In this document: positions 1 to 64,000 of the stretch, in pieces | Position numbering within the stretch: the stretch's first letter is position 1 | How the letters are laid out: each line of letters begins with the position of its first letter | Made by a program: the position numbers and the translations under genes | From: a bacterium | GTDB lineage: Bacteria > Zhuqueibacterota > Zhuqueibacteria > Residuimicrobiales > Krinioviventaceae | NCBI GenBank assembly: GCA_963675755.2 | Contig: CAXXMD010000003.1 | Coordinates: 2,624,001 to 2,688,000 of the forward strand | DNA length: 64,000 nt | Reading direction: 5' to 3' | The notes under the pieces: model-generated | The model's database searches: none | Seen by the model: the letters and a program-made list of their open reading frames with translations, nothing else | Told to the model about the DNA's origin: nothing

Positions 1-1620
1 TTGGCGGGATGGAGTAGCCCGGATGCGTTGCAACCTCTTGATGAACTGGTCAAATCTACCCGGGATACAACCCATCAGGTACTGGCTATTCGAGGCGCTT
101 TGGCGTTACTGCGGGACAATTCGGTTGGCGATATTCGCAATGTGGAATATTGTGACGGATTGATCAAAAATGCCATTCGTCCTGCCGAGAAACGTATGAT
201 CTTGTCTCATTTGGGCAATGTACGCTCTGAATTTGCTTTGAAATATGTCTCTTCTTTTCTGAGCGATACTACCTTGGGTTACGATGCCGCGCAGGCCGTG
301 ATGAATATTGCATCTCCGGATAAGGATAGCAATACCAATCTGGAATCCAAAGCAGTTGCGCTTGCCATGATCAAAGGTACATCGGGAGAGGATTTAAAGG
401 CTAAATTGTATGCGAATCCTCTGATTGAGAAAACAGACAATGTACCGCCGGAAGGGTTTTACGCATTGTTTAATGGCGTGGATTTGAGCGGTTGGAAGGG
501 ACTGGTTGCTGATCCTCCCAAACGCGCGAAAATGAGTGCAGAGGAACTGGCAAAAGAGCAGGTACATGCAGACAGCCTGATGAACGCTCACTGGCGGGTA
601 GTTGGTGATGTACTCTATTTTGACGGCAAGGGACACAGCCTCTGTACGGTTAAAGATTACACCAATTTTGAAATGTATGTAGACTGGAAGATTGAAAAAC
701 ATGGCGACAGTGGTGTTTATCTGCGGGGCGCCCCACAAGTCCAGATCTGGGACACTGCCCAGTGGCCGGAAGGCTCGGGCGCATTGTACAATAACAAGAT
801 CAATGAAAGTCATCCGCTTGCGGTTGCCGATAATCCCATTGGAGAGTGGAATACTTTTCGTATTATCATGAAAGGTGAGCGGGTTACAGTTTGGTTGAAC
901 GGTGTACTGGTTGTAGACAATGTAATCATGGAGAATTATTGGGAGCGTGATATTCCCATATATCCCACAGGCCAGATAGAGCTGCAGGCACATACAACAC
1001 CGCTCTATTTTAAAAATGTGTATATCAAAGAACTGCCCGATGAAGAACCGTCATTTACCGGAGAACTTTTCAATGGTAAAGATCTGACTGGTTGGCAGGT
1101 CATGAGTGACAACAAGGACAGCTGGAAGGTAGAAAACGGTGTGCTTTATACCGAAGGTAAAGGCGGCGGCTGGATTGCTACAAATGATCAATTCGATAAT
1201 TTTAAACTGGAACTGGAATTCCGCGTGCCTGAGGGCGGCAACAGCGGCGTATTTGTCCGTACTCCTTTAGAGGGTGATGGCGCTTATCAAGGCATGGAGA
1301 TACAGGTGCTGGACGATTACGCGGATAAATATAAAGACCTTAAAAAGTGGCAATATACTGCAAGTATTTACGATGTGCAGGCACCATCCAAACGAATGAC
1401 CAAAAAAGCCGGGGAATGGCAAAAAATGGTAATTGTATGTGATGGACCGCATGTAACTGTTGAACTGAACGGAGAATTGATCAATGATGCGAATTTAATT
1501 GATCATATGCATCGCACAGCAAAACATCCGGGACTAACCCGTCGTAAAGGATATATTGGTCTGCAAAATCACAGTACGCGGGTAGAATATAAAAACATAC
1601 GATTAACAGAATTAGAATAG
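1..1620 (+). CDS. Protein with two DUF1080 (3-keto-disaccharide hydrolase-like) domains and a helical HEAT-like N-terminal region; 5' end probably outside the window
   Basis: Two copies of the LFNGxDLxGW...NSGV/DSGV...GEWN/GEWQ...G(Q/Y)I(E/G)LQxH pattern; ORF runs from base 1. Confidence 0.85.
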   Translation: MAGWSSPDALQPLDELVKSTRDTTHQVLAIRGALALLRDNSVGDIRNVEYCDGLIKNAIRPAEKRMILSHLGNVRSEFALKYVSSFLSDTTLGYDAAQAVMNIASPDKDSNTNLESKAVALAMIKGTSGEDLKAKLYANPLIEKTDNVPPEGFYALFNGVDLSGWKGLVADPPKRAKMSAEELAKEQVHADSLMNAHWRVVGDVLYFDGKGHSLCTVKDYTNFEMYVDWKIEKHGDSGVYLRGAPQVQIWDTAQWPEGSGALYNNKINESHPLAVADNPIGEWNTFRIIMKGERVTVWLNGVLVVDNVIMENYWERDIPIYPTGQIELQAHTTPLYFKNVYIKELPDEEPSFTGELFNGKDLTGWQVMSDNKDSWKVENGVLYTEGKGGGWIATNDQFDNFKLELEFRVPEGGNSGVFVRTPLEGDGAYQGMEIQVLDDYADKYKDLKKWQYTASIYDVQAPSKRMTKKAGEWQKMVIVCDGPHVTVELNGELINDANLIDHMHRTAKHPGLTRRKGYIGLQNHSTRVEYKNIRLTELE

Positions 1621-1643
1621 ATTAATTAGGGGGAATTGGGTTA

Positions 1644-1695
1644 ATAATCACCAAACTCCCTGCCGCAATGCATTTGTTTTGCGGTGGGGAAAATT
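1644..1695 (+). terminator. Imperfect hairpin after the DUF1080 gene
   Basis: ccctgccgcaa...ttgcggtgggg inverted repeat; no clear U-tract. Confidence 0.35.
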
Positions 1696-1700
1696 ATTGA

Positions 1701-2243
1701 ATGGGGAAAATCATGGTTCGCAAATATTCTGGACTGCAAGTTATTGTTATACTCTTTTTTTATTTTGCAGTACCTGTGAAATCGAGTTGGATGGCAATCG
1801 ATATTGTTGAATTTGCTCAAAGATCGCCCTTAATCATCACAGGTAAAATTGTTAAAGTTGATTATATTGAATCAGACAAGATGCGCGAATATGATTATGC
1901 TTATATCAAAATTGATAAAGTCTTGAAAAATGTTTTCAAAGATTTACCGTTAAAGTATGGCGATACGCTTAAAGTTCTCATGTCACCTGTCCGTGTTTCA
2001 GGATGGTGTACGACTGATATTCGTTATAAGGAAGGAAGAGGGGGACTTTGGATACTGAAAATGTACAATAACCTTGAATTCTCAATTTGCAGCCATCCGG
2101 ACCAGTTGCAACCCCGCTATAAGCAACGCGAACTTTGGCAAGCTGGCGCATTATTTGTGCCCAGGGTTACTGATGAAAATGGTAAACAGGTTCGCAGGTA
2201 TTTTACCCGTAAAGAATGGCTTTTTGAGAAATGGAAAAGATAA
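1701..2243 (+). CDS. Hypothetical exported protein
   Basis: 180 aa ORF with hydrophobic N-terminal signal-like segment. Confidence 0.6.
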   Translation: MGKIMVRKYSGLQVIVILFFYFAVPVKSSWMAIDIVEFAQRSPLIITGKIVKVDYIESDKMREYDYAYIKIDKVLKNVFKDLPLKYGDTLKVLMSPVRVSGWCTTDIRYKEGRGGLWILKMYNNLEFSICSHPDQLQPRYKQRELWQAGALFVPRVTDENGKQVRRYFTRKEWLFEKWKR

Positions 2244-2338
2244 TATTATTTTTTAAAAGATAGTGCTTGAAAATAATTGGATAAAATATACTAATTTATA
2301 GATAAACGCAGACATGCTGAAAAACAGGGGATGTTTGA

Positions 2339-3070
2339 ATGCCTTCGACACCGGATTTTACACATTACACCATTCAACAGCTTGTGGATGCCTACCACAA
2401 TATCAACCGGAATCTGTATCCGGAGAGCTTTGAGAAATTGCTCAAAGAAATTGAATTGCGGGGAATGACAGAAGTTGATGTGGTGAATTATACCCAGCCG
2501 CAAGATACACACCCCAAGCAAAAGTACATCCGGAATTACTGGATGGTATTGCTCTTTGGTGTGCTAACATTTGGGATTTACTGGTATTATTGGTACTATG
2601 CAAACCTGGAAGAAATTGGCAAAGCGTTTAAATTTGAAAAAAGTGAAAAAGAATTAACAATCGCCAAAGTTGCATGTGTTGTTATTATAATACTCCGGTT
2701 CAGTAATTTGGGTGCTTCCGGTGTGACAGGTAATGAAGAGACCCCGGAAGAATTGATCTCTGTATTTTCTGGTCTGCTCATTTACCTGATCATTATGTAT
2801 TTTCTTGAAAATTTTTTCATGTTTATTTATCTGCATGCAATTCAAGTGGGACAGGAAAAAGCAAACGTAAAACTTTTACCCAAATTTGCCATGTTTGCAG
2901 CTTATGTTATATCAACAGGATTGCCATTTTTGTCTATTTTTACAATGAATTCATCGATAATTATTATTAGTGTGCTTGTTTGTATGCTTGTTTTAGTGGG
3001 GTTTTATTATACCCTGCAGGAGCAGATCAACACAATTTGGGAAGCGGTAATTGATAAAGAAATCATATAG
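2339..3070 (+). CDS. DUF4234-like membrane protein (paralog 1)
   Basis: LLFGVLTFGIYWYYWYY and LQEQINTIW motifs; several TM segments. Confidence 0.7.
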   Translation: MPSTPDFTHYTIQQLVDAYHNINRNLYPESFEKLLKEIELRGMTEVDVVNYTQPQDTHPKQKYIRNYWMVLLFGVLTFGIYWYYWYYANLEEIGKAFKFEKSEKELTIAKVACVVIIILRFSNLGASGVTGNEETPEELISVFSGLLIYLIIMYFLENFFMFIYLHAIQVGQEKANVKLLPKFAMFAAYVISTGLPFLSIFTMNSSIIIISVLVCMLVLVGFYYTLQEQINTIWEAVIDKEII

Positions 3071-3113
3071 ATTAATAACAGCGAGTTTAACCGACTAAGG
3101 AAGGGGAAGTATT

Positions 3114-3860
3114 ATGACAGCACCGGAATTTTCAAAATATTCATTAGAGCAGTTAAAAGATGCTCACGCAAACATTAACCGTAATCTTTATCCCGAAAAT
3201 TACAATCTGCTGGTTGAAGAATTGAAAAAACGGGGGATCTCTGAAGAAGATATGAATAATCCCAGGGTTATGGAACCGGAGGGCCTTTTGCAAGAAAATA
3301 TTCGCAGTTACGGAAAGGTGTTGCTCTTTGGTATAATAACCTTGGGTATTTACTGGCTTTACTGGTATTATGCCAACCTGAAAGAGCTGGATAGACATTT
3401 TGTGTGTGAAAAAGATGAAAAAGATATTAAACTGGCTTTGAATGCATTTGTGATATATATTATTTTACATATTGTAGCAATGTTTGTTGCAATAGCTGTT
3501 GTGATTGCCAGGATTGAAACCATAGCTGATGCTCCGGCGTACCCCACACCCGGATTAGAATCCATGCTGGTTAGCTTTTTCTCTTTGTTGGTAGAGTCTG
3601 TCTTTATTTTTATGTTTTTGAATGCAGTTAAACTGGGCCAGGAAAAAGCAAAGATTGAAGGTTTTACACTTTTTCCCATGTTTGCTTTATATCTGGGTGG
3701 AGTAATATGTCAGTTTATCTATTCTGCGTTTATGCTGCCATTGATCTCGATTCTAAGCGCCGTTTTGCTTATTTTGTTTTATTACAAGCTGCAGGATGGA
3801 ATCAATTCGATTTGGAAGGCTGAGATTGAAGGTGAGGCGGAACATTATATCGTTTCTTGA
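3114..3860 (+). CDS. DUF4234-like membrane protein (paralog 2)
   Basis: LLFGIITLGIYWLYWYY and LQDGINSIW; shares NINRNLYPE N-domain with upstream ORF; purine-rich RBS. Confidence 0.7.
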   Translation: MTAPEFSKYSLEQLKDAHANINRNLYPENYNLLVEELKKRGISEEDMNNPRVMEPEGLLQENIRSYGKVLLFGIITLGIYWLYWYYANLKELDRHFVCEKDEKDIKLALNAFVIYIILHIVAMFVAIAVVIARIETIADAPAYPTPGLESMLVSFFSLLVESVFIFMFLNAVKLGQEKAKIEGFTLFPMFALYLGGVICQFIYSAFMLPLISILSAVLLILFYYKLQDGINSIWKAEIEGEAEHYIVS

Positions 3861-3948
3861 TATGCGCTATTTACAAAGATAGAATTTGAATCGGTTTGCA
3901 CGAATAGTGATGTTTTACAGGTTTTTTTAGGTTTTGAGAATCTAGATA

Positions 3949-4027
3949 AAACGCAGAGTCGCAGAGTTCGCAGAGGTAGTGGATGTGTTTTATAATGGGG
4001 GTGATTTATGATGCATGAGAATGAAAT
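3949..4027 (+). repeat. Left end L1 of CGCAGAG repeat element (3 x cgcagag, TATAAT box, RBS, start of GxxExxY)
   Basis: aacgcagagtcgcagagttcgcagagg...tataatggggg; aligns with 5198-5275 and is inverted relative to 4388-4427. Confidence 0.85.
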
Positions 4028-4381
4028 ATCAGGTAAAATTATTGGAGTGAAGTACATCGGGTTTTAGGTCCTGGTTTGATAGAATCGGTATATGAAAATG
4101 CGCTTTGTCATGAATTGCATTTGTTGGATATTGATTTTAAACGGCAGCAAAATATCCCAATCCCTTACAAAGGAGTAAATTGGGGCTCTGATTTAAGATT
4201 AGACCTGTTGGTTGCTGATAAGGTAATTGTTGAATTAAAGGCAAAGGAAAAATTATCCCCTATTGACAAACCCAAGCTTTTGACATATCTGAGATTATGT
4301 GACAAAAAGCTTGGCCTTTTGATTAATTTTCATGTAAATAGGTTAAGTGATGGTGTGTCACGGGTTGTAAATGGTTTATAA
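4011..4381 (+). pseudogene. GxxExxY protein (PD-(D/E)XK-like nuclease fold), frameshifted near 4047
   Basis: MHENEISGKIIG from 4011, then a frame change to EVHRVLGPGLIESVYE...RLDLLVADKVIVELKA...GLLINF; only 2 nt lie between IIG and EVH where about 3 codons are expected. Confidence 0.85.
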
Positions 4382-4387
4382 GAATTT

Positions 4388-4427
4388 TTAAAATTTCTCT
4401 GCGTTCACTGCGCCTCTGCGTTTATTG
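4388..4427 (-). repeat. Right end R1 of CGCAGAG repeat element
   Basis: ttaaaatttctctgcgttcactgcgcctctgcgtttattg; inverted relative to L1; differs from 6566-6605 at one position. Confidence 0.9.
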
Positions 4428-4513
4428 GTTTATTGTTTTGATAATCAATTGTAACTATTTTTACCACCAGCGAACTCGTACTCGAACCGGTTTGATATTT
4501 TTAAGGAGTTTTT

Positions 4514-5182
4514 ATGAATATCAGAATTTTTATGTTTTTAATTGCAATGGTCATGTTTTCCTGTCAGGAGGCCCCATCTATGAAAGAATCCATTCACTGG
4601 AAACTGGATAATCTGCAAAACATAAACGGACATGCGGTCACTGTATTGGGCAATCCCGAGGTTGTCGACATCAATGGAGGGGCGGCTATACAGTTTAACG
4701 GACAAACCGATGCCATTGTTTTGGATAACATCCCGGTCCCGGATTTTGCCGAGTTTACCATAGAGGTGGTTTTTCGGCCCGATTCCAATGGTAACGAGGC
4801 ACAGCGATTTTTCCATATTCAGGAGTCCAATGATCACCGGATTTTGATGGAAACCCGGTTGGTTGAGGGCAATCAATGGTTTCTTGATACATTTATCAAG
4901 TCGGGTGAAAACGAGCATGCTTTATTTGCCAAAGAATTTTTACATCCCACCGATCTATGGTATCATCTGGCCCTGGTTTATGATGGCGAAATGATGAGAC
5001 ATTATGTAAATGGCAGCAAGGAAATGGAAAGCGAGCTAAAGTATGAACCGATTCAACATGGAGAAACGTCCATTGGCTGCCGTTTGAATCGGGTATATTG
5101 GTTCAAGGGAGCGATTCGGGAAATCCATGTGACTCCGTCTGCATTGTCTCCGGATGGTTTTGAATTGCGTGAACTGTTGTAA
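4514..5182 (+). CDS. LamG/concanavalin A-like domain lipoprotein
   Basis: Lipobox-like MFSC; WYHLALVYDG...YVNG and FKGAIREI motifs; aaggag RBS. Confidence 0.8.
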   Translation: MNIRIFMFLIAMVMFSCQEAPSMKESIHWKLDNLQNINGHAVTVLGNPEVVDINGGAAIQFNGQTDAIVLDNIPVPDFAEFTIEVVFRPDSNGNEAQRFFHIQESNDHRILMETRLVEGNQWFLDTFIKSGENEHALFAKEFLHPTDLWYHLALVYDGEMMRHYVNGSKEMESELKYEPIQHGETSIGCRLNRVYWFKGAIREIHVTPSALSPDGFELRELL

Positions 5183-5197
5183 ATTGTCTTTTAGTTT

Positions 5198-5275
5198 AAC
5201 GCAGAGTCGCCGGGTTCGCAGAGGATATGAAAGTGTTTTATAGTGGGGATGATTAATGATGTATGGGAATAAAAT
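5198..5275 (+). repeat. Left end L2, a copy of L1 with decayed GxxExxY start codons
   Basis: aacgcagagtcgccgggttcgcagagg...gtgttttatagtggggatgattaatgatgtatgggaataaaat aligns with 3950-4027. Confidence 0.85.
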
Positions 5276-5300
5276 GTAACTGACCTTATTAAGGAAAATA

Positions 5301-6350
5301 ATGAAACAAAAATTGATCATAATTTTTTTCTTTTTCAAGATTGCAATATCTGCTGAAACACCGTGGATGGTTTATATGGAACCCGCGGCAAATGACCAGA
5401 AAAGATTAGTCGTATATGATATTGGTAGCGACTCGTTGATTACAGATTTTTTTGTAAATATACAAGGAACTTTTCTAGGAATGAAGTTTTTTTCAAACAC
5501 CGGAATCATTGGTTACACGTCTGAAGATCATTTATATAAGATTGATATTAAAAACAAAAAAATTGAGGACCTTCCCGAGTTAAATGGGGCGGCATTCAAT
5601 TATAATCAAGATATATGGATTATCTTGTATGGTGATACTTGCAACGTGAATGTGCCTGGAAAATCGTTTTCAATAGATGTGAAAAATGTCATAACCCCAA
5701 AATACCGAGAAATTGTTCGTTTTGAATGGGTATTGAAAAAAGAGGAAGCAATTTATATTGGTGTGTTGACGATTGATGATAAAAATAAGTACCACCGTGT
5801 ATTGATCAAGCAAAACCGTGATGGAATAACATGTCGTAATATTGTAAACAAAACCGGATTATTATTTAAGGTGCAAAACTGTATTGAAGAAAAGAGTAAT
5901 CCTTATAATGATAATATTGGATTAATTTATACGAATTCGAGAATATCAGAACATGAATTGGTCTTTTTTGATTTGCAGAAAAACGAACTTGTCCATGTAG
6001 CCTCTGATGTAGATGATTTTATATGGTTGAATAATGATTCATTGGCATTATTTTCATATAATCACAATACTGATAAATATCAGATTGATCTGTATAATTC
6101 AGTGACAAAAGACAGGGACGAGTTGTTTCAATATGATCATATTGGTTTTAATCAAAATTTGTGTTACTTTAATAAGTCTTTGTATTTCAAACATTTTTCT
6201 AGATTTATTGAGATCTTTACAAAAATTAAATTCAGAAAATATAATTTGTTGACAAAAAAAGTTATAGATGTTCTTGAATTTAATAAAAGTCGAGATTCCT
6301 ATTACGAATATTTTGATTGGGATATTCGAATTGTAAATCTTGAAGATTAG
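5301..6350 (+). CDS. Hypothetical exported protein, very AT-rich, possibly beta-propeller-like
   Basis: 349 aa ORF, signal-like N-terminus, aagga RBS; fold is a guess from short beta-strand periodicity. Confidence 0.6.
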   Translation: MKQKLIIIFFFFKIAISAETPWMVYMEPAANDQKRLVVYDIGSDSLITDFFVNIQGTFLGMKFFSNTGIIGYTSEDHLYKIDIKNKKIEDLPELNGAAFNYNQDIWIILYGDTCNVNVPGKSFSIDVKNVITPKYREIVRFEWVLKKEEAIYIGVLTIDDKNKYHRVLIKQNRDGITCRNIVNKTGLLFKVQNCIEEKSNPYNDNIGLIYTNSRISEHELVFFDLQKNELVHVASDVDDFIWLNNDSLALFSYNHNTDKYQIDLYNSVTKDRDELFQYDHIGFNQNLCYFNKSLYFKHFSRFIEIFTKIKFRKYNLLTKKVIDVLEFNKSRDSYYEYFDWDIRIVNLED

Positions 6351-6463
6351 TTTTAATCAACTGGCTTGTTTTCCAAAAGTTGAATAATTGTAATGATACT
6401 AGAATAATGAGTTTGAAGTATTTCTATAATATTTGTCAAATTGTTTAGATTGATATCGGACCT

Positions 6464-6487
6464 CCGGCTCGACGCTGCGTCAGCCGG
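6464..6487. repeat. GC-rich REP-like palindrome
   Basis: ccggct-c-gacgc-t-gcgtc-agccgg within AT-rich DNA. Confidence 0.55.
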
Positions 6488-6565
6488 TTGGTGAACACGC
6501 TATAAAGGGGCTGCACTTTAACGACAAAACAATATTTTCACACTCTGACATTTGGGGAACAAGGC

Positions 6566-6605
6566 TTAAAATTTCTCTGCGTTCACTGCGTCTCTGCGTT
6601 TATTG
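6566..6605 (-). repeat. Right end R2 of CGCAGAG repeat element
   Basis: ttaaaatttctctgcgttcactgcgtctctgcgtttattg; 39/40 identical to R1. Confidence 0.9.
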
Positions 6606-6631
6606 TGTTGAAGAGTACTCGGAGTGGTATA

Positions 6632-8041
6632 TTAGCTATTTTTTAATGCGAGTTGTTTTAACAGTCCTCGATTGATTTTGAGGCCATTGCCGGTCTGTTC
6701 AGGCCAGGGGTAAAATCGTACCGGGTGTTTGAATTTTTCCAGGTCCTGCTCCAGGTGTAGACGAATGATTGTCTCTTTAACCGGATTATCGCTGTATTGC
6801 AGAAACGCAACCGGGCGTTCTCCGAATTCATCATCCGGGATGGGCACAACAATGCACTGCGTTATCCCCTTGATCTGCTCGATGCATCTTTCAATCTCTT
6901 CCGGTTGGATGTTTTCTCCGCCGGAAATAAACATATTGTCCAACCGTCCCGTTACATTCAGGCAGCCCTTTTCATCCAGATACCCACGGTCCCCGGTGTG
7001 AAACCAGCCATCCTGATCTACTGCGCCGAGTATTCCGTGTTGATCAAAATATCCCTTGAACAGCGTTTTTCCTTTAACGCGTATTTCTCCCTGATCTGAA
7101 AATGACAGTCCCCGGTGGGGCAGCAGTCTGCCGCTGGTGGACAATTCTTTTGCGTCAGCACAGGATTGGGTTGTGGTGATTTGAGACGCCATTTCTGTTG
7201 ATCCGTAACTGGTGTGGATTGGAAGGTTGTATGCTATTGCCTGATCAATCAGCGATGCGGGAATTGCGCTTCCGCCTAACAGGATCGCTTTTAAAGATTG
7301 CAAGGCCGAGACAGCATCGGGATTGGTCAACATGCGCGCCAACTGGGTGCTGACCAGTGAAATGTGTGTAATGCTTTTGTTTTTGATCAGGGATTCCAAA
7401 GGCTCATCACTGTTTGGTAATACTACAGCCGCTCCGGCAAGAAAGCACCGGAAAAGAGGCGCGATTCCACCCACATGATACATGGGCAGGGAGAGCAGCC
7501 AGCGGTCTCCCTGCTGGACCGGGATGTTTGCATTGGAGCCTAATGCGTTATACAAATGGTTCGACAGTGTGTGCATTACCGCTTTGGGATTACCCGTACT
7601 GCCGGATGTAAATATCAATGTGGCGGGGAAATCTGTTTGCAATTTTATGGGATTAGTTGGATCTGCCGCGTTATTCAATGATGTGATGTTGAATGTATGG
7701 ATGCCTGGAAAATGTGCATCATTATTATCGGTAATCAGGGATTTGCATCCAACCTGCTGCATGCGTTGTTGTACTGTAGGCAATGGCAGCCGGGTGCTGA
7801 GGGGCATCATGATTATGCCGGCCATCCATCCACCCAGAAGCGTGGTGATGTATTGAACAGAGGGTTCCGCAAGAATGGCTGCAATAGCGCCTCGATTCAT
7901 GCTTTTTTTGAACATGAATGCCGTGTTGGTGCTTTGTGCAAACAATTGTGTATAGGTCAAAGCATCTTTATTGAAAATGACCGCAAGGCGTTCTGCATGC
8001 CTGGTGGTTTCCGGAAAGGCTATATAGTCCGGGATGTTCAC
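6632..8041 (-). CDS. menE: o-succinylbenzoate-CoA ligase
   Basis: FTSGSTGNPKAV, HVGG, YGSTEMASQ and GRLDNMFISGGENIQPEEIE motifs; adjacent to menC. Confidence 0.9.
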   Translation of the reverse strand: MNIPDYIAFPETTRHAERLAVIFNKDALTYTQLFAQSTNTAFMFKKSMNRGAIAAILAEPSVQYITTLLGGWMAGIIMMPLSTRLPLPTVQQRMQQVGCKSLITDNNDAHFPGIHTFNITSLNNAADPTNPIKLQTDFPATLIFTSGSTGNPKAVMHTLSNHLYNALGSNANIPVQQGDRWLLSLPMYHVGGIAPLFRCFLAGAAVVLPNSDEPLESLIKNKSITHISLVSTQLARMLTNPDAVSALQSLKAILLGGSAIPASLIDQAIAYNLPIHTSYGSTEMASQITTTQSCADAKELSTSGRLLPHRGLSFSDQGEIRVKGKTLFKGYFDQHGILGAVDQDGWFHTGDRGYLDEKGCLNVTGRLDNMFISGGENIQPEEIERCIEQIKGITQCIVVPIPDDEFGERPVAFLQYSDNPVKETIIRLHLEQDLEKFKHPVRFYPWPEQTGNGLKINRGLLKQLALKNS

Positions 8042-9114
8042 AGGGTGATCCTTTGCAGGATGCTGTTATTCAATTCAGGCGCCTTACCGGATAAACTGTA
8101 TTGACCATTCTCCGTTTTAAATGGAGGGGTGATAACATCGTCGTCCAGCCAGCGCCAGGTATCCAGGCCTGCCGCGGTATCGGGTTCCGATAGCGCCGCT
8201 GAAAGTCTGGCATAAAATTGCAATGCCAATCCGTTGTCAAACACGCTGGTGATGACGGTTTTGATCTTTTGTTGTTTTGCTTTGTCAGCCAGTAAGAGTG
8301 TGTTGGAAAGCGGACCCAAAACAGCCGGTTTTAAAATAATGGCACCCACCCAATCCGGTAGAGGGATTTGTGGCTGATTGAACAGAGTTAAGGATTCATC
8401 CAGAGCAATAGGGACAGTTACCTGATCTGCAAATTCATGAAGTTGAAGGGGGTTAGTTAGCGGTTCTTCAATGTATTCAATGTTTTCCGGGTTTATGTTC
8501 TGTATAAAAGTATTCGCATCATTAAATGACCATGCACGGTTTGCATCCAGCCGCAGGACAATATCATTTTTAAATGCTTGCTGGATTTTATGAATCCGAT
8601 CAATCTCCATGTCTACCGGATTTCCACCCACTTTGATCTTGATGGTAGTATAACCCTGTTGTAACCAGGATTTGATCTGTTCTGCATCATTATCCATGTT
8701 GCGGGTGAGCAGCGCATTTATTTTTATTGAATCCGGAGCGCTGTCATTGATTATGTACTGTATGGGTTTACCCTTCACTGCGGATACTAATCCGAGTTTT
8801 GCCATATCCAGGCCAAAAGCGACAGATGGAGGCAGGGAAAGAGGATTCTGATAGTTTGATATGTTTTTCGGGATGGGTGTGTTTTTAATTATAGAGATAT
8901 TATCTTTCAGTATAGCCAGACAGTCGTTAAGGCTTTCTGTATGCAATCCCGGCAGCGGGGAACAGTCTCCATAGCCGGCATTTCCATGCTCATCAGACAA
9001 TTCAATAATGAATCCCGAGCGGTTGAGGATTTTTTGATCGGCTACGACCAGCGGATTTGTTAAAGGCAGGTCGTACCGGTACAGATTGATATTTTTTATG
9101 TTTACAGGTTCCAT
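8038..9114 (-). CDS. menC: o-succinylbenzoate synthase
   Basis: Enolase superfamily: KIKVG, LRLDANRAW, YIEEP, IALDES, ILKP; SPLPGLH N-domain. Confidence 0.88.
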   Translation of the reverse strand: MEPVNIKNINLYRYDLPLTNPLVVADQKILNRSGFIIELSDEHGNAGYGDCSPLPGLHTESLNDCLAILKDNISIIKNTPIPKNISNYQNPLSLPPSVAFGLDMAKLGLVSAVKGKPIQYIINDSAPDSIKINALLTRNMDNDAEQIKSWLQQGYTTIKIKVGGNPVDMEIDRIHKIQQAFKNDIVLRLDANRAWSFNDANTFIQNINPENIEYIEEPLTNPLQLHEFADQVTVPIALDESLTLFNQPQIPLPDWVGAIILKPAVLGPLSNTLLLADKAKQQKIKTVITSVFDNGLALQFYARLSAALSEPDTAAGLDTWRWLDDDVITPPFKTENGQYSLSGKAPELNNSILQRITL

Positions 9115-9992
9115 CCTATGGCAAATAACAGGCTGTAAATGAAAAGGATCTGGCCGGTTTGGGCCAGCACTTTGTTAAATATACGTCCCGGTTCTGTATT
9201 GAGTACTGTTTTAAATGCCGGTATAGCCAGCAGTAAAATTAAAAATGTGATGAGCACCCAGTCTTTTCCGGGATTCAATAGAGCAAAAATTGCAGTGATA
9301 ATCATGCCACCGATGATACAAACCAGATATTCAGCTCGTGCAAACGTTTCTCCAAATCGTACAACCAGGGTGCGTTTACCGGACTGCCTGTCCTGATGGA
9401 TGTCACGCAAGTTGTTAATTGTTAGAATAGCGGTGGAAAATAAACCGGGAACGAGTCCCAGTAATATCACTGTGGAATTAATATCAAGTGCCTGAACATA
9501 ATAGGTACCGCCAACTGCAACGGGTCCGAAAAAAATGAGAACAAACAGATCACCCAATCCATTATAACCCAGCGGATAAGGACCACCGGTATAGGCAATG
9601 CCGGACAAAATTGAGAGCGCACCAATTACAATTATCGGCCAGCCACCACGCCAGATAAGATAAATACCAAAAATCGAGGCAAGGCCAAATGTGATAAGGA
9701 ATGCCCATTTCATAGCCTTGGGTGAAACAAGTCCCGCGGCGGTGGCGCGTGTAGGCCCCAGACGATCATCATCGTCTGCTCCTTTTATGTGATCATAATA
9801 GTCATTGGCATAGTTGGTACCAATTTGGATTAACAACGCTCCAATACCGGCTAAAAGGGCTGCAAGGAGGTGAAACGCATGATCAGCAACCGCCAAACCG
9901 GTTCCCATAATGACAGGTGCCAGGGCAGCGGGCAGGGTTTTGGGTCTGCCTGCATCTATCCAGACGGACAGGGACAAGGGTTTGAGTTTCAT
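9102..9992 (-). CDS. menA: 1,4-dihydroxy-2-naphthoate polyprenyltransferase
   Basis: RPKTLPAA, NYANDYYD, NNLRDIHQD...GKRTL UbiA-family motifs. Confidence 0.93.
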   Translation of the reverse strand: MKLKPLSLSVWIDAGRPKTLPAALAPVIMGTGLAVADHAFHLLAALLAGIGALLIQIGTNYANDYYDHIKGADDDDRLGPTRATAAGLVSPKAMKWAFLITFGLASIFGIYLIWRGGWPIIVIGALSILSGIAYTGGPYPLGYNGLGDLFVLIFFGPVAVGGTYYVQALDINSTVILLGLVPGLFSTAILTINNLRDIHQDRQSGKRTLVVRFGETFARAEYLVCIIGGMIITAIFALLNPGKDWVLITFLILLLAIPAFKTVLNTEPGRIFNKVLAQTGQILFIYSLLFAIGWNL

Positions 9993-10645
9993 ATCAGTTC
10001 CATGGGTTCGGTAAAATGGTGTGGTTCAATGTACCAGATATTTTTGATATCTTCAATCACTATATCTCTGCTGTACGCGAGAATGAACAGGTCACGTTTC
10101 TTTTTGAATCCCTGTATTTCAAGAGGTATTTCGCCTCTTGCTTTGATTTTTAATTTTACTGTTTTCAGGTCAATTTTGCATTTCAAGGTTTTTATGGCGT
10201 CCGAATGAGAGCGATCCAGACCATCTGCCAGCCTCAACAGTGCAGCTAGTTTGAGTACTCTGAGACGGTCCCATGCTATTAACCTGGCATAGTTTATATG
10301 TTTTTTACGAGGAAGCTTTCTACTGTGATATCGTGCAATGTTGCCAATAACCAGTTTTTGTCTGTCATTCCAGCCTTCAAGTGAGCTTTTTTCAATAATA
10401 GATAAAGAGTTTTTATGGTGCTGTTTTTTACCCTGAACGTAACCAATGTCATGCAGTATTGCTGCTGCTTCCAGCATATCACGTTCGGTGTTTCCATATC
10501 CGTGCAGCGGTTTTAATTGATCAAATAACTGGAGCGCCAGATTCTTGACTTGCAGAATATGTGCCGGTTCCTGTTCCAGTTCATACATTATCCGGATTGC
10601 AGAATCGTAGCGTAACCGTGATTTTTTTGATCTTTTTTTATCCAT
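9989..10645 (-). CDS. Stand-alone HD-domain protein equivalent to the Ppx/GppA C-terminal region
   Basis: AAAILHDIG, HHKNS, IARYH, LRLADGLDRSH. Confidence 0.8.
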   Translation of the reverse strand: MDKKRSKKSRLRYDSAIRIMYELEQEPAHILQVKNLALQLFDQLKPLHGYGNTERDMLEAAAILHDIGYVQGKKQHHKNSLSIIEKSSLEGWNDRQKLVIGNIARYHSRKLPRKKHINYARLIAWDRLRVLKLAALLRLADGLDRSHSDAIKTLKCKIDLKTVKLKIKARGEIPLEIQGFKKKRDLFILAYSRDIVIEDIKNIWYIEPHHFTEPMELI

Positions 10646-11543
10646 TCTCTAACAAAACTCCGAACATCAGGTCACGCAGACTGACATGTGCCAATGATAA
10701 TTGAAAATGCTCTAGTATTGTATCAACCAGAGTTGCACCGGTGAAAATAACATCACTCCGGTCAGGGTGCAAACCAGTTATCTGTTTCCGTTCCTGAATT
10801 GTCTTAACAAATAAATCCGCTAAAATATTTTGCAAATTTACCTTTTCAATAACGGATTTGTGCGATTGTTCTCCATTTCGGATATCGATTTTCTTGTCCA
10901 TCATTGCCAGAGTCGTTGCCGTACCTCCAACAAAAATAACAGCCTCTGCCTGAAAAGGCTCAAGTTGGTTTTTTAGGGTGGCTAAAGTAAAACTGCGCAA
11001 TTGCTCCGCTTCCCCTTGTGTTGGAGGATCATTGTGGATAAAACGAGTTGTAAGACGCCTGCTGCCAATATCGAGACTTTTATAATTCAGAATCTGGGTA
11101 TCTCGGGCAAAAATAAACTCTGTACTTCCACCACCAATATCGCAAACCACATAATTGCCATGCATTTCAAGATCGCTCATTGCACCATTAAAGCTCATTA
11201 ATGCTTCAGTATCCCCGGATAATAACCGGGGTTTAATACCGGTTTTACTCATTATGAGGTCAAAAAACGTGTCCCGGTTTTGGGCGTCACGTGTTGCGCT
11301 GGTTGCAAAAGCTATAACTGTCTCGGCTTTGTACTGATCTATGATAGTTTTATAATCTGCTATTGCAGTAACAACCCGCATCATGGCTTCTTGCGAAAGG
11401 TTGCCCTGTGCGTCAAAGCCTTTACCCAGACGGGTAATGGTATCTATCATTTTCAGCGGGGTAAGGGAACCATCCGGTTTTTTTTCTGCAATTAGCAGTC
11501 TGGTAGAATTGGTTCCAATATCTATGGATGCTACTTTGGACAT
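10638..11543 (-). CDS. ppx: Exopolyphosphatase / guanosine pentaphosphatase, short form
   Basis: IDIGTNS, TRLG, ATSATRDA, DIGGGSTE, GGTATT ASKHA motifs. Confidence 0.9.
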   Translation of the reverse strand: MSKVASIDIGTNSTRLLIAEKKPDGSLTPLKMIDTITRLGKGFDAQGNLSQEAMMRVVTAIADYKTIIDQYKAETVIAFATSATRDAQNRDTFFDLIMSKTGIKPRLLSGDTEALMSFNGAMSDLEMHGNYVVCDIGGGSTEFIFARDTQILNYKSLDIGSRRLTTRFIHNDPPTQGEAEQLRSFTLATLKNQLEPFQAEAVIFVGGTATTLAMMDKKIDIRNGEQSHKSVIEKVNLQNILADLFVKTIQERKQITGLHPDRSDVIFTGATLVDTILEHFQLSLAHVSLRDLMFGVLLENG

Positions 11544-11585
11544 ATAGGGGTATTCGTGTTTAAGGGTGTTGGATTCAGTTATATA

Positions 11586-11903
11586 TTATTCATTACCCAG
11601 TTTTATCAGTATCATTTCAATGGTATCATTGATTTTTTTAATATCTTTGATCCGGCCTTTTTGGGGCTTTAATTTTAATAATTTCAGGCTTTCCAGCATT
11701 TCAGCAAGTTCATCTCTGTCTTGTGCACCTTCAGGCAGGTCCTGCAATTCAGATGCTGTCAGATTGTTAATGCTCCACACCATTTTGGCTTCAAGGTTGG
11801 CCTGGTATCGTTGTACAATATCGCGAAACTGGATACGTAATGCAGTCACTTCAGCGATGATTTCCTGGCGCAGCTTTTCCGGATTTTTCTTTTTGTCTAT
11901 CAT
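11586..11903 (-). CDS. Small helical protein with basic KLKPQKGRIKDIKK patch
   Basis: 105 aa; start overlaps the kinase stop (ATGA). Confidence 0.7.
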   Translation of the reverse strand: MIDKKKNPEKLRQEIIAEVTALRIQFRDIVQRYQANLEAKMVWSINNLTASELQDLPEGAQDRDELAEMLESLKLLKLKPQKGRIKDIKKINDTIEMILIKLGNE

Positions 11904-12589
11904 TTGGCTTTCTGTAACAAGAGTTCAATTTTCTTTTGCAAATCCGCAGCTATTGTCCGTTGCGTGCGATTGCCGTTAATCATTTCAAAGTCATATTGAT
12001 CGTGCAGGTTGCTGAATTCTGTTTTGATTTTGCGTTGATATTTGATAAAGCTTTCAAATACATCGCGAGACAAACGGATATCCATGCCCGATTCCCAATA
12101 ATCCAGTTGGTTTTTCTTTTGGAAGTTTCGTTCAATTAGAAATCTGGGAGAAACATCGAGATAAAATACCGCATCGGGAACCAATGCGAGATTTTCATAA
12201 ATGTTTTTCAACCAATTGGGATTGGCTCCGCGAACAATATCACGTACCATTAATGTATATATATATCTGTCTGCAAGAACTATAAAACCAGCACGCAATG
12301 CCGGAATAATGGTGTTTTCCATCTGGTCTGCAAAATCGGTAGCATAAAACAGACTCAGGGTAACAGGGCTGAGAATGTTTCCCTGCATTGCCTGTTCCAG
12401 TTCCGCGCTCACCAGATTTGAACGTTTTAAGCCGACATTCACGGTTGCATGACCGCTACCTTCAAGCCAGTTGGTAAGGAGTCGTATTTGAGTTGAACGA
12501 CCTGAACCATCTGCACCTTCAATGACGATCAGTTTTCCCGCCAGTTTATTTACATCACAGCCGGGGATTCCCTTGCCGTAAAATTTCAT
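11900..12589 (-). CDS. Thymidylate-kinase-like protein B (P-loop GADGSGRST, Lys replaced by Arg)
   Basis: LIVIEGADGSGRSTQ, LADRY; likely start MKFYG at 12589 rather than 12640. Confidence 0.85.
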   Translation of the reverse strand: MKFYGKGIPGCDVNKLAGKLIVIEGADGSGRSTQIRLLTNWLEGSGHATVNVGLKRSNLVSAELEQAMQGNILSPVTLSLFYATDFADQMENTIIPALRAGFIVLADRYIYTLMVRDIVRGANPNWLKNIYENLALVPDAVFYLDVSPRFLIERNFQKKNQLDYWESGMDIRLSRDVFESFIKYQRKIKTEFSNLHDQYDFEMINGNRTQRTIAADLQKKIELLLQKAK

Positions 12590-12599
12590 GATAGTATCC

Positions 12600-13280
12600 T
12601 TACTTTTTAAGTTTGAACGATGGTAAATCGAAACGTTCATTCACGAGTTCACGAACAGTTTGTTGCTGCTGATCAACAGGTGCTGTTGCATCTATAATTG
12701 TAAAATTAAATTCTTTTGCCATATTGTCATAAGCATCATTAATGCGTCCCTGAAAAATTCTAAAGCTTTCGTAAGGGTCGGTAGACAAGTTCAGATCCAT
12801 ACCAGCTTCATGATACTTTAATTCCGGGCGTCCTTCAAGGATTCGGTTGATGGCGGTGTTGGGATTGAGTTTGAAATATAGTGTAATATCCGGAACTGAA
12901 GCAAAACTGTAATTGTTTTTTACCCATTCCGGGTCACAACCCCTAACCGTATCACGTGCAAAAGCTGTAAAAAAGTATCTGTCTGCCAATACAATATAAC
13001 CGGCGCGCAACAAGGGCCAGATCTGACGTTCATAACGGTCTGCAAAATCTGTACAATGTATAAGAGAAAATGTTGTGGGTGTAAGTAACTGACGTTTTTT
13101 CCCTTTTTTAGTTGCAGCTTTAACCAGTAATGAAGAATTCCACTCTGTGAAAAATACTTTATACTGTTCTAGCTCCAACCAACGCTTTAACAGGTAAATC
13201 TGTGTGGATTTTCCTGATCCATCTAATCCTTCCACGGCGATCAAGCGGCCGGGTGCGTTGTGCTTTTGTATCTTGACCAT
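12600..13280 (-). CDS. Thymidylate-kinase-like protein A (P-loop GLDGSGKST)
   Basis: LIAVEGLDGSGKSTQ, FTEWNSS, LADRY, EAGMDL. Confidence 0.88.
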   Translation of the reverse strand: MVKIQKHNAPGRLIAVEGLDGSGKSTQIYLLKRWLELEQYKVFFTEWNSSLLVKAATKKGKKRQLLTPTTFSLIHCTDFADRYERQIWPLLRAGYIVLADRYFFTAFARDTVRGCDPEWVKNNYSFASVPDITLYFKLNPNTAINRILEGRPELKYHEAGMDLNLSTDPYESFRIFQGRINDAYDNMAKEFNFTIIDATAPVDQQQQTVRELVNERFDLPSFKLKK

Positions 13281-13356
13281 AATTTTTCCATTTTTAAAAT
13301 TATAAAAACATAATTTATTATTAATAATTCAAGAAAGCAAGGGAATATGTAAAATA

Positions 13357-14202
13357 TTACTCGGGAAGTTTAAATTTGTCTTTAAATTCTTTAACAAAAT
13401 CCACTGTTTTGCGGATATCTTTAATCTGTTCTTCTCCTGCAATTTCGCGTTCAATGGTAAACGTACCCTTGTAATCCAATTCAAATAATGTCCTAAAGAA
13501 ATCCTGAAACAATACATCCCCGGTTCCTGCAAGTACTTCGGTTCCCCATTCTTTTCCCGGTTCTTTTGCCCACAAGGCATCTTTAATGTGAACACTTTTG
13601 ACATAATTGCCAAGCAGTCGTAGTGCTGAAATGGGTTCTCCCGCGCCATACAAGATCATGTTTGCGGGATCAAAGTTGACCGCGAGGTTTTCACGGTTTA
13701 CAGATTCAATAAAGTTTAACAGTATTTTGGCTTTTTCCTGGCCGGTTTCCAGGTGTACGCGCATATCACGTTCTCCGCAATAATCGCAGAGTTTTTGTGT
13801 AGCATCTACAAGCCGGGTAAATGTTTCGGATTTGATATTTTCAGGTATAAAACCTATATGCATCCCAATAGCAGGTATGTTCATGGATTTGGCAAAGTCT
13901 GCAATTTCAATGCATTCCTGAAAACGGGACTCAAAAGTATCTGCTGGGGCAAGACCTACGGTCTCTTCAACTTTAGGTATGCTTTCATAACTTTCACCTT
14001 CAAAGCCGCAAAACAAGATGGTGATCTCTATGGATGCGTCTTTGAATAGTTGTAAAAGTACTTTTTGTTTTTCCGCTGTTCGCTCACCCTGGGGTGGAGT
14101 CAATACCTGTGCTGTAGGAATATCCAAAGATTTGGCGGCGTTTAGACGAGTGACCAGGTGCTCATCGGGAATAATAAATATACCAAGAGGATTTTTGTCC
14201 AT
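13357..14202 (-). CDS. Sugar phosphate isomerase/epimerase (xylose isomerase-like TIM barrel)
   Basis: HIGF, LETGQE, NFDPAN, VHIKD, TIERE metal-binding motifs. Confidence 0.85.
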   Translation of the reverse strand: MDKNPLGIFIIPDEHLVTRLNAAKSLDIPTAQVLTPPQGERTAEKQKVLLQLFKDASIEITILFCGFEGESYESIPKVEETVGLAPADTFESRFQECIEIADFAKSMNIPAIGMHIGFIPENIKSETFTRLVDATQKLCDYCGERDMRVHLETGQEKAKILLNFIESVNRENLAVNFDPANMILYGAGEPISALRLLGNYVKSVHIKDALWAKEPGKEWGTEVLAGTGDVLFQDFFRTLFELDYKGTFTIEREIAGEEQIKDIRKTVDFVKEFKDKFKLPE

Positions 14203-14325
14203 TTGAAAAACCTGCTTTGTTATAATAGATAATATGTTTAAATTTGATATAATTTTCTAATATAGTAAAATTGTTTCCGGTTGTCAAGCTTTTCAGGGTA
14301 GCCGGATGATAATAAAGGAATTGTT

Positions 14326-15345
14326 ATGAGTAAAAAATTTGACTGGAAAATAGTAGCGGGAATTCTTGTCAGCCTGTTTTTTATGTATTTTGCTTTTCGC
14401 AAGGTAGATATATCTCAAATGGGATCGGCATTCGCAAAGGCCAATTATTGGTATTTGCTGCCGGTTGTGGTTATTCTGTTGTTCAGCCATTTACTGCGGG
14501 CCTGGCGATGGAAATTGCTGCTGGCACCGCTTGGAAATATCCGTATGGTCAATGTTTTTTCTGCGCTCATGATTGGTTATATGGCAAATACCTTTGTACC
14601 CGCACACCTGGGTGAAATTTTTAGGGCCTATGTTGTTGGACGAAAGAACGAAATCTCTTCCAGCGCTGTATTTGCCACGGTAGTGGTTGAGCGTGTGCTG
14701 GATATGATAAGCCTTGTGGTTTTGTTGGCGTTGACTTTGGTGATTTATCCATTTCCGGATTGGGTTAAAAAAAGCGGATATATCTCTTTTGTTTTTATTG
14801 CCGTTTTTGTTGCCGTGTTGGTACTCATGAAGATATTCAAAGAACCGGGATTAAAGCTCCTGAAAAAGATGTTGAGTATTTTTCCTGAGAAATTCAGCAA
14901 TACCATCTATGATCTGGTTAAATCCTTTTTGGAAGGCATAATGCCTCTGAAGCACTGGCACCATTATTTTACAATCCTTGTCATAACGGTAATCATGTGG
15001 GCCTGTTATGCTTTTATTTTTAATCTTTCTTTTTATGCTTTTGATTTTGTAAATGCCTATGATGTACCCTGGAAAGCGTCTTTAGCGCTGCTGGTTGTAA
15101 CGACAATCAGTATTGCTGTGCCTTCATCTCCCGGATATGTGGGGACTTATCATTATCTCTGTCAGCAGGGTTTGAGCTGGTTTAATGTACCGGAAAGTGA
15201 AGCGCTTAGCTTTGCATTTGTAGCGCATGGAATGAATTTTATACCTGTATTGATACTCGGATTTTTCTTCTTGTCTTACGAAGGGTTGAGTTTCAGGAAC
15301 CTGCAGAAAAAGCCGGAAATACCTTTAACTGAAGAAGCAGATTAA
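14326..15345 (+). CDS. Lysylphosphatidylglycerol synthase TM / UPF0104 flippase-like protein
   Basis: RAWRW, GYMAN..PAHLGE, VVERVLD, VPSSPGYVG. Confidence 0.85.
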   Translation: MSKKFDWKIVAGILVSLFFMYFAFRKVDISQMGSAFAKANYWYLLPVVVILLFSHLLRAWRWKLLLAPLGNIRMVNVFSALMIGYMANTFVPAHLGEIFRAYVVGRKNEISSSAVFATVVVERVLDMISLVVLLALTLVIYPFPDWVKKSGYISFVFIAVFVAVLVLMKIFKEPGLKLLKKMLSIFPEKFSNTIYDLVKSFLEGIMPLKHWHHYFTILVITVIMWACYAFIFNLSFYAFDFVNAYDVPWKASLALLVVTTISIAVPSSPGYVGTYHYLCQQGLSWFNVPESEALSFAFVAHGMNFIPVLILGFFFLSYEGLSFRNLQKKPEIPLTEEAD

Positions 15346-17744
15346 ACCATCAAAGCGCTACTGTATTCATCATTAACCGTATCGACCTGAATGATCACCG
15401 GAAGCATATCTTTGACCGGTTCGATATGGGTAATGATGAATACCTGTCTGAACTGAGTTGAAAGCTGCCCCAAGGCTGTTAAAATCAAATCACGTCGTTC
15501 TGAATCCTGCGAGCCAAAAATCTCATCCAAAACAATAAAGTTTACCGGTGCACCACCACTACGTTCTGCAACAATCTGACTGATTGCTATTCGCAAACAG
15601 AGATTGGCAAGATCCTGTTCTCCGCCGGAAAACCGACCAATGGGGAAGGATTCGCTGCCGTCATAAATACGGATGTTGTAATCATTGTCCAGCTCCATGA
15701 GGTTGTAGCGCGAGTGCGTAGTCAGAGCAAGTAATGCGGATGCCTGATGTGCGATGAGAGGTCGCACCCGGGATGCCAGTTCAGACCGAAAAGTGCCAAA
15801 ATGTTCATCCAGAGCATTGAGATACAGGATCTCTTCTTTGATGGTTTGTATATTGTCCCGAATTTCTTTTTGTGCTTTAATTTCAGACTCTATTGCGTTC
15901 AACTGTGTTTTGAGTTCGGCAAGTTTTTCACGGGAACCGGCAAGCACTTCTTTTGCCTCATCGGCTTCACGTATCTGCAAATCTACCTGATTCTTTGAGG
16001 TATTGTAAGCAGTTGGGTCAAAATGAAGGTTCTTTTGACGATCAAGCAGAGATTTAATATCATTTTCGAGCTGTTTGATGTTTTTATCTGTAATGGATAT
16101 ATCTTTTTCAACCCCGGCTTTACGTTTGACCTGCTCCTCGGCACGTGCGGTTTTGTTTTTGATTTCGAGCAGGGATTCATATTGTGCTTTTACAGCCTCA
16201 TGTTCATCTTTTGAATAGGGAGTGTCTCCCAACTGGTCCAGTTCTTTTTGAACAAGCTCGAGTTGCTGGGTATAGCTTGAAATGGTTTCCTGGATGCGAT
16301 TTTGCACATCAACTGCTTCAAGTGCGCGCTGTTGTTTTTTTAACAACTGTTCGCGTTCACCGCGTATTTTACGAATGGATTGTTCGGTTTCTTTGAGACC
16401 GGCTTCAATTTCTGCTTCCTTGGTCCGAAGTGAAACCAGATCTGCTCGCAGCTTTTTTAAAAGCTGGTCCATTTCTTCAGAAACAGAATGTAGATGGTCT
16501 CCCAGTCGTTGTGAGCACAGGGGACACTTGCCTTCGGGGCCCACCTCTTTGAGCTGATCCAGCTTTTTACGCTCTTTTTGTCCCTGCTCGGTAATAGCAA
16601 GTGTTGAACCTTTGACCTCTGTTAATTGCTGCTGCAATTGTTTCTGTTTTACTTCTGCCTGTTTTTCCTGACCGGCCAACTGTTCAATCTCTTTTTCAAT
16701 TTCTTTCAGGTCCTGAGCTTTTTCCTGGTATTCGGACAACCGTTTCTCTTCGCGGGATATGTTTTCCTGCATGCGCATTTGTTCTTTTAATCGCGATTGG
16801 CGTGCGGTATCATTAAGCTGTTCACGATCCATTTGTTCTTTTTGTGCTTTGATCTCGGCAAAGGGGGCGAGCTGGATTTCCAATTCTTTTAATGCTTTTT
16901 CTGCCTGAAGGATATTTTCAAGATCGGTTTGAGATCGGGACAGCATCTCGTTGCTGCCTTCCAGGCTTGATCGGGTACGACCCAGTTGAGAGTCAAGGTC
17001 GATGAACTGCTCGCGCAATGCTGAAAGTTTTTCAAATTCGGTTTTGCCCTCGGCCAGGGCTTTGGTTTTCTGCTCAACAAGATCGGTTTGGGCTTTAACG
17101 GTTTCGGTTTGTGTTGTGTGAGATTTTTTTATATCCTGAAGCGTTTGTTTTAATTCATCAATGTTTTTTAAGGATGAAACCTGGCCGTTCATGAACTGCT
17201 GTTTGTTATTGCGATCAATACGGACTTGTTTTCGTGCGTAATCGATCTTGTCAATACCAATTAACCGGTTAATGCTTTTACGACGTTCTTCCGGTGAAAG
17301 GGAGGACAGCTTGTCAAGGTCCTTTTGTCTTGCGAAAACCGAAGCGGTAAAAGCGTTATAATCCAGTTGCAGCAGGTTCTGGATAAACTCGTCAACACCA
17401 CGGTCCTGCACGGCGACTGGATTGTCGTTTCCATCCCGATAAACTGCAGCTTCACTGGTAGCGTTTTTCCCCTTGAGCTTGCGGACGATCTTGTATTCAT
17501 GGTCCCCAAAGTTGAATGTCATTTCAACACTGCATTGGGACTTGTCCGGGGCGTTTTGTGAACGGATGTCCTGCTTTTCCGTACGTCCCAGACGGTTGCC
17601 GTATAAAACCCATCCGATTGCTTCTATCAAAGTGGATTTGCCCGAACCATTTCTGCCGATGATGCCGATAAGATTTTCCGGAAATTCCAGTTCAAGAGCG
17701 CTGAAGCGGCGATAGTTTTCCAATTTGAGTGTTTTAATGATCAT
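15342..17744 (-). CDS. sbcC: SbcC/Rad50-type SMC ATPase
   Basis: Walker A GRNGSGKS, coiled coil with CPLC zinc hook, FSGGEQ signature, LDEIFG Walker B; start at MIIKTLKLENY (17744). Confidence 0.88.
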   Translation of the reverse strand: MIIKTLKLENYRRFSALELEFPENLIGIIGRNGSGKSTLIEAIGWVLYGNRLGRTEKQDIRSQNAPDKSQCSVEMTFNFGDHEYKIVRKLKGKNATSEAAVYRDGNDNPVAVQDRGVDEFIQNLLQLDYNAFTASVFARQKDLDKLSSLSPEERRKSINRLIGIDKIDYARKQVRIDRNNKQQFMNGQVSSLKNIDELKQTLQDIKKSHTTQTETVKAQTDLVEQKTKALAEGKTEFEKLSALREQFIDLDSQLGRTRSSLEGSNEMLSRSQTDLENILQAEKALKELEIQLAPFAEIKAQKEQMDREQLNDTARQSRLKEQMRMQENISREEKRLSEYQEKAQDLKEIEKEIEQLAGQEKQAEVKQKQLQQQLTEVKGSTLAITEQGQKERKKLDQLKEVGPEGKCPLCSQRLGDHLHSVSEEMDQLLKKLRADLVSLRTKEAEIEAGLKETEQSIRKIRGEREQLLKKQQRALEAVDVQNRIQETISSYTQQLELVQKELDQLGDTPYSKDEHEAVKAQYESLLEIKNKTARAEEQVKRKAGVEKDISITDKNIKQLENDIKSLLDRQKNLHFDPTAYNTSKNQVDLQIREADEAKEVLAGSREKLAELKTQLNAIESEIKAQKEIRDNIQTIKEEILYLNALDEHFGTFRSELASRVRPLIAHQASALLALTTHSRYNLMELDNDYNIRIYDGSESFPIGRFSGGEQDLANLCLRIAISQIVAERSGGAPVNFIVLDEIFGSQDSERRDLILTALGQLSTQFRQVFIITHIEPVKDMLPVIIQVDTVNDEYSSALMV

Positions 17745-17894
17745 GTTGTGGACCCTTTTTGGTGATATATAATATAAAGAAAAATGTGAAAAATTAACAT
17801 GAATTTTTATGAAATACTTGTTTTTTTTGTTATTGTTTATTATATTCAATGCTACAACTGTGTTTACAAGCGAGTTTATATATAGGAGATTCTC

Positions 17895-18095
17895 ATGGCT
17901 AAGAAACAAATGACATTTGAACAAAAGGTGAGCAAAGGCCACGCTCCCAACGACAAATACGTACAGGTTGTATGTGCTTACAAATCAGAAGCAGATACCT
18001 GGAAATACAAACAAAAAAATGTACGTATTCCTGATGGACAAAATGAAGATCAGGTTGTTGACAGTGAAATTAAAAGAATTCAGGCTACTGCATAA
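17895..18095 (+). CDS. Small basic protein, DUF4295-like
   Basis: aggag RBS; MAKKQ...VQVVxAYKS..TWKYK pattern recalled from DUF4295, not verified. Confidence 0.55.
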   Translation: MAKKQMTFEQKVSKGHAPNDKYVQVVCAYKSEADTWKYKQKNVRIPDGQNEDQVVDSEIKRIQATA

Positions 18096-18113
18096 AAATA
18101 AAGGCGAATAGCT

Positions 18114-18380
18114 ATGCCAGTTAGCAAAGAGTTGTTGGAAATTTTATGTTGTCCCAAGTCCCGGGTTTCATTGTTTGAATTGACTGGTGACCAGATCACC
18201 CGTTTGAATGAACAAATTGAATCCCGCGATGTTCAATATGTGGATGGTAAAAAGGTTGACAAACCCTTGCAAGAAGGATTGATCACCGAAGATAAAAAAA
18301 CGATCTATCGGGTAGATGATGAGATACCCATTATGTTGATTGATATGGGTATTCCGGTAGAGCAGTTTGAAGATTTTTAA
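18114..18380 (+). CDS. Trm112-like (UPF0434) protein
   Basis: LLEILCCP...YRVDDEIPIML. Confidence 0.85.
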   Translation: MPVSKELLEILCCPKSRVSLFELTGDQITRLNEQIESRDVQYVDGKKVDKPLQEGLITEDKKTIYRVDDEIPIMLIDMGIPVEQFEDF

Positions 18381-18399
18381 TTGTGATTTTATTGATTTC

Positions 18400-18435
18400 A
18401 AGGGTGTACAAGTGTATTGTGCACCCTTTTTTTTT
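18400..18435 (+). terminator. Rho-independent terminator
   Basis: aagggtgtaca...tgtgcaccctt followed by a T-run. Confidence 0.8.
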
Positions 18436-18454
18436 ATTTTAAACGGGGTATGTT

Positions 18455-18811
18455 ATGAAAATAAAAAATTCCACAATTATACCAGCGGCGGGTGAACCGC
18501 CAAAAATTATTGAAGAGTTTATTGGCCGGGTGAATTCCAATACTGCGGATGTAAGCATTGCGCGTATGAAAAGCCCTTCAGGGTGGAGCGAACCCCCGCA
18601 AACCCCCGAGTTTGATGAATATACCGTTGTGCTGAAAGGCACTTTGCATATAGTAATGAACGATCAGGAATTTGACGTAACTGCGGGAGAATCCTTGATA
18701 GTACCCAGGGGGACGCGGGTGCAGTACAGTACACCGGGCCCTGATGGCGCCGAGTATTTTGCCGTATGTATTCCGGCATTTTCACCGGATACGGTACACC
18801 GGGAAGAATAA
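18455..18811 (+). CDS. Cupin domain protein (EutQ-like)
   Basis: IEEFIGRVN, WSEPPQTPEFDEY, PAFSPDTVHR. Confidence 0.8.
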   Translation: MKIKNSTIIPAAGEPPKIIEEFIGRVNSNTADVSIARMKSPSGWSEPPQTPEFDEYTVVLKGTLHIVMNDQEFDVTAGESLIVPRGTRVQYSTPGPDGAEYFAVCIPAFSPDTVHREE

Positions 18812-18854
18812 TCGCTTTTTTATCCGTTTTATTTATCAATTTTATTAATATTTA

Positions 18855-18898
18855 ACACAAACCGCATACTATTGTAGATGCCGGTTTGTGTCTTTTTT
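18855..18898 (+). terminator. Rho-independent terminator
   Basis: acacaaaccg...cggtttgtgt followed by a T-run. Confidence 0.7.
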
Positions 18899-18919
18899 AT
18901 TTTGGAAAGGGTTTCCTTC

Positions 18920-19507
18920 ATGTGTGATTATTTGAATATTGCTGCACAGGACATGAAACGTGCGCATGAAATTATTAATGAAACCGGAATTTTAGATGCC
19001 TGGCAGGCAATTGGCGCATCCGTGAATCTGGTTGGTTCATTAAAAACAGAACTGTTGATGAATAATCTGGATATTGATTTTCATATCTATTCGGAAGAGA
19101 TTGATGTTGCAGAAAGTTTTAGCGCAATAGCAGCCATAGCACAAAATCCACGTGTCAAAAATGTTCAATTTGTCAATCAAATGGATACGGATGAAAAATG
19201 TTTGGAATGGCATATTGATTATATTGATGCGGATGAACGCAAGTGGAAGATTGATATGATCCACATTCTTAAAGGTTCACAGTATGACGGCTATTTTGAA
19301 AACGTAGCAGAACGGATTGCTGCGGTTTTGACGCCGGAAACACGAAATGCCATCTTGTCCATTAAATATGATATGCCCGATGATGAAAAAGTGATGGGGA
19401 TTTTAATATACCAGGCTGTCATTCGTGACGGGATACGAAATTATGATGAATTCAAGTTGTGGAAAGAACAAAATCCGGTTGACGGTATTATCGAGTGGGT
19501 ACCTTGA
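18920..19507 (+). CDS. Pol-beta-fold nucleotidyltransferase-like protein
   Basis: LVGSL...DIDFH...KIDM (hGS, DxD, third Asp); start taken at MCDY because 18878 lies in the terminator. Confidence 0.65.
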   Translation: MCDYLNIAAQDMKRAHEIINETGILDAWQAIGASVNLVGSLKTELLMNNLDIDFHIYSEEIDVAESFSAIAAIAQNPRVKNVQFVNQMDTDEKCLEWHIDYIDADERKWKIDMIHILKGSQYDGYFENVAERIAAVLTPETRNAILSIKYDMPDDEKVMGILIYQAVIRDGIRNYDEFKLWKEQNPVDGIIEWVP

Positions 19508-19508
19508 T

Positions 19509-19991
19509 CTACAGGTTTGCTTTTTCCAGACGCAGCAGTTCCGCTTTCATGTCCACCCCAAATGCGAATCCTGTTAAACTGCCATTACTGCCAATAACCC
19601 TGTGACAGGGGATAATGAGGGGGATTGGATTCTTGCTGTTTGCCAGACCCACCGCGCGTGAAGCTTTATCATTTCCCAGGGCGCTGGCGATCTCTTTGTA
19701 TGTTTGTGCCTCGCCATAGGGGATGTTTAACAATGCTTGCCATACTTTTATCTGATAGTCTGTACCTTGAGGATTTAGCCGGATGTAGAACTGCATTGGC
19801 TTTTTACAGGAGAAATAGTTGTTGATTTGCTCAATGGTATTGCTGAAAAAGGCATCATTTTCCTCCCAGTCCAGAGATATACTGAATTCTCTTTTGCTCT
19901 TGTTTGAATCGAGATGTAAGTGCTGCAGTCCTTGCTCATCTCCCACCAGTGTGATTCTATATAATGGGGATTGAAATGTTGTATAATACAC
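19509..19991 (-). CDS. ogt: Methylated-DNA-protein-cysteine methyltransferase
   Basis: IPYGE..TY, RAVG.AN..NP, IPCHRV active site. Confidence 0.93.
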   Translation of the reverse strand: MYYTTFQSPLYRITLVGDEQGLQHLHLDSNKSKREFSISLDWEENDAFFSNTIEQINNYFSCKKPMQFYIRLNPQGTDYQIKVWQALLNIPYGEAQTYKEIASALGNDKASRAVGLANSKNPIPLIIPCHRVIGSNGSLTGFAFGVDMKAELLRLEKANL

Positions 19992-20006
19992 GGTTCCTCC
20001 TTTATA

Positions 20007-21461
20007 TCAAGAATTCCATAAACATAGCGCGGCATATGCCCGGTAAGGACGCCATTGTTCCGCAAGAGAGTTGATCTCTTTGATGGATGGTTTTGTACCG
20101 TCAGCAGCCAGTGCTTTTATAACTCCCAAATCGCCTGCCGGAAAGCTGTCAATAATACCCAGACCTCGCATGGCTACATAATTTACCGTCCAGTCGCCTA
20201 TTCCTTTCAATGCTGAGAATTGCTGATGAAAAGTGTCAAAATCCTGATTTGCAGACAATTCAAGCTTTTCATCCAGAATGCTTTGTGTGACGGTTTTGAT
20301 GGTTTGCTGCCGGATTTTGGTGATACCCAATCCGTCAATATCCAATTCAATCAGTTCGGATGGGTTGGGAAAAAAGTAATTTAATCCTTCCGGAAATTCG
20401 GGAGTAGTTTGGATTGCTGCTTTTTCTGCAACTCTGCCGGCTAATGTGGTTGCGGCACGGACAGTAATCTGCTGGCCCAGAATGGCTCTGACTGTAAACT
20501 CGAAAGGATCAAATGCTGCGGGTAATCGGGGGACGTGTCCGTTTTCCATGCCTTTGGACAGTATAGGATCATTAGAAAATTTATCGTTAATATGTGTAAA
20601 ATCCGTGTTCAGGTCAAACATTTTGCGTACACGGTTGCTGATTTCCATAAAGCACCTGATATCTGTGCTGTCTATGTGCAATTCCAATGCGGATTTTTCA
20701 GGATTATTGTTTACAATGAACCAACCGTTTGAGGTTTGCGTCCTGAATGTGCGGCTGTATTTAGAATCTGTAATGGTTTCTACACCTGCAATAGCACGTT
20801 CCCGCATAAAATTTAGAATTTGTTTATAATCAAAGGGCTTTTGATATTTTAACAGCAGGGTTGTCGTTTTGGACGTTTTGGGGGATTCCTGCAATTTTAT
20901 CCTCATTTGTGAAGGTGAAATACCAAAGGTATTTTTAAAGACATCGTTAAACTGACGCAGAGATCTGAATCCTGAGGCAAAGGCAATTTCTGTGATGGAA
21001 TGGTTTGAATACAATAATAGCTTTTTCGCAAACAGTATTTTATGAAAAGTTAATATTTTTACCGGTGGTGCACCCAGGTTATCCATGAAAATTTGGCGTA
21101 AATGGCGGTCCGATATGTTTAATTTCGCAGACAATTCTTTGAGAGAATGGTAATTCAGAAATCCCTCATAAATCATATTCAGCGCGGTATCCAGAATTGA
21201 CGCGCTGGTGGGATTTCCCCAATGGTATTCGATATTGATATCCGGTCTGCACCGTAAACACGGACGGAAATGCTGCTCAAGTGCTTCAAATAACGTGTTG
21301 AAATATACGACGTTCTCTTCTTTGGCTTCTGGAGCGGGACAGGAGGGTCTGCACACAATACCTGTGGATTTGACGCCAAAGAAAAATCGGCCATCAAAAT
21401 TTTTATCCTTGTCGAGTCGTGCCTGTTTAAAAACCGGGTTCATGGTTCCACCAAAAATCAA
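20007..21461 (-). CDS. alkA: AdaA-AlkA fusion (Zn domain, AraC HTH, 3-methyladenine glycosylase II)
   Basis: CRPSC...RPCLRCRP, IAFASGFRSLRQFN, AILGQQ, LKGIGDWT, WRPYRAYA. Confidence 0.9.
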   Translation of the reverse strand: MIFGGTMNPVFKQARLDKDKNFDGRFFFGVKSTGIVCRPSCPAPEAKEENVVYFNTLFEALEQHFRPCLRCRPDINIEYHWGNPTSASILDTALNMIYEGFLNYHSLKELSAKLNISDRHLRQIFMDNLGAPPVKILTFHKILFAKKLLLYSNHSITEIAFASGFRSLRQFNDVFKNTFGISPSQMRIKLQESPKTSKTTTLLLKYQKPFDYKQILNFMRERAIAGVETITDSKYSRTFRTQTSNGWFIVNNNPEKSALELHIDSTDIRCFMEISNRVRKMFDLNTDFTHINDKFSNDPILSKGMENGHVPRLPAAFDPFEFTVRAILGQQITVRAATTLAGRVAEKAAIQTTPEFPEGLNYFFPNPSELIELDIDGLGITKIRQQTIKTVTQSILDEKLELSANQDFDTFHQQFSALKGIGDWTVNYVAMRGLGIIDSFPAGDLGVIKALAADGTKPSIKEINSLAEQWRPYRAYAALCLWNS

Positions 21462-21499
21462 TACTGTCTATGTATAAAAGTATTGATTTTGTGAAAAGA

Positions 21500-21519
21500 T
21501 TGCTAGCGGTTTTCGGAGA
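21500..21519 (-). promoter_or_regulatory. Candidate Ada box
   Basis: Minus strand tccgaAAAccgctaGCAA resembles the AAT-N6-GCAA Ada consensus, just upstream of ada-alkA. Confidence 0.45.
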
Positions 21520-21522
21520 TGA

Positions 21523-22215
21523 CTAGAAATTTACCCCAAAAACATGCACCAGTGTAAGATAAATGCCAACCAGTATAAAAATTGTTCCGGTTACAAGGCG
21601 TCCCCATTTTTCAATTATAGTGATGTTGTTATACGCTTTGGATATGTATTGTGTACCCAGGGATATGATTATAGCAAACGCCAGCACCGGCAAGCCTGTT
21701 GCAATACCATAGACCATAGGAAGCCAAACCCCTGAACCCATTTTGACGGCAATAGGGAGCAGACTGCCAAAAAACAAAGCGGCAGATACAGGACAAAAAG
21801 AGAGCGCGAAAAGAATACCCAGAAAAAACGGTGCCCATAATCCCCAACTCCCGATCTTTGCCTGCAATTTCATACTGGTACCGCGAGAAACAAGCCGGAT
21901 GTTTAATAGCTCGAGCAATACCATACCCACCAAAATCAGCAGGGGCCCCAGTGCCATGTTGATATATTTCTGCATAAAATGCGAGAGCCCCGGTGCGTTC
22001 AACAGGCTGGAAACCAGGATGATACCCAGCCACATATAAGCCAGGGTTCTTCCAGCTGTATATAACAATCCGGTTATCAGTACGCGTTTGGGTTTATCCG
22101 CCTGCTTGCCGATAAACGAGATGGCCGCAATATTGGTTGCCATTGGGCATGGGCTAATGGATGTGAGAATGCCCAGCCAGAAAGCTGTGCCCAGCGAAAT
22201 AAAGAGTTCTGTCAT
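21523..22215 (-). CDS. ArsG-family / CcdA-like thiol-redox membrane protein (copy 1)
   Basis: LTSISPCPMATNIAA and FALSFCPVSAALFFG. Confidence 0.8.
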   Translation of the reverse strand: MTELFISLGTAFWLGILTSISPCPMATNIAAISFIGKQADKPKRVLITGLLYTAGRTLAYMWLGIILVSSLLNAPGLSHFMQKYINMALGPLLILVGMVLLELLNIRLVSRGTSMKLQAKIGSWGLWAPFFLGILFALSFCPVSAALFFGSLLPIAVKMGSGVWLPMVYGIATGLPVLAFAIIISLGTQYISKAYNNITIIEKWGRLVTGTIFILVGIYLTLVHVFGVNF

Positions 22216-22670
22216 TAGATGCTTGCCAGTAAACCGCGGGTTTCAGTCTGGATATAGTCCACATATTTTTCTTTTTCGGGCACCAGCTCCCATACCCGTT
22301 CCAGGTTTTTCCAGCTTTTCTGCTCACCTTTGACATATTGTACGACAACGACTGATTTTGTGGTAAGCTGATAATCCTGGATATAGTGTTCATTGCCCGG
22401 AACATCGGTATTGACGGTGCGGAATTCGATTTTGCCCTTGTTCATTTCATTTGCAAAACCGGTTTCAATGGCTTCTTTGGCATAGGCTTCTATGGTTTTG
22501 CAGGTGTTACAGCGCATATTGCCATGGAAATAATAAGCAACCACTTTGGTTTGATTGTCTGTTGCAGTCACATTGGTTGCTGATTTACTGTTCTGGCTCC
22601 ATACCATATACACGATGCTGACAGCTACAAAGGCGAGCAATACAATGCTTAGCAGTTTTTTGGGTTTCAT
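22215..22670 (-). CDS. ArsF-family thioredoxin-fold protein (copy 1)
   Basis: N-terminal anchor; YYFHGNMRCNTC. Confidence 0.78.
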   Translation of the reverse strand: MKPKKLLSIVLLAFVAVSIVYMVWSQNSKSATNVTATDNQTKVVAYYFHGNMRCNTCKTIEAYAKEAIETGFANEMNKGKIEFRTVNTDVPGNEHYIQDYQLTTKSVVVVQYVKGEQKSWKNLERVWELVPEKEKYVDYIQTETRGLLASI

Positions 22671-22684
22671 CTTTTTACCTCTTG

Positions 22685-23008
22685 TCAGGAGTTTAAAATT
22701 TGCATTTGTTCTTCAATACGGGATTTGATCACAATGTCCACACAATCCATAAAACGCAGGACGCAGGGTACTTTTAAGCTATAGAATACATTTTGGCCGC
22801 GTTTTTCATCCTGTACGATGCCTGCGTTTTTCAATACGGAAAGGTGTTTGGAAATGGTTGAGAAATCCGCATCGATTGTTTTCACAAATTCGCAAACGCA
22901 GCATTCTTTAGCGGCCAGTTGTTCTACAATATACAGACGGGTTGGGTGTGCCAGGGCTTTTAAAACATTTGCTTTTGCGACATAACTGGATTTATTTTGA
23001 TCATCCAT
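22685..23008 (-). CDS. arsR: ArsR/SmtB metalloregulator
   Basis: KALAHPTRL, CCVC, ISKHLSVLK. Confidence 0.85.
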   Translation of the reverse strand: MDDQNKSSYVAKANVLKALAHPTRLYIVEQLAAKECCVCEFVKTIDADFSTISKHLSVLKNAGIVQDEKRGQNVFYSLKVPCVLRFMDCVDIVIKSRIEEQMQILNS

Positions 23009-23028
23009 ATATTACCTTATTACTTGGA

Positions 23029-23065
23029 TATTTGGCAAATTAACCAAATAATAGTTATTTGTCAA
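23029..23065 (-). promoter_or_regulatory. Sigma70 promoter with overlapping ArsR-type operator
   Basis: Minus-strand TTGACA (23060-65), 17 bp, TAATTT; inverted repeat TATTTGG-N8-CCAAATA (23029-23050). Confidence 0.7.
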
Positions 23066-23104
23066 TATATAATTTCATCATGTGAGAGTGCATGGAAACC
23101 GGAT

Positions 23105-23800
23105 TCAGAGCAGGGTTATATGAAAAATATGCACCAACGCATTGAACAGGCCAACCAAAATGAAAATAATTCCGGTAATTTGTCTGGCTTTGCGCTCAAA
23201 TAGAGTCAGTTTGTTGAAAAGAATACCCATTTTGTGGATACCTGTGGCAAGCACAATAGAGATGAGCAGTACCGGTAATCCTGTTGCAATGCCATATAAC
23301 GCGGGCAGAATAATGGGGGATTGGTGCTGAACCGCCAGGGGGACCAGACTACCGAAAAACAAGGCAGCGGGTACGGCACAAAACGACAATGCAAAGAGAA
23401 TCCCCAGCAGAAACGCACCCAACAGGGACAATGATGACAGTTTTTTACCGGTCTTTTCGCTGATTGTGAATCCCTGAAATGGCAGGGAGAGCAGATCAAG
23501 CAGCACCATGCCCACGAGTATCAGAACCGGACCAATGAGGATGTTGATGTTTTTTTGCAACAACTGGGATATTAGCGGTGCGGAAAGAAGGCTCTTGACC
23601 AGCATAAAACCCAGCACCGTATAGGCTGCTGTTCTGCCGGCAGTGTACAAGAGTCCGCCCCACAGGGTTTGTTTGGGCGCTGCAAGATTTTTGCTGATAA
23701 AGGAAATAGCTGCAATGGTGTTTGCCATGGGACAGGGACTGAGAGTAGTAAGAATGCCCAGCCAGAAAGCTGTAACTGCTGCGAGTAAATATGCGGTCAT
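23105..23800 (-). CDS. ArsG-family / CcdA-like membrane protein (copy 2)
   Basis: LTTLSPCPMANTIAA, FALSFCAVPAALFFG; paralog of 21523..22215. Confidence 0.78.
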   Translation of the reverse strand: MTAYLLAAVTAFWLGILTTLSPCPMANTIAAISFISKNLAAPKQTLWGGLLYTAGRTAAYTVLGFMLVKSLLSAPLISQLLQKNINILIGPVLILVGMVLLDLLSLPFQGFTISEKTGKKLSSLSLLGAFLLGILFALSFCAVPAALFFGSLVPLAVQHQSPIILPALYGIATGLPVLLISIVLATGIHKMGILFNKLTLFERKARQITGIIFILVGLFNALVHIFHITLL

Positions 23801-24273
23801 GGCAGCTCTCCATCCATGAATTGCCTGATTTGTTCAATCATAAAGGTTTTGAATGCTTGCGGGTCTTTGTACAGATACCATACATCATCAAGCACCTGCC
23901 AGGTTACGAGGTTACCGTCACTATATTTTGCCAGCACAACCGGACGGGTAGAGAGGTTGAAATCGGTTACGTAATGCTCGTTTGCGGATATGTCGAGATT
24001 GATTTTGAAAAACCGGATTGTGTTGCTGTTCAGTTCATCCCTGAATTGCGTTTGCAGTGTCTCGCGGGTGAGGGATTCGATGCTGTTGCAAGGATCGCAG
24101 CGCATGTAGCCGTGAAAGAAAATGACCGCTATACCGTTGTAACTTTCAGGCAAATCAGTCCGGGCGGACGAGTCCGGCCCCTCTGGCATAAAGATGACAA
24201 CCACCAGACAGGCAATAACAAACAGCAGTAATATGATTTTAATAACGAGTTTCATGGATACCGGTTTATTCAT
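23797..24273 (-). CDS. ArsF-family thioredoxin-fold protein (copy 2)
   Basis: FFHGYMRCDPC; ATGA overlap with the downstream arsG-like gene. Confidence 0.75.
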   Translation of the reverse strand: MNKPVSMKLVIKIILLLFVIACLVVVIFMPEGPDSSARTDLPESYNGIAVIFFHGYMRCDPCNSIESLTRETLQTQFRDELNSNTIRFFKINLDISANEHYVTDFNLSTRPVVLAKYSDGNLVTWQVLDDVWYLYKDPQAFKTFMIEQIRQFMDGELP

Positions 24274-24361
24274 TCATTCATATCTATTATAAATAATCCA
24301 TTGTGGGAATGCAAGGGAAAAGAAGGGGTGTGGTATGGGTTCTGTCTCTTGATAAGGGATT

Positions 24362-24562
24362 TTATTTGATCCCATAATCTTTTTTTACATCATGTATGGA
24401 AACTGTGGGTGCATCAGCTTCTTTTTGTTTGGCTTCTCTTAATAGACGCAGATCCTCATAGTCTTCCAATATTTCCTGTAACATTTTATATTCATTATAT
24501 GGCAAAACAGCAAACTCTATTTTGCCGTTTTTTTCTAAAAAATTTGGATGTAATTCAATCAT
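24362..24562 (-). CDS. Type II antitoxin-like protein
   Basis: KNGK.EFAVLPYNEY...LEDYEDL; immediately downstream of a RelE-like toxin. Confidence 0.7.
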   Translation of the reverse strand: MIELHPNFLEKNGKIEFAVLPYNEYKMLQEILEDYEDLRLLREAKQKEADAPTVSIHDVKKDYGIK

Positions 24563-24571
24563 GATATTCTC

Positions 24572-24820
24572 TTATTTATATGCTTGTTTTCTATGTCTAA
24601 TACGATAAATATATATAATATCTTTTTCAATTTCAAATAATACTCTGTAATTACCCACTCGAAGTCGATATTCCGGAGTAAAATCCGTCAGTCTCTTGAC
24701 ATCTCCATGCAATTCGTCACATAAACCTTCAATCTTTTTAAAAATTTTTTCAAGTTCTGTTTGGGGTATTCTTTTGCAATCTTTTACAGCTTGAGGTTTA
24801 AATTCGATAGAATATTTCAT
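24572..24820 (-). CDS. RelE/ParE family toxin
   Basis: YSIEF...VKRL...YRLRVGNYRVLF...IRHRK.AY. Confidence 0.88.
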   Translation of the reverse strand: MKYSIEFKPQAVKDCKRIPQTELEKIFKKIEGLCDELHGDVKRLTDFTPEYRLRVGNYRVLFEIEKDIIYIYRIRHRKQAYK

Positions 24821-24900
24821 GTTTTACATTATTTTAAATGTTATTTGTTATTTTTTGGATTTTGTTAATGTATAATAATTATGTAATCCCATTGACAAAT

Positions 24901-25007
24901 AATTAATTAAAATTTCTTAAATACATCCAAGATTTTTCATTACGAACCCTCTATTCTTTGCAGAGAATCCTGTTATCTTTGAATTTTATAAATCATCATT
25001 CAGATAG
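24901..25007 (-). repeat. Direct repeat unit U1
   Basis: Aligns end to end with 26508-26615 (aattaat...caagatttttc...tgcag..aatcct...tgaat..tataaatcat.attcaga.ag). Confidence 0.8.
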
Positions 25008-25077
25008 TTTTAGTAAACAAGATAAAATCGAGTTTGCTGGGTAACTTTTAGATTGGCTTAGTTAAAAGTTACTAGAT

Positions 25078-25323
25078 TTAGCCTTTTGTCATATCTCTTT
25101 TTCCTAAAAGCAACCCTGCAACACTAATATCTTCGTCCAACTCTTCCCAATGTATGCCTGTACCATTTCCACTAAGCACATAATTTTGCCTTTGTTCTGG
25201 GTTTGCATTTAATAGACGTGGGAAATATTCCAGAGGTACAGACAATTGTCTGCCGTCAGTTAGACTTATCCACATATTATATTCATCAAACCATACTTTG
25301 GTGGCAGATGCTTCAATTACCAA
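25078..25323 (-). CDS. DUF2442 domain protein
   Basis: LTDGRQLSVPLEYFPRL..A.PEQR...GIHWEELDEDISV. Confidence 0.85.
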   Translation of the reverse strand: MVIEASATKVWFDEYNMWISLTDGRQLSVPLEYFPRLLNANPEQRQNYVLSGNGTGIHWEELDEDISVAGLLLGKRDMTKG

Positions 25324-25408
25324 GTACTTGTGCCTTTTATTTTTGATGCATTATAATCCATTATTTGAATGAAAAAAAACAGATATTCACATTATTGCAA
25401 GGACAAGA

Positions 25409-25831
25409 TCATGTTACTTTACTTTTTAAATGAGTTTGTGAAACTTGTAACCCCATAGATAAATAATTAAATACAATTCCTGCCAGTAATATAAAATATG
25501 CAAATATTGTCATCCTTATAATTGTAAACAATAGGGAGAATACTGGAAGGATTGCATCTTTATTATCAAAGTTGTTTGTTTGAATACTATCACACAAGTA
25601 TTTTGTTCTCCAAAACAATCGGATAAAAATAAAAACATGTATCAAAATTTTGCTGATTTTTCTGTAATTCATTTTCTTATTCTGGGATTTTCTGAATATT
25701 TTTATACAGTGAACAAAAAATGCTATACAGAGAATGATCAGCGAAGCGGACAATAAGAAAATATCCACATTGAGGATTTCCTGTGTATTGTCCGGAGGCC
25801 AGGTAAATAGCATTTTTATGATTGCGATCAT
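25409..25831 (-). CDS. Hypothetical membrane protein
   Basis: 140 aa, about three hydrophobic segments, AT-rich. Confidence 0.45.
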   Translation of the reverse strand: MIAIIKMLFTWPPDNTQEILNVDIFLLSASLIILCIAFFVHCIKIFRKSQNKKMNYRKISKILIHVFIFIRLFWRTKYLCDSIQTNNFDNKDAILPVFSLLFTIIRMTIFAYFILLAGIVFNYLSMGLQVSQTHLKSKVT

Positions 25832-25893
25832 TTAATCTTGTATTCGTTATAGGATTTTTTAATTGTGTTTTGTTGATTTTATTTCTGGATATC

Positions 25894-26021
25894 CCTTGTG
25901 TTTTCCCCACTTTTTATAATTAATATAAATTCCTTATAACATGCAAGATTTTTCTCTGTGGCTATTGCGACCTCTGCGTTATCTAGTTTCAACCAGATGG
26001 AAAGGATAGCATCCTTGAATT
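25894..26021 (-). repeat. Direct repeat unit U2 with a recognisable CGCAGAG left end
   Basis: ccttg..tttt.cccac...atgcaagatttttct shared with U3; tgcgacctctgcgttatctag matches the reverse complement of 3942-3963. Confidence 0.8.
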
Positions 26022-26160
26022 CAATTAATAATATATTAGAAAGTAATGGCCAATAAAATACAACCTGGTTGGAAGAGATGAACGGGACAAACGTCCCTGT
26101 AAAAATTTAGTCCGGCATCCACCGGTTGGCGGATTGCTGGGCAATCAATGGTATATAGAA

Positions 26161-26502
26161 TTATAAAAATTGATATAGGTATTCTACAATCGAATAAATT
26201 CCAAAAAAAACAAGTATTTTATACGTGTGTCTTATTCTATAAACCTTTGCATCATAAAATCGATCAATTTTAATGAGATGTTCTTTTTTAATAAAATCCG
26301 TTTTATTCATACTTTTTTGATATCTAAAAAATAAAAATCCAAAAAAAACAAAAAAAATCCCAATCTCTAAATGTTTTGTGTCACCAAGCATTATATTTCC
26401 ATAAAGAATTTTATTAAAAGGAAACGATAATTGTTCAATAATATTTGTGCTTTAAAATATTTTCACTTTTGAAATATTTTTATTTCCTTGTTTTACCCAC
26501 AT
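26161..26502 (-). pseudogene. Small membrane ORF, possibly interrupted by an in-frame TAA
   Basis: ATG at 26502 is in frame with the 76 aa ORF 26161..26391, with one stop near 26452; two hydrophobic segments. Confidence 0.3.
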
Positions 26503-26615
26503 TTTTCAATTAATACAATTTCCTTGTAATATGCAAGATTTTTCTTTGCGTTCCCTTTGTATGCATTGCAGTTAATCCTATCATCCTTGAATCCTATAAA
26601 TCATAATTCAGACAG
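26486..26615 (-). repeat. Direct repeat unit U3
   Basis: Matches both U1 and U2. Confidence 0.8.
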
Positions 26616-26637
26616 GGGGGATAGAAAAAAAGGATTA

Positions 26638-27117
26638 TCAATCCTGTTGGAACCGTTGGTCGGCCTGGCCTTTTTGGATGCGTTTGGAATCGACCTGGTC
26701 GAGCCAGCCGTTTCGTTCGGTGGGGTATACGTCGAATTGTGGGACATAGGGTTTAATGTCCAAAAGGGGGGTGCCGTCCAGTATATCCACGTCGGATACA
26801 TGCAGTACCAGTCCGTCAATACGGTCCAGTTTGACGCAGGAAATACCAATGGGATTCGGGCGACTGGGCGCGCGGGTGGCAAATACGCCGTGCGGTGCAT
26901 TATCCATATAAGGGACCACTTGCATCTGCACCGGCTTGGATTTGTGACACCAGAAAATTAGCCAGATACGCTCAAATCCGTCAAGGTCCTGCAATGCGTC
27001 AGCATATTTTTCATCAATTTGCACAATACCGCTGACATTACTTGAGGCGGGTTGAATAGGCGCTCCTTGCGAGCTTTTCAAGCTGGTTTTGATGATTCCG
27101 ATTTGTTCTAGCTGCAT
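26638..27117 (-). CDS. tsaA: tRNA m6t6A37 methyltransferase TrmO/TsaA
   Basis: GVFATRAPSRPNPIG, DILDGTPLLDIKPY. Confidence 0.9.
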   Translation of the reverse strand: MQLEQIGIIKTSLKSSQGAPIQPASSNVSGIVQIDEKYADALQDLDGFERIWLIFWCHKSKPVQMQVVPYMDNAPHGVFATRAPSRPNPIGISCVKLDRIDGLVLHVSDVDILDGTPLLDIKPYVPQFDVYPTERNGWLDQVDSKRIQKGQADQRFQQD

Positions 27118-27126
27118 GACGATCCT

Positions 27127-27160
27127 TAAAAAAAAAGCCCCGAACCGATTGTCCGGGGCT
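27127..27160 (-). terminator. Rho-independent terminator of the Gfo-DUF1080 operon
   Basis: agccccg...cggggct stem with an A-run on the plus strand (T-run on minus). Confidence 0.8.
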
Positions 27161-27175
27161 GTATGTAGAGATTCG

Positions 27176-28219
27176 TTATTTAACGATTGGGGTTAAAACA
27201 ATATTGCGGTACGAGACTTTGCCGTGGTCGCCCTGCAGGTAAATGGGACCGGGGACAAACTCGTTGGGTGTCATGGCACCACCGGTGCATCCGTAAACCG
27301 GAGCATTATCGATTATCTTGGTTCCGTTCAAGAGCACTGTCAGGTGGCGGTCACACAGGGTAATGTCAAAAGTCTGCCATTCGCCGGCTGGTTTTTCAGC
27401 AGCCACGGATGGCGTAATGCGACTATAGAGTCCACCCATATTGTGAGAATCCAGGTCTTTACCATAGCTGTCAACAACCTGTACTTCGTAAATACCACGC
27501 AGATAAACACCACTGTTACTGTGCGCGGGCACATTAACCTCGAGTTTCAAATTAAAGTCTTCAAATTCTGCTTCGGTACGCAGGTTTCCGTAACGGATAT
27601 GGGGTTCGCCTTCTTTTTGAACCGGATCGTTTACCAGTGTTCCATCTACAACTTTCCATCCACTGGTCTTTTCTTCTTCCATGAGTTTCCAACCTGAAAG
27701 ATCTTTGCCATTAAACAGGGTAACCGGTTCACCGAATTTCAATGCGCTGAGTTTTGGAGCTTTACCGGGAGCAGGATTACGTTTACCGGTAAACTCGACG
27801 ATGTTGGCTCCAAATCCATTTCTGGAAGATTCGTACATGCGTCCAATGATTTCATCATTACCATTCAGTTTCAGTTCAATACGGTCAATGAGTTTTTGGC
27901 GTACAGTAACATTGCCGTCTTTGTCTTTTTGACGATCTGCATCTCTGGTTCGCCAAACGATACACATATCGTCCATGATTACCGGTTTTTCATCACGTTT
28001 TACCACGCTGCCGCCATACCACAACAGATCGGCTACAGGGTATTCATTACCATCCATGTCGGTTTCAATATGCAAATCTAACCAGCCGGCACCGCCCGGC
28101 AGATAAAGTGCCCATTGTCCAAAGAATTGATTGGTAGATTCCTGTTTGCATCCTGCGGATAAAGAGATGATCAGGGTTACAAGTACCGCAGAGATTGCGT
28201 AAGTCCAGATTTTCTTCAT
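27176..28219 (-). CDS. DUF1080 domain lipoprotein
   Basis: SAGC lipobox; LFNGKDLSGW, NSGVYLRG, GPIYLQGDH. Confidence 0.85.
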   Translation of the reverse strand: MKKIWTYAISAVLVTLIISLSAGCKQESTNQFFGQWALYLPGGAGWLDLHIETDMDGNEYPVADLLWYGGSVVKRDEKPVIMDDMCIVWRTRDADRQKDKDGNVTVRQKLIDRIELKLNGNDEIIGRMYESSRNGFGANIVEFTGKRNPAPGKAPKLSALKFGEPVTLFNGKDLSGWKLMEEEKTSGWKVVDGTLVNDPVQKEGEPHIRYGNLRTEAEFEDFNLKLEVNVPAHSNSGVYLRGIYEVQVVDSYGKDLDSHNMGGLYSRITPSVAAEKPAGEWQTFDITLCDRHLTVLLNGTKIIDNAPVYGCTGGAMTPNEFVPGPIYLQGDHGKVSYRNIVLTPIVK

Positions 28220-28258
28220 GTTTTACTCCGAATTAAGAATTTATGATTAATACAATTG

Positions 28259-29617
28259 TTACAAGCTCCAGCCTTCCCGATAGGTTTTGTGCAGATATGC
28301 ATTTGCTTCGGGCAGGTTTGAGAATTGCTGTGTAATAGGATCCCATTTCAAGACCTGACGATCCAGCTTTTCGCGCAGATCCATTTGCAGGGCAATGTTA
28401 CCCATCAAGACAACCTCGGTAAGAGGACCAGCCCAATCAAAATTGGAACCGGCGGGTTCTCCACCTTTTAGTGCGTTTATCCATTCCAAATGATGGCCGG
28501 GTGAGCGGGGCAGATATTTTTCAGGGGGTACATATGCATTGCGCAGAGATTCCGGCAGAATCAGATTGTTGAGGATCTTGCCTTTTTCGCCCACATAGAG
28601 GATGCCATTGTCACCCATTTGCAGACCTTCTGCCAGTTCTTCAATTCTATCGGGACGCAGACCGCCGTCGTACCATTTCAGGGTAAGGGGTGGTAAATCA
28701 TCACGAGCAGGGAACTGATATGTTACTATCGATCCTGAGGGATATGTTTCTTTATTTACAAGTGTGGAAACGGCTTGAACGCTTTCCGGGTAGCCCAGTT
28801 TGAGGGCACGGAACGGGGCATCCAGACTGTGGCAGGCAATATCGCCTATTGCGCCGGTACCAAAATCCCACCAGCCGCGCCATTGGTGCGGGTGATACGC
28901 GGGATGATAGGGGCGCATGGGAGCGGGGCCAATCCACAAGTCCCAGTTGATACTATCGGGAACAGCCGGTGTATCTGTGGGGCGCTCAACGCCCTGGGGC
29001 CAGTATGTATCGGTTAATCCTTTGTTGGGGCGGTCGGTCCAGACATGAAGTTCAGTGACTTTACCGATAACGCCATCCCATATAATTTCCTGAATACGTC
29101 GGGTTTCTTCGCTTGCTTGTCCGTGGTTACCCATCTGAGTCGCTACTTTATATTGGCGAGCCGCACGTGCCAATGCACGAGCTTCATATACAGTATGAGT
29201 GAGGGGCTTTTCCGTAAAAACACCTTTACCGCGTCTGATAACTTCCATTGAAGTTATTGCATGGTTGTGATCGGGAGTTGCAACAATAACTCCGTCAATT
29301 TCAGGGTGTTTGTCCAGCATGACACGATAATCCTGATATACTTTGGCATTGGGGTATCTTTCGGATTGCTCTTTAGTCCTTGCAAGGTCAACATCGCAAA
29401 GCCCAACAATGTTGGCATGTTCTTCAACTTTTTTTAAATCATGGAATCCCTGGCCGCCAACACCTATACCTGCGATATTGGGTTTGTCGCTTGGGGATGG
29501 CTGGTCAGTTCCACCCAGTACATGACTGGGTACAATGGTAAATGCGGAAACAATAGCGCTTTTGGCTAAAAAATCACGGCGGGTCAATCTGGTAATGTCT
29601 GAATCCGGATTGCTCAT
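28259..29617 (-). CDS. Gfo/Idh/MocA oxidoreductase with Tat signal
   Basis: TRRDFL; GVGGQG, ATPDHNH, EKPL, WRGWWDFGTGAIGD. Confidence 0.9.
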   Translation of the reverse strand: MSNPDSDITRLTRRDFLAKSAIVSAFTIVPSHVLGGTDQPSPSDKPNIAGIGVGGQGFHDLKKVEEHANIVGLCDVDLARTKEQSERYPNAKVYQDYRVMLDKHPEIDGVIVATPDHNHAITSMEVIRRGKGVFTEKPLTHTVYEARALARAARQYKVATQMGNHGQASEETRRIQEIIWDGVIGKVTELHVWTDRPNKGLTDTYWPQGVERPTDTPAVPDSINWDLWIGPAPMRPYHPAYHPHQWRGWWDFGTGAIGDIACHSLDAPFRALKLGYPESVQAVSTLVNKETYPSGSIVTYQFPARDDLPPLTLKWYDGGLRPDRIEELAEGLQMGDNGILYVGEKGKILNNLILPESLRNAYVPPEKYLPRSPGHHLEWINALKGGEPAGSNFDWAGPLTEVVLMGNIALQMDLREKLDRQVLKWDPITQQFSNLPEANAYLHKTYREGWSL

Positions 29618-29758
29618 AACATCACTCCCTTGATTAATTTATAATGAAAGTACATGTGGACAGCAGATGCATGTATATAAAATACAGGTATAAAACATAA
29701 ATATCCACTATTTTATTTTAATTTTTTCAGGAATAATAGGATATTTAAGATGGAAAGA

Positions 29759-29783
29759 GTCAACCAGGTACAAACTGGTTGAC
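29759..29783. repeat. Inverted repeat
   Basis: gtcaaccag-gtacaaa-ctggttgac, perfect 9 bp stem. Confidence 0.55.
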
Positions 29784-29844
29784 CGTGAGAGCGAGTCATA
29801 TATAGATCAAGGTAATCTTTTATATCCTTTAATCAAGGTGATGG

Positions 29845-30216
29845 TTAAATGTGTTGATCAAAAAGGATCGGATTCCCATCCGGATCTATGATGCTAAAGC
29901 TGCCGGGGCCTTCACCGCTTGAATCAACAGGAGATTCGATCTTGATGCCTTTGGATTTTAATTCTTTTTGAATATCTCGAATGTCTGTAAATACACTCAG
30001 GGTGTTGGCACTTTCATCCCATCCCGGATTAAAGGTGAGGATGTTTTTATCAAACATACCCTGAAACAGGCCAATATTGCAGTTTTTATTTTTCATGATG
30101 AGCCAACCCTGGTCTTCATCCCCATGAAATACAATGAAACCCAGCGCTTCGTAAAATTTTTTCGAGACCTTTATATCTTTAACGGTCAGGCTGACTGAGA
30201 ATCCGCCCAGTTCCAT
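29845..30216 (-). CDS. VOC/glyoxalase family protein
   Basis: VKDI..SKKFYEALGF, IGLFQGMF, DPDGNPILFDQH. Confidence 0.88.
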   Translation of the reverse strand: MELGGFSVSLTVKDIKVSKKFYEALGFIVFHGDEDQGWLIMKNKNCNIGLFQGMFDKNILTFNPGWDESANTLSVFTDIRDIQKELKSKGIKIESPVDSSGEGPGSFSIIDPDGNPILFDQHI

Positions 30217-30260
30217 AACGTCCTCCTTTATTCGTATTGTGTTTGATGTGCAAAATAATA

Positions 30261-30288
30261 AAACGAATAAATGGTGGAAGGTATTCCC
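30261..30288 (-). promoter_or_regulatory. Candidate ECF sigma promoter (VOC gene)
   Basis: GGAATA-16 nt-CGTT on the minus strand; motif repeated at 30601-30629. Confidence 0.6.
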
Positions 30289-30334
30289 GCGTGAAAAAAG
30301 GAGATATGAATTATTTATCGAATAAAATTAATTG

Positions 30335-30589
30335 TTAATCGTTTGGCAGCGCTTCAAACGCTCTGCGTTTTGATTCAAACCACTTGTTCATTTCATCCGG
30401 ATTTTGCATCATTGTTTGAATGTTCTGCATGGCCTCAAGATGAGCCGGTTCCTGTTTTTTGAACATTTCCATACCGTGCAGTTTGCTCAATTCTGCCATT
30501 TCTTCAAAGGTCTCTGCCTGGAATGCCTTGTCACATGCACCGCCCAGTTGTTGACAAGTCATGGTTTTCATTTTTTCTCCATTGATCAA
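30335..30589 (-). CDS. DUF1059 domain protein
   Basis: MKTMTCQQLGGACD..F.AETFEE...H; true start probably the MKTM Met. Confidence 0.8.
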   Translation of the reverse strand: MINGEKMKTMTCQQLGGACDKAFQAETFEEMAELSKLHGMEMFKKQEPAHLEAMQNIQTMMQNPDEMNKWFESKRRAFEALPND

Positions 30590-30600
30590 TTAAATATATT

Positions 30601-30629
30601 TAACGATCTCATTGGGAGAAGGTATTCCC
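30601..30629 (-). promoter_or_regulatory. Candidate ECF sigma promoter (DUF1059 gene)
   Basis: GGAATA-17 nt-CGTT; gggaataccttc identical to the copy upstream of the VOC gene. Confidence 0.6.
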
Positions 30630-30681
30630 AGGAAGTCGGGAGTTTTTGGTTTTAAATGCGCAAAATTCGTGATGTGAATAT

Positions 30682-30712
30682 AAAAAAATCCTGCTTTAAC
30701 TATATGCAGGAT
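30682..30712 (-). terminator. Probable terminator after the radical SAM gene
   Basis: aatcctgc...gcaggatt stem preceded by an A-run. Confidence 0.5.
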
Positions 30713-30905
30713 TCTATTAATTTTTCTCAATAGCATGGTATCAGAATTTTGCCTTTGATAGGGACAATATTTCCTGTCTTATATTCAGCTCTGCATAGAT
30801 ATACAGAACAAACGGAAAAACTGAGCAGGTGTAGCCGGTAAAAAAGTTAGAGATGAATTGCTATTTTGAGTAATTCTGTTTTGTGATTTTAATATATGTT
30901 TAACC

Positions 30906-31910
30906 TCAGTTATAAAGCGTACAATTGATACATGGAACATCTTGCGGGCTATATTGATCTTTGTTTTTGCTAACCAGAAATTTACGCATTTTAATATATA
31001 ATTCGCTGTTCCATATATCTTCCAGACTGTCTGTCATAATATTGCCATAATAAAATTCTTTTCTTCTCTGTTGATAGAGACAGGGATATACGGTTCCGTC
31101 AGTATCGATAAACATGGTATACCATAGCCAGAAACACTGTGAATACGGTTTTGGGCCCGTATTACAGGGTACGTGTTCTAGATTTGGTTTTATAACATAA
31201 TTGTCAACTTTTGCTTCCAGACAAAAGTTTTTGATTTTATCCATATCTTGTTTGTAATTATCAAATTTTATAGTGTTTACTTTGAGCAAAGGCCATTTTA
31301 AATTGTTTTTCTGTTTGTATTCCATTAAATAGCGGATTGCGTGTTTTACAACATTTATATCTCCACCTACTCGGTATTGCTCATATTGTGATTGCGTCCA
31401 CCCATCCAGCGCTACGGAAACTTCTCCCAGCCCGGCATGTACAAGTTCTTTGATTTTTTCTTCTGTTGCGAGATTAAAGTTGGAGGCGAAATAGGTAAAT
31501 ATATTATCGGAGTATGCTTTTTTTAAAATATCTATAAAATGGGGATTTACCAAAGCTTCTCCAAAGATGTAAAATGAGATTCGTAATGCAGTTTTATGGA
31601 TCTGCTTGTGCATTACAAGGTATTCATCATATGTGATCCATTTTTTATCTGGAATTGGTAATTCCTTTTTGTATTGAACGCAAAGCGGGCATTTTAAATT
31701 ACATATTGCAGCAGCTTCTATTTTGAATATAAAGGGTTTGCACCTGGGTTTTGTTCGTTTTAATTTTTTTTCAACAACTGCTAGAATTACATTGAAAATT
31801 TTGAAAGGTTGTTTTAGTATGGTGAAATGTAATGTTGGAAAGATTACAGATCTCCAGTAATAACTGAATCTGTTGGTGTCGAATTCTTTTTGGTCTAATA
31901 TTTTAGACAT
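30906..31910 (-). CDS. Radical SAM protein with SPASM/twitch domain
   Basis: CNLKCPLC; C...DGTVYPC...GN......EDIWNS...CINC. Confidence 0.85.
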   Translation of the reverse strand: MSKILDQKEFDTNRFSYYWRSVIFPTLHFTILKQPFKIFNVILAVVEKKLKRTKPRCKPFIFKIEAAAICNLKCPLCVQYKKELPIPDKKWITYDEYLVMHKQIHKTALRISFYIFGEALVNPHFIDILKKAYSDNIFTYFASNFNLATEEKIKELVHAGLGEVSVALDGWTQSQYEQYRVGGDINVVKHAIRYLMEYKQKNNLKWPLLKVNTIKFDNYKQDMDKIKNFCLEAKVDNYVIKPNLEHVPCNTGPKPYSQCFWLWYTMFIDTDGTVYPCLYQQRRKEFYYGNIMTDSLEDIWNSELYIKMRKFLVSKNKDQYSPQDVPCINCTLYN

Positions 31911-32058
31911 GCTATATTCCCCTCCATTGAGATTGTGATTCCGGATGATAGATTCTATAACGTATACACTTTATTGTAATATAATTTTTATCTTCAAGAG
32001 GTAATGCTTTGGAACTATTTTTTCTGCCCCTTTATTTATTTACTCGCTAGTATCAGGT

Positions 32059-33333
32059 TCATCCTTTAATCAAGGTTATGTATGCCCATGGTTTCAACTC
32101 GATTTCTAAAGTCTTCCCCTCAATACTGAACGGTTTGTTGCTGAATACCTCAGTATACTCGCCCTTGATCCCGCGGGTGTTTATGGATAGCTTTTGTTTT
32201 TCGGGGGACAGGTTGATGGCAATCAAAGCCGTCTCTTGCTGGAATTTACGAGTAAATAAAAGTATGGGTCCATGAGATTTATAGCTGATCTCACCGGCGT
32301 GCAGGGCCGGGGTTTCTCCATACAACTGCACAAGTTTTTGATAAAATTCCGTGAATGGGCTTTCCTGCCAGGGGATTTCGTCCTTGTCAAAGAATTTCAG
32401 TTTTCTTTTACTTCCCACTTCTTGTCCATTGTAAATTAGAGGCGTTCCGTGCAGCGTAAAACAGAGCACAGCAAAAGCCTTTGCTGCTTTTGTTCCCAAC
32501 CGGGTGACTGCAGGATCCACCCACGAGTTTTCATCGTGATTACTGGTAAAGCGCATGCGCATTGATCCTGCTGGGTATTCAGCTTTTTCCCGTTTCAGCA
32601 TGGGCACAATAGCGGAAACAGGACGTTTGCCTTTGGCAATAGCGTTAAACAGCCAGTAGAGTTTGGTAGAATAGGTCATGTGGAATCCACAGCGGTGCAG
32701 CCAGGGCAGATCAGACTCCGCCAGCATCAATACCGGTTTGATTTTTTGGATTTCAGCAATAGCCTCGCGCCAGAAAAAGTCGGGTACAAAATGCGCAACA
32801 TCGCAGCGATAGCCGTCTATGTCAAATTCGTTAATCCAGTATTTCATCATGTCTGTAATGTATCTGCGTAGTTCAGGCTGATCATAGTCCAGTTTGGCTG
32901 TGTCTGTCCATTCCGGGTGACCCGGGAGAATATCTCCTTTTTTATTATGCTTGTACCATTCCGGATGAGTAGATAGCATATTGCTGTCCCAGGCGGTATG
33001 ATTCACCACCAGATCGAGCATGACTTTCATACCCAGTTTGTGTATTTGTTGGACCAGTTTTTTAAAGTCCGTTTTGCTGCCAAACTCGGGATTGATTCCA
33101 TAATAATCGCTGATTGCATAATAACTGCCGAGTTTGCCTTTGCGGTCTACCTGGCCAATGGGATGGATGGGCATGAACCAGAGAATTTTTACACCCAGCT
33201 TTTGTAATCTGGGCAGGTGTTTGGCAAAAGCCTTGAATGTGCCTTCAGGGGTAAACTGACGTGTGTTTACCTGATATATAACCGCACCGGTGCTCCATGA
33301 AGGGGGCAGTGAGGTTTGGATCGAGTCTTTCAT
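32059..33333 (-). CDS. Alpha-amylase family (GH13) glycosyl hydrolase
   Basis: DLVVNH, DGYRCDVA, LAE, SNHDE conserved regions. Confidence 0.9.
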   Translation of the reverse strand: MKDSIQTSLPPSWSTGAVIYQVNTRQFTPEGTFKAFAKHLPRLQKLGVKILWFMPIHPIGQVDRKGKLGSYYAISDYYGINPEFGSKTDFKKLVQQIHKLGMKVMLDLVVNHTAWDSNMLSTHPEWYKHNKKGDILPGHPEWTDTAKLDYDQPELRRYITDMMKYWINEFDIDGYRCDVAHFVPDFFWREAIAEIQKIKPVLMLAESDLPWLHRCGFHMTYSTKLYWLFNAIAKGKRPVSAIVPMLKREKAEYPAGSMRMRFTSNHDENSWVDPAVTRLGTKAAKAFAVLCFTLHGTPLIYNGQEVGSKRKLKFFDKDEIPWQESPFTEFYQKLVQLYGETPALHAGEISYKSHGPILLFTRKFQQETALIAINLSPEKQKLSINTRGIKGEYTEVFSNKPFSIEGKTLEIELKPWAYITLIKG

Positions 33334-33339
33334 AGATTG

Positions 33340-34164
33340 CTAATCTTTCAGGTTGTTTTCATTCTGGATGCCGGTTACCCATTCTACATCATGTTCACGG
33401 TTATGTTTAATGCATCCCAATTTATAGATACGACATTTATATTCCAGTATTTTTTGTGTTGCCTCTTTCTGTTCAGCACTCAATATACCATTTTTTAAAA
33501 TATTATTCAATGCAATGATACGATATTTATCGAGACTGTGTTGCTGAGAAAGCTGGGGCCAGTCACCAGATTGTTTGACAATCATGCGTTCAGGTATATA
33601 TAAAATCGGTAGTTGAGCGCTAATGCGAAGCCAAATGTCGTAATCTTCGCAGGCGGGCAGAGATTCGTCAAATTTGCCAAGAATCTCAAATACAGATCGA
33701 TGGATAATAACAGAAGATGCACTGATAATGCACAGTGGCAGGCATTTTTCGTAAATATCCCCCGAGTATTTTTGATGGATTTTTTTCTGGTTTTTCCATT
33801 TACCGTTTTTACGCCATTCTTCATCCGTATAACAAATACGATAATCAGGATACTGTTCCAGCTCTTGTACTTGTCGTAATAGCTTTTTACGGTGCCAGAG
33901 GTCATCCGAATCGAGAAACGCGATCCAATCATTCGAGGCGTTTTTAATTCCTGTATTGCGTGCTGCAGAGATGCCGAGGTTTTCCTGGCGAATATAACGG
34001 ATATCTTGAAGAAACGGGGTCAGACGTTTTTCCGTATCGTCTGTTGAACCATCATCAATGACGAGGATTTCATCCGCTTGTCTCTTTTGATTGAGAATGG
34101 ATTCAAGCGCAGCGTATGCAAAATCAGCACGATTAAAAGTTGTAAGAATAGCTGTTATTTTCAT
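33340..34164 (-). CDS. Glycosyltransferase family 2
   Basis: IDDGSTD, ARNTGI, FLDSDD, CEDYDIWLR. Confidence 0.9.
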   Translation of the reverse strand: MKITAILTTFNRADFAYAALESILNQKRQADEILVIDDGSTDDTEKRLTPFLQDIRYIRQENLGISAARNTGIKNASNDWIAFLDSDDLWHRKKLLRQVQELEQYPDYRICYTDEEWRKNGKWKNQKKIHQKYSGDIYEKCLPLCIISASSVIIHRSVFEILGKFDESLPACEDYDIWLRISAQLPILYIPERMIVKQSGDWPQLSQQHSLDKYRIIALNNILKNGILSAEQKEATQKILEYKCRIYKLGCIKHNREHDVEWVTGIQNENNLKD

Positions 34165-34313
34165 TGTACAGTATTGATCGGTTTATGTACCTGTGGGTAC
34201 AATGTTCTAATTGTATTGAATTTGTAACATGTTGTAAAATATATGGTTGTCTATGCTCGGTCGTTTTGGTATTGCTCTTGCTATATATCAAGTATAAGCA
34301 AAAGGAGACAAAA

Positions 34314-34832
34314 ATGAAAACAAAATATCTGATTATTACGTGTTTACTGCTATTGCTGATGGATGTTTCCTCCGCACAAATTCTCAGACCCGGTCGTCGT
34401 CATCCGGCCAGGCGTGCAATACCTCAGGTACAGCAGCCCATGCTGGGAGTTTATGGCGGGCAGAATTTTGAATATGAGCAATCCCTGGCAGGCGCACATT
34501 TGTGGCTGCCAATTGGAGTTTTTTGGAATTTTGTACCGGGATTCAATTATCATTTTACTGATGAGACCGATCCTTTTGAACACTGGCAGTTTAACGGAGA
34601 TCTGGTATTTAAACCACGACCCCGTGGCATGTTTTATTTTGGAGGTGGGTTTGCCGCTGATTACCGTCTACCCAAAGTAGGAGGATCAATGACCAAAATG
34701 GGAGGCAGTGCCCTGACAGGCTTTATGTTTGGACAAAGATTGCCTTTAAAAGTATTTGTACAAGCCAGATGGACCTTTATGGAAGAAGCAGAGTTGAGTG
34801 TGGTGGGCGGTTTAAATCTGGCATTGAGATAA
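34314..34832 (+). CDS. Exported protein, probable small outer-membrane beta-barrel
   Basis: aaggag RBS before ATG 34314; signal peptide; alternating aromatic/Gly strands. Confidence 0.6.
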   Translation: MKTKYLIITCLLLLLMDVSSAQILRPGRRHPARRAIPQVQQPMLGVYGGQNFEYEQSLAGAHLWLPIGVFWNFVPGFNYHFTDETDPFEHWQFNGDLVFKPRPRGMFYFGGGFAADYRLPKVGGSMTKMGGSALTGFMFGQRLPLKVFVQARWTFMEEAELSVVGGLNLALR

Positions 34833-34849
34833 CCCAAACCGGTTATCAG

Positions 34850-34881
34850 AAAAACGCCCGGCAAAAACCGGACGTTTTTTT
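34850..34881. terminator. Bidirectional terminator
   Basis: aaaaacgcccgg...ccggacgttttt between convergent genes. Confidence 0.65.
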
Positions 34882-35704
34882 AATGTGCAAATATAACCAG
34901 AACAAAACTGATTGCCGTAAGAACCGCAAGCAGTATACCAAATTGACGATGGTGCTGGTTTTCCAGTCCCTGTTCGTGAAATCCAACCCACATGGCAGTC
35001 AGGTAACCGCCAATAAATCCACCGGCATGCGCATAATTGTTAACGGCAGACATCATGAACCCAAACATAAACAGGATGATGGCCCACATACCCACTTGGC
35101 GGTAAATGGCTGATCCAAATGTTCCACCGCGTTTACGTCCATAATAAACCAAAGCGCCTAATAATCCAAAAATAGAACCGGATGCACCAATTGTAAAAGC
35201 AATGCCAAACATGAACGATGCAACAAAGCCTACCACACCGGATAGTGTGAAAATGATAAAGGTACGATACGTTCCAAACAGGTCTTCAACCATGGCACCC
35301 AGTTGTCTGAGCCACAACATATTGAAAAGTATATGTAAAATTCCGGAATGTAAATAGATAGCGGTAATAAGCGTCCACCATCGTCCGTGAGCAATGGCGT
35401 ATTGCCCGGTCATGCCCAGTCGGTCCAGTGCTTGTCCACTGGGTGCAAGCAGACCAAAGAGTCCGCGAGTTTGCAATATAGCACCCGGATCAATCAGTAT
35501 CGCGATTATATATAATATAATATTGACAGTTACAATGGTAGAAATCAATCCATTAAAACTGTTCAAAAGTTTGTTGATTGAAGGGCCGTATCCCCACAAG
35601 CCCGGATTTTTTCTTCCGCAATTGTAACATTCTTTGGAATTGGCAGAGATCAGCTTGCCGCAGCTGGGGCAAACCATAGAGCCCGTCTTTTTTCTTTCTA
35701 TCAT
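34880..35704 (-). CDS. Rhomboid intramembrane serine protease with N-terminal zinc ribbon
   Basis: CPSC...CYNC; HILFNM, GASG, AHAGG. Confidence 0.9.
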   Translation of the reverse strand: MIERKKTGSMVCPSCGKLISANSKECYNCGRKNPGLWGYGPSINKLLNSFNGLISTIVTVNIILYIIAILIDPGAILQTRGLFGLLAPSGQALDRLGMTGQYAIAHGRWWTLITAIYLHSGILHILFNMLWLRQLGAMVEDLFGTYRTFIIFTLSGVVGFVASFMFGIAFTIGASGSIFGLLGALVYYGRKRGGTFGSAIYRQVGMWAIILFMFGFMMSAVNNYAHAGGFIGGYLTAMWVGFHEQGLENQHHRQFGILLAVLTAISFVLVIFAH

Positions 35705-35867
35705 TTGATTTTCCTGGTTCCTGTCTTGTCGAATTCATTTTATTTAATATAATAATCCTTAACGATAAAATAAACAAAGAGTTTTAATTAGATATTTCGC
35801 TTGCAAAAACACAAGCGAACCTTTATATTTAGCCATAACAAAGTAATGATTTAATACAGGAATATTT

Positions 35868-36956
35868 ATGAAGATTGGAATTGTAGGTTTGCCGTTGTCC
35901 GGGAAAACGGCCTTGTTTAATGCCCTGACAGGTTCTACGATAGATACCGGCTTTTCAGGTGGTAAAAGTGAAGCACACCAGGCCATTGTACAGGTACCGG
36001 ATGAGCGCATTGAAAAATTGAATGAAATATTTGAACCCAAGAAAAAGACCCCGGCAATTATCGATTATATCGATTTGTCAGGCATGAGTGGATCTGAGCA
36101 AAAAAAAGGCGGATTCAGTGATAGCTTTTTGGGCCAGCTTCGTACAGTAGATGCTATACTTGTGGTACTACGAGCGTTTGAAGATGAAAATATACCCCAT
36201 CCGCAAAATTCAGTCAATCCGGTTCGGGATTATGGAATTGTTGAATCTGAATTTATGTTAAGTGATTTATCGATCATTGAAAACCGTATGCAGCGGTTGC
36301 AAAGACAGCTCAAAGCCAAAAAGAATGATCAGGATGTACGCGAACTGGCACTGCTGGAAAAATGTCAGCAATCCCTTGAAGAAGAAAAGCCATTGCGATC
36401 TTTGGAAATGACCACGGATGAAGAAATGATGGTACGTGGTTACCAGTTTTTGACCCAAAAACCTTTGATTGTTGTGGCCAATATTGGTGAAGATGATATC
36501 GCCAATGAAGAAAAAATCATTGATCCGATCAAAGCCGTTATGGCCGATAGTAAATCAACCATTGTTGCGGTTTCTGCTCAAATTGAGATGGAGATCCAAC
36601 AGTTGTCTGATGAAGAAGCCGAGAGTTTTCGAAATGATCTGGGTATCACCGATTCGGCGATGGAAAAACTGATCCGTACTTCGTATGATTTGCTGGGTTT
36701 GATATCCTTTTTAACTGCCGGCACTGATGAAGTGAGAGCATGGACGATCCGGGACGGAGAATTGGCGCCGCAGGCAGCGGGAGCGATTCATACGGATATT
36801 GAACGCGGTTTTATTCGCGCGGAAATCGTCCATTATGATGATTTTATCAAGCACGGTACTATGGCCAAATGTAAAACCGAAGGTCTGGTGCGGCTGGAAG
36901 GTAAAGAATATGTTGTTAAAGACGGGGATATTATCAATTTCAGGTTTGCGGTATAA
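35868..36956 (+). CDS. ychF: Redox-regulated ATPase YchF
   Basis: GIVGLP.SGKT, VPDER, EVRAWT, IHTDIERGFIRAE, RLEGKEY. Confidence 0.95.
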   Translation: MKIGIVGLPLSGKTALFNALTGSTIDTGFSGGKSEAHQAIVQVPDERIEKLNEIFEPKKKTPAIIDYIDLSGMSGSEQKKGGFSDSFLGQLRTVDAILVVLRAFEDENIPHPQNSVNPVRDYGIVESEFMLSDLSIIENRMQRLQRQLKAKKNDQDVRELALLEKCQQSLEEEKPLRSLEMTTDEEMMVRGYQFLTQKPLIVVANIGEDDIANEEKIIDPIKAVMADSKSTIVAVSAQIEMEIQQLSDEEAESFRNDLGITDSAMEKLIRTSYDLLGLISFLTAGTDEVRAWTIRDGELAPQAAGAIHTDIERGFIRAEIVHYDDFIKHGTMAKCKTEGLVRLEGKEYVVKDGDIINFRFAV

Positions 36957-37503
36957 TAGGTACCCTTGGGGTTTTTCTGTTTTTATAGTAATTTTTTTAT
37001 TTTTTAATTTATCTTGGCCCGCTGAAACAGGCGGGTCTTTGCTTGAAGAGGGCCGCCAGCTTTTTTATAAAAGCGTGGATAAAGAATCGTATATTGATCA
37101 GGCTATTGCTGTATTCGAACAGTTGCAACAGGATCAGGATAACGGCCTTGCTTTAACATATATTGGGGCTTTGACCGCACTTCGCGGCAAGCACGCATTT
37201 CTCCCACAAAACAAGCTAAAATGGACAAACAAGGGACTGGACATTATGGATAAAGGCATTGAAACCAGTCCTGAAAATATTGAAGCATTGTTTATACACA
37301 GTTCTACCTGTTATTATCTGCCTTTTTTCTTTCATCGCGCAGACCAGGCACAGGAGAATTTTAAAAAGATTTTGCAGTTGATGCCTGATCATAGGCAGGA
37401 TTATGATCCAGAGATGATCCAAAATGTTCTCAAGTTCATTCAAGAGAATGGAGAATTGGATGAAAAGGATCAAGAAATGATTGATGGGATGTTGGACCAA
37501 TGA
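36946..37503 (+). CDS. Exported helical (TPR-like) protein at the head of the crt cluster
   Basis: Signal-like segment after a TTG at 36946 (start uncertain); stop overlaps the cyclase ATG. Confidence 0.6.
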   Translation: MRYNRYPWGFSVFIVIFLFFNLSWPAETGGSLLEEGRQLFYKSVDKESYIDQAIAVFEQLQQDQDNGLALTYIGALTALRGKHAFLPQNKLKWTNKGLDIMDKGIETSPENIEALFIHSSTCYYLPFFFHRADQAQENFKKILQLMPDHRQDYDPEMIQNVLKFIQENGELDEKDQEMIDGMLDQ

Positions 37504-38186
37504 AGTTTGAGTATTTGCTATTTAATCTAATAATTCTTACCGGTCCAATTGTTTTTAGTTTTGATAAAACGGTAGTCTATTATAAAAACTGGGTGCGTGC
37601 ATTGTTTGCAACATTGCTGTCCCTTGTCCCGTTCATTATTTGGGATATTTGGGTAACGGGAAAACACTGGCATTTTAATACTCAATATACAACAGATTTG
37701 AGAATTTTAGGCTTGCCGCCAGGTGAGTGGTTGTTTTTTATAACCGTACCTTTTGCCTGTTTGTTTATTTGGGAGATTTTGAGCACAAAAAATAATGCAA
37801 ACGTTTTTTTCAAGATACCGGTTAAAATAGTTGCTCCTATACTGCTTGCTTTAATTGTTGTATTTTTTGTTACTAAAAAAGAATATACTTTTTTAGTTTT
37901 TACCTCTTTGTTAATCGTCATACTACTTGATCAGATACTGGAGACAAATTTGCTGTTTCAACAAAAAACGATACGATTATTGTTGATTGTTACCGGATTG
38001 ATTCTGATATTTAATGGATACCTGACTGCACGACCTGTTGTTTTATATGATGATACTGTGAATCTGGGTGTGAGAATTTTTACAATTCCACTGGAAGATT
38101 TTTTTTATGGAATATCTCATGTTTTGTTAACGGTTATTTTCTATGAAAGGTTGGAGAGGTTTTCATGGAAAAAACAGTTTCTGTGA
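37500..38186 (+). CDS. Membrane lycopene cyclase (fused CrtYc/CrtYd type)
   Basis: Two repeats, LGLPPGEWLFF and IFTIPLEDFFY (PxE(E/D) motifs); FNGYLT. Confidence 0.82.
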   Translation: MKFEYLLFNLIILTGPIVFSFDKTVVYYKNWVRALFATLLSLVPFIIWDIWVTGKHWHFNTQYTTDLRILGLPPGEWLFFITVPFACLFIWEILSTKNNANVFFKIPVKIVAPILLALIVVFFVTKKEYTFLVFTSLLIVILLDQILETNLLFQQKTIRLLLIVTGLILIFNGYLTARPVVLYDDTVNLGVRIFTIPLEDFFYGISHVLLTVIFYERLERFSWKKQFL

Positions 38187-39661
38187 TTGGTGGTGGATTA
38201 GGTGGTTTGGCCGGTGCCATTCGATTAGCAAAAAAAGGATTTAACGTCCAATTGTATGAGAAAAACCGGTCTCTTGGTGGTAAAATGAATGAAATCAAAT
38301 CGAACGGTTATCGATTTGATACGGGACCTACCCTTGTAACAATGCCTTTTGTATTAAAAGAATTGTTTGAATTTTCCGGATTTAGTTTTGAAGAATATAT
38401 AAACCTGGTAATGGTTGATCCGATTTGCCGTTATTTTTTTCCGGATGGAGCTGTCTTTGATGCAAGCTCCGATATGAATAAAATGCTGGCTGCCATTGAA
38501 TCCATTTCGCCAGTGGATGTTGAAAACTATAAACGCTTTTATGATTATTCTCAACGCATTTATGATATAACTGCCGATCTTTTCATGTTTTCCGCTTTGC
38601 ATGAACCGGAAACACTCTTGAACCGGCAAACCCTTTTTAAACTCTTAAAAGTTAATCAAATTGATCCCTTTCGTACGGTTGATAAAGCGGTGCGTTCTTT
38701 TTTCAAAGATGAACGTCTTGTGCAGATTTTTAATCGATACAGCACCTACAATGGTTCAAATCCTTTTCAGGCGCCTGCTACGTTAAATATAATACCCTTT
38801 GTTGAATATGGATTGGGAGGATATTATATAAAAGGAGGCTTGTATAGACTTGTTGAAGCCCTTGAGCATATTGCATTACAGATGGGAGTACGGATTTATA
38901 AAGAAATGCCAGTAGAAAGGATTTTTCATAAAAATAATCGAATTTCCGGGATCAAAGTTGATGGTGAAGCCATAGCAAGTGATTATGTGGTTTGCAATGC
39001 AGATGTTGTATATACATATAATCACTTGATTACCGAAAAGCCAAAGATTACCCGAAAAATGAACCGTTTTGAACCTTCTTTGTCCGGTTTGGTTTTTCTC
39101 TGGGGAATGAAAAATGATGAAATGATGTTGAAACATCATAATATATTTTTTTCTGGGTCATATAGAAAAGAATTTATTGATATTTTTGATCGAAAAACTG
39201 CTCCGGATGATCCTACAGTATATATTTCAATCAGCAGCAAGCAGGATGTAGAGCATGCTCCAGCAGGTAAAATGAATGCTTTTATATTGATCAATATGCC
39301 CTACCTGAATAGTAATCAGGATTGGATGCATATTCAAAAAGAAATGAGAAAAAAAATATACAAGAAATTTGAAATGCTGAATATGGATGTAAAAGGCCAA
39401 CTAGAATCTGATAAAGTCATTAATCCACAAATGTTTTATGACATGTATCATAGTAATCGTGGCAGTATATATGGCATTTCTTCAAATAGCAAAAGTATGG
39501 CCTTTAAACGACCGGCAAACAGAAATCGGCAAATTGAGGGACTGTATTTCTGTGGAGGATCTGTCCATCCCGGCGGTGGAGTTCCTCTGGCTTTATTATC
39601 CGGGAAATTGGTGTCAGAATTAATTGTAAAAAAGTCGGGAAAAGAAAAGAGAAGATCATGA
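38165..39661 (+). CDS. crtD: CrtI-family desaturase, probably 1-hydroxycarotenoid 3,4-desaturase
   Basis: GGGLGG, FDTGP, YNGSNPFQAP, GSIYG.SSN, GGSVHPGGG; subfamily assignment from motifs and the adjacent CruF-like gene. Confidence 0.65.
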   Translation: MEKTVSVIGGGLGGLAGAIRLAKKGFNVQLYEKNRSLGGKMNEIKSNGYRFDTGPTLVTMPFVLKELFEFSGFSFEEYINLVMVDPICRYFFPDGAVFDASSDMNKMLAAIESISPVDVENYKRFYDYSQRIYDITADLFMFSALHEPETLLNRQTLFKLLKVNQIDPFRTVDKAVRSFFKDERLVQIFNRYSTYNGSNPFQAPATLNIIPFVEYGLGGYYIKGGLYRLVEALEHIALQMGVRIYKEMPVERIFHKNNRISGIKVDGEAIASDYVVCNADVVYTYNHLITEKPKITRKMNRFEPSLSGLVFLWGMKNDEMMLKHHNIFFSGSYRKEFIDIFDRKTAPDDPTVYISISSKQDVEHAPAGKMNAFILINMPYLNSNQDWMHIQKEMRKKIYKKFEMLNMDVKGQLESDKVINPQMFYDMYHSNRGSIYGISSNSKSMAFKRPANRNRQIEGLYFCGGSVHPGGGVPLALLSGKLVSELIVKKSGKEKRRS

Positions 39662-41178
39662 AAAAAATAGCAATCATTGGATCAGGGTTTGGAGGATTGT
39701 CTGCCGCAATACGGTTGCAGGCAAAAGAAGACATTCAGGTAACACTCTTTGAAAAGAATGATAAAGTCGGTGGACACGCATATCCACTTGAACAAGATGG
39801 TTACAAATTTGATATGGGCCCATCACTCATAACAGCGCCGGATATCATTGATGATATCTTTCAATCAGCGGGAAAACGATTGGCAGATTATCTGGATTTG
39901 ATCAAACTTGATCCGTTTTATCGAATTTATTTTCATGATAAAAGTTTTATAGATTACCTCGATGATGCTGGAAAGATGAAACAACAGATGACAAAGTTTA
40001 ACAAACAGGACGCTGCAAGATATGATGAATTTATTCAGGCATCAAAGGCTATTCACGACGTTGTTATTGGACAGGGATTGGGCTCAGTTCCTTTTATGGA
40101 TTGGGGTTCAATGATAAAATTTTTACCTCAAGCACTCAAGTTAAATGCATTACTGCCAACGTTTAACTTTGCTAAAAAGTATTTCAAAGATTTTCGTCAC
40201 CGGTTTGTGTTTTCTTTTCATCCACTTTTTATTGGGGGGAACCCGTTCCGTGCACCTTCTGTTTACCAGATGATACCTTATCTGGAAAAGGAAGGTGGGG
40301 TCTGGTTCACCCAGGGAGGAATGTATTCACTTGTACAAGCATTTGAAACGTTATTTAAAGAATTGGGCGGTGAGGTAAAGACTGGCCTACCCGTTACAAA
40401 AATACAAGTAGAAGATGGTAACGCCACCGGTGTACACACACGTGATGGATTTTTTAAAGCAGATGCAGTTATTTCTAATGCGGATTTTATCCATACATAT
40501 AAAAATCTGATAGGTTCAGAGCATCGAAAAAAATGGACTGATAAAAAACTTTTCAATCTTGATTATTCCATGAGCGCTTTTTTGCTTTATCTGGGTGTGC
40601 GAAAACAATACCCGGAATTAAAACATCACACACTGATTTTATCTGAGCGTTACAAACCATTGATTACGGATATTTTTGACAAAAAGATATTACCCGATGA
40701 TTTTTCAATGTATTTACATGTACCAACAAAAACGGATCTCCAAATGGCGCCTGCCGGTTGTGAGAGCATGTATGTTCTGATCCCGGTAACCAATCTACAA
40801 GGTAATGTCGATTGGAATGCACAGGGAGAATTGTTTAAAAATAAAGTGTTGGCATTTCTGGAAAATGATTTTGGTTTAACCGGATTACGTGAAAATCTTG
40901 AGGTGTGCAGTATGTTCACACCGGCTGATTTTCAGGAAACGCGTAATAATTACTGGGGAAGCGCTTGGGGAGTAGAGCCCAGGTTGTCACAAACTGCTAT
41001 ATTTAGACCGCATAATCGTTGTAGTGATATAAAAGGGCTTTATCTTGTTGGTGCAAGTACGCACCCGGGAGCGGGTTTGCCCGGTGTAATGCTTACAGCA
41101 AAAACAACCGAAAGAATTATTCTTGATGATTTCAAGCGTGGTTATTTGCAAGCTGCAAGAGAGGTGAAATATGGATAA
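39658..41178 (+). CDS. crtI: Phytoene desaturase
   Basis: IGSGFGG, FDMGP, FHPLFIGGNP, FRPHN, YLVGASTHPGAGLPGV. Confidence 0.9.
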   Translation: MKKIAIIGSGFGGLSAAIRLQAKEDIQVTLFEKNDKVGGHAYPLEQDGYKFDMGPSLITAPDIIDDIFQSAGKRLADYLDLIKLDPFYRIYFHDKSFIDYLDDAGKMKQQMTKFNKQDAARYDEFIQASKAIHDVVIGQGLGSVPFMDWGSMIKFLPQALKLNALLPTFNFAKKYFKDFRHRFVFSFHPLFIGGNPFRAPSVYQMIPYLEKEGGVWFTQGGMYSLVQAFETLFKELGGEVKTGLPVTKIQVEDGNATGVHTRDGFFKADAVISNADFIHTYKNLIGSEHRKKWTDKKLFNLDYSMSAFLLYLGVRKQYPELKHHTLILSERYKPLITDIFDKKILPDDFSMYLHVPTKTDLQMAPAGCESMYVLIPVTNLQGNVDWNAQGELFKNKVLAFLENDFGLTGLRENLEVCSMFTPADFQETRNNYWGSAWGVEPRLSQTAIFRPHNRCSDIKGLYLVGASTHPGAGLPGVMLTAKTTERIILDDFKRGYLQAAREVKYG

Positions 41179-42094
41179 AAATACTGTTAAACAGCATTAT
41201 TCTTCTTTTATGTATGCAAAACATTTGACTGCCGAGTATTCAAAGAGTTTTTATATTTCTACAAGATTACTACCGAAACGAAAACAATGGCCTGTTTTTT
41301 CTTTGTATGGCTTTTGCAGACATGCTGATAATTTGATTGATAATCCCCGTGACCGTGCTCCTAAAGAAGTATTAAAAGAGATAAAAAATTTAAACAAAGA
41401 GTTGAGAATTGCTTACCGGACGGGTGAATCTGAACATCCTGTGCTTTCTTCTTTTATTATTGTTGCAAAGTATTTCAATATCGACAGAAAATATCCCAAA
41501 GAATTAATACGAGGAGTCATAATGGACTTGAAAAAAAAACGTTATGAAACATTTGACGATCTGTATTTATTCTGCTATCGGGTGGCTGGTGTTGTTGGTC
41601 TCATGATGACATCTATTTTGGGATACAAAGATGAAAAAGCATTGATTTATGCTGAAAAGCTGGGAATTGCCATGCAATTAACCAATATTTTGCGTGATAT
41701 TCAAGAAGATAAAGATATGGGGCGTATTTATTTACCAAAATCCGAGATGTCTGATTTTGGTATAACTGAACAGGATATTCTTGATGAACACATGTCTCCT
41801 AAAATGCATGATTTTATAAAATTTCAAGTTGAACGCGCTCACCGGTATTATGATGAAGCACAACCCGGTATTCAGATGCTTGAACCGGATACAAGGTTTG
41901 CGATTCAATCTGCAAGTCTCATATATCGCGGGATTTTAAGAAAAATCGAAGAACGTGATTATAATCCGTTTTTAGGAAGAGTTTATGTTCCTCAATCCCG
42001 GAAACTGAACATATTGCTACGTGAAGTTATTCGTTCAAAAATTCAAATGGCCAATGAAAAATTGCGTCTTGCAACCTTTAGTGTGGGCTTTTAA
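41171..42094 (+). CDS. crtB: Phytoene synthase
   Basis: SKSFY, YGFCR.ADNLID, CYRVAGVVG, QLTNILRDI.ED. Confidence 0.93.
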   Translation: MDKNTVKQHYSSFMYAKHLTAEYSKSFYISTRLLPKRKQWPVFSLYGFCRHADNLIDNPRDRAPKEVLKEIKNLNKELRIAYRTGESEHPVLSSFIIVAKYFNIDRKYPKELIRGVIMDLKKKRYETFDDLYLFCYRVAGVVGLMMTSILGYKDEKALIYAEKLGIAMQLTNILRDIQEDKDMGRIYLPKSEMSDFGITEQDILDEHMSPKMHDFIKFQVERAHRYYDEAQPGIQMLEPDTRFAIQSASLIYRGILRKIEERDYNPFLGRVYVPQSRKLNILLREVIRSKIQMANEKLRLATFSVGF

Positions 42095-42816
42095 TGATTG
42101 AAGCAAAACATTCAAAGGTTGCACATGGGATGTTTAATGTTTATTTACAAATGCTTTTTAAATCCCATTTTCATTCATATCATCTCTTAGGCAATACGGC
42201 AGTAGAGTTTAATCAATATCCGGTTTTACTGATTGGTAATCATAGTAGTTGGTGGGATGGATTTTTTGTCTATTATTTGAATCAAACTGTTTTTCGAAAA
42301 CAATTGTATTTGATGATGCTTGAAAACGAGCTTTCCAGGAATTCTTTTTTTTCGCGTGTTGGTGCATATTCAATCAATCAGAATTCAATTTCAGCTATCA
42401 AAGAATCCTTGCTGTATTCAGCAGAAAAAATAAATACTAGCAAAAACAATATGGTATGTATTTTCCCACAGGGGGAATTGCTTCCCTGGCATACGCGGCC
42501 CCTTGGTTTTGATAGAGGCGTTGAATTGGTTTTGAAAAAGATAAATACTCCGATCAACATTTATCTATTGGGTATACGTGTTGAAGACCTGGGTGAGCAG
42601 CGTCCATTTGTCTTTTTTCAATTTGAAAATAAATTGTATCGGAATCCTGAGGCAATAAAAGCTTTTGAACTGGAAAACGAATTAACAAATATTCTTGACA
42701 CTATGCAAAATCGGATAGTGAAAAAAGATTTAGGGAAGCAGATATTCTCTGGTAAACAATCTGTTAACCGCATGATGGAAGTTTTATTAAACCGTGAACA
42801 TCGGAGGCAGCATTGA
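42094..42816 (+). CDS. PlsC-like acyltransferase (CruD-like carotenoid glycoside acyltransferase)
   Basis: NHSSWWDG, IFPQG; inside the crt cluster. Confidence 0.8.
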   Translation: MIEAKHSKVAHGMFNVYLQMLFKSHFHSYHLLGNTAVEFNQYPVLLIGNHSSWWDGFFVYYLNQTVFRKQLYLMMLENELSRNSFFSRVGAYSINQNSISAIKESLLYSAEKINTSKNNMVCIFPQGELLPWHTRPLGFDRGVELVLKKINTPINIYLLGIRVEDLGEQRPFVFFQFENKLYRNPEAIKAFELENELTNILDTMQNRIVKKDLGKQIFSGKQSVNRMMEVLLNREHRRQH

Positions 42817-43919
42817 TCTATCTGTTGATTTTGGTTCATGTGTTATTATTCATAATATTTATGATTTCTCTGTTTAATGTGATTACTGCTCCATTGTTGT
42901 CAAATTATCCTAAAATAAATACTTTTCCAAAAATTTCTGTGCTAGTACCCGTACGTAATGAACAGGATACAATTGGAAAATGTTTACAGGGTCTGCTTGC
43001 GCAGGATTGTCCCGATTATGAGATTATTGTGCTTGATGATAATTCCACAGACCGGTCACGAGATATTATTGTTGATATGCAAAAAAACTCGTCCATTCGA
43101 TTGGTGGATGGTGAGCCTGTTAAGCCCGGTTGGACGGGAAAAAATTATGCCTGCCATCAACTTTTAAAAGCTGCCACAGGAGAGATTGTTATATTTACTG
43201 ATGCCGATAATTTCCATGATACCCATGCATTAAAAGCAACGGTTGCGTGGATGCAAAAATATGATCTGGGATTGCTTTCTGCCTTTCCGCAGCAAGTTAC
43301 CAGCTCACTTGCTGAAAAACTAGTCGTTCCGGTTGTGGACATGTGGGTATATAGTATGCTGCCATTGTGGTTAACCCGTTTCAGTAAACGGCCATCCCTT
43401 GCTGCTGCAAATGGGCAATGGTTAGCATTTACTCGTAAAGCTTATGAAAAAACAGGTGGTCATGCTGCAGTAAAAAATGAAATAGTTGAAGACACACATA
43501 TGGCACGTATTGCGAAACAAAAAGAGGTACATATTTTAACACTTGCCGGGCGGGATGTTGTTTTTGGTAAAATGTATAATAGCTGGAGCCAGGTATATAA
43601 TGGATTTTCCAAAAACCTTTTTGGAATAGCTGGTTATAATGCTAAAGGATTTTCACTTTTTTTATTGCTCTTGCTGGTGTCTTTTGTTCTACCCTTTGTG
43701 CTCGTATGGATATGGCCCTTTTTATGGTTGTACCCGTTACTGATTAATTTCGGAATCCGTATAATGATCGCTCTGAAATATAAACATCCTGTTTTTGAAT
43801 CTGTTATAATGCATCCGGTTGGGATATTTTTATTTATTGTTATAGGGATAAATTCCATGATTCGATACTATAAAGGTGCTATTGAATGGAAAGGACGTAA
43901 TATTGTTTTTGAAAAATGA
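42813..43919 (+). CDS. GT2 carotenoid glucosyltransferase (CruC/CrtQ-like)
   Basis: DDNSTD, GWTGKNYAC, FTDAD, ANGQ, VED, GFSKN, WKGR. Confidence 0.85.
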   Translation: MIYLLILVHVLLFIIFMISLFNVITAPLLSNYPKINTFPKISVLVPVRNEQDTIGKCLQGLLAQDCPDYEIIVLDDNSTDRSRDIIVDMQKNSSIRLVDGEPVKPGWTGKNYACHQLLKAATGEIVIFTDADNFHDTHALKATVAWMQKYDLGLLSAFPQQVTSSLAEKLVVPVVDMWVYSMLPLWLTRFSKRPSLAAANGQWLAFTRKAYEKTGGHAAVKNEIVEDTHMARIAKQKEVHILTLAGRDVVFGKMYNSWSQVYNGFSKNLFGIAGYNAKGFSLFLLLLLVSFVLPFVLVWIWPFLWLYPLLINFGIRIMIALKYKHPVFESVIMHPVGIFLFIVIGINSMIRYYKGAIEWKGRNIVFEK

Positions 43920-44553
43920 ACGAATTCAGATTTTTTTATTGTACCTGATATTTGCAGCAGGTGGTCTCTGGCATGTATTGGGAATATTTCAACTGATAAT
44001 GAAGTGGATGGCGGCACCATTATTGATATTTGTTTCTCTTTTAATATTCATTGGTATTTACAGGATGAATCCTGAAAAACGTAGAACATTCATTTCATGG
44101 TGGATACTGGTTTTTATTTTTTCGATAATTGTTGAAGCTGTTGGAGTGGAAACCGGCTTGATATTCGGGCAGTATCAATATGGTGATGTTTTGTATCCTA
44201 AAATATTGGGAGTACCTCTGGCAATTGGTTTTGCATGGACATTGATTTTACTTTCTTCACTTGCGGTTGTTAGAGCAATGAATATCAAGGATTCACATGT
44301 TATGTTGTTTGTTATACCCCTGTTTATGGTTTTGTTTGATTTATTTATGGAACCTGCTGCTACGGTTTTGGATTATTGGACGTGGAAAGGGAATTCAATT
44401 CCTGTTTTGAATTATATTGCCTGGTATTTTATAAGTTTGGTGTTTGTTTATGGGGGGACGTTTTTAGGATTGTTCAGGTTAAAGCTACCTGTTTTTGTTA
44501 AACATGTCTATTGGAGTCAATTAATATACTTTATAATTGTTCGGGTGGGATAA
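43876..44553 (+). CDS. cruF: Carotenoid 1',2'-hydratase (CruF / DUF422 family)
   Basis: EAVGVETG.IFG.Y.Y, GVPLAI, DLFMEP, YWTW, NYIAW; start uncertain. Confidence 0.78.
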   Translation: MLLNGKDVILFLKNERIQIFLLYLIFAAGGLWHVLGIFQLIMKWMAAPLLIFVSLLIFIGIYRMNPEKRRTFISWWILVFIFSIIVEAVGVETGLIFGQYQYGDVLYPKILGVPLAIGFAWTLILLSSLAVVRAMNIKDSHVMLFVIPLFMVLFDLFMEPAATVLDYWTWKGNSIPVLNYIAWYFISLVFVYGGTFLGLFRLKLPVFVKHVYWSQLIYFIIVRVG

Positions 44554-44558
44554 GAAAT

Positions 44559-47399
44559 TTAATCTTGTTTTTTCCTTGCCAATAAGGATTGTATAGTTTG
44601 ATATAATTTATTTGACGTATAAGGTTTTTGGAGAAATACCGAGTCAGTTTGTTGTATGAATTTATAATATTCATCATTACAATGATAACCACTCGATATA
44701 ATGATTGGTAAATCCGGCTTTATTGTTAGCAATTCTTTGGCACAATCGATCCCTTCCATATCGGGTAATGATATATCAAGAATTGCCAAATGTAAAATGG
44801 ATTTATGTTGTTTCAGTAATTCAATACCCTGCTTTGCGGTTTCTCCGCTAAAGGTATCAAAACCAAAATGTTTAAGCGTAATACTGTTTACTTCAATAAT
44901 TCCGGGATCATCATCAATCAATAGGATCTTTTGTCGGGTTACCAGTTCATTTTCATTTCCGTCTTTGTTTCTTTCAATTACAGGGAAATAGAGAGATACA
45001 ATTGTACCCTGATTGTCCAGTGTTTTTATGGTTATAAATCCATTATGGTTCTTCATAATACCATAAACCGATGCTAACCCCATACCTTTACCAAAGTCTT
45101 CCGGATTGGTAGAAACAAACGGTTCAAATAACTGATCGCGAATTGAGAGGGGAATTCCACGACCGGTATCAATAATCTCCAGTACAATAAATACTCTGCC
45201 AAAAGAGTTGGGTATGTTCAGATCCTGATTGGATTGAACATGGTGCTGCCTGGTGTGAATAATGATCTTGCCGCCATTTGAATATGATTTTGCGGCATTC
45301 TGTAAAAGCGTTTTTAATATATGTTTTAATTGTTTGTTGTTGACCTGTATCTTGCCAATATTTTCACGCAAATTCAACTCTATGGTCATGTTCTCGTGGA
45401 CCATGTTATTCAGGGTTTTATCCCATGATTTTATTTTTTTGTTCAGATCAATCTGGTCCATGTAGGGTTTTTCAAGATTGCTGAAATAATAGAGCTCTTG
45501 TTTTAATACAGACGTCTTTTTTGCCAGCTTTTTTATATTAACAATATTGGATCGTGTTTCATCATTAATATCTTTATCTAAAAGAATGGACGAGGTATTG
45601 TGATACAATTCACTCGATATAAAATCAAAGTTTTTTGCAATAGACGTAAAATAGTGCTGCAGCAGTTCAAGTTTTTCAGTTTTGTTGAGGGTGTTTTTTG
45701 ACAACTTTTCTGCTTTTTCCGGAGCTTTTGAAATGTCCAATTGCAGCAGTGTTTTCTCAGGTGTTGTCAGTTTTTTTACATGTAATTGAATGATCTGACC
45801 ATCAAGAATATCCTGATTGCACTGGGCTATGATTGTTTGTGTTATACCATTTGAGATGTTTCTACTTTGGTTTAATAATTTATCAATATCCTCAGTCAAG
45901 ACTAGAGACAGATTTTCATTTAAAAGCTCTTGTTTTTCTGTTTTTAGAAATTGGCAGGCATTGTCGGTAATATACAGGATTTTTCCACTTAATGAAGTAA
46001 CAATTGCCGTTTGGTTAGAAAGCAATTGTCTGGAGATATCGTTTGTTTCAGATTCAGTTGTATTCTCCTGATCTGACATATTTAAAAGAGTAAGTAGTAA
46101 ATATGGATTGTTATTGATAAAGCTTTTTCGGATTGCAAGCTGCATTGATATTGTTGAACCGGTTGGTAGTAAAAAAGTGAAAAAATGATCAGGTTTTGTT
46201 TCTTTTAGCTCTTTTAATTTAATTTCGTTCCAAAGGGATTGCGAGTTTTCATCCAATAGGATTTTAAAGTCCTGCCCAATCATTTCCGCATTGGTTTGAT
46301 TAAATATGTTTTCTATTTCAGGGTTCCAAATACAAATTTTATCCTGTTCGTCGAGCACAATTACCGGATATGGCATTGCCTTGACAAATTCTGAATAGGG
46401 GGGCTCTAGCTCTGCTGTTGAATTAGAATTGGATTCTGGCAGGCTGTTGTTTTTATCTGGTTCCTGGACTATATCTGCAAAATTTATTTTATGTTTGGGT
46501 AGGGTATCCTGACTGATTTTGTTGAAATGGAAATGATACTCATAACCTAAAACAGAATCATTAATCAACTGGGGAAGAACCCTGATTTTTGTATCTGTAA
46601 ATGTATAGCCATTTTCTTTTAATGATGAAATCTGCCATTCCTGTTTTTTGTTTTTAATTTTAAACAATGCATTTTTATCATTTGATATGGAATCAAGGTG
46701 TGATATCAGGTTTTGCCCAATCAGGGTGGAAGAGTTTTGATATCCCAGTTTTTTCAATACCGATGGTGTTGCATCAATAACTATGTGTTCAGCGGTAGTA
46801 AATATAATATAATTGTCCGAATCAGTATCAAGATCCTCTTTGGGTTCCTCAGGCATTTCAGGTGGAATGTATTCGCTGGTTTCCTCTTTGGTGTTTTGAA
46901 ACACCTTGTAGCGCTGCCAACCGGATTCTGTAAAGTGATCCAGATCTTTTTTAATATTGTCAATAGGTTCTATTAATTCGTTGACCGGCAGGTTTTGAAA
47001 GCTAATTTCAGGTTCCGGGTTGTTGGTTTCTGTTAAAGCGAATTGATCAGGATCTGCTTTCAGGATTCCTACAATCATTAAGGGATTGTTGTCGCAATCT
47101 ATATTAAAATAGACACAGTCAAAATTTTCCTTTTCCATTTTTATATAGACTGTTTTGCCATCGGATAGTAACGAACGCGTATGTAATTGCGAGAGGGGGA
47201 TTGATAGCGACTCGTTTAAACGGGTATACAGGTCAGGATTACAATTGGGAGCAAACGCAATAGCCTCCGGTTTGTATTCTGCATTATAAATACCTACAGA
47301 TAGCTGGTATTTTTTTGCAAAAGAATTCAGTAATTCTACAAGAATTTCCTGATCAATAATCTGGTTCAACTTGACAATTGTATCAATCAAATTTCGCAA
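44559..47399 (-). CDS. Soluble multi-PAS hybrid histidine kinase-receiver lacking the H-box His
   Basis: HATPase DTGRG/FEPF/GMGL and REC LDISLP intact; H-box reads SIAKNFDF. Confidence 0.8.
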   Translation of the reverse strand: MRNLIDTIVKLNQIIDQEILVELLNSFAKKYQLSVGIYNAEYKPEAIAFAPNCNPDLYTRLNESLSIPLSQLHTRSLLSDGKTVYIKMEKENFDCVYFNIDCDNNPLMIVGILKADPDQFALTETNNPEPEISFQNLPVNELIEPIDNIKKDLDHFTESGWQRYKVFQNTKEETSEYIPPEMPEEPKEDLDTDSDNYIIFTTAEHIVIDATPSVLKKLGYQNSSTLIGQNLISHLDSISNDKNALFKIKNKKQEWQISSLKENGYTFTDTKIRVLPQLINDSVLGYEYHFHFNKISQDTLPKHKINFADIVQEPDKNNSLPESNSNSTAELEPPYSEFVKAMPYPVIVLDEQDKICIWNPEIENIFNQTNAEMIGQDFKILLDENSQSLWNEIKLKELKETKPDHFFTFLLPTGSTISMQLAIRKSFINNNPYLLLTLLNMSDQENTTESETNDISRQLLSNQTAIVTSLSGKILYITDNACQFLKTEKQELLNENLSLVLTEDIDKLLNQSRNISNGITQTIIAQCNQDILDGQIIQLHVKKLTTPEKTLLQLDISKAPEKAEKLSKNTLNKTEKLELLQHYFTSIAKNFDFISSELYHNTSSILLDKDINDETRSNIVNIKKLAKKTSVLKQELYYFSNLEKPYMDQIDLNKKIKSWDKTLNNMVHENMTIELNLRENIGKIQVNNKQLKHILKTLLQNAAKSYSNGGKIIIHTRQHHVQSNQDLNIPNSFGRVFIVLEIIDTGRGIPLSIRDQLFEPFVSTNPEDFGKGMGLASVYGIMKNHNGFITIKTLDNQGTIVSLYFPVIERNKDGNENELVTRQKILLIDDDPGIIEVNSITLKHFGFDTFSGETAKQGIELLKQHKSILHLAILDISLPDMEGIDCAKELLTIKPDLPIIISSGYHCNDEYYKFIQQTDSVFLQKPYTSNKLYQTIQSLLARKKQD

Positions 47400-47607
47400 T
47401 CCTGATGTATTAAACCTGCCTCAATACTATTAATCAAAGTCTTGGTTGCAAAATTTATACCGATAGTCAATTATATCTTGAATGGATGGTGTTTGTAGGT
47501 TGTGTGAAAACAATATATTGTGGTTGATGGAAGAAAAAAGATTTTTTTCTCATTCAACCACAATATATTTATCAGGAACTTTTACCCTGTTTGGGAAATA
47601 TTACCCG

Positions 47608-49011
47608 TTATTCAATAATAAAGTCTATTACTTTGATAATGGATTGCTGGCAAACAGGACAAAAATCAATAACTCTTTTAGAGAACATTCTACAGTCGGT
47701 TGTTGGTCTGTAAATGCCTGTAGATGAATACCCTGCACCCTCAAAACAACCAATTTTGTTTTTCCATTTTGATTCATCCATTACTTTACGCATTTTTACT
47801 TCTGTCGCTATATAATCGGGAGTATCTCTGACATGTGATCGTAAAATAGTGCCAAGTGAATCATAGGTGCTTTTTTCCCAGGGTGTTGGAATTTCTATTC
47901 CGGGGGTTAGCATGGATTCCCATTTCGGATGTTCAGGATCCAGCAGACAGGTTATATTGGGCTCCCAGGGATCTACACCCGGGGGATAAAATTCATCATA
48001 GGATGTGTTCGATGTATAGTATTCGTCTGCTAATCCGCCAAAGGCATGGCCAAACTCATGTACAAAAACATAATCTGACCACCATTCCACTTTATCCGGT
48101 TGTTGACCGGTAAAGCTGGTGGAAAACCAGTTATAAATACCACCACCACCATAACGATTTGAATTTACAAGAATGTAAATTTGATCATAGGGGACCATGC
48201 CGGCAATATCGCGCAGTGATTTATTGTCGGTAGTTAAAATATATCGAGGGGAATCCAATGAATTAAAATGTGTATTTAATACAGTATTTCGCCAAATATC
48301 TTTACGGGGTTCGTCAATACCGGAATCCTGAGATTCTACATCAATTGTCCAAATGTTAAAATCATTTTTTCGGCTGTCAAAGGGCTTTGTGGTAAACAAG
48401 TCTTTGGTATATCGTTCAACATCTTGCTGAAATTTGGATATTTCATCATGTGTATAGCCATCGCCCAATATGACAATATCTACCTTTTTTGCGGATGGCC
48501 CGTTGTTGATAAATTTATTTATCTTGTAGGGAAATTGTTTTTTTTCACGATTTACAAAGCGAGAGTTGGGATCGATTGTTGTGCTGTATTTCTCTTCGAA
48601 TATGTTCCTGCTGTTACGTACGGAAATAGTGATTTGTACCGGTTTTTTGGGAAAGGGGCAACGAACACTCTCATGCATAGTTGCATAGATACCATTCTTT
48701 GCATCCAGCGTGGTTTGATATTCACCGAATATCGTACTGTAACCATAAGAGTAGATCAATTGATTGGTTGCAAGATCATATACCTTGAACAGGTATTTGC
48801 CGTAATTCAGCGTATCAATCAGATTTACTTTGCTTCCTGGCCATTCACCTTCCATAAACATTTCATCAAGACTAAAATATTCGTTTTGAAATGTACCTGT
48901 GTGAAAATAATCAACGCGAAGGGTTTTGTTGATAAAGTATTGATCAAAGTCCGGTTGAGCACTCGTTAAACAGGCACTCATAAAAATGATTAGAAAAACG
49001 GGTCTAAGCAT
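47608..49011 (-). CDS. Peptidase M64 (IgA peptidase-like) with N-terminal domain
   Basis: KTLRVDY, DIVILGDGY, YGGGG, HEFGH.FGGLADEY, CRM...FCPVC. Confidence 0.88.
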   Translation of the reverse strand: MLRPVFLIIFMSACLTSAQPDFDQYFINKTLRVDYFHTGTFQNEYFSLDEMFMEGEWPGSKVNLIDTLNYGKYLFKVYDLATNQLIYSYGYSTIFGEYQTTLDAKNGIYATMHESVRCPFPKKPVQITISVRNSRNIFEEKYSTTIDPNSRFVNREKKQFPYKINKFINNGPSAKKVDIVILGDGYTHDEISKFQQDVERYTKDLFTTKPFDSRKNDFNIWTIDVESQDSGIDEPRKDIWRNTVLNTHFNSLDSPRYILTTDNKSLRDIAGMVPYDQIYILVNSNRYGGGGIYNWFSTSFTGQQPDKVEWWSDYVFVHEFGHAFGGLADEYYTSNTSYDEFYPPGVDPWEPNITCLLDPEHPKWESMLTPGIEIPTPWEKSTYDSLGTILRSHVRDTPDYIATEVKMRKVMDESKWKNKIGCFEGAGYSSTGIYRPTTDCRMFSKRVIDFCPVCQQSIIKVIDFIIE

Positions 49012-49108
49012 ATTACACCTTGTCTTAAATTTTAATATTTTTACATGTTAAATATAGTTAATAGTTATAAAAAGACAATAAAAATTTAAGAAAATTATGG
49101 GTCTAGAG

Positions 49109-51226
49109 TTAAATGCTTACAGTGACAGATTCTTCCAAAACAGTCCTGACTTTTTTTGCAAGATCATGCACTGTAAATGGTTTTTGCAAAAAGAAACAGT
49201 TTTCACTAATCTTGAGGGTGAGATTTTGATTTGAATAACCAGATATATAAAGAATTTGAAGAGTGGGAGTAATCATCCTTGCTTTTGATGCCAGTTCATT
49301 TCCGTTAATAGAAGGCATAATGTAATCTGTTATTAATAAATCCGGTTGTATAGTACCGTGCTTTAGTTCATCAAGTGCTTTTAGGCCATCTGAAAATCCA
49401 TAAACTCGATAGCCAAATGATTTTAATACTTCTATAGTAAAATCAAGTACGTTGGCATCATCCTCTACCATGATAATGGTTTCTTTGCCATAATATTGAG
49501 ATAATGGTTTCTCTTTGCCCAGATTTTCATTTTCTGTTTTTGAAGCAATGGGCCATAATATATGAAAAGATGTACCCTGGCCAATTTCACTATATACATG
49601 AATATTGCCATTGTTTTGGTGGATGATACTGTACACCAATGCAAGCCCCAAGCCGGTTCCGCTTTCTTTTGTAGTATAGAAAGGCTCAAAAATATTTTTC
49701 AGTGTATCTTTATCCATTCCAATGCCATTATCACTAATAGACAATTGTGCGTATGTTCCTGCTTCCAATCCTATATGTTTTTGAATATATTCATCATTTA
49801 ATTTTCTTAAACTGGTTTCAATTGTGATCTGCTTTTTATGGCCTGTTATATTTACCATATTTACCGCATCTCTGGCATTTACTACCAGATTTAATAAAAT
49901 CTGTTCAAGGTTGCCCGGATCAGCTTTGATGCTGGGGATTTTTTTATCAAGCTTGGTAATTATTTTTATATCTTCATCAATGAGCCTGCGGGTCATTTTA
50001 TTCAGATCCAGGATGTTTTTATTGAGGTCTATTATTTTTGAACTGGATGTTTGCTTTTTACTAAAGGACAAGAGTTGCCGTGTGAGAAAGATTGCTTTTT
50101 CTCCGGCATGAAAAATAGATTTCAGGTCGTTGGAGGCTGGGTGATTATCATCAAGCTTTTCAAGGGCTATTTCGCAATGTCCGTTGATAATTGTTAACAG
50201 GTTGTTAAAATCATGAGCTACACCGCCAGCAAGCGTGCCAATGGATTCCATCTTTTGCGCCTGGAAAAGCTGCTCTTTTAATTTTTTTAACCGAGTGGTA
50301 TCTTTCATGGAACCAATGATTTTTAAAGGTTTATTGTTTTCATCATACACAAGTTTTGCGGCTACGGTTAGATAATAGTTGTTTTCATTTAAGGTTAAAT
50401 TTAATGATTGATTGTTGATATAACCGATTTTTGTAACAATCTCGATAAATTCATTATATGTGCTTTTGTCGTGAAAAAAATGTTGAAAAGATGTATTAAT
50501 AAATGCTTGTTTGTTTTCATGAGTGCCTAGCAATTCATTGGGGCTGATATCGATAATTTTACCATCCAAAGTGATTTCGAAATAAATATCCTGGATGTTT
50601 TCAATAATATTTAAATATTTTTCTTCATTTCTTTTAGCGAGATCCAGCTGTTGAAGCAGGTTGTTTGTGAGTAACCGTGTTGCTATGGCTTGAATGATAT
50701 AAATTAAGGATACAATGACAAAGCACCAATAGGTAGTATAATAACTGAATGCATTATGTACAATGCCGTTTATGTTTGCATAAACAACAAAAAAGATTGA
50801 AAGGACTGTAATACCCATAATTGTAATAAACATAGCATTACCAAGGAGCAAACTTGCTACCAATGTGATTGAAGGATATAAAATTAATGAATAATCATAA
50901 ATTCCTTGTCCATAAGCGACCAGATATACAGTTGTGAAAAGGGTTAATAATGTCGATAAAAGAGTAGAAGCCAGGTTGGTTTTTCCCATCTTGTTTATAA
51001 ACAAAAGAATGGTAGCAATAGCTGTTTGAGATAAAATGATCAAATACAAATATCCCCAATTCGCAAGATACGCTATCAGGGATGTTACTCCCCCCATCAC
51101 AAGGGTAAATGTCAGGATGACAGATAAGAAATTGGATTTAAGCTTTTCTTCTCGGTTCAAAAAGCTTTTGGGGGATAATAAAGAGTATAGTTTTTTCATT
51201 AGCGCTCGCACATTGGTTGAAAGCAT
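49109..51226 (-). CDS. Membrane PAS hybrid histidine kinase (CckA-like), canonical
   Basis: AQKMESIGTLAGGVAHDFNNLL, NLVVNARDA, FEPFYTTK, REC TDYIMP. Confidence 0.9.
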   Translation of the reverse strand: MLSTNVRALMKKLYSLLSPKSFLNREEKLKSNFLSVILTFTLVMGGVTSLIAYLANWGYLYLIILSQTAIATILLFINKMGKTNLASTLLSTLLTLFTTVYLVAYGQGIYDYSLILYPSITLVASLLLGNAMFITIMGITVLSIFFVVYANINGIVHNAFSYYTTYWCFVIVSLIYIIQAIATRLLTNNLLQQLDLAKRNEEKYLNIIENIQDIYFEITLDGKIIDISPNELLGTHENKQAFINTSFQHFFHDKSTYNEFIEIVTKIGYINNQSLNLTLNENNYYLTVAAKLVYDENNKPLKIIGSMKDTTRLKKLKEQLFQAQKMESIGTLAGGVAHDFNNLLTIINGHCEIALEKLDDNHPASNDLKSIFHAGEKAIFLTRQLLSFSKKQTSSSKIIDLNKNILDLNKMTRRLIDEDIKIITKLDKKIPSIKADPGNLEQILLNLVVNARDAVNMVNITGHKKQITIETSLRKLNDEYIQKHIGLEAGTYAQLSISDNGIGMDKDTLKNIFEPFYTTKESGTGLGLALVYSIIHQNNGNIHVYSEIGQGTSFHILWPIASKTENENLGKEKPLSQYYGKETIIMVEDDANVLDFTIEVLKSFGYRVYGFSDGLKALDELKHGTIQPDLLITDYIMPSINGNELASKARMITPTLQILYISGYSNQNLTLKISENCFFLQKPFTVHDLAKKVRTVLEESVTVSI

Positions 51227-51335
51227 TATCGGTTTTTACTCTTGTATATAAAACGTAAGTATAATGTTAATTACATTGAAAATTGTAATTAAAAACTTAA
51301 CAAATATTGTGCCATTTTCGCAAATATATAAATTT

Positions 51336-53399
51336 TTATCGATTAATTGTTTTTCTGACGAATTCAGCCAATTCAGTCACAGTGAAAGGTTTTTGTAAGA
51401 AAAAGAACTGATTTTCTTGTTCCATCGATGATGTAACATGTTCTTTGGTGAATCCTGATGTTAATATAACAGGAATATGAGGTTGTAAGGTATGTAATTT
51501 GGAAATAAATTCTTTGCCGTCAATTTCGGGCATGACCAGATCTGTAATTGCCAGGTTTACCTCGCCATCATGGGTTTGGATAAACTCTAAAGCTTTGTAG
51601 CCATTACTAAAACCAAATACCCGGTAACCAACACTTTTTAATACTTCAATAGTAAAATTTAAAAAATCTATATCATCTTCAACCAGTACAATTGTTTCAG
51701 AACCATGCTGCAAAACCGTTTGTTCGGGGTGCTCAATGGTTTGTTTTTCATAATCCACGGGCCAGTATACATGAATTGTTGTACCATGGCCTGGTTCGCT
51801 GTAGATATTGATTATCCCGTTATTCTGCTGAATGATGCCATAAACAGTAGGCAATCCTAATCCATTATGGTTGGGTTTAAGACTGAAAAACGGTTCAAAA
51901 ATATTGTTTTGTACGTCTCTATCCATACCAATTCCATTATCAGAAACAGAGAGTAATATATAGTCACCGGCTTTGATATTTTTGCTGGATCGGCCTTGAA
52001 TAAAGGTGGTGTCTAATTCTTTCATCCCGGTTTGTATGAATATGGTTTTTGAATCTGATTGTTGTTTTGTTTGCAGAGCTTCGTTTGAATTTTTAACCAG
52101 ATTTACAATGATTTGCTCAATCTGTCCGGGATCTGCATTGATTAATGGCAGATCTGTAGAAAGATCAATTTCCAGGATAATGTTTTCGTCAATAATTGTG
52201 TTCAATATGCTCTGCATTTCCAGGATACATTGATTCAAGTTCATGCTTGTTGGTTTGAATGCCTGGCTTTTACTAAAGGTGAGCAATTGTCTTGTTAATA
52301 CAGAGGCTTTTTCGCCAACGATCTGGATTTTTTTTATATTTTCAAGTGCCTGTGGGTCATTGTGCCTGTCTGATGCAAGCAATCCGCATTTGTCATTTAT
52401 TATGTTTAACAGTTTCTCAAATTCATTAGCAATGCTGCCAGACATTGAACTGATAGATTCCAGCTTTTGCATTTGTATCAACTGTTGTTCCATCTTTTTT
52501 TTGTCTGTGATATTTCGTATACTGCCAACTATTTTGGGACCCTGTTTATCTTTGGATTCAAGCGCTCTTGCACTGATTATTGTATTCAGGTGCGCACCAT
52601 TTTTATCCAACAGTACTTGTTCATAATTTCGAACCCTGCCGGTATGTCTTGTTGTATTGATAAATTCTTTAGCATTGGTTGGTTCCAAAAAATAATTATT
52701 AATATTGGTGTGCAACAGATCTTGAACAGTATATTGTGTATTGATATCAATAGATGGGCTTATTTCTATTATTTCTCCTTCAAAATTTAATTCAAAATAA
52801 ACTTCCTGAATGTTTTCAAATATATAGCGATATTTTTCTTCACTGGTTCGTAGTTTTTTAATTGTTAATAATAATGAATTAAACAAGTAACGTGTAAATA
52901 AAGCAATTACTGTCAATACAATGGTTAACAAAATAAAATTTAGAATTACAGCACCCTTGTTAATAATGATATTAATATTGCCAGTTAACTGTAAATATGC
53001 TATAAATAAAAGTGATAAAATGGTTATAGCAGTGTATAGAAAATAATATCTAAAATCCATGATTTGACTGGCTATAAGAATAATTACCGGGTAAACAATG
53101 ATTCCCGGATCATTCAATCCATCACCTGAATATATATCTATTGTGAGTGTTGTTAATAAGAAAATAACAAAAAGATGCGCGGATAGTTTTTCATATTTAT
53201 AATATAATAGAACCAGTAACAATATTATAAATGCAAAGGTCACAGATGCACTTTTTAAAGTGTTCTGCCAGTTGGAAAATATTGCAAATATACCAATTAG
53301 AATTGTCCCCGCCAGGGTCAGCAGTAAAATATAGTGTAATAAAGAAATTTCATGATTGTTGTTTTTGTGTTGCAGAAAGGGAATTTTGGGTAATGACAT
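51336..53399 (-). CDS. Membrane PAS hybrid kinase paralog lacking the H-box His
   Basis: QKLESISSMSGSIANEFEKLL; DNGIG, FEPFF, GLGL and REC TDLVMP intact. Confidence 0.85.
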   Translation of the reverse strand: MSLPKIPFLQHKNNNHEISLLHYILLLTLAGTILIGIFAIFSNWQNTLKSASVTFAFIILLLVLLYYKYEKLSAHLFVIFLLTTLTIDIYSGDGLNDPGIIVYPVIILIASQIMDFRYYFLYTAITILSLLFIAYLQLTGNINIIINKGAVILNFILLTIVLTVIALFTRYLFNSLLLTIKKLRTSEEKYRYIFENIQEVYFELNFEGEIIEISPSIDINTQYTVQDLLHTNINNYFLEPTNAKEFINTTRHTGRVRNYEQVLLDKNGAHLNTIISARALESKDKQGPKIVGSIRNITDKKKMEQQLIQMQKLESISSMSGSIANEFEKLLNIINDKCGLLASDRHNDPQALENIKKIQIVGEKASVLTRQLLTFSKSQAFKPTSMNLNQCILEMQSILNTIIDENIILEIDLSTDLPLINADPGQIEQIIVNLVKNSNEALQTKQQSDSKTIFIQTGMKELDTTFIQGRSSKNIKAGDYILLSVSDNGIGMDRDVQNNIFEPFFSLKPNHNGLGLPTVYGIIQQNNGIINIYSEPGHGTTIHVYWPVDYEKQTIEHPEQTVLQHGSETIVLVEDDIDFLNFTIEVLKSVGYRVFGFSNGYKALEFIQTHDGEVNLAITDLVMPEIDGKEFISKLHTLQPHIPVILTSGFTKEHVTSSMEQENQFFFLQKPFTVTELAEFVRKTINR

Positions 53400-53469
53400 A
53401 CCTGCACCTGTATTTTTTTTAATATGTAAACTAGGATGAAAAAGTGCAAGTGTTTTTTAATGTGTAAAT

Positions 53470-53498
53470 AAAAAAAAGCCCGGTACTTTCCGGGCTTT
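53470..53498 (-). terminator. Rho-independent terminator of ahpC
   Basis: aaagcccgg...ccgggcttt with an A-run on the plus strand. Confidence 0.8.
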
Positions 53499-53502
53499 AA
53501 TG

Positions 53503-54108
53503 TTACAGTGCTTCTACATTTGATTCCAAATATTCAGCAACTCCGCTGGAAGAGGGTTTCATTGCTTCGTGGCCTTTTTCCCAGCCGGCGGGACAAACCT
53601 CACCGTATTCTTCGGTATATTGCAAGGCATCAATGACACGCAACATTTCGTCTATATTTCTTCCAATGGGTAAATTGTTTACAACCTGATGCTGTACAAT
53701 ACCATCTTTATCAATCAGGAAGGATGCACGCAGTGCAACACCATCCGGGTGTTCAATTCCATATTCCTGAGTAATGGTGTGTTTAACATCAGCAACCATG
53801 GGGAAACCAACATTGCCAATACCACCCTGGCTTGTCGGTGTATTTTTCCATGCAAAATGTGAATATTGGGAATCGATAGAGACACCAATAATTTCTACAT
53901 TTCGTGCTTTGAATTCATAAAGTCGTTTATTGTGTGCAATGATTTCAGTAGGACAAACAAAAGTAAAATCCAGCGGCCAGAAAAAGAGTACTACATATTT
54001 ACCACGATAATCTGATAACTGAAAATCATCATTAATTGATCCATTCGGCATTACAGCCGGTGCTTTAAAATCAGGTGCTTGTTTAGCTACCAATACACTC
54101 ATATCCAT
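53503..54108 (-). CDS. ahpC: 2-Cys peroxiredoxin
   Basis: PLDFTFVCPTE and GEVCPAGW. Confidence 0.93.
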   Translation of the reverse strand: MDMSVLVAKQAPDFKAPAVMPNGSINDDFQLSDYRGKYVVLFFWPLDFTFVCPTEIIAHNKRLYEFKARNVEIIGVSIDSQYSHFAWKNTPTSQGGIGNVGFPMVADVKHTITQEYGIEHPDGVALRASFLIDKDGIVQHQVVNNLPIGRNIDEMLRVIDALQYTEEYGEVCPAGWEKGHEAMKPSSSGVAEYLESNVEAL

Positions 54109-54216
54109 ATCCTTTCCATATTAAGGTCATTCTGTTCACAAACAGTGTATTTTGAATTTTTTTGGGTTGTCATTCAAGGTGGGAGCCTTGCAATGAGAGA
54201 TATAAACAGAAGGATT

Positions 54217-54230
54217 GGAATAATTATTTC
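54217..54230. promoter_or_regulatory. Possible PerR/Fur-like palindrome upstream of ahpC
   Basis: ggaataattatttc near-palindrome; could arise by chance in AT-rich DNA. Confidence 0.3.
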
Positions 54231-54270
54231 TGGTTCAAAGAAAAAAAACTATTTTTTTTGAGGTGCATTT

Positions 54271-55839
54271 TCATTTTCTAAAATCAGAATCGTTTACCCA
54301 GCCCCAGTTCAGGTCTTCGCCACGCATATAGCGTTCGTAAAAATGTGCACCGGATTTGTCTGCATATTCATATTGATCAAAAATATGTCCATTGCCTAAA
54401 ATCCGTGGATCGTTTTGCTGTTCCAGCTCGGTGACCAATTGATTTTCGAGTTTATCTAATATATTCTGATATTCGGGAAGGGTTGCAAGGTTGTTCATGC
54501 AATCCAAATCTGTTTTACGGTTATATAATTCTTTTTCCGGTCGTTTGCCAAAATTCCATTGCCAGAATTTTTCGGTAGCGGGATTGTCTTTTGCGTCCAG
54601 ATTGACGGTTTTGGTTGGGCTGCCATCGCAATTGAGATATCCGGTTTCGGGATTCCCTGCGGGCCAGCGCTCAGGATTAAAGTTTTTAATAAACAGGTAT
54701 TCCCGCGTAAAGATCCCGCGGATTGGATAACCCTGGTCATTGGGGCGGCCAACATCGTGGCGTTCTTTGCCAATCAGCACATGGTCCCGCTCCGGAGTGA
54801 TATTATGCTCATTTGCCGAGTAGAAAATATCCGTCAAACTTTTACCCTGTATGGGTTTCATACCCGCATTTGCAGCGTCAAGTTCTGCTAGCTCGAGGAA
54901 TGTTGGCGCAAAATCGATAAAGCTTATAAAATCATCAACTGTTCTGCCCGGATTTTTAATTCCCCTTGGCCACATTACAGCCAATGGCAAGTGGTTTGAA
55001 TACTCGTATTCCTGGCCTTTGATTCGTGGAAACGGCATACCATTATCTGCAGTTACTACTAAAAGTGTGTTATCAAGCTCGCCCTTTTCTTTGAGCAGGT
55101 TGATCATTTTTTGCAGGTGCTGATCAAAATATTCTATTTCAAAAGCATAATCGAGCATGTCGGTTCGAACGGTTTCATTATCTGGCCAAAAGGGGAAAAC
55201 CCGGTCAATTTGTGATGTTTTTTTTCCGCCTTTGGTAATCCCCGCTCCATATTCGTATCTTCTGTGTGGTTCGGTACTGCCATACCAAAAGCAAAAGGGG
55301 GTATCTGTTTGTTTATCATCAAGAAAGGATTTAAAGTTTTCTGCGTAATCGTTGCTGTTGATATACTTTGCCGGGGGTGTTGTCTTTTGTTCATTGTAAG
55401 GTTTACCTGTGAGCTGGCGTTTGACTCCATTGATTTCGCCGGCAACTCCGGGAGCCCAGCCTTTTGCGGTATAGCCAACATGGTATCCGTTTTCGGATAA
55501 TGCTTCCGCATAGGTTTTAAACTTTTTGGGGAAATAGCACCAGTGGTTTGCGGCTTCTTCAAGTTGCCAGGAATTGCGCCCGGTCAGGATGCAGGAACGC
55601 GAGGGAGCGCATTTTGCGTTGGGTGTAAACGCCTGAGTGAAAAGAATTCCATTTTTGGCAACATAATCAAACGCAGGGGTGTTGATCCAGCTGCACCCAT
55701 AAGCTCCCATATGCGGAAAAGAGGCATCATCAGCAATGCAGAATAATATGTTTGGTTTTTTTGTTCTATTGTAACAACTTTTTAATGTTGATGAAACCAG
55801 AGCCAATGATGAAATTTTTAAAAATTGTCTTCTTTTCAT
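54271..55839 (-). CDS. Cys-type sulfatase (sulfamidase-like) with twin-Arg/lipoprotein-like signal
   Basis: KRRQFLK; [32 protein letters not shown]. Confidence 0.9.
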
Positions 55840-55981
55840 TTTACATCCTTGTTTGATTGATTCATAAGAAATTCATTTATTACTAGAAAAACAAGTGTTT
55901 TTGAATGTATATTTTGAAACACTGGGTATAAAATGGCGTATAGGTTGAGTGAATTTAAATTCAATTGAATTGAGGGGCAAT

Positions 55982-56504
55982 ATGACTGGTACTACAACCA
56001 ATCCCAAAGTAAATAAGCATCATCCGGATCTTACCGGTGAGCATTTTTTATGGAGATTTATTGCAACTGATATTTTTTTTGGTTTTTCTAACAATATGGA
56101 TTGCTGATTCTTTTTTCCTACATTTTTCGGATGTCTCTACACTATTACCGCTTTGGCTGCGATTGACAGCAGGCTCTATTGTTTTGATCGTTTCCGGTTA
56201 TATTGCCAATACAGGATTAAAGATTGTCTTTGGAACACCGCATACAGAACCTAAAGTTATTGATTATGGTGTTTTCAAATGGGTACGACACCCCATATAT
56301 CTGAGTGCTATTGGTTTGTACATGGGGCTGCTGCTGATTAAAATGTCTATTTCAGCATCTATAGTTTGGGTGTTTGCAATTGTTTTGTATTATGGTCTGA
56401 GTCGTTTTGAGGAAAGGTTGTTATTGGAGCGCTTTGGTGATGACTATGCTTTATACATGAATAAAGTACCCATGCTGTTACCATTCATTAGGGGGAGAAA
56501 ATGA
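55982..56504 (+). pseudogene. Isoprenylcysteine carboxylmethyltransferase (ICMT/PEMT) family protein, apparent +1 frameshift in the T6 run at 56044-56049
   Basis: RBS gagggg then ATG 55982 gives ...HPDLTGEH; removing one T joins it to FYGDLLQL...VRHPIY...EE.LL.RFG..Y. Confidence 0.7.
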
Positions 56505-56505
56505 A

Positions 56506-56979
56506 ATGAAAAAAGGCAAATGGCTAACAATATTATTATTGAGCTTGACTGTGTTTGTTGGAGTTACTTTTGCCAGAGATTTGAATGATTTACATGGCAC
56601 CTGGCAGGGAAAAGGGCGGGTGTTTCAATCTCATTTTACTCGCAACTCGGCAGATTCTTGTAAAACAGATTCTGTTAACATATTTATAACTATCTACAAG
56701 GACAATCGGGTAAGCGGTAATATTGGAGAAGCCGAGTTTGTGGATTGCATAGTGAAAAGGAATAGAAGCTGGTTGGGGCGATTGTTAAATTTTAAAACGG
56801 ATTATATTATTACCGGAGGTACAATTCGTGGGAATATTGTGCCGGTAGATACTGTATTACAAAAAAAAATTACTATTCCATTTAATATTGTCGATAATAA
56901 TATTAAAGGTACGCTTATGCAGACATATAAATGGAAGTACCCTGATCCTTTGATACGGGTAATTGTTTCTAAAAAGTGA
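56506..56979 (+). CDS. Hypothetical exported protein
   Basis: Signal peptide ending TFA; ggag RBS. Confidence 0.65.
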   Translation: MKKGKWLTILLLSLTVFVGVTFARDLNDLHGTWQGKGRVFQSHFTRNSADSCKTDSVNIFITIYKDNRVSGNIGEAEFVDCIVKRNRSWLGRLLNFKTDYIITGGTIRGNIVPVDTVLQKKITIPFNIVDNNIKGTLMQTYKWKYPDPLIRVIVSKK

Positions 56980-57068
56980 GTGTTGTAAAAAAATCAGAAA
57001 GATAAGAATCAGCAAATATTGTATTGAATTGTATTCATGTGTTGATTATCTTAAATTTTGGAGTTTAA

Positions 57069-57446
57069 ATGAATATCGAGTATAACCAACCGTTAAATTG
57101 TATGCAGATCCATTTAGAGGGCACACTCTCTACTCAGGATATTCTTGATACATTTGATGAAATGGTCAAACACCCTGATTTTGTAGAAGGTAGTGATGCA
57201 CTTTGGGATCTTTGTGATGCTTCGCATCCTGATTTAACAGTTACGGATCTTTACAATATTGGTGCGCATGTTCAAAAATATGCTAAAAAAAGGGGTAATG
57301 GCAAAACGGCATGGGTTGTTACAAACCAGGTAGACTTTGGTATTGCCAGAATGTTTGAAATGCTGACAGATCAGGATATCTCTATTACGTTTCGTGTGTT
57401 TGATTCAGTTGATGAAGCCAAAGATTGGATTAAATCCGGAGAATAG
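57069..57446 (+). CDS. SpoIIAA-like (STAS/SEC14) protein, copy 1
   Basis: LWDL, KTAWVV...FGIARMF, VF...DEA..W. Confidence 0.65.
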   Translation: MNIEYNQPLNCMQIHLEGTLSTQDILDTFDEMVKHPDFVEGSDALWDLCDASHPDLTVTDLYNIGAHVQKYAKKRGNGKTAWVVTNQVDFGIARMFEMLTDQDISITFRVFDSVDEAKDWIKSGE

Positions 57447-57459
57447 TATATTTTTAAAC

Positions 57460-57831
57460 ATGATTTCGAATATTACAAAAATTTCAGAGGGGATTTGCAT
57501 TGAATTAACCGGAGATGTTACATTTGATGCATTAATACAGCATTTTCAACAAATAGTGGACTCGAGCGAGTTTGAAAAAGAAATGGGGATTCTTTGGGAT
57601 GCAACACGGGTATCGGAATTTAACCTTACATCACAAGATATGGATAAAATGGGTGATTATCTTAAAGATCATTACACCCAACGTGGCGGCGGAAAATCTG
57701 CATGGCTTTTGAATGACACTATTCATTTGGGGATGGCTCAAATGTTTACAGAAATAAATGAAAAGAGTTTGCCCATTCTGGTGAGAGCGTTTCACGAAAG
57801 ATCTACCGCTATAAAATGGCTGAAAAGTTGA
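57460..57831 (+). CDS. SpoIIAA-like (STAS/SEC14) protein, copy 2
   Basis: LWDA, RGGGKSAW...GMAQMF, AF....AIKWL; start at MISN. Confidence 0.65.
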   Translation: MISNITKISEGICIELTGDVTFDALIQHFQQIVDSSEFEKEMGILWDATRVSEFNLTSQDMDKMGDYLKDHYTQRGGGKSAWLLNDTIHLGMAQMFTEINEKSLPILVRAFHERSTAIKWLKS

Positions 57832-57948
57832 TTTTCTTTATATCGTTTATTTTTATAATATATTGAATATTCATATTCTTGCTGAATTATTTTTAATTTT
57901 GAATTTGGTTACATTTATTCTAATGCAATAAATACAGGTAATGTAGTT

Positions 57949-59049
57949 ATGAAATTAAAAAACCTTAAATTCTTTGCAAGATACTCTATGATCAAAATTA
58001 TAATGAATTTTCTGTTCTATTTTTCAAGCCTGTTATTGCTAATAGTGGGTATATCTACGGCAAACGGATTGAATGATATCATCCCCTGGTTTAATATTTT
58101 CAATAAAATATTACGTTTTATTTTTACCATATTCTGGTTGGTTTTGATCCAACGGGTGGATAGAAACAAAAGAATCTATTTCCCCATGATGTTTGGCTTT
58201 TCCATGTTCTTTTGGGGACAAATAGTTGACATGCTGGAGGATATTTATAGCCTGGTTTACTTTTTGGGTCGTTATGAGAATATTGTAATGAGTTTGGGAC
58301 TGGGTATTGCCAGTGTGGGGGTAATCTATTGGATTCGAGACAAGGAAAAACATGAACAGGATTTGTCTGATGTTAATGATCAGTTGAAATTTATTGTTGG
58401 TGAACAAAAGGAAACTGCTGAGCAATTAAAGCAGTTGGTGAATGAAAAAGAAATATTGAACAAGGAAATACATCACCGGGTTAAGAATAATCTTGCGGTG
58501 ATTTCAAGTATGTTGAATTTACAGGCGGCCCAAGTCGAAAACAAGGAAGCAAAGCTCCATCTGCAAAACAGCCGAGACCGTGTGCATTCCATGGCTTTGA
58601 TACATGAGCAGGTGTATCAATCGAACGATATGAATTATATCGATTTCAAAGCATATATTGAAAATATTGTCAAGGAGCTGCAGGCTATTTATGGCGAAGC
58701 AGAAAGCCATTTGAAAATTATTGCGGAATTGCAGGATGCAAGTATGCATGTTAATGTAGCAGTCCCTTGCGGATTACTTTTGAATGAACTTGTAACCAAT
58801 GCGATAAAATACGCCTTTCCTGAATCTGATAACGATAACCGAATTGAGATAACGTTAGAGAATCAAGAACAGGCTATACAACTCTGTGTAAAGGACAATG
58901 GTATTGGTTTGCCGCCGGAAGAAGTATTGAAAGATAAAAAATCCTTGGGGATAAAAATTGTCAAAGTACTTGCAGAACAGATAAAAGCGAGTATAACAAT
59001 TGAGCGTAACAAGGGAACTCGTTATATAATAACTGTACCCAATAGTTAG
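57949..59049 (+). CDS. Membrane sensor histidine kinase, HisKA_2 type
   Basis: EIHHRVKNNL, NELVTNAIKYAF, DNGIG, SLG. Confidence 0.9.
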   Translation: MKLKNLKFFARYSMIKIIMNFLFYFSSLLLLIVGISTANGLNDIIPWFNIFNKILRFIFTIFWLVLIQRVDRNKRIYFPMMFGFSMFFWGQIVDMLEDIYSLVYFLGRYENIVMSLGLGIASVGVIYWIRDKEKHEQDLSDVNDQLKFIVGEQKETAEQLKQLVNEKEILNKEIHHRVKNNLAVISSMLNLQAAQVENKEAKLHLQNSRDRVHSMALIHEQVYQSNDMNYIDFKAYIENIVKELQAIYGEAESHLKIIAELQDASMHVNVAVPCGLLLNELVTNAIKYAFPESDNDNRIEITLENQEQAIQLCVKDNGIGLPPEEVLKDKKSLGIKIVKVLAEQIKASITIERNKGTRYIITVPNS

Positions 59050-59141
59050 AAAAAAATCATTTATCTGCATCTTTTTTGAGGGAATGACATCTAATGGTTT
59101 GAGTAAATTTGTATACTATATTCAAAACCATTGGAGATACC

Positions 59142-59336
59142 ATGATTCATGTGAATGCCGATTATTGCCCGCAAAACCACCCTTGTCCTGTTACTCGTGC
59201 TTGTCCTGTAGGAGCTATATCTCAAGTAGGTTTTTCTGCACCTATCATAGATGAAGAAAAATGTACCGGATGCGGCAAGTGCGCCAAACTCTGTAACGTC
59301 TTTTCAGTAAAAGCGGATTATCATAAAGCGTCCTGA
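59142..59336 (+). CDS. Small 4Fe-4S ferredoxin-like protein
   Basis: CPQNHPCP...CPVGAI and CTGCGKC..LC; ggag RBS before ATG 59142. Confidence 0.85.
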   Translation: MIHVNADYCPQNHPCPVTRACPVGAISQVGFSAPIIDEEKCTGCGKCAKLCNVFSVKADYHKAS

Positions 59337-59344
59337 TAAACTTG

Positions 59345-59374
59345 AGGGTTGTGTATTACACAACCCTTTTTTTT
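59345..59374 (+). terminator. Rho-independent terminator
   Basis: agggttgtgt...acacaaccct followed by a T-run. Confidence 0.85.
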
Positions 59375-59634
59375 GTGATTGACTGCTGAAAAAAGTTGAA
59401 AAAACAGTTGCTTTTTTATCAGTTGTTGGACATATTTAAAAACCCTATGATCAATACGGGGTCATAAAACATTTAGTAAAAGTAAATCCGTTAATCGACC
59501 TGCTTTCCTACTCTATTAATTCCAGATCCTCATTGTGGGGATAGTCCCCGCCCCACAGTTTTCACTTGCTCACTATCCTTTAACACAAATGCACCATTGT
59601 TAAACTATATGTTCATTTTATGGAGGATATTGAA

Positions 59635-62600
59635 ATGAAAACCCATAATATTATCTTGTTACAGATAATTTGTTTATGCTTTTTAGTAACGAGTACACCC
59701 TTGTTTTCCCAGACCACACAGGTTAACAGTGATCATGCAGCATATTATGATAAAGTGTTTCACCGGCAATATATATTTACACCGGTAGATAACAAGATCA
59801 TGATAAAATTTGCTGAAAATAACCGGCAGTTCAGATCTGTAAAGCAGTCGGTCATTCAATCCTATGATCTAAATACTGAACATGAGGCAATAGAACGTTA
59901 TCGCTATGGCGTTTACGTATTACCCGGCGGTAGTACTGTATCTGCAATTCATGATCAGTTGAAACATGATCCAAATGTTAAAGCGTCTTGTCCTTTGATG
60001 GTCGATCAGGATGGATATGAACGCTATTTCATTCCGGACGAGTTTACTGTTCAATTTAATAAAAATATGAGCCGGGATGAAATGCTGCAGATTATTGATG
60101 ATTATGGTTGCAAGGTAGTCAAACAGCAATGGACCTATGGGTATTATACTTTGTCAGTTCCCCCGGGGCATGAATTGTTTGAGACCATACGTGCATTCAT
60201 TGCTATGGATCAAACCATGTTTGCCGAGTTGAGTTTTATTGGTTTTAATGATTACTGTTTTGATCCCGATGATACCCAATATACGCAACAGTGGGCATTG
60301 AACAATACCGGCGCCGGTGGGGGTGATGCGGATGCGGATATTGATGCACGTGAAGCCTGGGACATTGAACGGGGGGATCCCGATGTGTTGGTTGTGGTGA
60401 TTGATACAGGTATAGAATGGGACCATCCCGACCTGCGTGAAAATGTTGCACAGAATTTAGGGGAGGATAGTGACGGTGATGGACGCACCATGCAGCAGGT
60501 TGGAGGCAACTGGGTACGGGACCCAGGTGATCTGAACGGCGTAGATGATGACGGTAATGGCCTGATCGATGACCTTTTTGGCTGGGATTTTGCCGATGAT
60601 GACAATGATCCAACTCCACAGGCATTAACAGCAACGGATGATTCTTATCCTCATGGTACCGCATGCGCGGGGATAGCCGCAGCGGTTACTGATAATAATT
60701 TGGGAGTTGCCGGTATTGCCCATAACTGCCGTCTTATGGGACTGCGGGTAAACCTGACTTCCGGTATGAACCAGAATCGTGCAGATGCAATCAACTATGC
60801 TGTGGATATGGCAGCCAATTACGATGCTGTTGTACTTTCATGCAGTTGGGTAGCCAGTGGTACCATGACCGCATTACAAAATGCTGTTATTAATGCCAGA
60901 AATAATAATGTATTACCCTGTTTTGCATCCGGCAATGGAAATACAACCCCTATTCGTTATCCTGCCCGATATGCGCAAACCCTTGCGGTTGGCGCTACGA
61001 GTGAATGTGATGAACGGAAATCCACTACCAGTTGTGACGGTGAAAACTGGTGGGGCAGTAATTATGGTGACAGTCTAAATGTTTCTGCACCGGGAGTGCA
61101 CCTTAGAACCACTGATATGGTGGGGGCGGATGGTTATGGAGGTGGTGATTATATTGCCAATATGAATGGTACTTCCGGGGCTACACCGCACGTAGCAGCT
61201 GCTGCAGCATTGCTCTGGTCTTATGATCCCAGTCTATCTGTGGACGAAGTTCAGGATATTTTACAGCAAAGCGCGGACAAGGTTGGTGGATACGATTATT
61301 CTCACGCAGCCTCAATGCCTGGGCACTCGGTAGAATTGGGTTACGGCAGGTTAAATGTGGACAGGGCTTTGCAAATGCTCATGGCGCGTACCGGGGCTAT
61401 TACGGATATGCTGCCCGATCCCTTGGATCTTGCTATTTCAATCGATCGTTCAGGCAGTATGATTACATCAAAGCTTGATGCGGTAAAGAATGCCGCTTCG
61501 CAGGTGGTCTGGTTGATGAATATTGGAGACAGACTCAGCGTGACCATGTATGATGATCTGCTGGATCCGGTTTTTCCTGCAGCCGGAGGCGTTATTGATA
61601 TCACATCATCCACCACCAAAGAAGATGCGGAGTCCGCAATTCTGTCAATTACCCGGCGGGGATTGACCTCCATTGGCGGCGGGCTTTCATATGCACAGAC
61701 ACAATTGTCCACAATAACGACACCTTATTATCCACAGGCAATTATTTTAATGTCTGATGGTATGTCAAATACCGCACCCTGGGTGTTTGATACGGTACCA
61801 ACTATACCTGCATTGACGGATGTTTATACTATAGGTTTTGGAACAGCAGGTGAAAATGTGGATGAAGATTCTCTGCGCTGGATTGCCACTCAGACAGGCG
61901 GGACCTATCTTTTTGCCGGCGCTGATGCATTGTTCAGGACAGAAGAAACGCCGTTAAATTTTGCAGCTTCTACAGGTGGACTGGAGATCATCAAGGCATA
62001 CCAGGCATCTTTTAATCTGGCCAACAGACGCCAGATTATGGAGCTTTACGGCAGTGCCCTGAAAGAGCAATTCAGAGATGAAATTCTTGTTGATGAATCA
62101 GTAGGCGACATGCGTTTTAGTCTGTTGGGTGATGATTATAAAGGTGAGTATGGATTGATATTGACCGATCCTAATGGCAAAGAAATAAATCCTGAAGTCG
62201 CGGAAAAAGAAGATTTGATCGATTATATTGAAGGTCCATCCGTAAGATCTTATACCGTGCGGCATCCGGAAGGAGGTATCTGGATGATGGAAGGATATGC
62301 GACCGGATCAAAATATTATATTTCCGCTTCCGGGTATTCATCTTTAAAAACGTTCCTTTCCTTATGGCGGACAAGCGTTTGCAGACCCATGTTGATACGA
62401 CTCAGGATCATTCAGCAGGGTGAACCGATATATAATGCCGAGGTCACAGCCAGGGTCGGTTTCCCGAACAATGAATATACTACCATTGAATTGTATGATG
62501 ATGGCGAGCACGGTGACGGCCAGTTAAAAGACGGTGTTTTTGCCAATTATTTTGATAATACTTGTGCAGCAGGAAGTTATTCGGTAGAAACCACAACCCG

Positions 62601-63414
62601 GGGACGAACACTGAAAGGATTGGCTTTTACACGGTATAATGTGAAAAACACATTTATAACCAAAGCCCCTGAACTGCTTGTTATTGATCTTTCCATGCCC
62701 GACCTGATCTCGCCACAAGGCGAGCTGCTCAAAGTACCTGTCCAATTGAATTCTAACGTATTCGGACGGGAAATACAGGGATTTCAGGGATATATTTCCT
62801 ATAATCCGGATGTGATCAGCCCATACGAAGAGGCCATTCTTGAAGGTACCCTTTGTAGTGAAAATTGGAAAGTCATTGTCAAGGAAACGGAGAAAGGAAT
62901 GATTGAAGTTACCGGTGAGGGCAAGTACCTGAGCGAGCAGGGAATATTGCTCATATTGCCTTTCAAAGTGGTGGGTGAAAAACCGGGTTATTCGGATTTG
63001 ATATTTAAAAAATGGACATTCCTGGGGGGCGAAGGCGATTATGAAGTAGAGTTGACAGATGGCAGTTTTAAAGTAGGCCAGATACTGATGCCGGATGTGC
63101 CAACTGACGTTAAGAAAGATCATTCTGCAATTCCAGAGCACTATGCCTTACAGTTCAACTATCCAAATCCATTTAATCCTGTTACCAATATTCAATATGA
63201 TCTGCCGGAAAACACAAATGTGAATTTAACTGTATATAATATTCTGGGACAACAAGTAAAACAACTCATTGAACGTTATCATACAGCCGGGTATTATACC
63301 CTGCAATGGGACGGTACCGATGCGTTTGGAAGATCCGTTTCAAGCGGGCTCTATTTTTATCGTCTCAAGACTGATGGTTTTGTGGATGTTAAAAAGATGT
63401 TTTTATTAAAATAA
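59635..63414 (+). CDS. Secreted S8 subtilase with vWA, beta-sandwich/cohesin-like and FlgD/T9SS-like C-terminal sorting domains
   Basis: Triad IDTG/HGTACAG/GTSGATP; MIDAS DRSGS...SDG; YDDGEHGD..DGVF; NYPNPFNP...WDGTD...SGLYFYRL; ggagg RBS before ATG 59635. Confidence 0.88.
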   Translation: MKTHNIILLQIICLCFLVTSTPLFSQTTQVNSDHAAYYDKVFHRQYIFTPVDNKIMIKFAENNRQFRSVKQSVIQSYDLNTEHEAIERYRYGVYVLPGGSTVSAIHDQLKHDPNVKASCPLMVDQDGYERYFIPDEFTVQFNKNMSRDEMLQIIDDYGCKVVKQQWTYGYYTLSVPPGHELFETIRAFIAMDQTMFAELSFIGFNDYCFDPDDTQYTQQWALNNTGAGGGDADADIDAREAWDIERGDPDVLVVVIDTGIEWDHPDLRENVAQNLGEDSDGDGRTMQQVGGNWVRDPGDLNGVDDDGNGLIDDLFGWDFADDDNDPTPQALTATDDSYPHGTACAGIAAAVTDNNLGVAGIAHNCRLMGLRVNLTSGMNQNRADAINYAVDMAANYDAVVLSCSWVASGTMTALQNAVINARNNNVLPCFASGNGNTTPIRYPARYAQTLAVGATSECDERKSTTSCDGENWWGSNYGDSLNVSAPGVHLRTTDMVGADGYGGGDYIANMNGTSGATPHVAAAAALLWSYDPSLSVDEVQDILQQSADKVGGYDYSHAASMPGHSVELGYGRLNVDRALQMLMARTGAITDMLPDPLDLAISIDRSGSMITSKLDAVKNAASQVVWLMNIGDRLSVTMYDDLLDPVFPAAGGVIDITSSTTKEDAESAILSITRRGLTSIGGGLSYAQTQLSTITTPYYPQAIILMSDGMSNTAPWVFDTVPTIPALTDVYTIGFGTAGENVDEDSLRWIATQTGGTYLFAGADALFRTEETPLNFAASTGGLEIIKAYQASFNLANRRQIMELYGSALKEQFRDEILVDESVGDMRFSLLGDDYKGEYGLILTDPNGKEINPEVAEKEDLIDYIEGPSVRSYTVRHPEGGIWMMEGYATGSKYYISASGYSSLKTFLSLWRTSVCRPMLIRLRIIQQGEPIYNAEVTARVGFPNNEYTTIELYDDGEHGDGQLKDGVFANYFDNTCAAGSYSVETTTRGRTLKGLAFTRYNVKNTFITKAPELLVIDLSMPDLISPQGELLKVPVQLNSNVFGREIQGFQGYISYNPDVISPYEEAILEGTLCSENWKVIVKETEKGMIEVTGEGKYLSEQGILLILPFKVVGEKPGYSDLIFKKWTFLGGEGDYEVELTDGSFKVGQILMPDVPTDVKKDHSAIPEHYALQFNYPNPFNPVTNIQYDLPENTNVNLTVYNILGQQVKQLIERYHTAGYYTLQWDGTDAFGRSVSSGLYFYRLKTDGFVDVKKMFLLK

Positions 63415-63421
63415 GTTAGAA

Positions 63422-63449
63422 TAACCGGGAGGCTAACGTCTCCCGGTTA
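63422..63449. terminator. Hairpin between convergent genes
   Basis: aaccgggag...ctcccggtt. Confidence 0.65.
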
Positions 63450-63520
63450 AAACTGGATTTAAGATATTTGAAAATAATGCAATATTTCCGGACTCTCGTA
63501 TTGAGCGGGGAGAATTCAAG

Positions 63521-63963
63521 TTACGGTTCTATCTCTTTTAAATTGTCAAAGATACGTTTCAACATGCTTTCAAAAATATCCATTTCATTTTCTGAGAATC
63601 CTTTGTAGTAGAGGGATGTCATTTCTTTGAAACTGCCACATATTGTTTTTGAAAGGATTTGTCTTTTTCAGTGCGCCAGATACAGATTTTGCGTCTGTCG
63701 ATGTCCGACGGTTCTCTTTTGATAAAACCGGTCTGTTCCAGCCGGTCCAGCATACTGGTTAGAGTGGATTTACTCAACGAGGTTTCTTTTGCCAGCTCGT
63801 TGATGGGAATACCATCGTTCTGCCACAGCACAAACATGATTCTGCCCTGGGCGGGATTAATTTCATTCACGCCATAATCTTTGAGCATGCGCGCAAAAAT
63901 ACGCCCTGATAGCTGATGGATCTTTGATATGTAAAATCCCCCTTTGCTGTTTTTACTCAACAA
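63521..63963 (-). pseudogene. MarR family regulator with apparent one-base deletion near 63627
   Basis: wHTH KSTLTSMLDRLE...DRR ends VSKK*; the adjacent frame continues KEMTSLYYKGFSENEMDIFESMLKRIFDNL to a stop at 63521. Confidence 0.75.
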
Positions 63964-64000
63964 AAACTCCTGTTCTTAAATTTTGAATTCAAATTTATCT

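Follow-up and report, generated by a model that had tools for sequence, protein, structure and literature searches.

A bacterial locus encoding a putative family-3 polyphosphate kinase pair and candidate polyphosphate-turnover partners

A heteromeric family-3 polyphosphate (polyP) kinase (PPK3) encoded beside ppx has been described in S. acidocaldarius, with Saci_2019 as the catalytic (cPPK3) and Saci_2020 as the regulatory (rPPK3) subunit (PMC12995831). The enzyme is an α2β2 heterotetramer in which the partner subunit stimulates catalysis. It forms ATP at the expense of polyP and synthesizes polyP from ATP, with a strong preference for the former reaction, and has no dTMP kinase activity; neither Saci_2019 nor Saci_2020 yielded dTDP. 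The EP motif, a feature of the dTMP site, is not conserved in PPK3. In rPPK3 the arginine of the DRX motif is replaced, which was given as the reason for its inactivity, and the basic polyP cleft of cPPK3 is not conserved. Genomes with PPK3 carry a canonical tmk elsewhere and usually neither PPK1 nor PPK2, and PPK3 operons include ppx, sixA, CHAD and pst genes. PPK2 and PPK3 have separate origins, the two-domain class II PPK2 enzymes with one inactive domain being an analogous pairing of active and inactive units (PMC12995831). STK_15430 of S. tokodaii, reinterpreted as a cPPK3 homologue (PMC12995831), had earlier been reported as an unusual thymidylate kinase with ADP formation alone monitored, according to the available excerpt of a citing preprint. 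Since PPK3, including predicted bacterial operons, was published in 2026 (Hofmann et al. 2026; PMC12995831), the core of the present finding is known. Among the papers found, assays of PPK3 are confined to S. acidocaldarius, an archaeon.

The window analysed here is a 64-kb stretch of bacterial DNA. Five ORFs on the minus strand, all within 9989–13280, make up a module in the order A, B, a 105-aa gene, ppx and an HD gene. The features of the region are:

13357..14202, minus strand: xylose-isomerase-like TIM-barrel gene, upstream of A
12600..13280, minus strand: gene A (226 aa), a cPPK3 orthologue and putative catalytic subunit, from PDB bit scores, motifs and tree
11900..12589, minus strand: gene B, putative partner PPK3 subunit in the rPPK3 position (229 aa), from motifs, homologues and model
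11586..11903, minus strand: 105-aa protein (unnamed family, all helical), coupled to B by an ATGA overlap
10638..11543, minus strand: short, two-domain Ppx/GppA-family phosphatase (301 aa), PF02541, E = 3e-56
9989..10645, minus strand: HD protein (218 aa, pI 9.85) encoded on its own, of Ppx/GppA domain III type, PF21447
6632..9992, minus strand: menA-, menC- and menE-like genes, ATGA overlap with the HD gene

The longest ORF for B begins at 12640. Its start is most likely the ATG at 12589, because it is preceded by an AAGGA element that overlaps the stop codon of A and the closest homologues (224–232 aa) begin at the same place. The 105-aa gene is joined to B by an ATGA overlap, as had been proposed from the sequence, and lies 42 nt from ppx, which overlaps the HD gene by 8 nt. 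The coupled run extends beyond the module into the menA-, menC- and menE-like genes. These are probably co-transcribed with the module and are not a conserved part of it; the men-like cluster is not among the neighbour families common to at least three of 80 related loci. The strongest sigma-70-like site in the region scanned lies at 14287–14259 (11 of 12 consensus positions) and a weaker one at 13353–13324; these sites are consensus matches only, 33 having been found versus 18.5 expected. The Tmk profile matches only A and B within the 64-kb window, where the PPK2 profile has no match.

A and B are tandem paralogues, as in PPK3, with 40% identity over 210 aa (E = 1e-55, far above chance). The preliminary description of this DNA, which had noted two thymidylate-kinase-like genes with GKST and GRST and the shared DFAD, LRAG.IVLADRY and E(A/S)GMD elements, is borne out on each point. 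The Walker A motif of A is GSGKST (GKST at 13214–13203), and that of B is GSGRST (GRST at 12502–12491); the DRY motifs lie at 12983–12975 and 12271–12263, respectively. In place of the REP motif of Tmk, A has WNSS and B has LKRS. The R39-E40-P41 of the E. coli enzyme aligns with E46-W47-N48 of A and G53-L54-K55 of B, so that the EP motif of the dTMP site is absent from both. The tryptophan of the WN that replaces it occurs in all 80 A sequences, while B has L[RK] at this position; of eight annotated Tmk controls, seven retain the Glu and six the Pro.

Comparison with proteins of known structure separates A clearly from true Tmk. It scores 221.7 bits against STK_15430 (2plr/5h70) and at most 45.9 bits against true Tmk among 24 PDB matches. 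The two proteins are ~50% identical and have TEWNSS, DFxDR and DRY in common. Basic residues conserved in A comprise K54, K61, R82, R109, R113, R146, R151 and K155, and each of K24, R101, K61, R82, R109, R113 and R146 is present in 80/80 loci. Thus A combines the Walker A lysine and DRX arginine with a conserved basic cleft, as cPPK3 does, the polyP cleft being judged from conservation and the STK_15430 alignment. These comparisons make A orthologous to the catalytic subunit of PPK3. One scan gave 450 confirmed matches to genes of this kind, and for A phage records contained no match at E = 1e-20. A single divergent match of A lies on a plasmid, adjoining a CYTH gene.

A quick maximum-likelihood tree of 92 rows (SH-aLRT support), including the eight Tmk controls, places A and B in a clade of dTMPK-fold proteins distinct from canonical dTMPK, with 99% support for the split. 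Within it, A and B form separate groups, each with support of 87. The A group includes P0171 (295.5 bits to 2plr) and subunits from Nitrososphaerota, and the second members of the Nitrososphaerota pairs fall with B. It is very improbable that A and B are a duplicated housekeeping thymidylate kinase, and the earlier view that they are not is upheld by this phylogeny. Both match PF02223, their homologues are labelled "thymidylate kinase" or "dTMP kinase" in databases, and STK_15430 was once reported as such, as far as the excerpt describes. Against this, both fall short of the TIGR00041 dTMP kinase cut-off of 83.25 (A 80.5, B 76.1), are only 19–29% identical to the eight Tmk, have lost the EP motif and branch apart at 99. 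The Sulfolobus homologues formed no dTDP (PMC12995831), and the genes stand in a phosphate-related context instead of beside mltG or holB. PPK2, whose shared fold had also been pointed out, is not the relevant family: neither A nor B matches PF03976 at E up to 0.1, in line with its separate origin (PMC12995831).

The partner, B, is also closest to STK_15430 (140.5 bits, compared with 54.7 for the best true Tmk among 25 PDB matches). Its predicted model has a pLDDT of 92.7, and ST1543 chains occupy ranks 1–8 of the fold matches. The nearest named homologues, from candidate division KSB1, are 77–78% identical, so that the host is probably a relative of this division. B does not, however, show the published hallmark of rPPK3, the replaced DRX arginine: DR is kept in 76/76 B loci and in 120/120 homologues of B found by word search. 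Instead, the Walker A lysine is replaced by arginine in the same 76/76 loci and 120/120 homologues, compared with lysine in 80/80 A sequences and 8/8 Tmk. This retained DRX arginine with an invariant Walker A change goes beyond the available text of PMC12995831. The assignment of B as rPPK3 rests on gene order and the tree. The preliminary description of catalytic and regulatory subunits thus holds for A, which is cPPK3-like, and we can only infer a "regulatory" B, because it keeps the very arginine whose loss was invoked for rPPK3 inactivity (PMC12995831).

The cleft of B is altered in part. Equivalents of K61, R82, R151 and K155 of A are lost or variable: K61 is Lys in 41/76 loci, R82 is Gln in 65/76 and K155 is Asp in 57/76, and H75 is Tyr in 76/76. 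Retained are R116 (76/76), R120 (75/76) and R154 (76/76), and B has conserved residues of its own, R56 (74/76), a gain in the cleft, and S57 (76/76). A Walker A Lys-to-Arg change is commonly assumed to permit binding and block turnover, an assumption often untested (PMC1919488). B is probably not a catalyst, for a reason different from that of the Sulfolobus rPPK3. Since the DRX arginine and several phosphate-site arginines are kept, and the Walker A arginine and loss of part of the polyP cleft go with them, the most likely role of B is to bind a ligand (nucleotide or phosphate) without turnover and to act as an allosteric sensor, a reading to which we lean slightly. We give perhaps a one-in-five place to an alternative in which both subunits are catalytic, giving the enzyme of bacteria and Nitrososphaerota two functional sites, B acting with another acceptor, nucleotide or direction and the inert Sulfolobus rPPK3 being a degenerate special case. 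Such activity would suit the intact G-x-G-R-[ST] and DR motifs, the three kept arginines with R56 and S57, and the good conservation of B, whose relatives have a median identity to the window's copy of 52% (61% for A); degenerate DRX forms are confined to some representatives (P0274, P0233, P0200 and P0237). It is hard to reconcile with the universal Walker A arginine and with the failure to retain K61, H75, R82 and K155 of A. These motifs suggest that, in the sampled partners from bacteria and Nitrososphaerota, the published cause of partner inactivity fails.

The gene context was surveyed in 80 related loci, 50 of which have flanks of 3 kb or more on each side. B lies directly downstream of A in 75/80; two loci lack it, although 1.7 and 6.9 kb of sequence follow downstream. 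Ppx occurs within 2.5 kb in 53/80 loci (37/50 of those with long flanks) and is missing from this interval in 27, including 13 of the long-flank loci; the linkage to ppx, on which the preliminary description depended, is conserved. Other neighbours are SixA (33 loci), ROK (14), PPK2 (10) and PhoU (7), and of 33 unlabelled neighbours that were scanned, 16 carry CHAD. The window pair, with ppx, likewise sits in an operon with polyP genes. A-type domains also occur fused to B, to B and Ppx domain III, to SPX, to inorganic pyrophosphatase, to NUDIX and to DUF2252/APH-like domains; Ppx/GppA domain III is fused to PPK3 in P0137, P0147 and P0165. From one protein (P0162), it is a rather doubtful possibility that the family extends to eukaryotes as a single-domain kinase joined to the phosphate-sensing SPX domain. 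Listings returned by literature searches for KSB1 with polyphosphate held nothing on such loci, and those for DUF2252, SPX and thymidylate kinase held no such fusion.

The ppx and HD genes follow the 105-aa gene as first described. The Ppx has the DIGTNS, EA and DIGGGSTE motifs, and five of its best six matches are short Ppx proteins, the second being a long one. The best Pfam score of the HD protein is to Ppx/GppA domain III (PF21447, E = 7e-23), making it a predicted stand-alone form of a domain elsewhere fused to PPK3, which again goes beyond the accessible text of PMC12995831. In a tree, four other HD proteins that likewise stand alone group with it (support 82), separate from the 28 domains fused to Ppx. 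This tree disfavours, at weak support, a recent division of one long ppx gene, and the matches of the catalytic part are ambiguous on the point. We think it quite improbable that the module acts on another phosphorylated substrate, such as (p)ppGpp or a different nucleotide signal, phosphorylated by the pair and dephosphorylated by Ppx/GppA and the HD protein. Ppx and GppA are one family, and the window Ppx scores 222 bits against TIGR03706, under the exopolyphosphatase-only cut-off of 307; the His/Asp set of the HD protein (H29, H65, D66, H76, H77, H107, D141, D144 and H147) is complete; and the NUDIX and DUF2252/APH-like fusions would fit such a substrate. These points are outweighed by the ~50% identity of A to STK_15430, an orthologue of the assayed enzyme, and by neighbours that are polyP and phosphate genes (CHAD, SixA, PPK2, PhoU, Pst).

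The 105-aa protein had been described as Lys/Arg-rich, which does not hold for its overall composition (K+R 19, D+E 18, pI 7.9), although its family of 64 clusters has a median pI of 9.7. A basic loop, KPxKGRxKD (K79–D87, 11669–11643), is conserved. The predicted model (pLDDT 92.5) consists of helices 8–48, 63–74 and 85–102. It has no Foldseek match at E = 0.001, and the best Z of a fold search, 6.3, is ordinary for helical bundles; Atlas look-ups returned only unnamed clusters at 0.75–0.76 and generic helical models, and a profile search of the PDB gave nothing below E = 0.056. Among 68 members of the family, no Pfam family covers more than three, and CHAD (PF05235) is not among the 25 listed of 31 Pfam families matched. 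A role as a CHAD substitute was rejected, as true CHAD genes adjoin the protein in four of seven loci. No fused or longer form was present among the collected proteins or the 80 loci. When A2B2 was modelled together with the 105-aa protein as partner, the score was 0.00, weighing neither way.

The gene lies directly after B in 7/80 loci and is absent from 73/80. With this rarity and the lack of Pfam coverage beyond three of 68 members, it could be a passenger without a role in polyP metabolism, but we regard this as unlikely. All seven occurrences are directly after B, in DNA assigned to Sumerlaeota, Acidobacteriota, Verrucomicrobiota, Goldiibacteriota and Aminicenantes; these copies are 22–29% identical to that of the window and have a varying next gene (ROK, CHAD, PPK2 or metallophosphatase), and the basic motif is retained in 61/63 homologues. 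A protein of this unnamed helical family directly after B is a third feature beyond the text of PMC12995831 at hand, and the protein is a candidate new component of polyP systems.

Taken together, the locus is likely to encode a family-3 polyphosphate kinase, with A catalytic and B its partner, and partners of polyP turnover. The P-loop of A would take ADP or ATP, with polyP held in the basic cleft that replaces the dTMP pocket. By orthology to Saci_2019 and STK_15430, A would move the terminal phosphate mainly from polyP to ADP, forming ATP at low energy. The proposed polyP synthesis/turnover module is thus supported as PPK3, with the qualification that SaPPK3 strongly favours ATP formation from polyP (PMC12995831). 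B would join A in a hetero-oligomer and activate it, as in SaPPK3, and Ppx would degrade polyP to phosphate. More tentatively, and with some doubt, the HD protein may serve as an accessory made from its own gene, either binding polyP or acting as a phosphohydrolase, and the 105-aa protein may be an optional addition whose basic loop binds polyP or the kinase. It is a speculative extension, which we hold rather doubtful, that in most PPK3 outside Sulfolobales the ligand site of the second subunit (Walker A Arg, DRX Arg retained) is functional and serves to sense a nucleotide or to catalyse a second reaction, and that in some bacteria the helical KPxKGRxKD protein and the HD protein join the complex. 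Given the motif survey, a few point changes would test directly what the second subunit does, and the window locus provides a compact bacterial test case for PPK3. Annotation tools that call these genes "dTMP kinase" would overlook polyP metabolism in the many uncultured lineages with such genes.

Compared with SaPPK3, the window locus has the same two tandem dTMPK-fold genes, catalytic type first, beside ppx and with the EP motif lost. It differs in the DRX arginine and Walker A arginine of B (rPPK3 being compared by its published description), in the additional 105-aa gene, and in a short Ppx with a stand-alone HD gene; unlike in the Sulfolobus operon, the window locus gave no SixA match, and its neighbours, as far as scanned, include no CHAD gene. 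STK_15430/ST1543 (PDB 2PLR, 4NZY, 4RZX and 5H70), deposited as dTMP kinase, is the best solved relative of A and B by sequence, and of B by fold. Canonical Tmk (TIGR00041/PF02223) shares the fold, P-loop and DRX motif with A and B, which differ in lacking REP, in their separate branch and in gene context. PPK2 (PF03976) is a P-loop kinase that uses polyP, as is proposed for the pair; A and B have no PF03976 match, and separate PPK2 genes adjoin the pair in 10/80 loci. Finally, the window ppx and HD genes carry both domains of the long Ppx/GppA proteins (PF02541 and PF21447) in the same order, but on two genes.

The catalytic-type gene (A) and the partner-subunit gene (B), both encoding proteins of thymidylate-kinase fold, belong to a five-gene set on the minus strand.

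Genes of the window
13280 to 9989, minus: five-gene set, including A and B
12600–13280, minus: A, 226 aa, GSGKST
likely start 12589, minus: B, 229 aa, GSGRST
after the 105-aa gene, minus: Ppx/GppA phosphatase (Ppx), 301 aa, PF02541
after Ppx, minus: HD protein, 218 aa
6632–9992, minus: menA-, menC- and menE-like genes, translationally coupled to the HD gene
15342–17942, minus: SMC/SbcC-like ATPase
19509–21461, minus: Ada/AlkA-type gene, then a gene for a likely methylated-DNA methyltransferase

Translation of B most likely starts at 12589, the best candidate since an AAGGA element overlapping the stop of A sits before this ATG; its closest homologues begin at the matching position, and the nearest named ones belong to candidate division KSB1 and to Calditrichota. 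The two tandem paralogs of the preliminary description, one with GKST and one with GRST, are present as described, with every shared motif (DFAD, LRAG.IVLADRY and E(A/S)GMD) seen in both; they are 40% identical across 210 residues. The 105-aa gene is indeed translationally coupled, through an ATGA overlap with the stop of B. Its product, described earlier as Lys/Arg-rich, is near neutral (19 K+R, 18 D+E, pI 7.9). The HD gene stood, its type being refined to Ppx/GppA domain III by best score (PF21447). The coupled run extends beyond it into the menA-, menC- and menE-like genes, which are not a common neighbour among the best 80 of at least 450 related loci. These three labels, like the Ppx catalytic motifs and the HD metal ligands, are presumed assignments that build on Pfam matches. 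Separately, two gene pairs that resemble each other lie in tandem at 21523–24273 (minus); in both, a DsbD-type membrane protein (of 230 or 231 aa) is accompanied by a partner of 151–158 aa with no Pfam match.

The two-subunit, thymidylate-kinase-like PPK3 beside ppx, mentioned earlier for Sulfolobus, does exist: PMC12995831 (JBC 2026) describes a heteromer, encoded next to ppx, in which Saci_2019 is the catalytic and Saci_2020 the regulatory subunit (SaPPK3), and names STK_15430 (ST1543) of S. tokodaii as a homologue of the catalytic subunit, cPPK3. A scores 221.7 bits to STK_15430 versus 45.9 to the best true thymidylate kinase (Tmk), and B 140.5 versus 54.7; ST1543 is likewise the best fold match of the predicted model of B. 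Both proteins fall under the TIGR00041 cut-off and share 19–29% identity with eight annotated Tmk proteins. A quick maximum-likelihood tree was built on 92 rows (the two subunits of 28 of the 80 loci, chosen representatives and eight Tmk). It split the A and B side from Tmk with support 99 and gave the A and B groups support 87 each. P0171, which is closely related to STK_15430 (295.5 bits), was placed within the A group. A housekeeping Tmk is extremely improbable. SaPPK3 has no dTMP kinase activity (PMC12995831), and a pair acting on another nucleotide substrate is also improbable. As judged from sequence, we consider the locus to be very probably a PPK3 operon.

Active-site columns were surveyed in 80 A, 76 B and 8 Tmk sequences, the loci being the best 80 of at least 450. 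K24, K61, R82, R101, R109, R113 and R146 of A are kept in 80/80, and WNSS occupies the site of the Tmk REP motif. B retains R116, R120 and R154, has R56 of its own, and is without H75, R82 and K155 of A. The DR of its Asp-Arg-X (DRX) motif is kept in 76/76 loci, among them 13 archaeal loci of Nitrososphaerota type and a single Methanoliparum locus, and in 120/120 word-search homologues; DRX is degenerate in some representative proteins. The Walker A residue of B is arginine in the same 76/76 loci and 120/120 homologues. Replacement of Lys by Arg at this site is generally taken to permit binding but not hydrolysis; PMC1919488 describes this assumption as often untested. That both subunits are active, B having a second active site, is rather unlikely; B is likeliest to be a partner that would bind ligand without turning it over.

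A single scan of GTDB genomes gave at least 593 pattern matches, of which at least 450 were confirmed. As the best 80 were analysed, all counts over these loci, the active-site ones included, lean towards A-like loci. In 75/80, B is the gene directly downstream of A; it is otherwise rearranged (1), lost to contig ends (2) or missing (2). Two Thermoproteota-labelled loci of the same genome (L070, L076) carry A without downstream B. Ppx lies within 2.5 kb in 53/80 and, where both flanks reach 3 kb or more (50 loci), in 37/50; the linkage to ppx claimed earlier is therefore conserved, though not universal. SixA occurs in 33/80 and PhoU in 7/80, and of 33 unlabelled neighbours picked by hand, 16 proved to be CHAD proteins. 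Downstream of B, 14/80 loci (L001, L003, L004, L006, L008, L011, L012, L014, L017, L021, L023, L024, L033, L046) carry a ROK-family kinase, a possible polyP-dependent sugar kinase. On a Clostridium estertheticum plasmid (L082:5224–6642), a lone divergent A-like gene (33.5%) adjoins a CYTH-domain gene.

Every His/Asp position of the HD protein is intact. In the HD tree, support was 82 for its grouping with four other stand-alone HD proteins of PPK3 loci; the domains fused to Ppx (28) or to PPK3 (3) fell outside this group. Of the loci of these four, L077 has a full-length Ppx as well as the stand-alone HD, and in L012, L021 and L050 no Ppx adjoins the HD. For these reasons, a separate accessory may be a better reading than a recent fragment.

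A single-sequence search with the 105-aa protein found one other homologue. An iterative profile search of the best 80 of at least 450 loci found 7, every one directly after B, with none in the other 73/80; a follow-up profile search gave 64 clusters, none with Pfam annotation. K79 and G83 never vary, and 61/63 homologues preserve KPxKGRxKD. The predicted model (pLDDT 92.5) consists of one long and then two shorter helices; KPxKGRxKD sits in the loop joining the last two. The fixed position and basic loop suggest that the protein may bind polyP or the kinase. A role as CHAD substitute was rejected on a neighbour scan that found CHAD genes beside it in 4 of the 7 loci.

Fusions were surveyed in 21 long matches among the 150 best representatives.

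Fusions of the A-type (cPPK3-like) domain
P0127: plain A+B
P0137, P0147, P0165: A, degenerate B and Ppx domain III (HD)
P0167, P0175, P0176, P0185, P0195, P0234, P0248: MFS, cPPK3-like, DUF2252/APH-like
P0154, P0160: cPPK3-like, DUF2252/APH-like, without MFS
P0205, P0218, P0253: large proteins, with inorganic pyrophosphatase PF18823
P0162 (794 aa): N-terminal SPX, single cPPK3-like domain, DUF2252

The MFS/DUF2252-type fusions have no B subunit within the same chain. NUDIX fusions also occur in three proteins. The domain make-up of the pyrophosphatase fusions, one of which also has ART-PolyVal, suggests possible carriage by mobile elements; at an E cut-off of 1e-20, A matched nothing in annotated phage records. 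The cPPK3-like domain of P0162 carries GKST, WNSS and DRY. Since SPX is a eukaryotic phosphate-sensing domain, this single sequence may be a eukaryotic PPK3.

Beyond the directly observed genes, motifs, conservation, tree and predicted folds, a mechanism can be proposed. SaPPK3 is reversible, with ATP formation from polyP and ADP strongly favoured (PMC12995831). By analogy, A and B would form a hetero-oligomer that converts polyP and ADP to ATP at low energy charge and makes polyP when ATP/ADP is high, while Ppx would free phosphate. Our analysis alone would add B as ligand sensor and the 105-aa and HD proteins as accessories. The PPK3 family, including bacterial operons, is already in print: PMC12995831 predicts members in "a few bacteria", and its Data S1 has Chloracidobacterium among PPK3-positive entries and no KSB1 row among the 31,788 rows covered (of 47,545 genomes). 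Its main text contains neither "hypothetical" nor "HD domain"; its Figs 5, S14, S16 and S19 may show such neighbours or bacterial rPPK3 sequences. Most PPK3 genomes are stated there to lack PPK1 and PPK2; in contrast, PPK2 genes lie close to the pair in 10/80 of our best loci (including L026, L037, L038, L040, L041, L043, L044, L050 and L075). The same paper puts the inactivity of the regulatory subunit, rPPK3, down to a replaced DRX arginine and a lost basic cleft, whereas B, compared with that published description, keeps the DRX arginine.

Follow-up and report, generated by a model that had tools for sequence, protein, structure and literature searches.

A 42-nt repeat related to GxxExxY element ends in a variable islet beside trmO/tsaA of a Zhuqueibacterota genome: a candidate site of cassette exchange

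Introduction

Sedentary chromosomal integrons and CALIN, the clusters of attC sites without integrase, contain small co-oriented cassettes, often encoding toxin-antitoxin systems, with related repeats of about 100 bp between them. The pdif modules of Acinetobacter plasmids, often encoding toxin-antitoxin pairs, are shuffled between replicons and are bounded by 28-bp XerC/XerD sites in alternating orientation. REP, BIME and REPIN elements, found with RAYT transposases, are short dispersed extragenic repeats, and REPs are lineage-specific. The PDDEXK_3 family, which includes the GxxExxY proteins, is listed as of unknown function and with multiple transfers in the part of PMC3424549 available to us. 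Literature searches on GxxExxY, on PDDEXK_3/PF13366/TIGR04256 and on the repeat sequence yielded no description of flanking repeats such as those reported here.

The window, that is, the whole stretch of 64,000 nt analyzed (GCA_963675755.2, contig CAXXMD010000003.1, positions 2,624,001-2,688,000), contains a small accessory islet with three direct repeat units (U1-U3), each beginning with a 42-nt repeat (42-mer). Like the pdif modules, this array consists of discrete accessory modules, partly toxin-antitoxin, bounded by short and here putative recombination sites; unlike the XerC/XerD sites, the 42-mer shows no 11-6-11 palindrome when read by eye. It also resembles orphan rhs toxin/immunity arrays, since other 42-mer arrays in the source genome (G000) and in a same-genus sister genome (G001) lie between cassettes for RHS C-terminal toxins and immunity proteins, and cassettes are exchanged between 42-mer arrays. 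However, the array in the window contains no RHS sequence, so homology to a main rhs gene cannot be the basis of exchange there.

Results

The accessory islet and its cargo genes

The source genome has 6.48 Mb in 3 contigs and is 98% complete. Positions 24300-26615 of the window form an AT-rich accessory islet, whose cargo has a GC content of 0.22-0.36 compared to 0.45-0.53 in the flanks. This islet is variable and lies between a conserved gene pair and trmO/tsaA (26638-27117, minus strand; PF01980, 3.9e-40), with 22 nt between the trmO/tsaA stop codon and the outer end of the 42-mer of U3. The left pair, also on the minus strand, comprises an ORF of 158 aa without a Pfam match (23797-24273) and, next to it, a gene assigned by Pfam to DsbD_2 (23105-23800); the name arsF given earlier to the left neighbor was not confirmed.

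All cargo genes are encoded on the minus strand and are AT-rich, as previously claimed. Three minus-strand transcription units are proposed, or four counting a decayed one: ORF76; ORF140, perhaps together with a DUF2442 gene; and parE-relB. ORF76 (26161-26391) is a small predicted ORF without a Pfam match, for which the homology search found no relatives besides itself. It is directly followed by a GC-rich hairpin repeat (26084-26149, minus strand) with four other copies in the genome, 78-81% identical, and the sigma-70/terminator scan placed a terminator-like site within this repeat (26125-26112, minus strand). ORF140 (25409-25831) encodes a small hydrophobic protein of a rare family with no Pfam match above the cut-off; no relatives were obtained by a word-based search, and all-against-all HMMER found eight distant relatives, most of about 140 aa (E = 3e-19 to 8e-4). 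The DUF2442 protein has 81 aa (25078-25323; PF10387, 2.7e-23). The last unit encodes a ParE/RelE-family toxin of 82 aa (24572-24820; PF05016, 9.6e-13, above the cut-off) and a RelB-like antitoxin of 66 aa (24362-24562) with a weak match to PF18506 (2.9e-4, below the Pfam cut-off). Both genes are 9 nt apart and show the arrangement of a type II toxin-antitoxin system (ParE/RelE + RelB).

Direct repeat units and their leaders

The repeat units are all on the minus strand. U1 (24880-25007) has its 42-mer at 24966-25007, with eight mismatches to the consensus and an nhmmer E-value of 6e-7; a decayed CGCAGAG-like part and the leader, in which a TTGGAT box and a TTAATTAAT tract are found, occupy 24880-24965. 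U2 (25894-26043) shows a 42-mer fragment at 26007-26043 (nhmmer E = 0.09), an L1-like CGCAGAG fragment at 25966-25986 and a leader at 25899-25958. U3 (26486-26615) has the best conserved 42-mer (26574-26615; one mismatch to the consensus, nhmmer E = 5e-16) and a leader with TTGCAT and TATTAAT boxes (26489-26573). In addition, a partial fourth unit containing only the leader boxes, with a 9-nt insertion between them, is found at about 25425-25535 and overlaps the 3' end of ORF140; 24882-24917 matches 25446-25481 with 83% identity (BLAST E = 0.001).

Against the whole 6.48-Mb genome, U1 and U3 share 75% identity over 109 nt (E = 7e-13) and U2 and U3 share 85% over 60 nt (E = 3e-12). Pairwise local alignments of U1, U2 and U3 score 51, 42, and 26, equivalent to z = 21.4, 18.1, and 8.4 against 1000 dinucleotide shuffles each (mean about 11, maximum 19-22), while ten other 141-nt pieces of the islet used as control score 8-13 against U3. 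The preliminary description of U1-U3 as direct repeats, with its positions and quoted strings, is thus correct, and their similarity is significant. The anatomy it proposed also holds: on the minus strand, each unit reads from the 42-nt AGGATT-rich repeat through a decayed CGCAGAG-like triple and a leader, with a TTG(C/G/T)AT and an AT-rich box, to the cargo ORFs. The 42-mer, of the AGGATT flavor, has the pattern TGTCTGAATTA..TAGGATT..GGATG.TAGGATT and contains three AGGAT units 8 nt apart. The CGCAGAG flavor flanks the GxxExxY gene located at 3.9-4.4 kb of the window. The L1-like string reported in U2 was recovered as well, since, at ≤3 edits, the genome has just three sites for the L1 22-mer: L1, the minus-strand stretch 25966-25986 of U2, and a third that looks like a chance match.

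The leader is about 70 nt long, and its TTGNAT (-35-like) and TATTAAT (-10-like) boxes, which precede the cargo start by 85-120 nt, are conserved across five leaders. Alignments agree with the putative promoter-like boxes earlier assigned to every unit; a generic sigma-70 scan did not list these boxes and returned 11 promoter-like sites compared to 15.2 in shuffles, that is, no excess. Among the 119 loci examined the leader is confined to the present locus, and a metagenome scan with the leader core as query gave no matches.

The 42-mer is a dispersed repeat related to GxxExxY element ends

Using blastn-short and fuzzy pattern scans, about 30 copies of the 42-mer were found in the source genome, 34 at ≤10 substitutions (nhmmer from a single 60-nt query gave only four copies). 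The 25-nt core, at ≤2 mismatches, occurs 28 times in the source genome and 21 times in the same-genus sister genome; at the same threshold, it is absent from 29 other relatives of the family or order, and a reversed-pattern control gave no matches. Outside this group, the exact 25-nt core was found in 90 stretches of other genomes, mostly of Bacteroidota and Ignavibacteria. In these genomes, small GxxExxY (PDDEXK_3) gene elements are bounded by the 42-mer as terminal inverted repeat, and so are the corresponding palindromes that lack the gene. Among the 104 occurrences in these stretches, an inverted partner is located within 160 nt in 36 and at 161-1500 nt in 18, and 50 have none. A PDDEXK_3-like ORF is found at a distance of up to 800 nt from 31 of the 104 occurrences on their inner side and from four on their outer side, and all ten ORFs tested from these occurrences matched PF13366. 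In canonical elements, the repeat precedes the GxxExxY start by 16-150 nt and an inverted copy is found at the 3' end of the gene.

These data bear out the proposed relation of the units to GxxExxY element ends, both through the 42-mer, which elsewhere is the inverted repeat of PDDEXK_3 genes, and through the L1-like CGCAGAG fragment of U2. Compared with GxxExxY elements (window 3.9-4.4 kb; loci L015-L094), the array shares the terminal repeat sequence and the order of repeat, leader with promoter-like boxes, and gene. In contrast, it has no PDDEXK_3 gene and no inverted partner, its copies are direct and its cargo is unrelated. The array units are solo element ends, not whole GxxExxY elements. 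No PDDEXK_3 ORF was found within 800 nt of any of the 27 copies scanned in the source genome, and none of its eight PDDEXK_3 genes is flanked by the AGGATT flavor; the flank flavor of these GxxExxY genes, read by eye, differs from gene to gene, and complementarity between the 5' and 3' flanks is kept. The source genome also contains gene-less inverted pairs of 42-mers of about 100-110 nt, which correspond to MITE-like terminal inverted repeats, and no target-site duplication was seen by eye in the flanks inspected.

Most solo copies (20/26) come after a co-directional ORF, 13 of them within 120 nt of its stop codon, and several copies adjoin terminator-like hairpins followed by T-runs. Other inter-cassette spacers accumulate several repeat flavors. 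Like REP and REPIN elements, the 42-mer is short, dispersed, extragenic, lineage-restricted within its order and often located just 3' of genes, and its copies stand alone or form inverted pairs of about 100 nt. It differs from them in that a single 42-mer unit forms no hairpin and in that the 25-mer is shared across phyla. A link to RAYT transposases was also examined and found no support: none of the four PF01797 (Y1_Tnp) genes lies between two copies, and two are 0.8-1.3 kb from a single copy.

Replacement of the slot in a same-genus genome

The slot was compared with one same-genus sister genome (G001), in which the flanks on both sides are about 92% identical (left: 21520-24585) and the TrmO/TsaA protein is 96% identical. 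The slot comprises 1919 bp in the source genome and 2329 bp in the sister genome, where it holds one repeat unit and a single gene encoding a PifA-like KAP NTPase of 717 aa (a defense gene). The islet (24570-26580) has a sole match in the sister genome, of 50 nt and to the GC-rich hairpin repeat, and none of the window's cassettes turned up at another place in that genome.

On the trmO/tsaA side, conserved sequence, which includes the 42-mer of U3 and continues towards tsaA (89% identity over 200 nt), gives way to variable sequence at the inner (AGGATT) end of this tsaA-proximal repeat. On the left side, homology ends at 24585, inside the 3' end of parE, after 200 nt that are 98% identical. 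The sister genome shares only the last 13 nt of parE, and keeps the RelB-like antitoxin gene as an orphan (L013 8346-8546). Because this left junction is 13 nt inside parE and has no repeat, at least one event was illegitimate or was followed by a later deletion. The idea that cassettes are gained and lost at repeat boundaries is thus partly sustained: gene content differs in the same-genus genome and the junction on the tsaA side is at a repeat, whereas the left one is inside parE. No second 42-mer was found distal to the cassette of the sister genome.

The leader of the sister genome is 59% identical to that of U3, below the identities between the paralogous leaders of U3 and U2 (70.5%) and of U3 and U1 (65%). 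The leader therefore travels with its cargo. A metagenome scan with the tsaA-42-mer junction as query gave no matches, and contigs of three runs from one study showed no excision joints or gaps in 22500-28500, with run X3 covering this region piecewise only, which speaks neither for nor against excision.

Synteny breaks at other copies

Genome-wide, synteny breaks (ends of megablast alignments) are located within 25 nt of a copy boundary at eight of the 26 copies of the sister genome and are absent from this distance at the other 18. The expected number is 0.90, the mean of 5000 random placements with a maximum of seven, and none of these reached eight, although this control put copies anywhere in the loci, genes included, and intergenic sites are enriched for breaks anyway. 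Of the eight breaks, seven lie 0, 1, 2, 4, 11, 17, and 23 nt from the inner end, and one is at the outer end. Furthermore, the site of an empty palindrome of the source genome (C2:2154663-2154775) is occupied in the sister genome by 1.6 kb of cargo with direct copies of the right repeat on either side. RHS toxin/immunity cassettes beside 42-mers at sister-genome loci are 96% identical to those of a different array of the source genome, while the flanks are about 90% identical.

Comparison with integrons

The array resembles integrons and CALIN in its co-oriented accessory cassettes with toxin-antitoxin cargo, in the direct repeats that separate them, about 110-130 bp long, in cargo that differs among close relatives, and in a junction at the repeat nearest the conserved flank. 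However, the best TIGR02249 score was 81.4 bits compared to a cut-off of 265, and matches of the same sub-threshold kind were obtained in 14 control genomes. The genome encodes four tyrosine recombinases (PF00589), none of them in the window. Folded as single-stranded DNA, neither strand of U1-U3 formed attC-like structures better than shuffles (z = -0.26 to +0.84; 72-160 of 200 shuffles fold as well or better). The sole RYYYAAC/GTTRRRY pair of R''/R' core sites in 24200-26700 is inside the DUF2442 ORF (25135-25265) and none is in U1-U3. An Rfam search over 23500-27500 gave a single chance match to snoU85 (E = 0.09). Since IntI is missing and the units lack both an attC-like hairpin and attC core sites, the membership implied by the term integron-like, used in the preliminary description, is not sustained. 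Integron cassettes are promoterless and are read from a common Pc promoter; the conserved TTGNAT/TATTAAT boxes in the promoter-like leader of every unit would argue against such cassettes here, although the generic sigma-70 scan did not list them. The repeat, in turn, comes from a PD-(D/E)XK gene element, of which it is the terminal inverted repeat. We therefore consider a true integron, or an integrase-less attC cluster, extremely improbable here.

Discussion

The reading that we favor, with a probability of about 0.5, is that the islet is a cassette-exchange hotspot recombining at a solo element end. Promoter-bearing cassettes would enter and be swapped by recombination at or beside the resident 42-mer, either through a Campbell-type event between two copies or through break-induced repair begun at the repeat, and direct repeats would remain between the cassettes. 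Each cassette would be driven by the boxes of its leader. One candidate for the activity is homologous recombination by the host, using the 42 nt of homology; another is that one of the eight PD-(D/E)XK GxxExxY proteins may act as a nuclease at such ends. No recombinase or nuclease linked to the array was found.

Part of these data could also be explained by passive repeats, a possible but rather unlikely alternative. The 42-mer would then be a MITE- or REP-like sequence settled in safe intergenic spots after stop codons and terminators, U1-U3 would come from local duplication of a promoter region, and cargo would change by ordinary indels; junctions would coincide with the repeat since both are at gene ends, or since the 42-mer is kept with the 3' end of the upstream gene. 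The position of most solo copies behind co-directional ORFs and next to terminator-like hairpins agrees with this, as do the stacking of several repeat flavors in inter-cassette spacers elsewhere, the left junction inside parE, the locus-specific leader and the missing enzyme. Four junctions at 0-4 nt from the same inner end, a number of breaks that no random placement reached, and an insertion flanked by direct repeat copies argue against it. Local duplication alone also fails to explain why the sister-genome leader is less similar than the paralogous leaders (65-70%) between flanks that are 89-98% identical. A regulatory role of the 42-mer, as an operator or as a 5' or 3' UTR signal of accessory genes, would account for its position at the head of cassettes, for instance as a regulator-binding array or as half of an RNase III stem such as in rRNA intervening sequences. 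In canonical elements, both ends would be transcribed and could pair, because the repeat is upstream of the GxxExxY start and an inverted copy is at the 3' end; the complementarity kept between flanks of different flavor, seen by eye, and the orientation bias of copies relative to genes point the same way. Solo copies, however, have no pairing partner, the units fold no better than shuffles and have no Rfam match, and regulation alone leaves the synteny breaks at the repeat end unexplained, which makes this role improbable.

A broader version of cassette exchange, in which the 42-mer is the site of a hitherto undescribed cassette-capture system, analogous to integrons and devoid of a tyrosine recombinase, is in our opinion doubtful. 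According to it, selfish elements of the GxxExxY/PD-(D/E)XK kind, which extend over Bacteroidota, Ignavibacteria and further phyla, would offer their ends as sites for the insertion, stacking and exchange of conflict cassettes that bring their own promoter, such as toxin-antitoxin pairs, PifA or RHS toxin/immunity modules. These events could start when a PD-(D/E)XK nuclease cuts at the inner end of the repeat. If the 42-mer does work as a recombination site, it would represent a second, mechanistically different route to the integron-like stacking of defense and toxin cassettes, and would provide a first clue related to the function of the large GxxExxY/PDDEXK_3 family. On a cautious reading too, the array is explained without an integron, the 42-mer is a simple marker of variable accessory slots in this lineage, and one 25-nt sequence is exactly common to very distant bacteria.

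Repeat units and genes of the accessory islet

The islet at 24300-26620 is an AT-rich patch (GC 0.22-0.36, against 0.45-0.53 in its flanks) with every plausible gene on the minus strand. These encode a RelB-like antitoxin (24362-24562, weak Pfam match), a ParE/RelE toxin (24572-24820; PF05016, 1e-12), a DUF2442 protein (25078-25323, 3e-23), a hydrophobic protein of 140 amino acids named ORF140 (25409-25831) and ORF76, a putative ORF of 76 amino acids (26161-26391). ORF140 has eight distant relatives, mostly full-length (E = 3e-19 to 8e-4), in an all-against-all HMMER search and none in a word-based search; no relative was found in the search with ORF76. Right of the islet is trmO/tsaA, and on the left are a 158-aa ORF, a DsbD_2 gene and an ArsR regulator, among which the previously given label arsF was not confirmed. 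Two tandem paralogous pairs, each of a DsbD_2-type membrane protein and a ~150-aa protein, are located at 21523-22670 and 23105-24273, with 65-70% DNA identity between pairs and the ArsR regulator between them. Directly past ORF76, inside the AT-rich islet, a GC-rich hairpin repeat resembling a portable terminator (26084-26149) has four further copies in the genome of the window (G000) and one in a same-genus sister genome (G001).

The three direct repeats that head these genes (U1, U2 and U3) are real, as the preliminary description claimed: they were recovered by repeat search and MAFFT, and their alignment scores exceed those of dinucleotide shuffles. Searches of the whole genome matched U1 to U3 over 109 nt at 75% identity (E = 7e-13), and U2 to U3 over 60 nt at 85% identity (E = 3e-12). 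Local alignment scores among units were 51, 42 and 26, compared to ~11 (maximum 19-22) for 1000 dinucleotide shuffles each and 8-13 for ten further segments of the islet. Along the minus strand, the units consist of a 42-nt AGGATT-rich block (the 42-mer, with the AGGATT side as inner end), a decayed CGCAGAG-like triple and a leader, which keeps TTG(C/G/T)AT and a TATTAAT-like box unchanged and varies in the spacer; the cargo starts 85-120 nt downstream. A fourth copy, leader only and with a 9-nt insertion, is found at ~25425-25535, upstream of DUF2442. The string reported in U2 is also present there: the 22-mer L1 of window 3942-3963, at ≤3 edits in 6.48 Mb, was found at its own site, in U2, at one chance-looking site and nowhere else.

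The term integron-like was not retained for this array. The best integron integrase match (TIGR02249) reached 81 bits against a cut-off of 265, the same as in control genomes, and the four tyrosine recombinases of the whole genome all lie outside the window. Single-stranded DNA folding of the units was no better than that of shuffles (z = -0.26 to +0.84), the sole RYYYAAC/GTTRRRY pair is inside the DUF2442 ORF, and Rfam gave no family match. The absence of an integrase, of folding beyond shuffles and of a core-site pair in the units rules out an integron.

In other genomes, the 42-mer is a terminal repeat of GxxExxY elements

In BLAST of the units against the genome, the right 42 nt of U3 were the sole part with matches elsewhere. 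G000 has 34 copies of a 41-nt consensus at ≤10 substitutions; the 25-nt core at ≤2 mismatches has 28 copies in G000, 21 in G001 and no copy in 29 further relatives from the family and order, and its reversed control pattern gave no matches. Eight of the 34 copies are in inverted pairs (palindromes of ~100-110 nt). A co-directional ORF precedes 20 of the 26 solo copies, with its stop ≤120 nt away in 13, and another is downstream of 18, counts that are non-independent owing to tandem paralogues. In the islet, an nhmmer family profile detected U3 (E = 5e-16), U1 (6e-7) and a fragment in U2 (0.09), and no inverted partner. An exact 42-mer is also present on a 9.8-kb contig (depth 72) from another, more abundant organism of the same sample, so the repeat is common to members of the community.

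With one genome searched for each prokaryotic species, the exact 25-mer turned up in 90 stretches, some of them from G001's own record. Record titles are mostly of Bacteroidota (Chitinophagales, Saprospiraceae, Cytophagales, Bacteroidales, Sphingobacteriales and Flavobacteriales) and Ignavibacteria, with single records titled cyanobacterium, Planctomycetaceae, Leptospirales and Desulfobacterales. An inverted partner is found within 160 nt in 36 of the 104 occurrences, at 161-1500 nt in 18, and not within 1500 nt in 50. A PDDEXK_3-like ORF (the GxxExxY family, PF13366) lies within 800 nt on the inner side of 31 of the 104 occurrences (17 on the same strand, 14 on the opposite) versus four on the outer side, and all 10 such ORFs scanned match PF13366 at ~1e-39. 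In other genomes, the 42-mer family forms the inverted repeats that terminate GxxExxY elements.

The N-terminal 70 residues of the AGGATT-flavour GxxExxY proteins (L015, L040, L041, L049, L055, L058, L059, L090, L093 and L094) are almost alike across distant taxa, in records titled Chitinophagales, Cytophagales, Ignavibacteria, Prolixibacteraceae, Flavobacteriales and Saprospiraceae, which suggests recent horizontal spread of these genes among distant lineages. In PMC3424549, PDDEXK_3 is described as of unknown function, with multiple transfers between divisions.

G000 contains eight PDDEXK_3 genes (contig C3: 3601735, 1148937, 1063300, 1577667 and 1442768; contig C2: 2206603 and 2202318; window 4043-4366), each with its own flavour, by eye, of a triple short repeat in its flanks, such as CACGAAG, CACGAAT, CACGGAT, CACAGAT or CGCAGAG. 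At each of the eight genes the 3' flank is, by eye, an inverted copy of the gene's own 5' flank, and flavours that covary in this way suggest that pairing of the flanks, and not one sequence, is under selection. None of the eight carries the AGGATT flavour and no PDDEXK_3 ORF lies within 800 nt of the 27 G000 copies of the 42-mer scanned; therefore U1-U3 are solo element ends, which gives substance to their proposed relation to the GxxExxY left end. The window gene (3.9-4.4 kb) is apparently interrupted close to its 5' end: the ATG at ~4008 opens a frame that stops after ~20 codons, and the Pfam match spans profile positions 11-117 only.

At L021, L022, L028, L030, L032, L060, L066-L068, L072, L082, L084 and L085, the outer end of the repeat is 0-1 nt from the start codon of the neighbouring gene (TAATTCAGACA then ATG); some N-termini of these genes presumably resemble type I restriction subunits. 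In the Saprospiraceae record L093 (~7189-7932), six tandem copies of a gene-less palindromic repeat pair, with a 144-bp period, adjoin a GxxExxY gene.

The same slot in the sister genome

The comparison with relatives rests on one sister genome, G001, whose TrmO is 96% identical. Synteny is ~92% over window 21520-24585 and 26505-29736; the intervening stretch measures 1919 bp in the window (parE, U1, DUF2442, ORF140, U2 and ORF76) and 2329 bp in G001, where it holds a single 717-aa ORF that matches a PifA-like KAP NTPase over its full length (PADLOC 8e-121; Pfam KAP_NTPase 2e-49). G001 (L013, 8346-8626) retains the RelB-like antitoxin and, of parE, the final 13 nt, and has no toxin gene; this antitoxin is an orphan remaining from cargo replacement. 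At the right junction, the tsaA side and the 42-mer are 89% identical over 200 nt, with one substitution, by eye, in the 42-mer, and the leaders are 59% identical, below the paralogous leaders inside the window (65-70%). Since the 42-mer is conserved but the leader diverged, the junction falls where the 42-mer ends on its inner side, which makes the leader part of the cargo. Gene content of the slot differs between the relatives, with the right junction at the repeat. Apart from 50 nt of the hairpin repeat, no window cargo was found elsewhere in G001, and two metagenome scans, with the tsaA-42-mer junction and the leader core, found nothing.

Synteny breaks and cassettes at other copies

The 16 G001 loci that hold all 26 G001 copies were aligned to G000, and alignment ends (≥300 nt, ≥84% identity) ≤25 nt from a copy boundary were taken as breaks. 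Eight of the 26 copies show a break. Copies placed at random in the same loci averaged 0.90 (sd 0.94) and never exceeded 7 in 5000 trials; this control placed copies anywhere, intergenic or not, and so somewhat overstates the excess. Seven of the breaks lie 0, 1, 2, 4, 11, 17 and 23 nt from the inner end; the eighth is 1 nt from the outer end. The other 18 copies have no nearby break, several being wholly within G001-specific DNA.

An empty palindrome in G000 (C2:2154663-2154775) corresponds to a G001 site filled with 1.6 kb of cargo, in the order left repeat, loop, right repeat, cargo, second partial loop plus right repeat, and common flank: an insertion bounded by direct repeat copies. Other direct 42-mer arrays, with a spacing of 1.5-2.4 kb (G000 C3:637377-641963 and C2:1962318-1968165; G001 L109 and L117), have RHS C-terminal toxin and immunity(-like) cassettes between copies. 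Between G001 loci and a different array in G000, two pieces of such cassettes share 96% identity, with neighbouring flanks at ~90%. The spacers also hold other repeats, including the CGTGACGGAGAT palindrome and the CACGGAT triple.

Origin of the array and relation to known systems

Two points are well supported: the array, in a variable slot, is made up of accessory units that are promoter-like and headed by the repeat, and this repeat is a solo end from a widespread family of inverted-repeat elements. Recombination at or adjoining the 42-mer would insert and exchange cassettes and would leave direct repeats. Several results count against recombination: no enzyme was found linked with the array, the swap has an illegitimate left junction within parE, a second, distal repeat is absent from G001, a single sister genome was compared, and the two metagenome scans gave no match. 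Contigs of three sequencing runs, one of which covers the locus in pieces, show no joints there, which is neutral evidence. The main rival to recombination is that passive repeats settle at gene ends, where breaks fall too. The 42-mer may also have a regulatory or RNA role, compatible with either recombination or passive settling.

We take integron/CALIN arrays, pdif modules, REPIN/BIME repeats and orphan rhs arrays to be functionally closest. The array does not show the defining features that were tested for integrons and for REP/RAYT systems. A literature search found no paper on flanking repeats of GxxExxY genes or on the 42-mer. We rate the array as a form of repeat-bounded cassette array; that it marks a new mechanism of cassette capture is the less likely reading.

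Two Y1 transposase genes of G000 lie close to 42-mers: a RAYT-like ORF (C2:1359645-1360193; 182 aa, weak PF01797 match) is 0.8 kb from a solo copy, and a Y1_Tnp gene (C3:340749) is within a variable segment whose end is a 42-mer.
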